From the NCBI GenBank assembly GCA_964472445.1, contig CAYYMU010000002.1:1-38263 (forward strand): a stretch of DNA of 38,263 nt, given 5' to 3'. A program made the position numbers and the translations under genes. This stretch comes from an uncultured Desulfobacteraceae bacterium. GTDB lineage: Bacteria; Desulfobacterota; Desulfobacteria; Desulfobacterales; ETH-SRB1. Positions 1 through 38,263 of the stretch are shown here, in pieces. Positions within the stretch are counted from its first letter, which is position 1. Every line of letters begins with the position of its first letter. Under the pieces are notes generated by a model. It made no database searches, was not told where the DNA came from, and was given only the letters and a program-made list of their open reading frames with translations.

Positions 1-30
1 GCAATTTAGCCGGGATTAATCTGAATCCCA

Positions 31-78
31 AAAATGCTCACAGAGCGAACAAATTCGACTTTTTACAAATTCATCAAG
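31..78 (-). repeat. Repeat module C
   Basis: AAAATGCTCACAGAGCGAACAAATTCGACTTTTTACAAATTCATCAAG is the reverse complement of 25784-25828, with about 5 mismatches. Confidence 0.8.
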
Positions 79-90
79 ACTTATTGTTTA

Positions 91-1216
<1,126 letters not shown>

Positions 1217-1268
1217 TTATTAAACAACCTTCAAAAACCATGGTTTTACTCATGAATTCGTCGGATTA

Positions 1269-2465
1269 TTACCAGTTCATTTTACTTAAAACTTCAACAA
1301 TCTTTTCTATTCTCCGGCCAAGCTCTTCTTTTGTCCACGAAAGCTTTATCAGCATTGATATGGTTCTGCCCATTATATTGTCAGACTGCACAAGATTCAT
1401 GTTTTCGTAATCAGGACAATTTTCAAACATACTGGCCGGAAGTTTTGCAGCAGACTTTAGCTTTTTAAAATGATCCCACTGACGAACATAGTGCCAGTTG
1501 TTATCATACCAGTAAAAACAGCTGTCAACTCCGGCGCTGGCAAGTTTGGCTGTCAGGGTCCGGGCATGTTCTTCTTTGGGCAGAAAAAACGAAAGAAAGG
1601 TGGCTGAATCTCCATTTTCATCAAGCACCTTTCTAAAAGTGATTTCCGAAAACTGCGACATGGCATTCTTTATGGCTTTTTTATGTTCCCGCTGTTTTTC
1701 CAGTATGTAATTTATTTTTCTTAACTGGGCTAATCCAACCGCTGCGTTAAGCTCACTTATGCGAAAATTTGTGCCAAGAAAAGGATGGGTTTCAAGCCCT
1801 CGGTCACTGCCTTTATGATCATGACCATGATCCGCATAACCTTCGGCAATTGTATAGAGCTTTTTATCATTAGTTATAACTGCTCCTCCTTCACCGCATG
1901 TAATGGTTTTAACAGGATCAAAAGAAAAGCATCCCATGTGGCCGAATGTTCCTAAAGCCTTTCCGTTAAGTGAACCGCCAAGAGCCTGGCAGGCATCCTC
2001 TATAAGAACAAGACCTTTCTTTTCGCAAAGCAGCCTGATTTCATCAATGCGTGCCATTGCACCGCACATGTGAACCGGCAGCACTGCCTTTGTACGAGAG
2101 GTAATAACAGAATCAACAGCATCAGGATCAAGGCACAATGTCTCATCTATTTCAGCAAACACCGGCACTGCTCCTGCTCCAAGAACGGCCTCTACAGTTG
2201 CGACAAAAGTAAAGGGAGGAACGATTACCTCATCTCCAGCTCCCACTCCGCATGCAGCCAAGGCAATACCAAGAGCGGCAGTACCGCTGGAACACAGGTG
2301 GCAATATTGTGCTCCGGTAAGCTTTGACAACTCTGCCTCAAAAGATTTTGCTTTCCAGTGTCCGTTTCGCGCCTGATCAAAACCATAACGAAACAACACA
2401 CCTGTATCAAGCACATCCTGAACCTCTTTCCGTTCCTCATCACCAAATATTTCAAAACCAGGCAT
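1269..2465 (-). CDS. DegT/DnrJ/EryC1/StrS-family PLP-dependent sugar aminotransferase; candidate KdnA-type Kdo8N transaminase
   Basis: 398-aa ORF with GGAGGA RBS. Motifs: SSGTAAL, DEVIVPPFTFVAT, IEDACQALG, FSFDPVKTIT (PLP lysine context), FRISELNAA. The N-terminus MPGFEIFG and the C-terminal FYWYDNNWHY/ISMLIKLSWT resemble what I recall of Shewanella KdnA. Confidence 0.85.
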   Translation of the reverse strand: MPGFEIFGDEERKEVQDVLDTGVLFRYGFDQARNGHWKAKSFEAELSKLTGAQYCHLCSSGTAALGIALAACGVGAGDEVIVPPFTFVATVEAVLGAGAVPVFAEIDETLCLDPDAVDSVITSRTKAVLPVHMCGAMARIDEIRLLCEKKGLVLIEDACQALGGSLNGKALGTFGHMGCFSFDPVKTITCGEGGAVITNDKKLYTIAEGYADHGHDHKGSDRGLETHPFLGTNFRISELNAAVGLAQLRKINYILEKQREHKKAIKNAMSQFSEITFRKVLDENGDSATFLSFFLPKEEHARTLTAKLASAGVDSCFYWYDNNWHYVRQWDHFKKLKSAAKLPASMFENCPDYENMNLVQSDNIMGRTISMLIKLSWTKEELGRRIEKIVEVLSKMNW

Positions 2466-2514
2466 TCTAAATCCTCCGGTATAATTAAAAATTCAAATTT
2501 GTTTTAAACAAGCT

Positions 2515-4449
2515 TCAACCCAGGGCTGTTCCAGGTTTTACCGTCCTGTCAACCGTCACTAAAGAACAACCCTTATCATCGACCGCTGCCAGAACCATTC
2601 CGTTTGAAACTATTCCCATTATTTTTGCCGGCTTTAAATTGGCAACCACGATTACCTGCTTGCCAACCAGGTCTTCAGGTTTATAGCTTGCGGCAATGCC
2701 GGCTATGAGTGTTCTCTTCTCTCCAAGATCAACCTCTAATTTAAGCAGTTTTTTTGCCCTTGGAATTGATTCAGCGCTGAGTACAATACCCACCCTGAGA
2801 TCAATTGCACCGAATGTTTCTATTGGTATTTCGGATTTTATCTCCAACAAACTGCTTGTGCCGGATGTTTCTTCCTGCGCAAAATTTTTATTGTTTTTCA
2901 TATCAACTCTTGGAAAAAGTGTTATTCCCTTTGGAAGCTGTGTGCCTGGATCAATTATCGTCCATTTTTTCAGGGTTTCGAGCTTGTTGAAATATCCATT
3001 TTTAATCAGATCCATATCCAGGCCAAGATGTTTCTGCATGAGGGCCGATGTATCCGGCATGACCGGATAAACGAGACCGGCTATTACTCCAAGCCCATTA
3101 AGAAGATTGTTGATTACAAGCTCCAGCTGTTTTTTACTGGCTTTCTTCTTTGCGAGTTCCCATGGCGCAGTAAAATCGACATATCTATTCATCTTGCCGA
3201 TTAATTCCCATATCACCACAAGTGCTTTATGAAAACCAAAGTCTTCCATTGCAAGTTCATATGCAGCAATGGTTTCAATGGCATCTGACTCAAGACCCAG
3301 ATTAAATTCGCTTTGCACTTCTGGATCAACCCCTGGAACTATGCCCTTAAAATATTTATGCACCATTGCTAAAACTCTGGAAAACAGGTTTCCCAGATCA
3401 TTGGCAAGATCCGCGTTAATTCGCCCCACCAGCCCTTTTTCGCTGAAACTGGAATCAAGCCCAAATACCATATCCCGCATTAAAAAAAACCTGAAGGCAT
3501 CAAGTCCGTATATGTTTTTGAGTTTAAGAGGATCTACAATATTGCCAAGACTTTTAGACATCTTGGTTTGATCAATATTCCAGTATCCATGAACATTCAG
3601 ATGGTTATACACCGGAATGCCTGCGGCCTTAAGCATGATAGGCCAGTATATACCATGGGGCTTGAGAATATCCTTTGCGACTATATGCTGGGTATGCGGC
3701 CAGAATTTTTTAAACAGATCCCCATCAGGATAACCAAGTGCTGAAATATAATTTAAAAGAGCATCAAACCATACATATGTAACATACTCTTTATCAAAGG
3801 GCATGGTAATTCCCCATTTAAGCCGGGTTTTTGGACGCGAGATGCAAAGATCTTCAAGAGGTTTGCTTAAAAACGACATAACTTCGTTTCTATATCTCTC
3901 TGGCCGGATAAAATCAGGATGTTTTTCAATATGATCAATAAGCCAATCCTGATACTTGCTCATCTTGAAAAAATAGTTGGATTCCTTGATCAGTTCCGGT
4001 TCAACAAGATGATCCGGGCACTTGCCGTCAACCAGCTCGCGCTCAGTCAAAAAACGTTCACATCCAAAACAGTACAGTCCTTCATACTCGCTAAAATATA
4101 TATCGCCTGAATCATAAATTTTTTGCAGTATCTGTTTTACTAAAGCAATATGAGATTCATCAGAAGTGCGTATAAAACTACTATAATTAATCTTCAGCCT
4201 GGGCCAAAGCTCTCTGTACATATTGCTTATTTTATCTACATAAGCCCTGGGGGTTATATTCTCTTTCCTTGCTGCGCGTACTATCTTGTCTCCATGTTCG
4301 TCCGTGCCGGTCAAAAAGAAAACATCAGATCCCTTCATAACATTAAACCGGCAGATAACATCGGCTGCGATGGTTGTATAGGCATGCCCAAGATGGGGCA
4401 TTGCATTTACATAATAAATAGGGGTGGTTATGTAAAAGGATTGGGTCAT
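2515..4449 (-). CDS. metG: Methionine--tRNA ligase with C-terminal tRNA-binding (EMAP/Trbp111-like) domain
   Basis: 644 aa. HLGH signature (AMPHLGHAYT), KMSKS signature (KMSKSLGN), Cys knuckle CFGCERF...CPDH, and a C-terminal IDLRVG...ANLKPAKIMG OB-fold. Its start overlaps the stop of the upstream gene by 4 nt (ATGA). Confidence 0.97.
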   Translation of the reverse strand: MTQSFYITTPIYYVNAMPHLGHAYTTIAADVICRFNVMKGSDVFFLTGTDEHGDKIVRAARKENITPRAYVDKISNMYRELWPRLKINYSSFIRTSDESHIALVKQILQKIYDSGDIYFSEYEGLYCFGCERFLTERELVDGKCPDHLVEPELIKESNYFFKMSKYQDWLIDHIEKHPDFIRPERYRNEVMSFLSKPLEDLCISRPKTRLKWGITMPFDKEYVTYVWFDALLNYISALGYPDGDLFKKFWPHTQHIVAKDILKPHGIYWPIMLKAAGIPVYNHLNVHGYWNIDQTKMSKSLGNIVDPLKLKNIYGLDAFRFFLMRDMVFGLDSSFSEKGLVGRINADLANDLGNLFSRVLAMVHKYFKGIVPGVDPEVQSEFNLGLESDAIETIAAYELAMEDFGFHKALVVIWELIGKMNRYVDFTAPWELAKKKASKKQLELVINNLLNGLGVIAGLVYPVMPDTSALMQKHLGLDMDLIKNGYFNKLETLKKWTIIDPGTQLPKGITLFPRVDMKNNKNFAQEETSGTSSLLEIKSEIPIETFGAIDLRVGIVLSAESIPRAKKLLKLEVDLGEKRTLIAGIAASYKPEDLVGKQVIVVANLKPAKIMGIVSNGMVLAAVDDKGCSLVTVDRTVKPGTALG

Positions 4450-5261
4450 TCTTTCTCCTTCTGCTGTATAATATCATCTAAGGTCAATTCTTTCTCATGG
4501 CGATCACTCATTTGTACCGTCAAACGGTTATTTATAACATTATGTCGTATTACCTTGCAGGTTCCGTTCTTAGTCTGCACCATTTTCCCAATCTTTGGAA
4601 AAGATTTCTTAAGAGTTCTGTATGTTTCATATTCATACGTAAGACAACACATAAGCCTGCCGCATAAACCGGAAATTTTGGTAGGATTTAAAGACAAATC
4701 CTGCATTTTTGCCATGCGTATGGAAACTGGTTCGAATTTACTCATAAACAGGGAACAACAGATCAGACGTCCGCATCGTCCTATGCCGCCGCTCATCTTG
4801 GCCTGATTGCGTATTCCAACCTGTCTCATCTCAACCCTTACATTAAGTTTATTAACCAGCATTTTAACGAGTTCACGAAAATCAATACGGCCGTCTGCAG
4901 TAAAGAAAAAAATTAATTTACTACCATCAAATGAACTTTCGACAGCAAATAGATTCATTTTTAATTTTAGCTTATTTATGCAGTTAACACAAAAAGCATG
5001 TGCTGAACTTTTGCTTACAGTGTTTTTGTCTCGTTGCCTGAAATCCTCTTCGTTTGCCAGCCTAAACACCTTTTTAAGCACTCTGCCCGATATTCTCTCA
5101 CCACATGACTCTGGAGGTATTGCAACTGTTCCAAAACAGAGGCCCCTCTCTGTTTCCACAATAACATGATCTCCCCGTTTAAGCACAAACATACCACTGT
5201 CAAAATCGTAAATTTTGCTGCAGGGCTTAAACCTTACTCCTACAATTTTTGCCATAACCAT
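4446..5261 (-). CDS. PSP1 domain protein (YaaT/RicT-like)
   Basis: 271 aa. Cys-rich PSP1 C-terminal region (GRCGRLICC...LCGRLMCCLTYE). The conserved holB-PSP1-metG neighbourhood is present. The true start is possibly ATG 5255, which sits 6 nt after GAGG. Confidence 0.85.
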   Translation of the reverse strand: MVMAKIVGVRFKPCSKIYDFDSGMFVLKRGDHVIVETERGLCFGTVAIPPESCGERISGRVLKKVFRLANEEDFRQRDKNTVSKSSAHAFCVNCINKLKLKMNLFAVESSFDGSKLIFFFTADGRIDFRELVKMLVNKLNVRVEMRQVGIRNQAKMSGGIGRCGRLICCSLFMSKFEPVSIRMAKMQDLSLNPTKISGLCGRLMCCLTYEYETYRTLKKSFPKIGKMVQTKNGTCKVIRHNVINNRLTVQMSDRHEKELTLDDIIQQKEKE

Positions 5262-5264
5262 CCT

Positions 5265-6296
5265 CTAAATAAGACGCATTACCATTACTTCTAAAGTCAG
5301 CAACGTGTTAGCTCCGGCCTTAATGCCTTTCTGCGCTTTCTGAACAGCTTCGATTTTTGCAATAATCTCTTTAACCGTAAGTTTTTCTGAAGCATCTTTA
5401 ATCTTCTCTATTAAATCCTGATTTATAATTTTTTCAGGAGAATATTTATATACAATAACATCTCTCAGCCAGGATTCTATCACAGCCAAAGAATCCTGTA
5501 GAAAGCCCCTGTGTTTTGACAACTCTGCTGCAAAACCTAAAAACAAACCAACTGGCTGCGTAGAAAGCATACCGGTCGTATAACGGTTTAAAACTTTTAT
5601 AAGCCATTGTCGCCTGTTCTTCCAGCTTATACTATTTCCGCTTTTAACCATTGAAAGAGCCTTTGACAAGTTCCCTCCAGCCAGAATCGCAATTATTTTC
5701 GCGTCATTAGAATCAAGCCCCTTTTCTTTTATCAAAATACTGGTCATGCTTTTTACTGAAATCGGGCTAAACCTGATATGTTGACAGCGGGAAACAATCG
5801 TAGGAAGAAGAGTTGATGACTGTATTGCGGTAAGTATTAAAATTGTCCTGTCAGGTGGTTCTTCAAGCATCTTGAGCAATGCATTGCCTGCTGAAGGATT
5901 CATTGCATGTGCATTAGATATTATTACAACGCGCTTTTTTGCCTCATAAGGCTTCATTGCAAGAATATCTATCAAAGAACGTATTTGAGAAATTTTGATA
6001 TAAGCGCCTGATGGCTTAACATGTATGACGTCAGGATGGTTTCCTGATCGGATTTTCATGCATGAGCTACAGGAACAAATTTGATCTGTCTCTAACCGTT
6101 TATTGTCTTTTAAAATATTTTTTGCATCAACGTTCAGACAGTTGCATGCCATGGCAAAGATTTTAGCTGCCGTACTCTTGCCAACGCCTTCCATGCCTGT
6201 AAAAAGAAGGGCGCTGGGAATAGTTCCGTGCTGCAGAAAGGCTGTTAAAAGTTGTACTGGTTTTTTTTGATTTACTATGACTGCAAATTCAGACAC
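5265..6296 (-). CDS. holB: DNA polymerase III subunit delta prime
   Basis: 343 aa. Clamp-loader AAA+ motifs GMEGVGKST, a Zn-module-like CxxCxxC (CSCSSCMKIRSGNHPD), NALLKMLEEPP and SRCQ. Confidence 0.9.
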   Translation of the reverse strand: MSEFAVIVNQKKPVQLLTAFLQHGTIPSALLFTGMEGVGKSTAAKIFAMACNCLNVDAKNILKDNKRLETDQICSCSSCMKIRSGNHPDVIHVKPSGAYIKISQIRSLIDILAMKPYEAKKRVVIISNAHAMNPSAGNALLKMLEEPPDRTILILTAIQSSTLLPTIVSRCQHIRFSPISVKSMTSILIKEKGLDSNDAKIIAILAGGNLSKALSMVKSGNSISWKNRRQWLIKVLNRYTTGMLSTQPVGLFLGFAAELSKHRGFLQDSLAVIESWLRDVIVYKYSPEKIINQDLIEKIKDASEKLTVKEIIAKIEAVQKAQKGIKAGANTLLTLEVMVMRLI

Positions 6297-6300
6297 AAAT

Positions 6301-6576
6301 CTAATTATCTACCCTGTCTTTCAATTCTTTTCCAGCTTTGAAAAACGGAAGTTTTTTTGGTTTTATTACAACCTGCTCACCTGTCTTTGGATTTCTTCCA
6401 GCATATCCCTTGTATTCTTTTACAAAAAAACTGCTGAACCCGCGAATTTCCACCCTTTCTCCCCGTACCAGAGCATCCTGCATTGAACCAAAAAATATTT
6501 TAACTATCCTGGCCGCGTCTGACCTTGAAATATTAGTCTCGGCTTTAAGGCTTGAAATAATCTCCAGTTTGTTCAT
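6301..6576 (-). CDS. ihfB: HU/IHF-family DNA-bending protein, IHF beta-like
   Basis: 91 aa from ATG 6576 with a GGAGG RBS at 6582-6586. Contains RVEIRGFSSF...GRNPKTGEQV...FKAGKELKDRV. The longer ORF running to 6627 extends into a repeat element and is not credible. Confidence 0.85.
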   Translation of the reverse strand: MNKLEIISSLKAETNISRSDAARIVKIFFGSMQDALVRGERVEIRGFSSFFVKEYKGYAGRNPKTGEQVVIKPKKLPFFKAGKELKDRVDN

Positions 6577-6595
6577 GTATCCTCCTTTTTGAAAA

Positions 6596-6750
6596 GAGAC
6601 CTTTGCAAAACCTCCCCTTTTGCCCAATTACTGCGTCAGGCTCAAATTTTAAGCCTCGCAATACTCAATGTATTCCTACGTTTAAACCTGATTTAAAATT
6701 TGGTCGCCTTCCTTGAACTTGAGCAAAATTGAACATTTTTCAAAGGTCTC
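6596..6750 (-). repeat. Repeat family A, copy A1 (155-bp imperfect palindrome)
   Basis: Termini GAGACCTTTGCAAAA ... TTTTTCAAAGGTCTC. Core carries CTGCGTCAGG, GGAATACATTGAGTAT (reverse complement) and CCTTCCTTGAAC. Ends 20 nt upstream of the ihfB-like start codon. Confidence 0.85.
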
Positions 6751-6764
6751 GAAATAACTGCCAT

Positions 6765-6878
6765 TTGACGCATTCGTAAAAAGCTGCATTATACCGCTCT
6801 GCGGCACTTGAAATTAGAATAACTTTAAACAATCCGTCTTCAGTTGTGATGTAAATTAAAATTAGAAAATTGTTTGAG
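6765..6878 (-). repeat. BT module plus one arm of the B palindrome (partial B copy)
   Basis: TTGACGCATTCGTAAAAAGCTGCATTATACCGCTCTGCGGCACTTGAAATTAGAATAACTTTAAACAATCCGTCTTCAGTTGTGATGTAAATTAAAATTAGAAAATTGTTTGAG aligns to the reverse complement of 15375-15500. Reading on the plus strand gives TTGACG, a 16-nt spacer, then CATTAT. Confidence 0.8.
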
Positions 6879-6938
6879 TTGAGTTATTTGAAAGTCGTTT
6901 TATGACTGTTAAACAAAACCCCTTAAAAAGTCAAGCAG

Positions 6939-7460
6939 TTATGACAATATTTCTGGGAGCTTTTCGACACAGTCTTCACTCACATCCACTGCTGCAAACT
7001 GACCAAGAGCTTCTATGTTCACAACAACCCTGTCTTTACCTCTGTATCTCACAAAAGAGCCCATCACGCCTGTAAACGGACCATAAATCACTGCGACCCT
7101 GTCTCCTTCTTTAAATTTCGTACCCGTTAATACGGTGTTATCTCCTGCGACCATTATTTGAAGTGACTCAACGGTCTTAGATGCAACAGAAACAGCGCCC
7201 ATTTTGTTGCCGATAAAACGAACAACTCCAGCGGTTTTTAGGATTTCAAGGCGTTGATATGGATCAAGCTCTGTTTTAACGAACAGATATCCCGGGAAAA
7301 GAGGAACTCTGAGCATTACTCGTCTGTCACGGCGTTTACTTTTTACTCTGATCTTTGGCAGAAAAACTTCAAACGATTTTTTAAACAGAAGATCATTAGC
7401 AATACTTTCAAACCTGCTCTTTGTATGTAAAACATACCACTGGGGATTTTTTATCATCAT
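6939..7460 (-). CDS. NusG-family specialised paralog (RfaH/UpxY-like transcription antiterminator)
   Basis: 173 aa. NGN domain (WYVLHTKSRFE...PLFPGYLFV) plus a KOW motif (GDRVAVIYGPFTGVMGSF). Lies 12 nt downstream of lptD. Confidence 0.8.
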   Translation of the reverse strand: MMIKNPQWYVLHTKSRFESIANDLLFKKSFEVFLPKIRVKSKRRDRRVMLRVPLFPGYLFVKTELDPYQRLEILKTAGVVRFIGNKMGAVSVASKTVESLQIMVAGDNTVLTGTKFKEGDRVAVIYGPFTGVMGSFVRYRGKDRVVVNIEALGQFAAVDVSEDCVEKLPEILS

Positions 7461-7472
7461 CTAAAAACTCAA

Positions 7473-9869
7473 TTAGAGCGGTTCTTCCATAGTATGTCCA
7501 ACTATATCTTTGCCAAATTGTCCGAGCCCGTAAAGATTAATTATAAAGGTATATTTCCTGTCGTTATCTTCATCAGTATATCCAAAATCTATAGACCAGC
7601 ACTGGGCCTTATACAAAAAACCAACACCTCTTTTTATCTCCTGACTGTCGTAAATATTACGCTCATAATCAGCATATACATTTAGCTGGTCAGTTACCGC
7701 CAGAGTCATCTCCGTATAAATAGATTCACTCGAATTAATAGGTACACTCGAATCATATGTATATCTATGCTCAACAAAAATTGTGTCACCACGATTATCT
7801 GATACGGTTAATGCTACATTGCGCGATTCAAAATCGCCTTCATATGGAGACCATTTGGTGTCTGCCTGCATAGAAACATATTTGACCGGATCTAATTGTA
7901 TTTCACCATATATTGCAGAAAAAGGCCTTTTTTGCTTTTTATTTACCCACAGGGAGGGAGTGTCCTCTTTTGCCTCATTAATATTGTAACTCTGTTCCAG
8001 TTTTAAGCGGCAAAGCTGATTATACACACGGCCTGTAACATAATTATCGGTGTTTTTATCTGGGGGATCCTTCTCTGTAAGCTGAGCCTGCGATCTTGAC
8101 GTAAAAACATTTGTTAATGAATATGTTACAAGGTTTTTTCTTGCAATACTGTCAAGACTGTCAAACTGTGGATATTTGCTCTGATATTTTCCCGGTATAT
8201 ATTCATAAACCACATTTGGAGTTATAGCATGTTTTATCTTGTCAATACCAAATGCCTGTATATTATATATTTTATATATATCAGAGGAAACATCTGCTTT
8301 AAAATCATAAATTCCCCTGTACATTGTTGCTTCGTCAGATGATCTGTATTCCTCTTTGTCAAAATGCCATGCTGTCTCTCTAAATCCAACAGACGGTTCA
8401 AAAGACATATATTTCTTGAATCTTAAGGGCAAATATAATCTTGGATATACATCCATCCTGTGTGCCCTTGAAGCATCCTCTCTGTAAAAATACGTATATT
8501 GGGAATCAAGATCAAAATACAGGGGGGTGCCATATATCTGCTGTTTGGATCCATTAAAGTCAATGTTTGGAAGCATCTGTATTGTTGTGTCGTCAATCTC
8601 ATCCCGACGCCGGTTTATTACATTATCATACCAGCGCGTTTCAGCGTTAAAGCTGAATTGCGACCAGATTTTATTGATGCTAAGGCTGTTTACCCTTGTT
8701 GACTCATCATAATCCTCAATGTCTCTGCCAAAATTTTTAAGGAAATACATATCGGTTTTATCAAAGCCGGTGTAACCGTCCTTAAATTCGCGAAGATAAT
8801 CCTGATCACTTACAATATCTATATCCAGTTTTGCAGTAAAACCAGAGGCCAGAGACTGATCATGTTTCATCCTGAACCAGTATCTGTCTGAATTGGGCCG
8901 CAACTTATCATTCGTATCATCTGTATATCCCCATTCCTCGCTTGATTCTGTCGTGCCGTCATCCACCTTCTTGTCCTGCAAAAAATCATACATTAACGTG
9001 CCTTTTGAATTTTCATCCAGGACATAACGATATTCAAAACCTGCTTTTTCTCCCCTGCGTCCAATATGGTGATAATAAAAGGTTGCATCTGAGCTCTCGT
9101 TAATAGCCCAGTAAAAAGGCTGTATGTATTCATCCCATTTCCGTTCTGAATAAACTATCTGGGGCGGCAAAAGACCTGACTGCCTTTTTGTCTTTGCGGG
9201 AAACACGAAAAAAGGAGCATACATAACAGGCACTTTTTTTGCCCAAAGCGCGGCGTTAGTAATAAAACCATAGCCTTCTATGGTAACCTTTAAATTTCTT
9301 CCCGTTACTTTCCATGCAGGGTTGTCGCCATCACAGGTTGTAAGACTGCCTTTGTTTACAGCATAAGAATCTTTTCCTGTTTTCTGAATTTTGTCGCCCT
9401 TTATATAAAAATGGTTTTCCTTAAGAAATACTGTTCCATTATATGCTGTTCCTATTTCAGCTTCCAGATCCATTTCCATTTTATTGGCAATAAGCAGGTC
9501 ATCGCCCACCATCATTATCACGTGGCCAACAGCCAGCACCTGCATATTTATATTATCAAAACGAACAAAATCTGCTGTAAGACGCTTGTTTTCCTTGGTA
9601 ATAACGACATTTCCCTTTGCTATATACTTATTGGTTTTCTTGTCTAAACTTATTTCATCACCAACAATATGCCAGGGTTTGGAAGGATCGTCTTTAAATA
9701 CTCGCTCATTGCTCTGAGCAAAAGAAAAATCCACACTCCCAAACACAAAAGCATGGATCAGAAACAAACAGAAAAAACTATAACTAAAAATTCTTGGCAA
9801 GGACCTACAGTGTCCAATTAATCTGCGAATAAAACTGTATTTTTTAAATTGAGGTCTTTTGTGAAGCAT
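7473..9869 (-). CDS. lptD: LPS-assembly outer-membrane protein LptD
   Basis: 798 aa. N-terminal signal/TM segment, an OstA-like N-domain, and a long aromatic-rich beta-barrel region. Confidence 0.85.
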   Translation of the reverse strand: MLHKRPQFKKYSFIRRLIGHCRSLPRIFSYSFFCLFLIHAFVFGSVDFSFAQSNERVFKDDPSKPWHIVGDEISLDKKTNKYIAKGNVVITKENKRLTADFVRFDNINMQVLAVGHVIMMVGDDLLIANKMEMDLEAEIGTAYNGTVFLKENHFYIKGDKIQKTGKDSYAVNKGSLTTCDGDNPAWKVTGRNLKVTIEGYGFITNAALWAKKVPVMYAPFFVFPAKTKRQSGLLPPQIVYSERKWDEYIQPFYWAINESSDATFYYHHIGRRGEKAGFEYRYVLDENSKGTLMYDFLQDKKVDDGTTESSEEWGYTDDTNDKLRPNSDRYWFRMKHDQSLASGFTAKLDIDIVSDQDYLREFKDGYTGFDKTDMYFLKNFGRDIEDYDESTRVNSLSINKIWSQFSFNAETRWYDNVINRRRDEIDDTTIQMLPNIDFNGSKQQIYGTPLYFDLDSQYTYFYREDASRAHRMDVYPRLYLPLRFKKYMSFEPSVGFRETAWHFDKEEYRSSDEATMYRGIYDFKADVSSDIYKIYNIQAFGIDKIKHAITPNVVYEYIPGKYQSKYPQFDSLDSIARKNLVTYSLTNVFTSRSQAQLTEKDPPDKNTDNYVTGRVYNQLCRLKLEQSYNINEAKEDTPSLWVNKKQKRPFSAIYGEIQLDPVKYVSMQADTKWSPYEGDFESRNVALTVSDNRGDTIFVEHRYTYDSSVPINSSESIYTEMTLAVTDQLNVYADYERNIYDSQEIKRGVGFLYKAQCWSIDFGYTDEDNDRKYTFIINLYGLGQFGKDIVGHTMEEPL

Positions 9870-10096
9870 CAGGTCCGATTTTTCCAGTTTTTTTTTGGGC
9901 TAAAGGAAAGAGAGTCGCAATTCAAAGATAGATACACTTAATGGGAATAAAACTGTTTTATTTACGCCTCCTGGCGCTAACTGGTTTAATCGTTCAACTC
10001 TGGCACAAAGACTTGTTTTTGCTGCCCTTTGCTATCCAGTTAATAAACCTCAATAGATATTTTTGTATTCTATGTAATATCAAAGTGTTATCCTGA

Positions 10097-11140
10097 TCAA
10101 ACCCACTTGATAAGCGTGTCTGATTCTTTTCTTTCAACAACCTTCCCTATTATAAAACCTTTTTCTTTCATAGCGCTGAGCTGTTCTAACACATCCTGTG
10201 CCATATCTTCCGCTACAACCGCTATCATCCCTAATCCATTATTAAAAGTGCGCATCATTTCTCTGTCTGATATATTGCCGGCATTCTGTAAAAAAGAAAA
10301 AACAGGGGGGACATCCCAGCTGTTACTGTACATCTCAATACCGCATCCTTTTGGTATAACCCGGATAAGATTGTCTTCAATTCCTCCGCCTGTAATGTGG
10401 GCAAACCCATGTACGGGCAATCTCTTGTTTATACTATAAGTAACAGCAGAATATATCTTTGTCGGCTTAATAAGCTCTTCGCCTATTGTCATTCCAAGAT
10501 CAGGAATATAATCATCGATTTTTAATTTCAGAACATCAAAACATATTTTTCTCGCCAAAGAATAACCATTGCTGTGAAGACCACTGGATGCTATCCCAAT
10601 AACTGTGTTACCGACATGCATTTCAGATCCGTCAACTATTTTGCTGTTATCAACTATACCCACGGCAAAACCAGCAAGATCATATTCGTTTGCTTGATAA
10701 AATCCGGGCATTTCCGCTGTTTCACCGCCTATTAAAGCGCAGTCAGCCTGTCTGCATCCTTCAGCAATCCCCTCGATAATTGAAGTAACAATTTGTGTGT
10801 CAAGTCTGCTTGTTGACAGATAATCAAGAAAAAACAGCGGCTTGGCTCCCTGCACAGCTATATCGTTTACAGACATGGCTACAAGATCGATTCCAACCGT
10901 GTCATGTTTGTTCATCATAAACGCTATTTTAAGCTTGGTTCCAACTCCGTCTGTAGAACTTACAAGAACAGGATTGTCCACATTTGCAAGGTTAAGCGAA
11001 TAAAGACCGCCAAAACCTCCTATTTCGCCCACAACCCCTGTTCTTGGAGTATGTTTTACAATCTTTTTTATAACCCCAACAAGTTTGTTGGCCTTGTCAA
11101 TATCTACTCCTGCATCGGCATATGTTAAAGAATCTTTCAT
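10097..11140 (-). CDS. purM: Phosphoribosylformylglycinamidine cyclo-ligase (AIR synthetase)
   Basis: 347 aa. Motifs: YADAGVDID, GGFGGL, SSTDGVGTKL, HITGGG. Confidence 0.96.
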   Translation of the reverse strand: MKDSLTYADAGVDIDKANKLVGVIKKIVKHTPRTGVVGEIGGFGGLYSLNLANVDNPVLVSSTDGVGTKLKIAFMMNKHDTVGIDLVAMSVNDIAVQGAKPLFFLDYLSTSRLDTQIVTSIIEGIAEGCRQADCALIGGETAEMPGFYQANEYDLAGFAVGIVDNSKIVDGSEMHVGNTVIGIASSGLHSNGYSLARKICFDVLKLKIDDYIPDLGMTIGEELIKPTKIYSAVTYSINKRLPVHGFAHITGGGIEDNLIRVIPKGCGIEMYSNSWDVPPVFSFLQNAGNISDREMMRTFNNGLGMIAVVAEDMAQDVLEQLSAMKEKGFIIGKVVERKESDTLIKWV

Positions 11141-11214
11141 GTGTATCCTTAAAAAGTTGTTCCTAATTGATCAAAAATTAAAACGATTAAGTCAAAAAGT
11201 CAAAACAATTTTTT

Positions 11215-11243
11215 TTGACATCAGGTTCTTTGTGTTGTAATTT
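11215..11243 (+). promoter_or_regulatory. Candidate sigma70 promoter for the alaC-like gene
   Basis: TTGACA, a 17-nt spacer, then TAATTT (weak -10), 47 nt before the ATG, in the divergent purM/alaC spacer. Confidence 0.3.
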
Positions 11244-11289
11244 AACAAAAATATAAACATTTAATTTTAATAGTTACGAGGTTGTTTCT

Positions 11290-12456
11290 ATGAAAAAATT
11301 TGCAAGGCTTGATCGTTTACCCCCTTATGTTTTCACGACTGTAAATAAGATAAAAATGGATGCAAGACATGCCGGGCAGGATATTATAGATCTTGGAATG
11401 GGTAACCCGGATCTTCCCACTCCAAAGCATATAGTTGACAAACTGGTGGAGGCGGCACAAAAACCCCAAAACCACAGGTATTCTGCTTCCAAGGGTATTA
11501 CAAAACTTAGAATTGCCATTAGGGACTGGTACAAACGAAGGTTTGACGTTGATATAGACCATGAAGAGGAAGCAATAGTTACAATCGGCGCTAAAGACGG
11601 AATCTCCCATCTCGTGCTTGTTACAATAAGACCGGGTGATGTTGTGTTTACTCAGAGTCCGACCTATCCTATTCATCCTTATTCAGCAATTATTGCTGGC
11701 GGAGATGTCCGATTGATACCTGTTGGGCCGGATTCGGATTTTTTTGAAAACCTGATGGAGGCTACAAAACAGGCATGGCCCAAGCCAAAACTACTGATTA
11801 TCAGCTTTCCTCATAATCCAACAACAGAGGTTGTTAATCTGGAGTTTTTTGAAAAAATTGTGGATTATGCAAAAGAACATAATGTTATGGTGATTCATGA
11901 TCTTGCTTATGCTGATCTTGTCTTTGACGGTTATAAAGCTCCAAGCTTTCTGCAGGCAAAAGGAGCCAAGGATGTTGGAGTGGAGTTTTTTTCCCTTTCC
12001 AAAAGTTACAGTATGCCTGGCTGGCGGGTAGGATTTTGTGTTGGAAACAAAGAAATGGTAGGCGCCTTACGAAGGATAAAAAGCTATCTTGACTATGGAA
12101 TTTTTCAGCCAATTCAAATAGCATCCATCATAGCCTTAAACGGCCCTCAAGATTGTGTTCAAAACATTCGCAATACTTATAAAGAACGAAGAGATGCCTT
12201 AATATCCGGCCTGAGTCGTGTCGGGTGGGATATAAAAAGCCCAAAGGGAACCATGTTTGTCTGGGGAAAAATTCCAGATCAATTCATTAAAATGGGTTCT
12301 GTTGAATTTTCCAAGTTTTTAATAAAAAATGCTCAGGTAGCTGTTTCTCCTGGTCTGGGTTTTGGCGAATATGGCGATGAATATGTCCGTTTTGCGCTTA
12401 TTGAAAACAACATGCGTATAAACCAGGCCGTAAGGGGAATCAAAAAAATCATGTAA
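11290..12456 (+). CDS. alaC: Class I/II PLP aminotransferase, AlaC (YfdZ)-like glutamate-pyruvate aminotransferase
   Basis: 388 aa. Strong recalled similarity to E. coli AlaC: [80 protein letters not shown]. Confidence 0.85.
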
Positions 12457-12484
12457 CAGGCTGTCTTCCGGGCATTAACAACGC

Positions 12485-12550
12485 TTAACATAAAAAGCCC
12501 CTCTATGCGCTTTGCATCACTGGAAACCAAAATAACTTTTGAGCAATCGG
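12485..12550 (-). repeat. BT module copy in the alaC-hom spacer
   Basis: TAAAAAGCCCCTCTATGCGCTTTGCATCACTGGAAACCAAAATAACTTTTGAGCAATCGG aligns to the reverse complement of 15431-15490. It lacks a good -35 hexamer. Confidence 0.75.
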
Positions 12551-12615
12551 CTACAACAACTTGAAAAAACTCTGGTTTTTACTAAAGAATAAGTTATTTG
12601 AAAGGGTTTATGAAT

Positions 12616-13932
12616 ATGAAAAAAATTAATATTGGTCTGCTTGGCTGCGGTACTGTAGGCACGGGTGTTGCGAAAATCCTTATTGAAAACAAACAACTGC
12701 TTGAATCCCGTGTTGGAGCATCACTAATATTGAAAAATGTTGCCGACATCGACATAAAAAAAGACAGAGGCGTTGTTTTTGACAAGGGTGTGCTGGTAAC
12801 CGATGCATATAAGGTCGTCGATGATCCGGAAATCGATATAATTGTCGAAATGATAGGTGGAGAAGGTATTGCAAAAGAGCTTATCTTAAAGACAATATCA
12901 AACAAAAAACAGATTGTAACCGCCAACAAGGCTCTTCTTGCCGCACACGGCAATCTTATATTCAAGGCTGCTTATACGCAAGGAGTTGACCTTGGTTTTG
13001 AAGCGAGTGTTGGCGGGTGTATGCCTGTAATAAAATCAATTAGAGAATCTCTGGTTGGTGACCGCATAACGTCGATGAGCGGCATACTAAACGGCACCTG
13101 CAACTATATCCTGTCAAAAAGCACTAATGAGGGAATTGCCTTTAAAGACGCTCTGGCCGAGGCTCAGGCTAATGGTTTTGCCGAAGCAGACCCAACCCTT
13201 GATGTAGAGGGAATAGATACAGCGCACAAACTGGCTATATTAACATCACTTGCCTATGGAATGGAGATCAATTTTAACGATATTTTTATTGAAGGGATAT
13301 CCAAAATCACACCAATTGATATTGAATTCGCCGATCAGTTCGGGTTTAAAATAAAACTTCTCGCTATAAGCAAAAACAGAAAACAGGGGGTTGAAGCAAG
13401 AGTGCATCCTGTTATGATACCCGCTGACAATCCACTGTCAAATGTAAATGGTTCGTTGAATGCTATTACAATCTCCGGAGAAGCTGTCGGCAATATAATG
13501 CTTTATGGCTTTGGTGCCGGTATGATGCCCACAGCCAGCGCGGTTGTTGGCGATATTGTTGATATCGCCCGCAACCTTTTATCTGGCGCAACACAAAGAA
13601 TTCCTCTACAGTCCTGCCAGACGGAAAACATAAAAAAAATTCCTGTTATGCCTATTGATGATATTTCAACTAATTACTACTTCAGATTTTCCGTTGTAGA
13701 CAGCCCTGGGGTTTTATCTAAAATATCCGGCATCTTGGGCAATCACGGAATCAGTATAAAATCTGTGCACCAAAAAGGACGCAAATCAACGGGTTCTGTT
13801 CCAATAGTCATTCTTACACATCTTGCAAAGGAATTTGATGTTAAAACAGCCTTGTCAGAAATAGAATCCCTTGATATTGTCAGAGACAAGCCCGTTCTGA
13901 TAAGGGTTGAGGAAAACAATTACTCTGATTAG
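12616..13932 (+). CDS. hom: Homoserine dehydrogenase with C-terminal ACT domain
   Basis: NAD motif LLGCGTVGTGV, catalytic region EASVGG..P, and an ACT-like C-terminus. ATG 12616 has the best spacing to AAGGG. Alternative starts are ATG 12610 and TTG 12598. Confidence 0.93.
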   Translation: MKKINIGLLGCGTVGTGVAKILIENKQLLESRVGASLILKNVADIDIKKDRGVVFDKGVLVTDAYKVVDDPEIDIIVEMIGGEGIAKELILKTISNKKQIVTANKALLAAHGNLIFKAAYTQGVDLGFEASVGGCMPVIKSIRESLVGDRITSMSGILNGTCNYILSKSTNEGIAFKDALAEAQANGFAEADPTLDVEGIDTAHKLAILTSLAYGMEINFNDIFIEGISKITPIDIEFADQFGFKIKLLAISKNRKQGVEARVHPVMIPADNPLSNVNGSLNAITISGEAVGNIMLYGFGAGMMPTASAVVGDIVDIARNLLSGATQRIPLQSCQTENIKKIPVMPIDDISTNYYFRFSVVDSPGVLSKISGILGNHGISIKSVHQKGRKSTGSVPIVILTHLAKEFDVKTALSEIESLDIVRDKPVLIRVEENNYSD

Positions 13933-13957
13933 CCATCTCAAGAGGCAAAGAGGTAAT

Positions 13958-14566
13958 ATGCATATTGTTTGTTCAGATTTAGAGGGCGTTCTTGTTCCTG
14001 AAATATGGATAGGTGTGGCTGAAAAAACAGGTATCAAAGAGTTGAGACTAACGACTCGCGATATATCTGATTACGATGTTTTAATGAAAAAACGCATTGA
14101 AATTCTTCATAAAAACCATCTCACACTTAAGGATATAATCAGTGTTATTAATTCCATAAATCCTCTTGACGGAGCGCTGGAGTTTCTGGAATGGCTCAGA
14201 TCAAACACACAGGTAATAATTCTTTCAGATACATTTGTTGAATTTGCACAGCCCTTAATGAAAAAACTGGGCTGGCCCACGCTTTTTTGCAATTCTTTAA
14301 CAATAGATCAAAACGGCGCTGTTGCCGGATACAATCTCCGACAGAATGATGGTAAGCGCAAGGCAGTGCTTTCCTTAAAAAGCCTCGAATACAATATAAT
14401 AGCTTTTGGCGACTCTTATAACGATATAACAATGCTCAAAGAGGCGGATACAGGTATCCTGTTCAGGCCTCCAGATAATGTAAAACAAGAATTTCCAGAA
14501 CTTCTGGTTTCATATAACTACAATGAGCTTAAACAACACATCAAAACAGCCCTTAAAAAATCTTAG
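13958..14566 (+). CDS. thrH: ThrH-type HAD phosphatase (phosphoserine phosphatase / homoserine phosphotransferase)
   Basis: 202 aa from ATG 13958. Near-collinear with recalled P. aeruginosa ThrH: CSDLEGVLVPEIWI..AEKTGI..TTRDI.DYDVLM, ILSDTF.EF.QPLM, GDSYND. HAD motif I is DLEG. Confidence 0.85.
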   Translation: MHIVCSDLEGVLVPEIWIGVAEKTGIKELRLTTRDISDYDVLMKKRIEILHKNHLTLKDIISVINSINPLDGALEFLEWLRSNTQVIILSDTFVEFAQPLMKKLGWPTLFCNSLTIDQNGAVAGYNLRQNDGKRKAVLSLKSLEYNIIAFGDSYNDITMLKEADTGILFRPPDNVKQEFPELLVSYNYNELKQHIKTALKKS

Positions 14567-14585
14567 GTTTGTGGTCTTTTAGTTT

Positions 14586-14981
14586 ATGATTATACATAAA
14601 ACAAAATGCCGTGTTATTTACGGTGATACAGATAAAATGGGCATAGCCTATCATGCAAATTACCTGCGCTGGTTTGAAATAGGCAGGACAGAACTGTTCA
14701 GATCCTTTAGTCTTCCATATAAAGAAATAGAAGCAAAGGGTATTTTGCTTCCTGTTTCTGAGGTTTATTGTAAATTCCTGTTTCCAGCACAATATGACGA
14801 TATTTTAATTATCGAGACCTCTTTTGATAAAAGCTTTAAAGGGGGCATGAAATTTATATATACAATTATCTGTGAAAACAGCCGGAAAACAGTTACACAG
14901 GGTTACACTAAGCATGCCTGTCTTGATCTTAAAGGCAGGGTGATTCGTCCGCCAAAATTTTTAACAGATATTATGGATTAA
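14586..14981 (+). CDS. YbgC/4HBT-family acyl-CoA thioesterase
   Basis: 131 aa. Hotdog-fold signature VIYGDTDKMGIAYHANYLRWFEIGRTE. Confidence 0.85.
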   Translation: MIIHKTKCRVIYGDTDKMGIAYHANYLRWFEIGRTELFRSFSLPYKEIEAKGILLPVSEVYCKFLFPAQYDDILIIETSFDKSFKGGMKFIYTIICENSRKTVTQGYTKHACLDLKGRVIRPPKFLTDIMD

Positions 14982-15046
14982 TTCAAATAGACCTTGTTAA
15001 ATTCGTAAAAAGTCACGAATTTAACTACAGATGGCTAAGTAAAAAG

Positions 15047-15184
15047 GTTTACCCGCCTTTGGCGGCGCCGGAGGCGACCAGGGTTCATATACAAGGCGTA
15101 GTGTTTTTTCAGGACCGAAGGTATACATATAGTATGTCGAGGTTCTGAAAAAACACTACAACCCGCATGAGGCGGACAAGCACA
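15047..15184 (+). repeat. GC-rich module E plus 19-bp-stem hairpin plus F-like module
   Basis: 15047-15088 GTTTACCCGCCTTTGGCGGCGCCGGAGGCGACCAGGGTTCAT is 40/42 identical to 38152-38193. Hairpin: 15098-15116 GTAGTGTTTTTTCAGGACC pairs with 15141-15159 GGTTCTGAAAAAACACTAC. 15160-15184 AACCCGCATGAGGCGGACAAGCACAG is related to module F. Confidence 0.8.
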
Positions 15185-15199
15185 GTAGATGGGACTTTG

Positions 15200-15500
15200 A
15201 AATAAATCAACTGTAGTTTTTGCCGGTTATCGCAACAGTTCTAATTAAATTAAAACCAGAAAAAACTCAGGTATAACAAATCGTAAACAAAGAACGGGCC
15301 ATAATAAAAACATCAAGCATGCTAATGATTTAATCTTTTATTGATAACAATATATCAACAGGTTCTTTGCTAACGATTTTTAATACATTCAAACAGTTTT
15401 CTAATTTTAATTTAATCATAACTGAAGACTGATTGCTCAAAAGTTATTCTGGTTTCAAGTGCTGCAAAGTGGCATAGTGGAGCTTTTTACGACGCCATCA
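15200..15500 (+). repeat. Repeat family B, copy B1 (301 bp: about 230-bp imperfect palindrome plus BT tail)
   Basis: Manual alignment to 25957-26257 gives 14 substitutions, no indels (about 95 percent identity). The internal long inverted repeat is CAGTT.T.ATTAAATTAAAA.CAGAAAA ... TTTTCTAATTTTAATTTAATCATAACTG. Confidence 0.9.
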
Positions 15501-15521
15501 ACCTTTATTGTGTAATATATT

Positions 15522-16976
15522 ATGAGCTTTGATATCACAAAATTTAAAAAATGTAATATTCTCGTTGTTGGAGATTTAATGGTTGATGAATATTTATGGG
15601 GTAATGTCGACCGCATATCTCCTGAAGCGCCCGTACAGGTTGTTTCAGTTAAAGAAGAAGCTGTTACTTTGGGTGGTTCTGGAAATGTTGTAAACAATCT
15701 TATAGCGCTTGGGGCAAAAGTTTCGCTGGCCGGAGTAATAGGCACAGATAAATACGGCCGGATTTTACTGACAAGGTTAAACAAACTCGGTGTTGATACC
15801 GTTGGGGTTGTCAAGGAGCCCGCAAGATCTACCACCAGAAAAACGAGAATTCTTGCCAGTAATCAACAGGTTCTTAGAATAGACAGGGAAACAACCGGTG
15901 ATATATCCAAACAAACCTTTAATAAGGTTTTAAACCGCCTTAAACACGTAATGCCCGATATAGACCTGATATTAATTTCCGATTATGGCAAAGGCTTTAT
16001 TACCAATTCTTTACTTAAGCACCTGGTGTCTCTTGCACAAAAACATAATAAAATTTCTATTGCAGATCCAAAAGGGCTTGATTTTTTAAAATATTCGGGT
16101 GTTTCTTTGCTCACTCCAAATAAAAAAGAGGCTGCTCTTGCATCAGGAATAGAGATTAATAATGAACAAACCCTGATCAAAGCCGGAAAAAAAATTCTTA
16201 AAATTGCAAAAACAGACAACCTTCTTGTCACGTGTGGCAGGGATGGAATGGTTCTGTTTCAACCAAAACAAAAGCCTTATTATATAAATGCCGAAACAAG
16301 ACAGGTTTTTGATGTGTCTGGCGCAGGTGACACGGTAATTGCTGTGTTGGGGATTGCTGTTGCTTCTGGAGCTTCTCTTGCTGAAGCAGCATCTATTGCT
16401 AATAAAGCGGCCGGCATAGTTGTTGGCAAAGTTGGAACAGCAACTGTTTCAAAAAAGGAACTCTCATCTGTTTTAACACCTGAAAAAAATTATTCTATAA
16501 AAAAACTTGTAGATATTAATAATCTGCCGTCACTTGTACAAAAGCTTAAGAATGATAATAAAAAAATAGTGCTGACAAACGGCTGTTTTGATCTTTTACA
16601 TGCAGGCCATGTTATGCTTTTATCATCTTCCAAAAAACTCGGCGATGTGCTTATAGTTGCAATTGATGATGATATTTCTATAAAAAAACTTAAAGGAACA
16701 GGAAGGCCGATAATCAGCATAAAAGAACGTATAAGCATATTAAGCGCCCTTGATTCTGTTGATTATATTGTGGTGTTTTCCTCAAAACAACTTAACAAAA
16801 TAATTGAATCTATCCGCCCGGACATACTTACAAAAGGCAGTAATTATATATTTGAAGAGGTTATAGGAAGGGAAGTTGTAGAAAAATCTGGTGGAAGGAT
16901 AATACGTGTTCCTATTACAAAAAACATATCTTCAAGCAGTATTATAAATAATATTAAAAATTCTGTTGTTGTTTAA
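15522..16976 (+). CDS. hldE: Bifunctional D-beta-D-heptose 7-phosphate kinase / heptose 1-phosphate adenylyltransferase
   Basis: 484 aa. N-terminal ribokinase-like domain (VVGDLMVDEY, DVSGAGDT) plus a C-terminal cytidylyltransferase domain (TNGCFDLLHAGH). Confidence 0.93.
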   Translation: MSFDITKFKKCNILVVGDLMVDEYLWGNVDRISPEAPVQVVSVKEEAVTLGGSGNVVNNLIALGAKVSLAGVIGTDKYGRILLTRLNKLGVDTVGVVKEPARSTTRKTRILASNQQVLRIDRETTGDISKQTFNKVLNRLKHVMPDIDLILISDYGKGFITNSLLKHLVSLAQKHNKISIADPKGLDFLKYSGVSLLTPNKKEAALASGIEINNEQTLIKAGKKILKIAKTDNLLVTCGRDGMVLFQPKQKPYYINAETRQVFDVSGAGDTVIAVLGIAVASGASLAEAASIANKAAGIVVGKVGTATVSKKELSSVLTPEKNYSIKKLVDINNLPSLVQKLKNDNKKIVLTNGCFDLLHAGHVMLLSSSKKLGDVLIVAIDDDISIKKLKGTGRPIISIKERISILSALDSVDYIVVFSSKQLNKIIESIRPDILTKGSNYIFEEVIGREVVEKSGGRIIRVPITKNISSSSIINNIKNSVVV

Positions 16977-17013
16977 AAACCCTGTGTTTCCAGCTTAGTG
17001 GCTTATTAACAGT

Positions 17014-17322
17014 ATGTTATCTATCAATAAAAATTCTAAAGGCATTGTATTTAAGGTTTTTGTTCAACCAAAATCTTCAAAAAACATGATATCGGGTCTT
17101 TATGGTGATGCTGTTAAAATCAAGCTTACAGCTCCTCCGGTAGATGGTGCTGCAAACAAAATGTGTATAAAATATCTGTCTGATATTATGAAAATTCCAA
17201 AATCAAAAATAGAAATACTTTCAGGTCATACAAGTCGAACAAAACATATTATTATTAAATATAATAATAATTCTGAAGCTGATTTTAAATATATTAAAAA
17301 TATTGTTAAATCTTTAATATAA
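17014..17322 (+). CDS. yggU: DUF167 (YggU) family protein
   Basis: 102 aa. Contains V.PKSSKN...G......K..L.APP.DG.AN pattern typical of YggU. Confidence 0.75.
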   Translation: MLSINKNSKGIVFKVFVQPKSSKNMISGLYGDAVKIKLTAPPVDGAANKMCIKYLSDIMKIPKSKIEILSGHTSRTKHIIIKYNNNSEADFKYIKNIVKSLI

Positions 17323-17327
17323 AAATA

Positions 17328-17356
17328 TTGACTTAATCTTTTATTTTATTTATTAA
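17328..17356 (+). promoter_or_regulatory. Candidate sigma70 promoter for the initiator tRNA
   Basis: TTGACT, a 17-nt spacer, then TATTAA, ending about 20 nt before the mature tRNA 5' end. Confidence 0.4.
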
Positions 17357-17375
17357 TATTTTTCTAATCTCATGT

Positions 17376-17452
<77 letters not shown>

Positions 17453-17463
17453 CAAAAAAAATT

Positions 17464-17497
17464 AAGGGGTTGTGGCCTGTCCGCAACCCCTTTTTAT
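17464..17497 (+). terminator. Intrinsic terminator after the initiator tRNA
   Basis: 12-bp stem AAGGGGTTGTGG / CCGCAACCCCTT with loop CCTGT, followed by TTTTT. Confidence 0.85.
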
Positions 17498-17817
17498 ATA
17501 CTCCGAAACCTATATCCAAAAAGAAGTCTTTGTTTTTATGTAAATAAACACCTCCAGATTGTTGTTCAATAAAGTTTACAACACCCTTTTGCTGTTCATT
17601 ATAAATTTTATCATAATAGTATTGATATTTTTTCAATAATTCATTAGTTATTAACAATAATTATCAATCTGTTTATAGTGTGTGTTTTTTATACATGGTA
17701 ATTATTATTCTTTGTTATATTATTTTATTTATTTGTGTTACAAAATCAGCAGGTTAAAAAGTTATTATATTTATTAACACACATTAATAATAATTTTACT
17801 TATACAGGAATAAAATT

Positions 17818-21371
<3,554 letters not shown>

Positions 21372-21403
21372 GAACAGCAAATAATTATCAGTCACACACA
21401 TAT

Positions 21404-21605
21404 GAGACCTTTGCAAAGCACCCCCTTTTGCCCAAGTTATGCGTCAGGTTTAAGAATAATTTTGAGTTTTTAATTTTGAATGAAGAAAAAACCATTATTA
21501 ATTTAAAATTCAACATTTAAAATTCATAATTTTTTATGTATTCCTGTGGTTGAAACCCTTGCCTTCCTTGAACTTGGACAAAATTGAGCCTTTTTCAAAG
21601 GTCTC
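21404..21605 (-). repeat. Repeat family A, copy A2 (202 bp, AT-rich central insertion)
   Basis: Same termini (GAGACCTTTGCAAAG ... TTTTTCAAAGGTCTC) and flank-core blocks (TTTTGCCCAAGTTATGCGTCAGG ; CCTTCCTTGAACTTGGACAAAATTGA). The apical region is replaced by about 90 nt of AT-rich sequence. Confidence 0.85.
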
Positions 21606-21661
21606 ACAGATAATATTAAGTTTTGTTTGTTTGAGCTGGTTTGTGGCTGAATATAGAGAAT

Positions 21662-22453
21662 ATGTATATTCACAAAGTAGAATCAAGAGATTTGCCGGAT
21701 CTTTGGTTTCAGGCAGTCCATGATATTTTCGATCATGGGAAAAGATTTACAATTGACAGAGGTTCTTATGCCGGCCAGACTCGCCTTGAATATGATTTTT
21801 TTACAGGTCATGTAAAGCATCCGGGAACACGCCCCCTTTTGCCTGATATTCCTCCGTCCTGCGGCATACCAAATCCTGTTGATGAGGAATATATCTACGG
21901 CGGCAAAGGATATACAAGATCTTATATTGAATATCTTATGACTCCATGTAAAGAAGCAGGGGAATCATATACTTATGGAGAACGACTTACCAGGGCTCCG
22001 ATTACCGGACAAAAGCTTAGTTGGTGGAAAAACGGCAATTCAGATATTATTGATAGAAGAGATGTTGACGGTAAGGCTATCTTTGAAGAAAACGGCTGTC
22101 TTTATATTAATCAGATAGAATGGATTATTAATACATATAAACAGTATGGCCAGCGCAATAATCAGATGGTGCTTCAGGTCGCCCATCCTTCTGATATTGC
22201 TTTGTTAGACCCGCCGTGTTTACGTTCAATAGACACACGAATACAGGACAACACTCTACACTTTATTATTTATTTCAGATCATGGGATCTTTGGGGGGGC
22301 TTGCCGGCAAATCTGGCTGGAATTCAAAACCTTAAAGAATATATGGCGGCAGAAATAGGTGTAAACGATGGAGAGATGCTTGTCGAAAGCAAGGGGCTTC
22401 ATCTTTACGGTTATGCAGAAGATCTTGCAAAGTTAAGATGTATGAAAGAATAA
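21662..22453 (+). CDS. Divergent thymidylate-synthase (ThyA-fold) family protein
   Basis: 263 aa from ATG 21662 (TTG 21641 is also possible). ThyA-core equivalents: DPPCLRS (catalytic Cys, compare APCH), YFRSWDLWGGLPANL (compare YQRSxDxxLGxPFN), HLY. The rest is very different from E. coli ThyA. Confidence 0.7.
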   Translation: MYIHKVESRDLPDLWFQAVHDIFDHGKRFTIDRGSYAGQTRLEYDFFTGHVKHPGTRPLLPDIPPSCGIPNPVDEEYIYGGKGYTRSYIEYLMTPCKEAGESYTYGERLTRAPITGQKLSWWKNGNSDIIDRRDVDGKAIFEENGCLYINQIEWIINTYKQYGQRNNQMVLQVAHPSDIALLDPPCLRSIDTRIQDNTLHFIIYFRSWDLWGGLPANLAGIQNLKEYMAAEIGVNDGEMLVESKGLHLYGYAEDLAKLRCMKE

Positions 22454-22455
22454 AG

Positions 22456-22775
22456 ATCCGGGTCCAGAGGGCCCGGCTTTGGTTTGCCCCTAAAAGGGGT
22501 TGTTTTACTTAAAGCGGTACAAATTAAAAGTGCCTAAAGTGAACTAAAGTGAACTAAAGTGCCTAAAGTTATGGAGTCGCTCCTGCCCGCCATCGCGAGC
22601 CATACTCAACGATCTTCGTCCTTTTGTCGTTTCGCTCAGGCGAGGCGGGCGGGTCGCTCCGCTTATTTTATATAATTGACAGAATTCCTTAACTTTAGCT
22701 CACTTCAAACTCTTGCAGCATTTCTCCAGGCAAAGCCGGATAACTCCGACTTGGCCCTGAGGACCAGGTTTTTCA
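22456..22775 (+). repeat. Composite element D, copy D1 (GC-rich 83-nt core 22577-22659)
   Basis: The core is 76/83 identical to the reverse complement of 38027-38109. Arms are built from AAAGTGCCT/AAAGTGAACT tandem units (22527-22570) and a partly complementary GCTCACTTCAAAC side. Outer hairpins are CCGGGTCCAGAGGGCCCGG (22458-22476) and TTGGCCCTGAGGACCAGG (22751-22768). Confidence 0.85.
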
Positions 22776-22789
22776 GGGTAAAATAAAGA

Positions 22790-24172
22790 TTAAAAAGAAA
22801 TAGAATTTGGAGTCCTTGGAAAAGGTATAACATCTCTTATGTTTGTTACACCTGTTAGAAACATCAGCAGGCGTTCAAAACCAAGCCCAAATCCGCTGTG
22901 AAAAACAGAGCCGTATTTCCTAGATTCAATATACCACCAATAATCCTTTTTAGATAATCCCAATTCATCCATTCTCGACTCAAGAACACTTAGCCGTTCT
23001 TCGCGCTGGCTGCCGCCAATTATTTCACCCATATTGGGAACAAGAACATCCATTGCGGCAACGGTTTCGTTGTCATCATTGACTCTCATATAAAACGGCT
23101 TTATGTTTTTAGGATAATCATAGATAATCAGAGGCTTTTTAAAATAATGTTCGGTAAGATATCGTTCATGCTCGGACTGCAGGTCATTGCCAAATTTGAC
23201 GTCATACTCAAATTTTTGTCTGGATTTACTTAAAATATCTACAGCTTCTTTGTATGAAAGCCTTGTAAAGTCAGATGATAGCAAACCGCCCAGGGTTGTC
23301 ATAAGGTTTTTATCTACATGTTTTGCAAAAAGTTCCAGATCGTCCTGGCAAGTATCTATTATATAGCCTGTCAGGTATTTTAAAAAATCTTCGCTCAAAT
23401 TCATGGCATCATTTAAATCACTAAAGGCCATTTCCGGTTCTACCATCCAGAATTCAGCTACATGCCTGCTTGTGTTTGAGTTTTCCGCCCTGAAAGTGGG
23501 GCCGAAAGTATAAACATCGCCAAGCGAAAGTGCTAACATTTCCGCTGAAAGCTGCCCTGAAACCGTCAGGTTTGTTGCAGTGCCGAAAAAATCGAGTGAA
23601 AAGTCAGTTTTTTTATCATTTTTTGGAATATTATCTAAATCCAGCGTGGTTACCTTAAACATTTCTCCAGCACCTTCGCAGTCAGAGGCAGTTAAAATCG
23701 GGGTATGAATATACTTAAAGCCTCTGTCTTTGAAAAATTTATGTATTGCAAAACACAACTCAGATCTTATGCGAAAGATAGCCCCGTATTTGTTGGTTCT
23801 GGGCCTTAAATGGGCAACAGTTCTTAAAAACTCATCACTGTGACGTTTTTTTTGCAGCGGGAAGGTGTCAGGGGCAAGGTCAAGTATTTCCAGACCATCT
23901 GCTTTCATCTCCCATTTCTGTCCTTTTCCCTGCGATTCTATTAGTGAGCCAATTACACTTACTGCCGATCCAGTTGAAATCTTTGTTATTTCTTCATAGT
24001 TGGCAAGGGAGCTCTCTGCAATTACCTGCATGTTTTTAAGGCTTGACCCGTCATTTATTTCTAAAAAGGAAAAACCCTTTGAATCACGCCTGGTTCTGAC
24101 CCATCCCATTACAATTACATTGTCCATGGGTTTGTTTGACTGTAAAAGATGTAATATTCTGATTCGCTTCAT
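22790..24172 (-). CDS. asnS: Asparagine--tRNA ligase
   Basis: 460 aa. N-terminal OB domain (GWVRTRRDSKGFSFLEINDGS), class II motifs (FRAENSNTSRH, GGSQRE, GFGLGFERL) and a PRTP...F C-terminus. Confidence 0.95.
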   Translation of the reverse strand: MKRIRILHLLQSNKPMDNVIVMGWVRTRRDSKGFSFLEINDGSSLKNMQVIAESSLANYEEITKISTGSAVSVIGSLIESQGKGQKWEMKADGLEILDLAPDTFPLQKKRHSDEFLRTVAHLRPRTNKYGAIFRIRSELCFAIHKFFKDRGFKYIHTPILTASDCEGAGEMFKVTTLDLDNIPKNDKKTDFSLDFFGTATNLTVSGQLSAEMLALSLGDVYTFGPTFRAENSNTSRHVAEFWMVEPEMAFSDLNDAMNLSEDFLKYLTGYIIDTCQDDLELFAKHVDKNLMTTLGGLLSSDFTRLSYKEAVDILSKSRQKFEYDVKFGNDLQSEHERYLTEHYFKKPLIIYDYPKNIKPFYMRVNDDNETVAAMDVLVPNMGEIIGGSQREERLSVLESRMDELGLSKKDYWWYIESRKYGSVFHSGFGLGFERLLMFLTGVTNIRDVIPFPRTPNSISF

Positions 24173-24208
24173 TCTGTTGGGTACTCTCCATATTAATAAT
24201 ATTTTTTA

Positions 24209-24347
24209 CCACCAAGCTTACGGAGAACACAGAGAAAATTTTTTTAAAAATCACTTTTAGTGGCCGTTCCTGCCTGTGTTACCCATAAAGGCGGACAAGT
24301 CTGTGGCTGAATGATTATTTTTTATATTCTTAGTGTGCTTTGTGGTG
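24209..24347 (-). repeat. Module F copy bracketed by an imperfect inverted repeat (asnS upstream region)
   Basis: The reverse complement of 24262-24319 (AATAATCATTCAGCCACAGACTTGTCCGCCTTTATGGGTAACACAGGCAGG) aligns to 37742-37794. Flanks are CCACCAAGCTTACGGAGAACACAGAGAA / TTCTTAGTGTGCTTTGTGGTG. Confidence 0.7.
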
Positions 24348-24367
24348 AAGATTTATCACTTTGTTTT

Positions 24368-25756
24368 TTATAGTTTAACGGTGATATAATAGCTCTGATC
24401 GGCGCGTTGCAGCAGAATAACCATTGATTTTTTATTGCGGTATTTTACGACTGCTTTTTCAAAATCTTTTACACTATCTGTTTTTATTTCATCAATCTGC
24501 CGTATTATATCACCAGTTTTTACTCCAATACGCGCGAGATCCGATTGACGGCTTATTGCTGAAATTATCACTCCTTTTTTTGCAACAGTTTTATATTTAA
24601 GGCGTTTTTTTATGGACAAATCTTCAGTTTTTACTCCAAGAAGCCTGAATGCAAGTTCTCTGGCCATCTTTTCAGGAAATGTTGCCGCCTTTGTTGCAAC
24701 AGTAATTTCTTTATTGTTTCTCCAAAGCTTTATTTTTATCAGATTCCCCTTGGCATAATTTTTCATGGCAGTATTGTATAGTTCAACCGACGGGGTCTTT
24801 CGAGCGCCAACAGCCAGAATTATATCTCCATCACGGATACCGGCTTTGTAGCCAGGCCCGCCAATTGTGACCTCCTTTACAAGCACGCCTCTGCTTTCAG
24901 GAATTTTCATGTATTGGGCAAGTTTTTTATCAAGAGTCTGAACGTTTACTCCTATCCAGATCTGGACAACCTCTCCATATTGAATAAGGTCTGATATAAT
25001 TCTTTTTGCCTTGTTGATAGGTATTGCAAAGCCTATTCCCTGGGCTTTTGCATAAATGGCGGTATTAATACCGATAAGTTCGCCGTTTATATTCAGGAGC
25101 GCACCTCCACTGTTGCCTGGATTAATAGAGGCATCTAACTGTATAAAATCATGATAAACAGCATTATCCGTTCTGATGCTGCGGTTTACTGCGCTTATAA
25201 TCCCTGTGGTTACTGTGTTGGAAAATCCGAAAGGATTGCCTATGGCTATAATTGTTTCTCCTATCATAAGGTCGTCGGAATTGCCCATTTCAACGGCAGG
25301 AAGAGGCTTTTTTGATGATATTCGCAGTACAGCCAGATCAGAATCAGGATCGGCGCCTATAATCTGGGCATCAAACTTGCGTTCGTCATTTAAAACAACG
25401 GTTATGGTTGTGCTTTTTGCAAGCACATGTGCATTGGTTAGAATAAGACCCCTTTTGCCATCAATAATAACACCTGAACCAAGACTGGTTTTTTTGTAGC
25501 GCTGTTCAACGCCCGGATCAAAAAAATCTTTGAAAAAAGAATCAAAACGCGGATCAATACGGAAGCGGGAAAACGGATTGGCACGTCGACGAACTTCATA
25601 TTCTGAATTTATATTCACAACCGCAGGGCTTACTTTGCTAACAGCCCTGACAACAGGGTTTTTCCGTTCATATTCAGCTGCAGGGCTATTGGATGTAAGT
25701 ATGGTTATTGCAAAAAAGGCTATAATTAAATGGATATATATTTTATGTGTTTGCAT
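24368..25756 (-). CDS. htrA: HtrA/DegP/DegQ-family periplasmic serine endoprotease with two PDZ domains
   Basis: 462 aa. Signal peptide, catalytic triad context (TNAHV, DLAVL, GNSGGAL), and two PDZ-like C-terminal regions. Confidence 0.93.
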   Translation of the reverse strand: MQTHKIYIHLIIAFFAITILTSNSPAAEYERKNPVVRAVSKVSPAVVNINSEYEVRRRANPFSRFRIDPRFDSFFKDFFDPGVEQRYKKTSLGSGVIIDGKRGLILTNAHVLAKSTTITVVLNDERKFDAQIIGADPDSDLAVLRISSKKPLPAVEMGNSDDLMIGETIIAIGNPFGFSNTVTTGIISAVNRSIRTDNAVYHDFIQLDASINPGNSGGALLNINGELIGINTAIYAKAQGIGFAIPINKAKRIISDLIQYGEVVQIWIGVNVQTLDKKLAQYMKIPESRGVLVKEVTIGGPGYKAGIRDGDIILAVGARKTPSVELYNTAMKNYAKGNLIKIKLWRNNKEITVATKAATFPEKMARELAFRLLGVKTEDLSIKKRLKYKTVAKKGVIISAISRQSDLARIGVKTGDIIRQIDEIKTDSVKDFEKAVVKYRNKKSMVILLQRADQSYYITVKL

Positions 25757-25783
25757 TTTGATATTTTAAAAACCCGTTTATAT

Positions 25784-25828
25784 TTGATGAAATCGTAAAA
25801 AGTAAAATTTGTTCGCTCTGTGAGCATT
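25784..25828 (+). repeat. Repeat module C
   Basis: TTGATGAAATCGTAAAAAGTAAAATTTGTTCGCTCTGTGAGCATT. It shares the TTGAYG-N3-TCGTAAAAAG head with BT modules and with 14994-15025. Confidence 0.8.
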
Positions 25829-25956
25829 CTCAAACAGCTTGAAATTTTAACGCCAGGCTCAATCTGACCGGCCAAAAACTGATTATTTTCCTTACCGGGA
25901 AGCTTTAGCTTCAATCTTTTTCCAAAACTGCTCAATGTCGCTTGCAAATGATTTTT

Positions 25957-26257
25957 AAATAACTCAACTGTAGTTTTTGCCAGTTATCGCAACAGTTATG
26001 ATTAAATTAAAATCAGAAAAAACTCATGTATAACAAATCGTAAACAAAGAACAGGCCATAATAAAAACAGCAATTGTGCTAATGATTTAATCTTTTATTA
26101 ATAACAATATATCAACAGGTTCTTTGCTAACGATTTTTAATACATTCAAACAGTTTTCTAATTTTAATTTAATCATAACTGAAGACTGATTGCTCAAAAG
26201 TTATTCTGGTTTCAAGTGCTGCAAAGCGGCATAGTGGGGCTTTTTACGACGCCATCA
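25957..26257 (+). repeat. Repeat family B, copy B2
   Basis: Direct repeat of B1, 10.4 kb away in the same orientation. Its outer palindrome arms are more perfect than those of B1. Confidence 0.9.
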
Positions 26258-26292
26258 TATTTGTTAGTAAAACAATTAGGCTCTTCTCCAAT

Positions 26293-26724
26293 TTAGTTGA
26301 AGAAAAGGGTCCAAGGATTCAAGTGTTTGTTTTCTAAAGACTTTATCAGCGCCTTTAACATTCTTTCGCTTTCTGCAATGTCTTTTTTTAGTGTACCCAA
26401 TACACCTTTTTCAATTAAATCTAAATCCCCTGCTAATAATATCTGCGTTTCCAATTCACAAATAGAACCATAAGATATGTAAAGCATCCTGATGTAATCT
26501 CTGGTTGTCTTTCTTCCATATCCTTCTGCTATATTCGAAGGAATAGACACAACAGATCTTCTTATTTGTGAAGTTAGACCGTATCTTTCTTCCTTTGGAA
26601 ATTTTGCTGTTATTCTATATATTTCTAAACAGAGTTTGTATGACTTTTGCCAGACTTTCAACTCTTTGTAATTCTTTAGCCTTTTACTCGAATCCTTGAA
26701 TCCTCTGGGATCACACCTGCTCAA
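26293..26724 (-). CDS. Four-helix-bundle protein (23S rRNA intervening-sequence protein family; same fold family as DGR Avd)
   Basis: 143-aa ORF. Signature YKELKVWQKSY...FPKEERYGLTSQIRRS..SIPSNIAEGYGR. The only in-frame start is TTG 26724, which adds about 16 aa beyond the usual N-terminus, so the start is uncertain. Confidence 0.8.
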   Translation of the reverse strand: MSRCDPRGFKDSSKRLKNYKELKVWQKSYKLCLEIYRITAKFPKEERYGLTSQIRRSVVSIPSNIAEGYGRKTTRDYIRMLYISYGSICELETQILLAGDLDLIEKGVLGTLKKDIAESERMLKALIKSLENKHLNPWTLFFN

Positions 26725-26802
26725 TTGGAAATAGCCTACTTATTTTGTCTTAATTAACTACAACTAAGCTGGAGATGATCCAACAATTATAATAATACAC
26801 GT

Positions 26803-26874
26803 TTGACAAACTCGTCAAAATCTCTATTATGCCGCTTGCGACGCTGTAAACTAAAACAAACTTTAATCAATCAG
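26803..26874 (+). promoter_or_regulatory. BT-module copy in promoter sense upstream of the radical-SAM gene
   Basis: TTGACA, a 16-nt spacer, then TATTAT, followed by GCCGCTTGCGACGC and ...AACTTTAATCAATCAG. Alignable over about 70 nt to the reverse complement of 26188-26257 and 15431-15500. Confidence 0.5.
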
Positions 26875-26908
26875 CTTTAATTATAAAAAAACTTATTAAA
26901 AGAATAGC

Positions 26909-29440
26909 ATGAATATTAAAAACTTTCAAGACATCCTGCCGCTGGTTGAACGGCCAAGCAGATATTTAGGCACGGAAATAAATACCATAAAAAAAGATAT
27001 AGACAAGGTCAGGCTGAAAATCGCCCTTGCTTTTCCAGATCTGTATGAAATAGGCACATCTCATTTCGGGCTTCAAATTCTTTATCATATCCTGAACAAA
27101 CATGACGATATAGCCGCTGAAAGGGTTTACGCTCCAGATGTTGATATGGAATCGTATTTGAGATCTTCACATCTTCCACTTGTGTCTCTGGAATCACATC
27201 ATCCTCTTAAAAAATTTGATATTATAGGTTTTAGCCTGCTTTATGAGCTTAATTATACAAACATTCTTACAATGTTAGACCTTGCGGGCATACCGTTTTA
27301 TTCTTCTAAAAGAGATGATTCCTTCCCGATTATTATAGCTGGTGGGCCATGTACCTGCAACCCTGAACCTGTGGCCGATTTTTTTGATGCCATGGTGGTT
27401 GGAGACGGTGAAAATGTAATAATGGATATATCCAGAACATGGCTTGAATGGAAAAAGGGTAACAATACTGATAAGGAGTCTTTGTTAAAGCAGTTATCCT
27501 TAATTAAAGGTCTTTATATACCAGCTTTTTTTAATTCAAGCAGCGGAACAGGCGATAAAAATTTCTTTCAGATTCCGCAGCCCATGTTTTCAAATTATAA
27601 GGTTATTAATAAAGAAATTATAACAGATATTGATACTGCACCTTTTCCAGATGCTCCGATAATACCGTTTGGCAGGCCTGTGCATGATCGTCTTCGAATG
27701 GAGATTGCACGTGGATGCACCAGGGGATGCCGATTCTGTCAGGCCGGCATGATATATAGACCAGTTCGTGAACGTTCTGTAGAAAGACTGCTTAATCTGA
27801 CCGATGCTTCATTGTCTGCAACAGGTTATGAAGACATTTCACTGTTATCACTGAGCAGTGCTGACTATGGGAACATTGTACCTCTTATGGAACAGCTCAT
27901 GTCCAGATATAAATCCGGACATGTTGCTGTTTCTTTACCCTCATTGCGTGCCGGGACTCTGACACCTGAACTTATTAATCTAATAAAAAGGGTCAGAAAA
28001 ACAGGGTTTACAATTGCGCCAGAAGCAGGAAGCCAGAGACTCAGAGATTTTATAAACAAGAACATTACTGAAAAAGAAATTGTTGATACAGTACAAGATG
28101 TGTTTGATATGGGCTGGCTGGTTATAAAACTATACTTTATGATAGGGTTGCCATCAGAAACAGATGATGATCTTCAGGCGATTGTCAGCCTTGTTAAAAA
28201 GCTTCGCAAGATTAAAGCCAAGGGGCGACACAGTCACCAGATAAATGTCAGCGTGGCGACCTTTATACCAAAGCCACACACCCCTTTTCAATGGGCACCT
28301 CAACTTTCTCTGGATGAATCAAGAGGCAAAATAGAAAAACTTAGGGCTGAGCTAAAAATGTCTGGAATTCGTTTTAAATGGCAGAATCCGCAGGTAAGCA
28401 TACTCGAAGGTGTTTTTGCGAGGGGAGACAGACAGCTTAGCGCTTTGCTGGTAGATGCGTACGAAAAAGGATGCAGGTTTGACGGGTGGAGTGAGAAGTT
28501 TCAGTATAAACTGTGGCAGCAGGCCTTGTTGGACCAAAGAATAGATGTAAATCATTATACAGGTGCAAGGGCTTTAAGTGACAGCCTGCCCTGGGATCAC
28601 ATTGATGCTGGAGTGACAAAAGAATTTTTGAAGAAAGAATTGGGAAAAGCGGAAAAAGGAGAATCTACTCAGGACTGTCGAACAGGTGAATGCAATAACT
28701 GCGGAGTTTGCGATTTTGACACCATTAAACCGGCTGTTTTTGAAGTTGACAGAAGAAAGACGGTACAGGATGTTGTTAGTTTTTTAGATAATAAAAAAGA
28801 TTTAAAGGATAATTCAGTAGAATTTTTTCCAAAAATTAAGGTTGGTTTTTCAAAAAAGGGTAAGGCAAAATATTTTGGACATTTAGAGCTTGTAAATATT
28901 TTTCTGCGCGCTCTCAGGAGGGCTGGCATACCGGTGAAGTTTACGGAAGGGTATCATCCCAAACCACGGATATCCTTTGGTGATACACTCCCTCTTGGAA
29001 TGGAAAGCCTGAACGAGTCATTATATCTGGTGATGTGCGGTAACGTTAAAACAGACCATGTAAAAGATGGCTTGAATAATAATTTACCGGAAGGTCTTTT
29101 TGTGTCAGATTGTCAACAATGTCTGACTAAAGCAGACGTTGAAACGCCAAAGTCGGCTTTATATTTTATAGAGCTTAAAGACAGTTGTTTTGACAATAAC
29201 GCAATAAACAATTTTATAAATAGACCTTCTCTTATTCAAACCAGTGTTAATCGAAAAGGCAAGGTAAAAAAAGTAGATCTTAAGGACATGGTTTTGAAAA
29301 TTGATTTAAGAAGCCCCTGTAACCTTATATTAAAGCTAAGATCGGAACCCGGCAGAACAGCAAGACCGTTTGATATTTTAAAGACAGTTTTTAGCTTTTC
29401 TGAAGATACAATAAGGCAGGCAACTGTAATAAAACAGTGA
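26909..29440 (+). CDS. Radical SAM protein, B12-binding-like N-domain fused to a DUF2344-type C-terminal domain (TIGR03960/TIGR03936-like), function unknown
   Basis: 843 aa. CxxxCxxC cluster in ARGCTRGCRFCQAG. The N-terminus ERPSRYLGTEIN is typical of this conserved fusion family. The C-terminal third has the KxGxxKYxGHLE pattern. Confidence 0.85.
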   Translation: MNIKNFQDILPLVERPSRYLGTEINTIKKDIDKVRLKIALAFPDLYEIGTSHFGLQILYHILNKHDDIAAERVYAPDVDMESYLRSSHLPLVSLESHHPLKKFDIIGFSLLYELNYTNILTMLDLAGIPFYSSKRDDSFPIIIAGGPCTCNPEPVADFFDAMVVGDGENVIMDISRTWLEWKKGNNTDKESLLKQLSLIKGLYIPAFFNSSSGTGDKNFFQIPQPMFSNYKVINKEIITDIDTAPFPDAPIIPFGRPVHDRLRMEIARGCTRGCRFCQAGMIYRPVRERSVERLLNLTDASLSATGYEDISLLSLSSADYGNIVPLMEQLMSRYKSGHVAVSLPSLRAGTLTPELINLIKRVRKTGFTIAPEAGSQRLRDFINKNITEKEIVDTVQDVFDMGWLVIKLYFMIGLPSETDDDLQAIVSLVKKLRKIKAKGRHSHQINVSVATFIPKPHTPFQWAPQLSLDESRGKIEKLRAELKMSGIRFKWQNPQVSILEGVFARGDRQLSALLVDAYEKGCRFDGWSEKFQYKLWQQALLDQRIDVNHYTGARALSDSLPWDHIDAGVTKEFLKKELGKAEKGESTQDCRTGECNNCGVCDFDTIKPAVFEVDRRKTVQDVVSFLDNKKDLKDNSVEFFPKIKVGFSKKGKAKYFGHLELVNIFLRALRRAGIPVKFTEGYHPKPRISFGDTLPLGMESLNESLYLVMCGNVKTDHVKDGLNNNLPEGLFVSDCQQCLTKADVETPKSALYFIELKDSCFDNNAINNFINRPSLIQTSVNRKGKVKKVDLKDMVLKIDLRSPCNLILKLRSEPGRTARPFDILKTVFSFSEDTIRQATVIKQ

Positions 29441-29444
29441 TTAG

Positions 29445-29585
29445 GAGGCTGTCCGAGAATGAGAAATTTTTTGCAAGGTCAAGGAAAACGAAGATTTTAA
29501 CCGCAGGAATACATTGAGTATTTTGAGGATTAAAATCTGAGACTGACGCAGAGATTGCGGGAAATAGCCATTCTCGGACAGCCTC
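29445..29585 (+). repeat. Repeat family A, copy A4 (variant closing stem)
   Basis: Core homologous to A3 (CAAGGAAAACGAAGATTTTAACCGCAGGAATACATTGAGTATTTTGAGGATTAAAATCTGAGACTGACGCAGAGATTGCGGG). It is closed by a different, perfect 17-bp inverted repeat GAGGCTGTCCGAGAATG / CATTCTCGGACAGCCTC. Confidence 0.85.
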
Positions 29586-29714
29586 TTAGTGTTTTATAAA
29601 AGGTTGCGTTAGCTTGTAAATTCTTAAAAATGCTGATTTTTTGATGCTTGACTTTATATTTGACTTGTGATTATTTTAGAAGTTTAAAAATAATTGATCA
29701 GGCATTTTTGCTGC

Positions 29715-29731
29715 GAGACCGTAGAAAAATG
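29715..29731 (+). repeat. Solo copy of a family-A terminus
   Basis: GAGACCGTAGAAAAATG, compared with GAGACCGTTGAAAAATG at 29774-29790. Confidence 0.6.
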
Positions 29732-29773
29732 TTTTCTGCTAAAAGCGGTATTAAGCTTTATAATGGATTCAGC

Positions 29774-29915
29774 GAGACCGTTGAAAAATGCTCAATTTTG
29801 TTTAAGTTCAAGGAAGGCGAGGATTTCAACCACAGGAATATATTGAATATTTCGAGGATTGAAATTTGAGCCTGACGCAGAAATTGGGCAAAAGGGGGTG
29901 TTTTGCAAAGGTCTC
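29774..29915 (+). repeat. Repeat family A, copy A3 (142 bp)
   Basis: GAGACCGTTGAAAAATG ... TGTTTTGCAAAGGTCTC. Core is CAAGGAAGGCGAGGATTTCAACCACAGGAATATATTGAATATTTCGAGGATTGAAATTTGAGCCTGACGCAGAAATTGGGC. Ends 52 nt upstream of rpmH. Confidence 0.85.
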
Positions 29916-29967
29916 TCAGCACAAGGCAGAAGGTCTCAAGAAATATATAATTTAGGGGATATGTAAC

Positions 29968-30102
29968 ATGAAAAGAACTTATCAACCGAGTAGGATAAAA
30001 CGAGCCAGAACACATGGTTTTTTGAAACGTATGTCAACGAAACAGGGAAGAAAAATCATTAACAATCGGAGGGCTAAAGGCAGAAAGCGTCTGACTGTTT
30101 AA
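29968..30102 (+). CDS. rpmH: 50S ribosomal protein L34
   Basis: 44-aa ORF below the ORF-track cutoff: [52 protein letters not shown]. Directly precedes rnpA. Confidence 0.97.
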
Positions 30103-30148
30103 GAGAAACACACAATAAAATCAGCTGGTTGTAAGGGGTATAAATCTC

Positions 30149-30502
30149 GTGAGATTTTCTTTTACCAAGGCGGACAGGCTGTTAAAACGAATTAATTTTT
30201 TAAGTTTGGCATCGCATGGCAGGCAATTGCATAATAAAAATTTTGTTGCAGTCTTTGCTCCCGGTAAATTTGAACGAAAACGTCTTGGTATTACAGTTTC
30301 GAAAAGGGTTGGAAACGCGGTAGTTCGCAACAGGGTTAAACGGTTTACCCGTGAATATTTTAGACTTAACAGACAAAAAATTACAGGTAACTGGGATATA
30401 AATATTATAGCAAAGAAGGAATCTGCCAATCTTTCATCATCCCAGGCATTTTTGTCCCTGCAAAACATTTTTGACAAGATTAATAGGAGTCTTTATCATT
30501 AA
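30149..30502 (+). CDS. rnpA: Ribonuclease P protein component
   Basis: 117 aa with GTG start. Basic protein carrying the RNR-like motif ([14 protein letters not shown]). Canonical position after rpmH. Confidence 0.9.
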
Positions 30503-30719
30503 GAATATTTTTCAGATATTTGCCCTGTTTACTATAAGAGCATATCAATATATTGTATCTCCTGTGTTGGGACCTTCCTGTCGTTTTTATCCAACCTGTT
30601 CTGAGTATGCTTATCAGGCTGTTTTACGTTATGGGCCATTAAAGGGATCTTTCCTTGCTTTAAAAAGAATTTTACGATGCCATCCGTTTAATCCGGGCGG
30701 GATTGATAACGTTCCTTAA
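30471..30719 (+). CDS. yidD: Membrane protein insertion efficiency factor YidD
   Basis: [20 protein letters not shown]...G..KG..L...RI.RCHPF..GG.D.VP signature. The start codon is uncertain (TTG 30471 overlaps the end of rnpA). Confidence 0.88.
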
Positions 30720-30771
30720 AGCTATAGGCCTGAACATGACGATTATTACAAACCTGATTTGTTTGTTTCAT

Positions 30772-30800
30772 TCGAGACTCATTTGAAAGATGAGTCTCGA
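30772..30800 (+). other. Perfect 11-bp-stem hairpin in the yidD-yidC spacer
   Basis: TCGAGACTCAT, loop TTGAAAG, then ATGAGTCTCGA. No following T-run. Confidence 0.8.
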
Positions 30801-30933
30801 TGATTGTGCAAGGTTGTTGTATCCCCTGTTTGATAGCCCCTTACAGATTCTGCCAATGCAACCATAAAAACGTCAGATAGTTCTGATGCATTTTAGTCAT
30901 TAAATATTAGGGAATAAAATTTAGGAGTACATT

Positions 30934-32616
30934 ATGGATTTTGGTCGGTTAGCTATAGCTATAACTCTTTGTTTACTTGTTTTTGTTTTATGGGAAATAT
31001 TTTTTATAGACAAAAAAGATGTTCAGCCCCTCATTGAAAACCAGCATGCTGAACAAACGCTAAAAAGTGAGTCGGTTAATAAAAACCTCGACGAAAAAAT
31101 GGTTGATAAAAAAATCACATCGGATCTGCTGTCTGAACAAAAAGAATTAGCTGAACCGGCAACAGCAGGTAGAGAAATTAGAACAGTTACTATTGATACA
31201 CCCTTATATTCAGCTAAAATTTCGGAAAAAGGGGCTGCATTTAATAGCGTTGTTCTGAAAAAATACAAGGAAACCAATGACGATGATTCACCCTTATATG
31301 AAATGATATCTCCAAAAATACATGATCGGGGAACAGTGCTGATAGGACTTGCCGGCAATAGTATTCCAGGATTGCGTAATGCGTTGTTTACCTTAAACAC
31401 CACTGCGGACTCTGTGAGAATCAATGACAATCCAAAAAAGATAGTCTTTTCATGGGTATCTGATAGCGGTGTGGTTGTAGAAAAAAAGTTTATATTTTTT
31501 CCTGAAACATACTTGATTGGATTGAATGTAACAATCAAAAACGCGTCTCATTATGCAATACAGGACAATTTGATGTTGTCGTTACTAAAAGCCCGTCCTG
31601 AAAAAACATCAAGGTATGGTTTTGAAGGGCCGAGCGCTCTTATTAATGGGTCGCTTGAGCAGATTAAAGCAAAAAAAATTAAAAAGCAAAACACATACAC
31701 AGGAAATCTTCAATGGGTATCGGTTCAGAATCGTTACTTTATGTCCAGCATTATTCCTGCTAAACCTGTAGAAGCAAGTATGCGTCTTTTTCTGCCTCAA
31801 GAGAATGTTTTGGAGGCACAGTATGTACAGCCGGAAACCATAATAAAGCCAGGAACGCAGCAGACTTATGGCTACAAGCTCTTTTTTGGACCCAAGAGCA
31901 CGAATATTCTTAAAAAAACTGATTATAATCTTGCCAAGGCGATTAATTTTGGAATGTTTGATATTATTGCCAAACCCTGTCTCTGGTTTATGAATTTTCT
32001 ATATGGCCTTATCCCTAACTATGGCATTGCTATTATTATTTTAACCATAGCAACAAAGATAATTCTCTGGCCTCTTGGAACAAAGAGCTATCGTTCAATG
32101 GCTGAAATGAAAAAGATTCAGCCGTTGATGGCGGATCTAAAGAAAAAATATAAAAATGATAAAAAGAAGATGAATGAAGAAACCATGGCGTTATATAAAA
32201 CCTATAAAATAAATCCAATGGGCGGATGCCTTCCAATGCTTGTGCAGATACCTGTTTTTTTTGCTCTTTATCGTATGCTGTATGAGGCCATAGAACTCAG
32301 ACATGCTCCTTTTATGGGCTGGATTACAGACCTGTCTGCTCCAGATCGTCTTTTTCATTTTAATTTTGCTATTCCATTGATGGAGCCCCCTTACGGCATT
32401 CCTGTTTTAACCATTGTTATGGGGGCCACCATGTTTCTGCAGCAACAAATGACACCGGCCATGGGAACAGATCCAACTCAGGCCAAAATGATGAAGTTTA
32501 TGCCCATTATTTTTACAGTAATATTTATAAATTTTTCTTCAGGTCTTGTTTTGTACTGGCTGATAAATAATATTTTATCCATTTCACAGCAGCATTATAT
32601 AATAAAACAAGGTTAA
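30934..32616 (+). CDS. yidC: Membrane protein insertase YidC
   Basis: 560 aa. N-terminal TM, large periplasmic domain, and a conserved C-terminal 60-kDa insertase core (GCLPMLVQIPVFFALY, SGLVLYW). Confidence 0.95.
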   Translation: MDFGRLAIAITLCLLVFVLWEIFFIDKKDVQPLIENQHAEQTLKSESVNKNLDEKMVDKKITSDLLSEQKELAEPATAGREIRTVTIDTPLYSAKISEKGAAFNSVVLKKYKETNDDDSPLYEMISPKIHDRGTVLIGLAGNSIPGLRNALFTLNTTADSVRINDNPKKIVFSWVSDSGVVVEKKFIFFPETYLIGLNVTIKNASHYAIQDNLMLSLLKARPEKTSRYGFEGPSALINGSLEQIKAKKIKKQNTYTGNLQWVSVQNRYFMSSIIPAKPVEASMRLFLPQENVLEAQYVQPETIIKPGTQQTYGYKLFFGPKSTNILKKTDYNLAKAINFGMFDIIAKPCLWFMNFLYGLIPNYGIAIIILTIATKIILWPLGTKSYRSMAEMKKIQPLMADLKKKYKNDKKKMNEETMALYKTYKINPMGGCLPMLVQIPVFFALYRMLYEAIELRHAPFMGWITDLSAPDRLFHFNFAIPLMEPPYGIPVLTIVMGATMFLQQQMTPAMGTDPTQAKMMKFMPIIFTVIFINFSSGLVLYWLINNILSISQQHYIIKQG

Positions 32617-32631
32617 TAGTGGAGGTTGTCT

Positions 32632-33486
32632 ATGTCGTCCTCTTTGGAATTTGAAGGTAAAGATGTTGAGCAGGCAATACAGAATGCCTGTGGTGAACTT
32701 AATATACCCAAGGAGAAGCTTAAGCATGATGTTGTTTCTTATGGATCTACCGGTATTTTTGGCCTTGTAGGTGCTAAGAAAGCTAAGATAAGGGTTAAAG
32801 CCGCCGCCAGGCCTTTACAACAGAAGGCCATCCAGGAGCCTGTCAGCGAAAAACCGTTGTTGAGAAACAGCGATAAGAATGAATCGTTAAAAGAAATACC
32901 CGCACAGACGACAAAAAAGTCGGATGATTTAAAGTCGGATGATTTAAAAAAAGATGATTTAAAAAAAGATACGTTTTCTGAAAATCCTGTTGATCTTGGC
33001 AAGGATGTTTTGCGTCATATAATTGATTGTATTACTGTTGATGCAACAATATCTATGGAACAGGATGACGAGAAAATATTGTTCAGAATAGAAGGAGGTG
33101 CTCCAGCTCTTCTAATTGGCAAACACGGGCAGACGCTCGAGGCCATACAGTATCTTGTTGAAAAAACAGTTAACAAGCACAGCGAAAAAAGAATACGGAT
33201 ACAGGTAGATGTGGGGGGGTATCTCAACGACAGACAGGCAAGCCTTCAGAAGCTCGTTGAACGACTATCAAAAAAGGCAAAGCAAACAGGGAAACCCGTA
33301 ACAATAGGTCAGATGAATGCTTATGACAGAAGAATTGTGCACCTGACCTTAAAAGAAGATGATCAGGTTAGGACCAAGAGCATAGGTAATGGTTATATTA
33401 AAAAGTTGATGATATTCCCCAGGAAGAATTCCAACAAAAAGGAAAAGATCTCTGAGCCTTGCGCCACAACTCTTGATCAGGAATAA
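32632..33486 (+). CDS. jag: Jag/KhpB-like RNA-binding protein (Jag-N, KH and R3H domains)
   Basis: ATG 32632 lies 6 nt after GGAGG. KH-like GKHGQTLEAIQYL and R3H RRIVHLTL. Canonical position between yidC and mnmE. Contains an acidic/basic pentapeptide repeat linker. Confidence 0.88.
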   Translation: MSSSLEFEGKDVEQAIQNACGELNIPKEKLKHDVVSYGSTGIFGLVGAKKAKIRVKAAARPLQQKAIQEPVSEKPLLRNSDKNESLKEIPAQTTKKSDDLKSDDLKKDDLKKDTFSENPVDLGKDVLRHIIDCITVDATISMEQDDEKILFRIEGGAPALLIGKHGQTLEAIQYLVEKTVNKHSEKRIRIQVDVGGYLNDRQASLQKLVERLSKKAKQTGKPVTIGQMNAYDRRIVHLTLKEDDQVRTKSIGNGYIKKLMIFPRKNSNKKEKISEPCATTLDQE

Positions 33487-34928
33487 TGAAACAAGGAGGT
33501 TTTGCCCATAAGATGGACAAATCCACTATTGCCGCTATTGCTACGCCGATAGGCAGAGGTGGTATCGGTATTATCAGAATCTCCGGTAAAAAGGCTTTAA
33601 TTATAGCTGCTGATATTTTTAGAAGTTCGCGTTTTGTCTCAGATAATGCTGCTTCCAGCCGTGATGTTTTTTTTTCAGGCCTGAAATCACACTACCTATA
33701 TCATGGACATGTTGTTGATCCTGCTACGGACATGATTATCGATGAAGCTCTTCTGGTCTTCATGAAATCGCCCCGCTCATATACAAAAGAAGATGTTGTA
33801 GAGATACAGGCGCATTCAGGGCCTGTTGTATTAAGCTCTATACTGGATCTCGTATTAAAACAAGGCGCCAGGCTTGCCGAACCCGGCGAATTTACGAAGA
33901 GAGCATATCTTAGTGGTCGTATTGACCTTACGCGGGCAGAGGCGGTTATTGATGTGATCAATGCCAAGACAGACAAGTCTCTCGAGATTGCTGCAATGTT
34001 GCTAAAAGGAGACATGCAGGCAGAGGTTGAGCAAATAAGAGGTTTGCTGTTAGATATTTTTGCTGAAATAAATGCAGCCATAGATTTTCCTGATGATGTC
34101 GCAGAAATTGTTGATGTTAATACTGTAATCAAGAAAATACAGAGCGGGATTATTGGAAAGCTGGAGGGGCTGATCAAACAATACAAGAATGCACATGTTT
34201 TAAGAGACGGCATAAAACTTGTCATTGTTGGTCGTCCCAATGTAGGAAAATCGAGCCTCATGAACCGGCTTATACAAAAAGACAGAGCTATTGTAACTTC
34301 AGTGCCCGGTACTACAAGGGATTTAATAGAAGAGTCTTTGAGTATTAAGGGTATTCCAGTCGTTATAACTGACACCGCTGGTCTGCATGAAACAGAGGAT
34401 ATTGTCGAAGTTATAGGTATAAAAAAGACTTATGAATATGCGGATTTATCCGATCTGGTTTTGTTTATGATTGATGCAAGCCGCAGAACAACAAAGGAAG
34501 ACAACAAGATATATGAAAGGGTCAGCGAAAAGAAACTGATAATTGTTATAAACAAGTCAGATTTAGTTGCCGGTGAATATATGCCCGATATACCGGATTC
34601 CTGGATAAATATTCCGCGAGTTAAAATATCGGCTCTTTATAATCAGGGAATTGAAGAGCTTAAAGGTTTAATAGCAAAAACATCTCTTGGCGAAGAGGCT
34701 TTTGATGCAGAACATGCGGTTATTCCTAATTTAAGGCACAAGCTTATTCTCGATAAAAGCCTTGAGGCCGCATTGTCGGTTATTGAAGGAATGCGAAAGA
34801 AAATGCCTTTTGATCTGGTTGCTGTTGATGTTAAAGATGCAATTGATGCGCTGGGCGGTATCACAGGTATTAACGCAGACGAAGATATCGTTGACAGCAT
34901 TTTTAGCAAATTTTGTATTGGCAAATAG
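33486..34928 (+). CDS. mnmE: tRNA modification GTPase MnmE
   Basis: TIAAIATPIGRGGIGIIRISG N-domain, G-domain GRPNVGKSSL / DTAGL / NKSD, and a C-terminal FCIGK. The alternative start ATG 33513 matches the usual N-terminus better. Confidence 0.95.
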   Translation: MKQGGFAHKMDKSTIAAIATPIGRGGIGIIRISGKKALIIAADIFRSSRFVSDNAASSRDVFFSGLKSHYLYHGHVVDPATDMIIDEALLVFMKSPRSYTKEDVVEIQAHSGPVVLSSILDLVLKQGARLAEPGEFTKRAYLSGRIDLTRAEAVIDVINAKTDKSLEIAAMLLKGDMQAEVEQIRGLLLDIFAEINAAIDFPDDVAEIVDVNTVIKKIQSGIIGKLEGLIKQYKNAHVLRDGIKLVIVGRPNVGKSSLMNRLIQKDRAIVTSVPGTTRDLIEESLSIKGIPVVITDTAGLHETEDIVEVIGIKKTYEYADLSDLVLFMIDASRRTTKEDNKIYERVSEKKLIIVINKSDLVAGEYMPDIPDSWINIPRVKISALYNQGIEELKGLIAKTSLGEEAFDAEHAVIPNLRHKLILDKSLEAALSVIEGMRKKMPFDLVAVDVKDAIDALGGITGINADEDIVDSIFSKFCIGK

Positions 34929-34929
34929 T

Positions 34930-34943
34930 GTTTCACGTGAAAC
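34930..34943. other. Perfect 14-bp palindrome immediately after the mnmE stop
   Basis: GTTTCACGTGAAAC, with no loop, 79 nt upstream of the YkgJ-like gene. Confidence 0.8.
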
Positions 34944-35021
34944 AATAGTAATGGTTTGAGAGATAATGACTAAAGCGCGGAGCAGGGGTTTTATAACTTT
35001 ATTAATTACAAGGGGAAAATT

Positions 35022-35708
35022 ATGGAAATAGACTTCACACCTTTTTTTAAGAAATACGAAGATTTGGTCGTAGCTACAGGCGCTGTTTTTGAAAAAGTAA
35101 AAAAAGAATTTCCTGAATGTGTAAAATGTAAAGTAGAATGCTCTGACTGTTGCCATGCATTGTTTGATCTCAGCCTTATCGAAGCCTTATATATTAACAA
35201 TCAGTTTAACCGACTTTTTAAAGATAAAAAAAAAGAGCAGCTTGTCGTTAAGGCAAACAGAGCCGACAGGGCTGTGCACAAGGTCAAGAAAAAGGCCTAT
35301 AACGATTTGCAAGCCGGTAAAAAAGAGGATGATATAATGCAGGCCATGTCAAAGGAACGAGTGAGGTGCCCGTTGCTTAACGAGAAGGAGGTTTGTGATA
35401 TGTATGAATATCGGCCTATAACCTGCAGGCTTTATGGGATACCAACGGCCATAGGGGGTTTTGCCCACACCTGTGGCAAGTCCGGATTTGTTAGTGGAAA
35501 AGAATATTCCACAGTTAATCTGGACATAATTCATAACAGGCTTTACGAAATATCGGTTGAACTGATAAAAGCCGTAAACTCCAAGCATTTACAGATGGCA
35601 GATTTGTTTGTGCCTTTATCAATGGCTCTTTTAACAGATTATGATGAAGCGTATTTAGGAATTAGGACAGGAAAAAAATCCGATACGGCAGATAAAGACA
35701 AGGATTAG
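35022..35708 (+). CDS. YkgJ-family cysteine-cluster protein (CxxCxxCC, putative Fe-S/Zn)
   Basis: 228 aa. Contains CVKCKVECSDCCH plus a downstream RCPLL....C..Y..RP..CR.YG pattern. Confidence 0.7.
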   Translation: MEIDFTPFFKKYEDLVVATGAVFEKVKKEFPECVKCKVECSDCCHALFDLSLIEALYINNQFNRLFKDKKKEQLVVKANRADRAVHKVKKKAYNDLQAGKKEDDIMQAMSKERVRCPLLNEKEVCDMYEYRPITCRLYGIPTAIGGFAHTCGKSGFVSGKEYSTVNLDIIHNRLYEISVELIKAVNSKHLQMADLFVPLSMALLTDYDEAYLGIRTGKKSDTADKDKD

Positions 35709-35749
35709 CAAAGCGTAAACACATCATCAAAAAAGCAAAGGACAGTGCT

Positions 35750-36112
35750 ATGACAGAACTTTTCCCAGAAATTTCCAAAGAAGAAGAAGAATTAAGAAAA
35801 AAGTATATTTTTGATAGCATGGCCCCGCGTCGCCAAAAGCATATTCTGAAAAAAGGTTATGAAGAGTGGGATCCTTTTATAAAGCCAAAAGACCCTATAG
35901 ATCTCAGGATGGATGCCACAAAGCGAACAACACAAAAACTTGTCAGTGAATTTTTATGTGAACAAAGCGAAGAAAAATATAGCAATGACTATGGCAGAGG
36001 AGCTTTTGAGTTTTGTGTTGGAATGATTAATAAAGATGAAAAATACAGAGGAATGTTTGATTTTGCATGCTGGTATGCAGATTTGTTGAAACGGGAAGGG
36101 CACATTAAGTGA
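35750..36112 (+). CDS. Hypothetical protein
   Basis: 120-aa ORF with a GGA-rich RBS region. Sits between the YkgJ-like gene and a strong bidirectional terminator. No motif recognised. Confidence 0.55.
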   Translation: MTELFPEISKEEEELRKKYIFDSMAPRRQKHILKKGYEEWDPFIKPKDPIDLRMDATKRTTQKLVSEFLCEQSEEKYSNDYGRGAFEFCVGMINKDEKYRGMFDFACWYADLLKREGHIK

Positions 36113-36240
36113 TTTGAGACTGACACCGAAATAGCGCAAAAAGTGCTGTTTTGTAAGGGTTTCAAATTAAAGTCTTTGCGATAAAGAATGTTCGCAAAGA
36201 CTTTAATTTTTTTAACAGTTGTTGTTTTGCAAAGGTCTTT
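36111..36240 (+). repeat. Degenerate family-A-like element enclosing the bidirectional terminator
   Basis: GATTTGAGACTGACACCGAAATAGCGC resembles the A core (AATCTGAGACTGACGCAGAGATTGCGG). The 3' end GTTGTTTTGCAAAGGTCTTTC resembles the A terminus. Confidence 0.5.
36164..36214. terminator. Bidirectional intrinsic terminator between convergent genes
   Basis: Perfect 18-bp stem AAATTAAAGTCTTTGCGA / TCGCAAAGACTTTAATTT with a 10-nt loop. Flanked by an A-run on one side and a T-run on the other. Confidence 0.8.
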
Positions 36241-36258
36241 CAATGTTGCCATGCAAGA

Positions 36259-36765
36259 TCAGACGGCAGGAAGAGTAAAAACCTTGCCACACACCTTCCA
36301 CGTGTCGTCTTCTTTAATAACTTTAATTGTTTCAGTAATATGATAGGTTTTGCTTAAGCGAAAGATTCTAGCCACGGTTGCATACAGAGGATTTATGCCA
36401 TTTCTCTTTGCACAGGTTAACACAACTTCGGCCATCCCTTTCCCCAGAGGTGTTGTATGGGTTTTAATATGATAAATGGAGCTTTTCATATATTTTAGAT
36501 CAAAACCCCTTTGCTCAGCCCCATTGGCCGTTTGCAGAACATATTCATCTACAATATTAACATCATCAATTGTTTTTTGTGCGTTGCAGAGGCGTTCGTT
36601 CATAGTTGCCTTGTCAAACAGAAAATATGCCTTGGAAAACTCAACAGCAGCCTTGTGCGGTGAATCTATTCTGTCGGCATAAACAAAAACAACCTGCAAT
36701 ATAAACCCTATTATTACGATCGTTACCACCGCGGATATTATTGAACCTTTATTCTCTTGCGCCAT
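36259..36765 (-). CDS. Hypothetical membrane-anchored protein
   Basis: 168-aa ORF. One N-terminal TM helix (IISAVVTIVIIGFILQVVFVY), GGGGAAG-type RBS, convergent with the previous gene. No motif recognised. Confidence 0.55.
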   Translation of the reverse strand: MAQENKGSIISAVVTIVIIGFILQVVFVYADRIDSPHKAAVEFSKAYFLFDKATMNERLCNAQKTIDDVNIVDEYVLQTANGAEQRGFDLKYMKSSIYHIKTHTTPLGKGMAEVVLTCAKRNGINPLYATVARIFRLSKTYHITETIKVIKEDDTWKVCGKVFTLPAV

Positions 36766-37187
36766 TTGTTCTTCCCCCTTTTAGAAAATAGACAACCCAA
36801 ACAATCAGCTTGTTTTTATATTTTTAAAGCGCCTTTATAGCATAATTCATATTTTAACACAAGATATTTTCTAGCCCAAAATCCACCACCTAAAAAACCA
36901 TATGGATATTTTTATCGTTGGAATTGACGTTTTTTCAACAATTTCAGAAAAAGATATTATTGTCGTTTTATAAAAACACTACTGAGTTGTGTTTTTTTCA
37001 GCTTCATGCTTGAAAGGAAGAATGCCTTGTGCCATAACACTTACAACTTGTTGATGATAGTTTTTGTTATCTGTAATTAATCTATCACCCTGATTTCTCA
37101 GGATCAATGAGGTTTTTTACTTTTTTTGATGGTGAATCAAGGGTTGTGTAAAGGTCTCAAAAGTCTTCTTATGCTTGGAGTATTGTA

Positions 37188-37742
37188 TTGAGAATAATAG
37201 CGGGTAATTTAAAAGCAAAAAAACTGCATTCAGATAAAGGAATGGTTACAAGGCCGACTTCAGACCGATTGCGTGAATCGATTTTTGACATTTTAGCTTT
37301 TAATGTCAAAAACGCGGTTGTTCTGGATATGTTTGCAGGCACCGGGGCCATGGGTATCGAAGCACTGAGTCGCGGAGCCGAATCCGCTCTGTTTATGGAT
37401 ATTAATAACAATGCCTTGTCTGTTATAGAACGCAATATAAAAGCATGTGGGCTTGAGAACAAATCTAAAATTATAAAATGGAATATAATAAAAAATTTAA
37501 ACTGCATCAAATCTGACAAAGCCGCCTTTAATCTTATTTTTATTGATCCGCCTTATAACAAGAGCTTTCTCCAGCCTGCCCTGCAAAACTTAATAAAAGC
37601 GGGATCTGTAAAAAAAAAAGCACATCTTGTTGTTGAGCACAGCCTTTTAGAGCCATTGCCGTCAGATTTTCCTGAGTATGAACTGCAGGACCAACGAAAA
37701 TATGGAAAAACCCTTGTTTCATTTTTGAAATATATTGTATGA
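37188..37742 (+). CDS. rsmD: 16S rRNA (guanine966-N2)-methyltransferase RsmD
   Basis: 184 aa with TTG start. Motifs: RIIAG, RPTSDRLRESIF, LDMFAGTGAMGIEALSRGA, FIDPPY. Confidence 0.9.
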   Translation: MRIIAGNLKAKKLHSDKGMVTRPTSDRLRESIFDILAFNVKNAVVLDMFAGTGAMGIEALSRGAESALFMDINNNALSVIERNIKACGLENKSKIIKWNIIKNLNCIKSDKAAFNLIFIDPPYNKSFLQPALQNLIKAGSVKKKAHLVVEHSLLEPLPSDFPEYELQDQRKYGKTLVSFLKYIV

Positions 37743-37794
37743 ATAATTATTCAGACACAGACTTGTCCGCCTTTGGAGGATGAACGCAGACAGG
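37742..37794 (+). repeat. Module F copy after rsmD
   Basis: AATAATTATTCAGACACAGACTTGTCCGCCTTTGGAGGATGAACGCAGACAGG. It begins with the perfect palindrome TGAATAATTATTCA, which overlaps the rsmD stop. Confidence 0.7.
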
Positions 37795-37813
37795 TTTAAA
37801 TACAGTAACTACT

Positions 37814-37848
37814 AAGGCACAGAGGGGCAAAGGCACAGAGGGGCAAAG
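37814..37848. repeat. 16-nt tandem repeat, 2.2 units
   Basis: AAGGCACAGAGGGGCA occurs twice, followed by AAG. Confidence 0.9.
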
Positions 37849-37884
37849 ATTTTTGCCAGACCTGCAAATCTCTATATGTTTTTA

Positions 37885-38256
37885 TTGTGTCCTGAAAAAC
37901 CTGGTCCTTTGGGCCATGTCAGAGATAGATGGCTTTGCCTTGGAGTTTTGTGTTTAAAAAAGGAACGTCGAACATCGAACGTCGAATTAAGGTACGCCTT
38001 CGGCGTTTCAATTTTATTAAAAAAATGAGCGACCCGCCCGCCTCGCCTGAGCGAGATAACAAAAGAACGAAGAGCATTGAGTATGTCTCGCGATGGCGGG
38101 CAGGAGCGATATCCACATTCAATGTTCTATGTTGAGCGTTCGATGTTCGATGTTTACCCGCCTTCGGCGGCGCCAGAGGCGACCAGGGTTCATCTTTTTC
38201 ATGCAAAGCAAATCCCCTCTGGGGATAGCCAAAGCCTGGTCCTCTGGGCCAGGATT
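37885..38256 (-). repeat. Composite element D, copy D2 (core 38027-38109)
   Basis: Same core and same outer flanks (CCTGAAAAACCTGGTCCTTTGGGCCA..GGCTTTGCCTTGGAG ; CCAAAGCCTGGTCCTCTGGGCCAGG). The arms are built from unrelated heptamer repeats GAACGTC/GAACATC (37964-37987) and their complement (38137-38154). An E module is inserted at 38152-38193. Confidence 0.85.
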
Positions 38257-38263
38257 CTTTACT

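Follow-up and report, generated by a model that had tools for sequence, protein, structure and literature searches.

Element D, a composite element present twice in the DNA analyzed, is probably a set of nested, non-autonomous palindromic DNA repeats resembling MITEs and REPINs rather than a dedicated RNA gene. The window is the whole stretch analyzed, 38,263 nucleotides from an uncultured Desulfobacteraceae bacterium. Copy 1 wholly occupies the gap between two convergent genes (21641-22453 on the plus strand and 22790-24172 on the minus strand). The neighbors were identified from their ORFs and Pfam matches as a thyA-like gene and an Asn/Asp-tRNA synthetase gene. The stop codon of the upstream gene forms the first three bases of the copy. 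The window sits in the dnaN-gyrB origin-proximal region and carries a tRNA-Met at 17376-17449, its sole Rfam 15 match above the gathering score. The features of copy 1 are as follows.

22451-22787, plus strand: whole composite element, approximately 337 nt, from TAAAGATCC... to ...CAGGGTAAAATAAA
22458-22500, plus strand: 5' outer module, with hairpin CCGGGTCCAGAGGGCCCGG, then CTTTGGTTTG, small hairpin GCCCCTAAAAGGGGT and a T-rich tail
22527-22572, plus strand: 5' arm, tandem 9-10-nt units CTAAAGTGAA/CTAAAGTGCC, complementary to the 3' arm
22582-22653, plus strand: GC-rich mini-hairpin, long form of 72 nt, between scaffold TCGCT (22577-22581) and TCGCTC (22654-22659)
22602-22633, plus strand: 32-nt insert at the mini-hairpin apex, ATACTCAACGATCTTCGTCCTTTTGTCGTTTC; short forms lack it
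22660-22694, plus strand: conserved A/T-rich scaffold center, including AATTGACAGAATTCCTTAA (22674-22692)
22689-22716, plus strand: 3' arm, CTTTAGCTCACTTCAAACTC, complementary to the 5' arm
22728-22787, plus strand: 3' outer module, CCAGGCAAAGCC..., hairpin CTTGGCCCTGAGGACCAGG, TTTTT, then CAGGGTAAAATAAA

The original prediction described a composite, non-coding, multi-level palindrome explained by no gene, and this description was borne out. The 5' outer module repeats the 3' outer module in inverted orientation, with 22453-22473 pairing with 22753-22773, and so behaves like a terminal inverted repeat. The 3' outer module was kept in all full-length copies. The flanks had been reported as conserved between the two loci and they are: 22728-22787 is 82% identical to 37881-37940 and the 5' flank approximately 80% identical to its counterpart. 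Tandem Repeats Finder (TRF) detected 3.7 copies of a period-10 repeat in the 5' arm (22534-22569). The arms are self-complementary as predicted, 22528-22553 pairing with 22689-22714 and 22547-22560 with 22692-22705. When nine copies, drawn from six different contexts, were aligned, the similarity stopped exactly at the copy-1 ends.

Copy 2 lies on the opposite strand and contains the following features.

37881-38261, minus strand: whole composite element with the CGAAC-type arm subfamily, nearly reaching the window end
38033-38104, minus strand: GC-rich mini-hairpin, long form
38112-38154, minus strand: 5' arm, tandem heptamers CATCGAA/CGCTCAA..., complementary to 37963-37986
37963-37986, minus strand: 3' arm, tandem heptamers TTCGACG... 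(TRF period 7)
38152-38193, minus strand: further nested GC-rich hairpin module CCCTGGTCGCCTCTGGCGCCGCCGAAGGCGGGTAAAC, inserted in the 5' arm
37995-38005, minus strand: 11-nt mini-palindrome CGCCGAAGGCG, splitting the central motif into AATTGAAA and TACCTTAA

The 5' arm of copy 2 also had a TRF period of 7 (38118-38154), and the self-complementarity predicted for its arms was recovered between 37964-37981 and 38137-38154 (94%). The same CGAAC-type arm subfamily was found at loci L141, L154, L202, L204, L216, and L223. The copy-2-type arm lacks the CCCTGGTCGCCTCTGGCGCCGCCGAAGGCGGGTAAAC hairpin module in L141 and L223, and a second copy of this module is present elsewhere in the window at 15047-15088 (95%). 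Between the two copies of element D the 83-nt core, 22577-22659, matches the reverse complement of 38027-38109 at 76 of 83 positions (92%), as first noted. Its 10-bp helix CCTGCCCGCC/GGCGGGCGGG (22582-22591 with 22644-22653) also checked out, with nine of ten positions paired and one T.G.

The 83-nt core was found to be a 37-45-nt GC hairpin (CCTGCCCGCC-ATCGC...GCGA-GGCGGGCGGG) with a 32-nt apex insert, the insert turning the 40-nt form into the 83-nt core. The short hairpin without the insert was found in the same D scaffold, and joints in the source DNA (22601 to 22633 and 22596 to 22630) correspond to a hairpin lacking it. The D scaffold is a separate palindromic repeat of approximately 330 nt, with hairpin-bearing inverted ends, tandem 7-10-nt arms and the center AATTGRYAGAATDCCTTMA. 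Its center motif recurred at ten loci (L028, L033, L036, L065, L078, L095, L096, L110, L117, and L123) and in most of 109 metagenome contexts. Scaffolds without the mini-hairpin were found at L078, L096, and L192, the last being a copy-2 scaffold that reads ...GGATATCGCT directly followed by TCGCTCATTT.... The hairpin-free joint, 22581 to 22655, was present in both RNA and DNA contigs. Hairpin-free, short-hairpin and long-hairpin scaffolds coexist in the source metagenomes, and the modules are independent of each other. The TCGCT(C) direct repeats around the core were considered as a target-site duplication and rejected, since hairpin-free scaffolds contain them too. Empty scaffolds read TCGCT/TCGCTC or TCGCT-N-CGCTCC, showing that the flanking TCGCT(C) is scaffold sequence.

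Depth in the source DNA was 11-26x for the single-copy flanks, 1100-2580x for the arms and center, 320-1250x for the hairpin halves and 112-229x for the 32-nt insert. Relative to single copy this is approximately 10x for the insert compared to 20-47x for the hairpin halves; the 5' outer module reached approximately 40x the single-copy flanks. Module copy numbers differ approximately 10-fold, and each genome equivalent holds from tens to over 100 copies at scattered, unrelated loci. The full composite was dispersed to at least six different loci with identical boundaries, and the long form was recovered in at least 117 metagenome stretches representing 109 distinct contexts. TAAA was present at both ends of the composite in six of six contexts, as either a duplication or the element's own sequence. 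In the metagenome assembly three of the six contigs with the neighboring gene terminated within element D. Such breaks in source-population contigs, with more than 100 further copies found, put chance far out of consideration. No allele without element D was seen at the copy-1 locus in DNA contigs of the source lakes. Scaffolds differed in whether they held the hairpin, and the composite was found at unrelated loci. These comparisons are paralogous, not orthologous; such empty and filled copies suggest that element D is mobile.

The arms had been described as completely different at the two loci. Their sequences do differ there, but they are not locus-unique: at least three arm classes recur across many copies and species. 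The 5' and 3' arms were of concordant class in 48, 12, and at least three copies, and truly discordant in two. One-unit differences in arm length were seen between contigs of the same locus, and L004 and L212 lack one unit. An identical 72-nt long form occupies the identical site in all three arm classes, which requires insertion at a specific site, conversion among copies or rapid turnover of the arms.

The mini-hairpin has a much wider distribution than the window. Species-representative genomes yielded at least 120 stretches with the exact 20-mer of its 3' half, and among the matches listed the carriers were nearly all Desulfobacterota MAGs. The carriers include the complete MAG chromosomes CP070673, CP070694, and CP070843. 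Both halves were present in 118 copies, in length classes of 37, 39, 40, 45, and 72 nt, and the 37-45-nt hairpin is nearly identical across orders. It was nested within other palindromic repeats, lying between GTCATTGCGA and GCGAAGCAATC, between CCCCTA and CGTAGGGG, and between GGGAGGGT.. and GTGGGGGTGA. Diverged hairpin copies were also found in the hairpin's own apex, and tandem arrays occur. Further copies were located in-frame within coding regions, where L065 and L120 carry the hairpin in histidine-kinase linkers, and others lay inside transposase genes that have decayed. Complementary flank runs of at least 12 nt accompanied 20% of hairpin copies compared to 2% of controls. The only preferences at flank positions were R at -1 and Y at +1. 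No target duplication above the control level was found in the flanks of the hairpin family. The hairpin showed no orientation bias: alongside tandem genes, 20 copies shared the gene strand and 20 lay on the other, and 12 copies were between convergent and 13 between divergent genes.

The position of copy 1 would also suit a cis-acting terminator or mRNA 3'-end protector that is kept by the host and has spread by selection for that role, not by selfish mobility. Such a role has been proposed for the REP/BIME sequences of E. coli. Copy 1 begins at the upstream stop codon and opens with a module in which a T-rich tail follows an 8-bp GC hairpin. Against an expectation of 0.7, five terminator-like sites were observed, the composite is rarely located between divergent genes (4 of 51), and the outer hairpin module was very deep in an estuary metatranscriptome. 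However, all of the terminator-like sites fall on a single strand, yet the element itself can face either way relative to neighboring genes. The mini-hairpin, equally common between divergent and convergent genes, has no T tail, and copies of it also lie in coding regions and decayed transposase genes. Nesting and varying copy numbers are also left unexplained. The lack of a consistent bias in the orientation tests argues against a terminator or sRNA as the primary function, and this explanation is unlikely. As a secondary, exapted effect a terminator role is compatible with mobile repeats; between convergent genes the long hairpin and terminator-like end modules probably serve as a transcription stop or 3'-end stabilizer.

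The original prediction implied that element D was a discrete structured RNA, and by extension a noncoding RNA gene family with the GC core as its functional heart and the arms as a covarying closing stem. Both whole copies did fold better than shuffled sequence, with z-scores of -3.8 to -5.8, but the opposite strand folds equally well or better. The T.G pair and an AG bulge make the two strands of the hairpin helix unequal, and the ends of the element carry terminator-like hairpins. Element modules occur in metatranscriptome contigs, leaving room for transcription and a role at the RNA level, but such contigs reveal neither strand nor transcript ends and could contain DNA. No promoter-like (sigma-70-like) site was found in either copy. 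The composite was antisense to tandem neighbors more often than sense (25 compared to 12). Rfam 15 was checked as had been proposed and no family matched either copy; at permissive E-values the best match was htlv_FSE, whose 22.8 bits fall short of its gathering score of 45 and are at chance level.

Among 56 distinct long cores the stems were nearly invariant and the changes one-sided. Stem substitutions did not favor pairing, with approximately 16 preserving a wobble pair and approximately 14 breaking a pair. Pair 24-54 was C-G in some cores and A-T in others, with C-T intermediates in 16. The many copies of the core carry substitutions that are indifferent to its helices, an outcome that the original prediction had named as refuting it. 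The inner stem AACGA/UCGUU that had been proposed was confined to the copy-1 subfamily, and the family consensus, AATGC...TTGGC, is unpaired there. The core is independent and very widespread, being present or absent in the same scaffold. Each is dispensable to the other and their copy numbers are unequal. The arms pair within each of three classes despite differing sequence, and this complementarity is real, yet it is equally expected of inverted-repeat mobile DNA. A structured, covarying RNA is not supported, and a dedicated RNA gene family is quite improbable, more so than a terminator.

The arms could also be viewed as inverted arrays of short repeat units around a conserved A/T-rich center, making the units and central motif iteron-like protein-binding sites of an architectural or replication/partition site, with the GC hairpin incidental. 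Subterminal arrays of transposase-binding sites are found in Tn7, Mu and Ac/Ds, and the origin-proximal location of the window would suit a replication site. Against this, the copies lie at unrelated loci and number from tens to over 100 in each genome equivalent. Three unrelated unit sequences would demand three different proteins, unit number varies among contigs of one locus, and no candidate binding-protein gene was linked to element D. This possibility was considered very remote.

A small protein (..SLLPAIA[S/R]HTQ..AQARRAGRS..) encoded by the core is effectively refuted: the ORFs crossing the core had been said to use different frames, which is true only of a 95-aa ORF, and a short ORF does share its frame between copies (22559-22675, plus strand, 38 aa; 38017-38118, minus strand, 33 aa), but five of its seven nucleotide substitutions are non-synonymous, the frame is shifted in family members of 37, 40, and 58 nt, the copies have different, unconserved start codons, and the hairpin occurs in both orientations relative to genes.

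Nested mobile repeats would account for element D in three layers. The scaffold of approximately 330 nt would spread as a unit into intergenic, A/T-rich sites. The 37-45-nt GC mini-hairpin would have inserted into the scaffold's apical loop, with TCGCT on one side and TCGCTC on the other, and with no target duplication. The third layer would comprise the 32-nt piece in the hairpin apex and the smaller GC palindromes in the arm and center of copy 2. The hairpin may move as folded single-stranded DNA, by a route resembling that of IS200/IS605- or RAYT-type HUH tyrosine transposases or by another structure-guided route. Its nested positions suggest a preference for the loops or centers of pre-existing palindromes. 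The arms may stay complementary because mobilization needs matching ends, and palindrome arms could be homogenized by slippage and intramolecular conversion; selection at the RNA level would be unnecessary.

Several known systems share features with these repeats. REPINs are inverted REP pairs in which the spacer keeps its hairpin capacity through compensatory changes, and they insert into or beside one another (Bertels & Rainey 2011, PMC3116915). By the definition given there, element D qualifies as repetitive, extragenic and palindromic, with an inverted pair and spacer forming a hairpin (PMC3116915). Other common features are the small size, GC richness and extragenic position of the palindromes, their tens to hundreds of copies, the lack of a classical target duplication, and nested or adjacent insertion; a folded single-strand intermediate has been proposed for REPINs (PMC3116915). 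The D scaffold, at approximately 330 nt and with tandem-repeat arms, is much longer than a typical REPIN. REPs are normally lineage-specific, unlike this hairpin, which is near-identical across orders. REPs have a conserved GTAG-like 5' tetranucleotide, and this is absent from the hairpin.

Bacterial MITEs include Correia/NEMIS of Neisseria, ERIC/IRU, RUP and BOX, and may be co-transcribed and affect termination or mRNA stability. Element D resembles them as a non-coding intergenic palindrome in the 100-350-nt range with inverted ends, fixed boundaries and a TA-rich target adjacent. Its outer modules are mutually inverted and it contains only short unconserved ORFs. The modular, mosaic construction is similar to that of BOX. 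It differs from MITEs in that no insertion sequence with the same ends turned up as a parent, and the TAAA at its ends may or may not be a target duplication. In addition, the inverted ends bear their own hairpins and the tandem units of the arms differ between subfamilies.

Elhai et al. in 2008 reportedly described SDR sequences of Nostoc and other cyanobacteria, repeats of tens of nucleotides, some palindromic, that are embedded in larger repeats and in each other. SDR-bearing genomes also carry tandem heptamer repeats (STRR). The SDRs belong to another phylum and have other sequences. The Rickettsia palindromic elements (RPE), of 100-150 nt, are tolerated in-frame in protein genes, similar to the hairpin in the histidine-kinase linkers but with no sequence relationship. 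The GC clusters of yeast mitochondria are mobile, organellar elements with characteristic target duplications; they resemble the hairpin as GC-rich palindromes invading an A/T-richer genome, again with no sequence relationship. The imperfect hairpin, with its AG bulge and T.G pair, is also similar to the integron attC site, a folded single strand with extrahelical bases. However, the R''/R' sites RYYYAAC and GTTRRRY are absent from the hairpin, which ends in CCTGCCCGCC...GGCGGGCGGG, and from its flanks. It is not located at cassette 3' ends, and is found in either orientation as well as within other repeats. The attC site, dif, CRISPR repeats and group II intron domain V were dropped, as their defining motifs are absent. 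A literature search with the element's sequence strings matched unrelated eukaryotic primers only, and keywords combining Desulfobacter with MITE or REP returned nothing relevant. The plasmid and phage collections contained no match to the element.

Nested palindromes of this type interrupt metagenome assemblies, give rise to spurious ORFs and can look like covarying RNA structures. Recognizing them therefore keeps false genes and ncRNAs out of the annotation of Desulfobacterota MAGs. The tandem-repeat arms are a natural test of how palindrome arms remain complementary without RNA selection. The near-invariant 37-45-nt hairpin, common to many species of sulfate reducers, is a tractable case for studying how the smallest mobile elements move and by which enzyme.

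Taking the two repeats together, it is possible, though doubtful, that the GC hairpin represents a class of ultra-small mobile DNA, found throughout the phylum Desulfobacterota and not described before, and the D scaffold a second new family. The hairpin would then insert as a folded single strand into palindrome loops or centers without target duplication. Its targets would include its own apex, the D scaffold loop, one fixed codon of Y1-transposase genes, and histidine-kinase inter-domain linkers. It would be driven in trans by a HUH/Y1 enzyme, and the long hairpin of the D scaffold might be transcribed and processed as double-stranded RNA.

No cognate transposase for the hairpin or scaffold was found among the loci examined. 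Nor was there an autonomous element bounded by hairpin halves, as no pair of orphan halves enclosed an ORF in approximately 1.7 Mb of loci. Y1_Tnp-type genes and remnants do occur in carrier genomes. The only intact Y1_Tnp gene seen, at L021, scored 67.6 against the NCBIfam RAYT model NF047646, below the cut-off of 80. It was flanked by a different inverted repeat, GGGGACGTCCGTAAATAAATAAGTAAC, and not by the hairpin or outer modules; unlike in REP/RAYT systems, no RAYT flanked by either was found. The hairpin was present inside the 5' coding end of Y1_Tnp genes at L061, L109, L115, L116, and L125, all of which are decayed fragments. A Y1/RAYT transposase was rejected as the cognate enzyme of the hairpin on these grounds, the decayed genes and the other repeats around the intact gene indicating an insertion target. 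In contrast to single-copy RAYTs, the Y1 genes here look multi-copy, decaying and IS-like.

Element D, a composite repeat, occurs twice in the window:
22451-22787 (+), copy 1
37881-38261 (-), copy 2

Between the 83-nt core at 22577-22659 in copy 1 and 38027-38109 read as its reverse complement, identity was 76/83, as originally predicted, and the 10-bp helix proposed within it was confirmed with one T.G pair. The claimed conservation of the outer flanks was also found (82% for the 3' flank and about 80% for the 5' flank). The arms adjoining the core were unlike in sequence between the two loci and self-pairing at each, again as described, and proved to be tandem repeats with a period of 10 in copy 1 and 7 in copy 2. 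Copy 1 occupies the entire gap between two convergent genes, and the upstream stop codon forms its first bases. ORFs crossing the core had been said to use different frames in the two copies. One short ORF uses the same frame in both, and it was not conserved as a protein.

The core is a GC-rich mini-hairpin with 32 additional bases at its apex (22602-22633). A scan for the exact hairpin 20-mer GCTCAGGCGAGGCGGGCGGG, using one genome per species, returned at least 120 stretches, almost all in Desulfobacterota MAGs among the matches listed. The partner half CCTGCCCGCCATCGC was located just upstream in 118 copies, giving hairpins of 37, 39, 40 or 45 nt. A few matches in high-GC genomes lacked the partner half and look like chance. 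The long form of the core in the window was also present at two fetched loci (L028 and L123), with derivatives at L095 and L110. Apices of other copies contained diverged copies of the mini-hairpin itself, different small GC hairpins, or pieces of about 110 nt starting with CCTGCCCGCAATGCC and ending with GCATGGCAGGCGGG. One locus carried a head-to-tail array of mini-hairpins.

The mini-hairpin had no orientation preference relative to genes. With ORFs called crudely, 20 copies in tandem settings were on the same strand and 20 on the opposite strand, and 12 were in convergent and 13 in divergent settings. Both DNA strands folded about equally. No target duplication was detected above a shuffled-partner control, and the flank signal was limited to a purine at -1 and a pyrimidine at +1. 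The flanks contained complementary runs of at least 12 nt in 20% of copies compared to 2% in the control, because other palindromic repeats often have the mini-hairpin at their centre. In Y1_Tnp genes it was found at one identical codon (..ARLDA|P.., after codon ~9) at five loci (L061, L109, L115, L116 and L125). These five genes are decayed, IS200-like and mutually different in sequence. Several loci had multiple Y1_Tnp gene fragments. In-frame mini-hairpins were also present inside real genes (L065:2163-2235, 72 nt; L120:5333-5372, 39 nt; L039:4389-4428, 39 nt). In two hybrid histidine kinases (L065 and L120) the hairpin follows the ATPase domain, in the linker that separates HATPase_c from the receiver domain, and conserved ..YLPA.. 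codons fall on its first bases. The third gene encodes an MptE-like/TPR protein, with the hairpin in a low-complexity linker.

The scaffold, about 330 nt and comprising the outer modules, tandem-repeat arms and A/T-rich centre, also occurred without the hairpin. Arms and centre as in element D were joined at L078 (...GGTGTCGCT|ATGCTCCG...) and L096 (...GGTATCGCT|TTGCTCTATC...), and L192 contained the exact empty form of copy 2 (...GGATATCGCT|TCGCTCATTT...). In many source-lake DNA contigs and sediment metatranscriptome contigs 22581 was joined to 22655, skipping exactly the 72-nt hairpin. Other contigs from these sources skipped the 32-nt insert alone. Empty, short-hairpin and long-hairpin scaffolds therefore coexist, and the TCGCT/TCGCTC 'direct repeat' belongs to the scaffold rather than being a target duplication. 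Contig depths in three source metagenomes were as follows:
single-copy flanks, 11-26x
arms and centre, 1100-2580x
hairpin halves, 320-1250x
32-nt insert, 112-229x
outer modules, 160-1100x

These depths are rough since the sums may include related species, but their inequality shows that the modules are independent repeats assembled as a mosaic. Run X25, from an estuary metatranscriptome, gave the module with the 5' outer hairpin (22448-22495; CCGGGTCCAGAGGGCCCGGCTTTGG and a CCCC-N-GGGG hairpin) a summed contig depth of 3000-4000, with the other modules far below. Highly expressed transcripts of related bacteria may commonly end in this hairpin.

The composite is also dispersed as a whole. Metagenomes scanned for a pattern found only in the 32-nt insert yielded at least 117 stretches and 109 distinct contexts, nearly all inside the scaffold among the matches listed. 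Nine full-length copy-1-type composites were found in six different genomic contexts, and all ceased to be similar at one shared pair of boundaries (TAAAGATCC... and ...CAGGGTAAAATAAA). These ends are mutual inverted copies with a small hairpin in each. TAAA stood at both ends in all six contexts and may be either a target duplication or a piece of the element. At least three arm classes were distinguished, based on heptamers of the CGAAC type, heptamers of the ATTGA type and 9-10-mers of the CTAAAGTG type. Both arms of a copy belonged to one class in all cases but two (L173 and L192), where a CGAAC-type 5' arm and an ATTGA- or CTTTAG-type 3' arm were joined at the shared core; these may be subfamily recombinants or chimeric assemblies across the 72-nt repeat. 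Contigs of one locus differed by exactly one arm unit. The same 72-nt hairpin occupied one and the same position whichever of these three arm classes surrounded it. To explain this, either insertion must be site-specific, copies must convert one another, or arms must turn over rapidly.

Copy 2 had two extra nested mini-palindromes, at 37995-38005 and 38152-38193. The latter is a 42-nt GC-rich hairpin module, GTTTACCCGCCTTYGGCGGCGCCRGAGGCGACCAGGGTTCAT, 95% identical to 15047-15088. It interrupts the 5' arm of copy 2, is absent from the sister copies L141 and L223, and looks like a further mini-insertion in the style of the main hairpin. A perfect tandem 16-nt repeat, AAGGCACAGAGGGGCA, was present in 2.2 copies at 37814-37848, just outside copy 2. 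The GGCACAGAGGGGCAAAG motif was found inverted on the other side of the element at six loci (L140, L141, L154, L192, L216 and L223), which suggests that yet another layer encloses element D.

The original prediction implied that element D is a structured RNA. Neither copy matched Rfam or contained a promoter-like site. Among 56 distinct long cores the stems were almost invariant and their changes one-sided, with about 16 keeping a wobble pair and about 14 breaking the pair; one stem pair was either C-G or A-T, and C-T intermediates were numerous. The predicted inner stem was confined to the copy-1 subfamily, the family consensus being unpaired there. Relative to tandem neighbours, composites lay antisense in 25 cases and sense in 12. 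Modules were found in metatranscriptome contigs, but these contigs are directionless and DNA can be among them, and repeats between genes are co-transcribed in any case. An RNA gene is therefore unlikely.

The results show modularity, nesting, dispersal with fixed ends and, for the mini-hairpin, a lack of orientation bias. In its apparent mode of action element D is akin to REP/REPIN elements and to Correia, ERIC and BOX among bacterial MITEs. There is a further likeness to Nostoc's small dispersed repeats and to Rickettsia palindromic elements. The link to a RAYT gene that defines REPINs was looked for where possible and not found, and the fetched loci held no parent from which an IS-derived MITE could stem, so element D cannot be filed as either. 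Most likely, the scaffold is a non-autonomous, MITE/REPIN-like element. The mini-hairpin would be an even smaller palindromic element that folds as single-stranded DNA and in this form enters existing palindromes at their loops or centres, as has been suggested for REPINs and the IS200/IS605 family (PMC3116915). Arm complementarity may be kept because both ends must match for mobilisation, and because palindrome arms homogenise via slippage and intramolecular conversion. Terminator-like sites numbered five compared to 0.7 expected, and the outer hairpins with T-rich tails, once in place, probably stop or stabilise neighbouring transcripts. An intact Y1_Tnp gene (L021:5555-6562, -) encodes 335 aa with a C-terminal DnaA_C-like helix-turn-helix. 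It was rejected as the cognate transposase as its own flanking inverted repeat, GGGGACGTCCGTAAATAAATAAGTAAC, differs from the element D repeats and it scored under the RAYT cut-off. The fetched loci contained no autonomous parent element, and plasmid and phage collections gave no match. The searchable literature held no published description of the mini-hairpin. Element D itself is a useful warning for the annotation of Desulfobacterota MAGs.

Relatives of element D were nearest in Desulfobacteraceae and Desulfobacterales MAGs among the matches listed, so the host most likely belongs to Desulfobacterota. Intergenic repeats are unusually abundant in the genome, and several families in the window are unrelated to element D:
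15193-15492 and 25950-26249, repeat pair of 300 nt, 95% identity
6582-6840, 21404-21610 and 29465-29929, GAGACCTTTGCAAA... family, both orientations
76-128, 12508-12548, 15431-15501 and 26188-26260, AAAGTTATTCTGGTTTCAAGTGC... family

The thyA-like gene upstream of copy 1 (21641-22453) matched thymidylate synthase only weakly and in part (39.8 bits, residues 152-258 of 270), and its function is uncertain. The Asn/Asp-tRNA synthetase gene was identical on contigs of salt-lake metagenomes. Compared to 21641-25756, six contigs (L001-L006) had the same 460-aa tRNA synthetase with different neighbours past the repeats. L004 carries a Usp gene in place of the thyA-like gene, the upstream genes of L001, L002 and L005 are unlike those of the window, and three of the six terminate within element D. 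These differences are either real rearrangement at the repeats or assembly breaks. The window has a G+C content of 28-44% and is a chromosomal stretch near the origin, encoding dnaN, gyrB, yidC, rsmD and one tRNA-Met. GC skew switches from negative to positive at about 11 kb and dnaN-gyrB occupy 17.8-21.4 kb; the window therefore probably contains the replication origin.

Follow-up and report, generated by a model that had tools for sequence, protein, structure and literature searches.

The window analysed here, one stretch of 38,263 nucleotides, contains housekeeping genes and no transposase gene, and a repeat of about 142 nt occurs in it as four full copies and a half copy, along with several solo ends. 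The copies were recovered with nhmmer at the coordinates given below. A full-length copy of the main subfamily (T1) occupies 29774-29915 of the forward strand (142 nt, 146 bits), 53 nt 5′ of the start codon of rpmH (Pfam Ribosomal_L34). Direct reading of the sequence places TCAGC on both sides of this copy, at 29769-29773 and at 29916-29920, and the pair is counted among the perfect duplications treated later. As RNA the copy is predicted to fold at -55.5 kcal/mol (z = -7.7 against dinucleotide shuffles), and its opposite strand at -27.7 kcal/mol. The copy at 29445-29585, also full length and on the forward strand (141 nt), begins 5 nt past the stop codon of a radical-SAM gene and belongs to another subfamily (T2) with the termini GAGGCTGTCCGAGAATG/CATTCTCGGACAGCCTC. 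It has TTAG on either side, at 29441-29444 and 29586-29589, and its predicted RNA fold reaches -61.4 kcal/mol (z = -10.6 against dinucleotide shuffles); both of these folds far exceed chance. A solo left terminus, GAGACCGTAGAAAAATG, stands at 29715-29731 of the forward strand with no core after it, and is either a relic or one end of a further element with the same termini. It may be noted that this solo terminus and the TCAGC and TTAG direct repeats had been overlooked in the original prediction made for this DNA.

On the reverse strand, a full-length T1 copy at 6596-6750 (155 nt) lies 19 nt upstream of the start of the HU gene and is co-oriented with it; HU and NusG-like genes, as assigned by Pfam, adjoin this copy. 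Its flanks ATTTC and TTTTC agree at 4 of 5 positions, and a 13-nt insertion in its 5′ arm is common to all contigs of the same population. The other reverse-strand T1 copy, at 21404-21605 (202 nt), has gyrB on one side and a thymidylate-synthase-like gene on the other, is antisense to the two of them and has no clean 5-bp duplication (ACATAT vs ACAGAT). It is found by nhmmer as two halves around an altered apex, in which about 85 nt of AT-rich sequence take the place of the apical hairpin and of the 3′ half of the inner helix. A right-half fragment (model positions 91-141, nhmmer E = 1e-4) is present at 36112-36162 of the forward strand, beginning at the stop codon of an ORF at 35750-36112, and a solo terminus, AAGACCTTTGCAAAACA, at 36223-36239 of the reverse strand, 3′ of a perfect 18-bp hairpin at 36164-36209.

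Five copies had been listed in the original prediction, and those at 29774, 29445 and 6596 were recovered at full length. The one at 21404 is present in the two halves just described, and within the degenerate copy claimed at 36111-36240 lie the right-half fragment and the solo terminus. The GAGACC...GGTCTC closing helix is as had been described. The 17-bp closing helix of the 29445 copy is perfect, as claimed, but the word "unrelated" used for it was wrong, since this helix agrees with the other one at 11 of 17 positions; it is the terminus of a subfamily that recurs at three further loci (L021, L032 and L103). The three sequence blocks said to be common to all copies are not identical: the 29445 copy reads CAAGGAAAACGA and ACTGACGCAG, and the 21404 copy reads CAAGGAAGGCAA and is without most of GGAATAYATTGARTAT. 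Both helices of the latter copy had been said to survive the replacement of the apex by AT-rich sequence; the replacement is there, but the 3′ partner of the inner helix is lost. Comparison with Rfam 15, which had been proposed as a check, gave no family for the element: a tRNA was the sole match in the window at gathering thresholds, and at E up to 10 the region 29400-29970 returned chance snoRNA and miRNA matches only.

Spread, termini and target-site duplications

Beyond the window, about 140 further copies come from at least 70 species-level genomes, most of which are Desulfobacterales MAGs, and the search gave 142 non-overlapping matches spread over 116 sequences and at least 70 assemblies. 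The element is AT-rich and 141-204 nt long, with a main form of about 142 nt, and the ORFs crossing it are all short or antisense read-throughs. No description of a MITE in Desulfobacterales was found in the literature, and a distant blastn search of PLSDB plasmids with the element gave no match. The repeat is undescribed, and its hosts include bacteria that live as partners of alkane-oxidising archaea, among them Eth-SRB1 and Ca. Desulfaltia. On comparing the window with 115 loci by BLAST, only the element matched and the flanks never did. The genes flanking the window copies do not lie beside copies in other genomes, the insertion sites being unshared, and across at least 70 genomes no gene neighbour is shared; neither a gene class nor a fixed distance to a gene is associated with the copies. 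A homologue of p36259 in L017 and an HU homologue in L007 are near copies, but at differing positions. Contigs with identical HU and RnpA proteins represent the same population and all carry the insertions; look-ups with these two proteins gave no empty site or presence-absence polymorphism in same-population contigs, and an exact-protein look-up with L34 for empty sites gave no match.

The main subfamily has inverted repeats of the form GAGACCTTTG(A/C)AAAATG. Its ends, GAGACCTTTGAAAAATG...TTTTGCAAAGGTCTC (written as a terminal inverted repeat, or TIR, pair, GAGACCTTTGAAAAATG/CGTTTTGCAAAGGTCTC), are carried by 57 of the 76 typed copies, and the remaining typed copies have three other matched terminus pairs. 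Among full-length copies with flanks, a 5-bp target-site duplication is perfect in 32 of 66 and has one mismatch in 14 of 66, against 0.5% and 2.7% respectively when flanks are paired across different copies; perfect duplications of other lengths are almost absent from these 66 copies. On dividing the copies by terminus, the T1 duplication is varied in sequence and fixed in length at 5 bp, being perfect in 32 of 57 copies. The T1b copies show a perfect 4-bp duplication in 4 of 9 cases and a perfect 5-bp one in none, T2 has a perfect 4-bp duplication in 2 of 4 cases and, of six T3 copies, the three clearest match at 8 bp (8/8 in L091, 7/8 in L099 and 6/8 in L031). The termini have diverged along with the duplication length (5, 4 and 8 bp), which implies different but related transposases. 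One locus (L016) has a 36-bp element that consists of nothing but the two termini and carries the duplication GACCA.

The published TIRs of ISNme1, an IS5-family insertion sequence, are GAGACCTTTGCAAAA/TTTTGCAAAGGTCTC (PMC4596501, Table 2), and the termini of the present element are identical to them at 15 of 15 nt. These termini are also shared with 63 full-length elements of 1.2 kb; the 1.22-kb elements encode DUF772 and DDE_Tnp_1 transposases, and a 5-bp duplication is perfect in 25 of the 63, while perfect duplications of 3, 4, 6, 7 or 8 bp occur in 0 of 63. Two MITEs of 181 and 142 bp with the same termini (L153 and L226) carry a 5-bp duplication as well, and their interiors differ from that of this element. 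In 748 kb of Desulfobacterales DNA no complete insertion sequence bounded by these termini turned up, and neither did any TIR-bounded element of 0.7-2.5 kb in a looser search of the same 748 kb that required a duplication; tblastn with an IS5-family transposase gave a weak fragment in L089 only. For this reason we infer the partner transposase of the Desulfobacterales hosts from other taxa. TIR pairs 250-5000 bp apart at three loci (L002, L003 and L069) were rejected as autonomous partners, being chance matches or other short repeats, and two supposed TIR-bounded elements on viral contigs (L194 and L210) are chance matches inside long phage genes.

The target-site duplications, the IS5-family termini and the non-conserved insertion sites together argue for a transposase-mobilised MITE and not for a free-standing RNA gene, and the repeats are clearly copies of a non-autonomous transposon. 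The original prediction had held that this was not a MITE and had named identical termini with target-site duplications as the result that would refute this view, and this is the result obtained. We place at roughly 85% the probability that the MITE is moved by an IS5-family transposase encoded elsewhere and that its hairpin is kept by compensatory change.

Hairpin, covariation and strand asymmetry

The element folds along its entire 142 nt into a single imperfect hairpin with 55 pairs. Pairing holds in 95.1% of the cells and 29 of the 55 pairs are changed on both sides, a covariation that 0 of 500 shuffles reach and that is read with the caveat of common descent among the copies and of a structure taken from the consensus; structures slid by 1-3 columns pair at most 54% of the cells. 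The compensatory changes claimed for the inner helix hold in 54 aligned copies, as at pair 67:101 (UA 36, UG 5, CG 12) and at columns 62:106 (AU 45, GC 6), and the states of pair 44:111 are GC 35, GU 7 and AU 8. The two strands are not equivalent in this respect. G.U accounts for 321 cells and A.C for 39. Counted by pair position, G.U recurs in two or more sequences at 22 positions and A.C at 7, and the consensus has five fixed G.U pairs and no A.C pair. Since G.U outnumbers A.C, the sense strand folds far better, with predicted energies for the consensus RNA of -61.4 (sense) and -37.7 kcal/mol (antisense), and of -29.7 and -22.4 kcal/mol when DNA energy parameters are used.

A palindrome may also be kept without selection, if template switching or intramolecular repair between the arms (quasipalindrome correction) mimics compensation. 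Long inverted repeats are known hot spots of templated mutation, and many of the double changes are common to whole subfamilies, so that few events would be needed. However, correction of this kind would yield perfect Watson-Crick pairs and erase G.T and A.C mismatches alike. It leaves unexplained the five fixed G.U pairs of the consensus, the 321:39 asymmetry and the stable asymmetric internal loops, and the states of 67:101 and 44:111 hint at double changes by way of sense-strand G.U intermediates. We therefore consider it very unlikely as the source of the pairing.

The structural argument of the original prediction stands, with covariation well above both controls, strand-specific pairing and an interior conserved beyond the termini across subfamilies; what fails is that a folded RNA or ssDNA and a MITE had been treated as alternatives. 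Its own reading, a free-standing ncRNA gene family or riboswitch-like leader that is not mobile, would account for the covariation, the conserved loops and the strong folds, and the copies at 29774 and 6596 do directly precede rpmH and the HU gene, respectively, and share their orientation. It would not account for target-site duplications, for termini that are those of an insertion sequence, for truncated copies and solo ends, or for at least 70 genomes with no conserved neighbours. Copies are also found in both orientations and even between convergent genes, and scans for promoters and terminators around them gave no excess over shuffles, none being part of the element. The duplications and termini rule it out as an exclusive reading, and we hold it to be extremely improbable. 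A sigma-54 promoter, an apical IHF site, a hammerhead-like CUGA...GAAA core and a kink-turn were considered within the element and set aside, as each misfits its consensus by eye.

Function may instead reside in the core, which would then be a structured RNA (cis-regulatory, protein-binding or serving its own mobilisation) with the terminal repeats as its vehicle. Between subfamilies, identity is 88-91% over the inner 78 nt and 52-56% over the outer arms, a difference that is inflated because the copies were gathered with a search pattern inside the core, by which 25 of the 78 inner positions are fixed. The core comprises an SD-like AAGGAGG block, a CUGACGCAG block, conserved asymmetric internal loops and a conserved apical hairpin, and the CAAGGA(A/G)G and (C)TGACGC blocks are kept together with that hairpin in copies that are about 60-70% identical overall. 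The blocks in the internal loops are nearly invariant, and the asymmetry of the loops argues against mirror-image transposase sites; judging from the consensus fold, they can form tandem G.A pairs. The restriction of G.U pairs to one strand also favours this reading, as does a preference of about 2:1 for the sense orientation. In the gaps between tandem genes the sense strand is co-oriented in 35-36 copies and opposite in 17-18 (p about 0.01-0.03), a test that uses a crude ORF caller and that loses significance with ORFs of at least 200 aa (27 vs 17). Selection on the core would explain its outlasting three terminus sets.

Against such selection, private changes per site are similar across regions (0.53 per site both in the conserved 5′ block and in the termini) and private transitions have no G.U preference (14 G.U vs 12 A.C), so that purifying selection is not visible on individual copies. 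The lack of a tie to gene class or gene distance, the third of copies between tandem genes that are antisense, the absence of an Rfam match and the positions set by the search pattern also weigh against it. A functional core RNA is, in our view, rather unlikely. The same low weight is given to the wider form in which selection maintains the 80-nt core as a strand-specific structured module, RNA or possibly ssDNA, and the transposon ends are interchangeable vehicles. If true, the core would be carried by at least three terminal-repeat/transposase systems (with 5-, 4- and 8-bp duplications), for example as a mobile RNA-processing or protein-binding signal that is needed for spread or has been repeatedly co-opted by hosts.

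Because the private mutations look neutral, the constraint acts on propagating lineages and not on each insertion. This is also what would be expected if transposition itself needed the fold, with a single-stranded or cruciform hairpin of one strand joining the termini for the transposase and G.T wobble being tolerated. A duplex of 142 bp is about one persistence length, which makes synapsis of the ends by looping hard, and the sense strand is the better folder with DNA parameters too. But the asymmetry is much smaller with DNA than with RNA energies, the 36-bp element of termini alone has a duplication, and the MITEs of 142 and 181 bp, which are unrelated to this element, combine its termini with different interiors. 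The ends on which DDE transposases of the IS5 family work are double-stranded and their target cuts are staggered, and these enzymes are not known to require a hairpin. A fold acting at the DNA level is accordingly an unlikely explanation. For the MITE reading that we prefer, it remains unusual that a full-length strand-specific hairpin is kept and that the core is conserved beyond the ends.

Proposed mobilisation and related elements

In the mechanism that we propose, an IS5-family DDE transposase encoded elsewhere would recognise the 15-17-bp inverted repeats GAGACCTTTG(A/C)AAAATG and move the element, a staggered target cut leaving the 5-bp duplication. The element would have spread in this way through the intergenic DNA of Desulfobacterales and related Thermodesulfobacteriota, and the subfamilies would have split as termini and duplication length diverged together under different but related transposases. 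Copies co-transcribed with neighbouring genes would give sense transcripts that form a long compact hairpin. Lineages that keep the fold may be better tolerated in transcribed intergenic DNA, or better propagated, and so become the successful subfamilies, whereas single insertions would afterwards decay neutrally. By analogy with Correia and ERIC elements, effects on the neighbouring genes (RNase III or RNase E processing, mRNA stabilisation) are likely. As a counter-point, a simple MITE needs its termini only, and a core at 91% against termini at 56% is not explained by tolerance alone.

The closest known system is that of the ISNme1-type IS5 elements and the MITEs attributed to them (the ATR repeats of Neisseria meningitidis), which have identical TIRs (PMC4596501). 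The 5-bp duplication, as measured here on the 1.22-kb elements and the L153 and L226 MITEs, agrees as well. In contrast, the interior of our element is unrelated, its subfamilies have diverged termini and 4- or 8-bp duplications, and its hosts are Desulfobacterales and not Neisseria, with no partner insertion sequence in the 748 kb. The BrickBuilt and MITEPgRS/MITE464 elements of Porphyromonas gingivalis, related to ISPg1, ISPg4 and ISPg9 of the IS5 family, have internal tandem repeats and are restricted to the species, whereas the present element consists of one 142-nt hairpin and occurs across at least 70 species-level genomes.

Bacterial MITEs generally yield stable stem-loop transcripts (PMC10969869, PMC3184786). 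ERIC is an imperfect palindrome of about 127 bp in transcribed intergenic regions and a MITE with termini and duplications; it is co-transcribed, with orientation-dependent effects on mRNA decay, including decay by RNase E (PMC3184786, PMC10969869). Our element, also an imperfect palindromic MITE, has no sequence similarity to it, the parent family differs, and ERIC is flanked by a TA motif where the present element has varied 5-bp duplications. Correia elements (NEMIS/CREE) of Neisseria are MITEs of 100-160 bp whose terminal-repeat hairpin transcripts are cut by RNase III, and which carry functional internal motifs such as an IHF site and promoters (PMC10969869, PMC3184786). They differ from our element in their termini and in targeting TA, and an IHF site or promoter finds no support here. 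The TA duplication and the family termini that mark ERIC and Correia elements are thus both absent from this element. REP/REPIN sequences (with RAYT, of IS200/IS605 type) and integron attC sites need a strand-specific single-stranded hairpin, and their structure is conserved more than their sequence. They have no target-site duplication and no DDE-type terminal repeats, however, and our element has both; it is also 142 nt long and AT-rich, and not the short GC-rich palindrome of REP/REPIN.

Strong covariation and G.U asymmetry can arise in a mobile element, so covariation alone does not establish an RNA gene. The family lends itself well to the question of why certain MITEs retain a strand-specific hairpin over their whole length together with a core better conserved than the ends. 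This question applies equally to ERIC and Correia elements, and the three duplication lengths provide natural contrasts for it. For annotation, at least 70 Desulfobacterales and Thermodesulfobacteriota genomes contain the element, and rpmH, the HU gene and gyrB are examples of the core genes beside it; the element breaks assemblies and gives rise to spurious antisense ORFs.

Copies, termini and target-site duplications

An nhmmer HMM made from three window copies recovered the ~142-nt element wherever the original prediction had placed it, namely as full-length copies at 29774-29915 (+), ending 53 nt before the rpmH start, at 29445-29585 (+), starting 5 nt past a radical-SAM stop codon, and at 6596-6750 (-), ending 19 nt before the HU gene start, as a copy in two halves around an AT-rich apex replacement at 21404-21605 (-), past gyrB and antisense to both neighbours, and as a right-half fragment at 36112-36162 (+). 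All copies are intergenic. The window is a housekeeping chromosomal region (metG, holB, HU, NusG-like, lptD, dnaN, gyrB, asnS/aspS-type, DegP-type, radical-SAM, rpmH, rnpA, yidC, jag and mnmE genes) and holds no transposase gene. The three blocks described as invariant show slight differences in the 29445 and 21404 copies, and the supposedly unrelated closing helix of the 29445 copy has the same residue as the common helix at 11 of 17 positions. Direct repeats flanking two copies had been overlooked: TCAGC at 29769-29773 and 29916-29920 around the 29774 copy, and TTAG at 29441-29444 and 29586-29589 around the 29445 copy. Solo termini like those of T1, the main subfamily, occur at 29715-29731 (+, GAGACCGTAGAAAAATG) and 37142-37158 (-, GAGACCTTTACACAACC), and in neither case does the core follow, the adjoining sequence being unrelated to it; these termini are either remnants or belong to other elements using the same transposase.

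Among full-length copies with flanks, the 5-bp flanks were identical in 32 of 66 and differed by one mismatch in 14, as against 0.5% and 2.7% when flanks were paired across different copies, and almost no duplication lengths other than 5 bp were seen among the 66. The duplicated target sequences varied and slightly favoured A...T. Termini vary very little, 57 of 76 typed copies having GAGACCTTTGAAAAATG ... CGTTTTGCAAAGGTCTC; truncated copies and solo ends also exist. At another locus, L016:6834-6869, a 36-bp element made up of the two termini only (GAGACCTTTGAAAAATGAGCGTTTTGCAAAGGTCTC) has a 5-bp duplication, GACCA, and is either the minimal unit that can be mobilised or the product of a deletion that removed the interior once it had inserted.

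Full-text searching for the termini pointed to Klein et al. 2015 (PMC4596501). In Table 2 of that paper the N. meningitidis IS5-family element ISNme1 has the terminal inverted repeats (TIRs) GAGACCTTTGCAAAA/TTTTGCAAAGGTCTC, which match those of the Desulfobacterales element; ISPg1/4/9 and the P. gingivalis MITEs BrickBuilt and MITEPgRS have near-identical TIRs. Elements of 1.22 kb with these termini are present in viral and metagenome contigs and code for a 335-337-aa DUF772 + DDE_Tnp_1 transposase. Where both flanks were available, 25 of 63 showed a perfect 5-bp duplication and none a perfect one of 3, 4, 6, 7 or 8 bp. Unrelated MITEs with the same termini, at loci L226 (142 bp) and L153 (181 bp), also have 5-bp duplications. 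Therefore termini and duplication length both match ISNme1-type elements. The analysis shows our element to be a MITE from an IS5-family lineage. The partner transposase was not found in the 748 kb of Desulfobacterales DNA examined. The original prediction had argued for a folded RNA or ssDNA and against a MITE; uniform termini with 5-bp target duplications, the outcome that it had itself set against this view, are what we obtained, and a pure RNA-gene reading is excluded.

Subfamilies and modules

When copies are sorted by terminus type, T1 (GAGACCTTTGAAAAATG; 57 copies) shows the 5-bp duplication, perfect in 32, T1b (GAG(G/C)CAGTTTCAAAATG; 9 copies) a 4-bp duplication, perfect in 4 and with none at 5 bp, T2 (GAGGCTGTCCGAGAATG; 4 copies, including the window 29445 copy) a 4-bp duplication, TTAG/CTAG, and T3 (TGTCCATCCAGAAATG; 6 copies) an 8-bp duplication in its three clearest copies. 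These lie at L091:2936-3067, L099:1463-1597 and L031:2377-2509 in other contigs, with matches of 8/8 (CTAACCAG), 7/8 and 6/8, respectively. The T3 flanking repeats start with CTA and end with TAG or CAG, which points to another transposase whose target is semi-palindromic.

Consensus identity over the outer 32 + 32 nt is 56% between T1 and T2 and 52% between T1 and T3, and over the inner 78 nt 91% and 88%, or ~87% and ~83% without the 25 inner positions that were set by the search pattern. Very divergent copies, found by nhmmer only, retain CAAGGA(A/G)G, (C)TGACGC and the apical hairpin. So the earlier point that the interior is better preserved than the ends holds across subfamilies. The converse is also seen, further short elements at loci L069, L038, L226 and L153 and at window 37142 combining T1 termini with interiors unrelated to this one. 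Longer copies have extra small modules in their arms, some of them recurrent, and the family grows through module addition. One recurrent module of 23-25 nt (GCACTTTAGTGAAGCTTTAGCGC) is inserted after consensus position 107 in L069:7780-7945, L034:2647-2850, L089:425-598, L023:6002-6187 and L009:950-1137; L009 and L023 also have a roughly complementary module after position 51-53, and in other long copies the 5′ arm includes small hairpins that are complete in themselves.

Hairpin, covariation and strand asymmetry

A single long hairpin is formed by each copy. For the 29445 copy the + strand reaches -61.4 kcal/mol (z = -10.6; opposite strand -50.1 kcal/mol) and that of the 29774 copy -55.5 kcal/mol (z = -7.7; opposite strand -27.7 kcal/mol). 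The covarying stems first noticed from the sequence alone are real: in an alignment of 54 copies the full-length hairpin has 55 pairs, with standard pairs in 95.1% of cells and changes on both sides at 29 pairs (122 cells). None of 500 column shuffles reached any of five measures, and sliding the 3′ partners by 1-3 columns brought pairing down to 28-54%. Terminal covariation could simply reflect both ends fitting one transposase; covariation is not limited to the termini, and it is found in the sub-terminal stem (31:125, AU 38 / GC 11; 35:121, UA 36 / AU 7 / CG 6), helix 2 (44:111, GC 35 / AU 8 / GU 7), the inner helix (67:101, UA 36 / CG 12 / UG 5) and the apical hairpin (81:87, CG 41 / UA 12). 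A core with an RNA function of its own could give such covariation but is unlikely, and it is quite improbable that it comes from a DNA hairpin or cruciform required for synapsis of so short an element.

Pairing is strand-specific, with G.U in 321 cells vs A.C in 39, and with G.U in at least 2 sequences at 22 pair positions vs 7 for A.C. The consensus has 6 G.U pairs and 0 A.C pairs, and folds at -61.4 kcal/mol on the sense (better-folding) strand vs -37.7 kcal/mol on the antisense. This G.U asymmetry and the stable asymmetric loops oppose templated palindrome correction without selection, which we consider a very remote source of the covariation. The strand-specific full-length hairpin has probably been kept because lineages with compact transcript folds would be better tolerated in transcribed intergenic DNA, or better propagated. 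Private one-sided transitions off the Watson-Crick majority gave 14 G.U vs 12 A.C, and private changes per site are about equal in termini, stems and the conserved 5′ block (0.27-0.74); therefore resident copies appear to decay neutrally, the small numbers making this an indication and not a proof. There is likewise an indication, from small numbers, that pairing bias and block conservation are properties of subfamily-founding lineages. Constraint at the lineage level is what one would expect of a mobile element under selection to propagate or to be tolerated, and does not fit RNA genes each maintained by the host.

By analogy with Correia elements (RNase III) and ERIC elements (RNase E), effects of copies on neighbouring mRNAs are likely (PMC10969869, PMC3184786). 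Between same-direction genes as given by a crude ORF caller, 35-36 copies had the sense strand co-oriented with the genes vs 17-18 with it opposed (p = 0.03-0.01), and with ORFs of at least 200 aa only, the counts of 27 and 17 were not significant. Copies lie ~100 nt from the upstream stop and equally ~100 nt from the downstream start, and thus prefer neither a 5′ nor a 3′ position. Promoter-like and terminator-like matches near the window copies were not above shuffles. Function beyond being a transposon has no support in this analysis. It may be added that the conserved 5′ block (consensus positions 37-44, window 29810-29817 for the 29774 copy: AAGGAAGG; AAGGAGG in divergent copies) resembles a Shine-Dalgarno sequence on the sense strand and the anti-SD CCUCCUU on the antisense, with no start codon at a suitable distance after it.

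Distribution and neighbouring repeats

Bacterial MITEs with long-hairpin transcripts are a known kind. There appears to be no earlier description of the present family, of its host range or of its division into subfamilies, and we found no published account of a MITE in Desulfobacterales. It stands out from routine repeats by the conservation of its core across three duplication lengths, combined with clean covariation and strand asymmetry. Scanning species-representative genomes with the core pattern gave at least 115 loci from at least 70 different assemblies (counted by accession prefix), and nhmmer gave 142 non-overlapping copies in the listed loci and the window. Nearly all listed loci belong to Desulfobacterales, Desulfobacteraceae, Syntrophobacterales or Thermodesulfobacteriota MAGs, the hosts including Eth-SRB1, Ca. 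Desulfaltia, Ca. Desulfatibia and Ca. Desulfacyla. Copies in bins labelled Methanosarcinales archaeon, Bacteroidales, Anaerolineales and Bacteroidota (L013, L049, L064 and L089) reflect either mis-binned Desulfobacterales contigs or horizontal spread. When the whole window was compared with the listed loci by BLAST, only the element matched, at 85-93% identity, and never the flanks; the genes flanking window copies were not found flanking copies in the other listed loci. No Rfam family matched the element, and it had no match in PLSDB.

A contig of the same population, L119:2300-2710, equals window 6560-6960 from the HU gene through the MITE and, exactly at the left terminus, changes to upstream DNA that is unrelated; either two copies have recombined or the assembly is chimeric at this repeat. 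Several further contigs end at the MITE. The antisense strand is open, ORFs of 85-137 aa crossing copies at window 29758-30015 (-) and in L061, L016, L064, L033, L091 and L019, and gene callers may list these as hypothetical proteins. An inverted repeat with perfect 18-bp arms (AAATTAAAGTCTTTGCGA ... TCGCAAAGACTTTAATTT) and a T run after it, at 36164-36209, lies between the fragment at 36112-36162 and a solo terminus at 36223-36239, and between convergent ORFs at 35750-36112 (+) and 36259-36765 (-); it has the look of a terminator for both directions among MITE debris.

Several repeat families crowd the intergenic DNA of this genome. A second, unrelated family, possibly another MITE, is a direct repeat of 300 nt with 95% identity between 15193-15492 and 25950-26249, and it contains 28-nt inverted repeats (25993-26020 / 26154-26181, also 15397-15424); a PF05635 gene (23S rRNA-intervening-sequence protein) at 26293-26724 (-) adjoins its 25950-26249 copy. 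A third family, with core AAAGTTATTCTGGTTTCAAGTGCYGCAAAG, occurs in both orientations at 90-128, 6794-6840, 12508-12548, 15440-15478 and 26197-26235, one copy directly adjoining the 6596 MITE copy. Finally, intergenic repeat pairs of 33-83 nt, 82-95% alike, are present at 22577-22659 / 38027-38109 and 22728-22787 / 37881-37940, with others of this class at 15047-15088 / 38152-38193 and 24287-24319 / 37742-37774.
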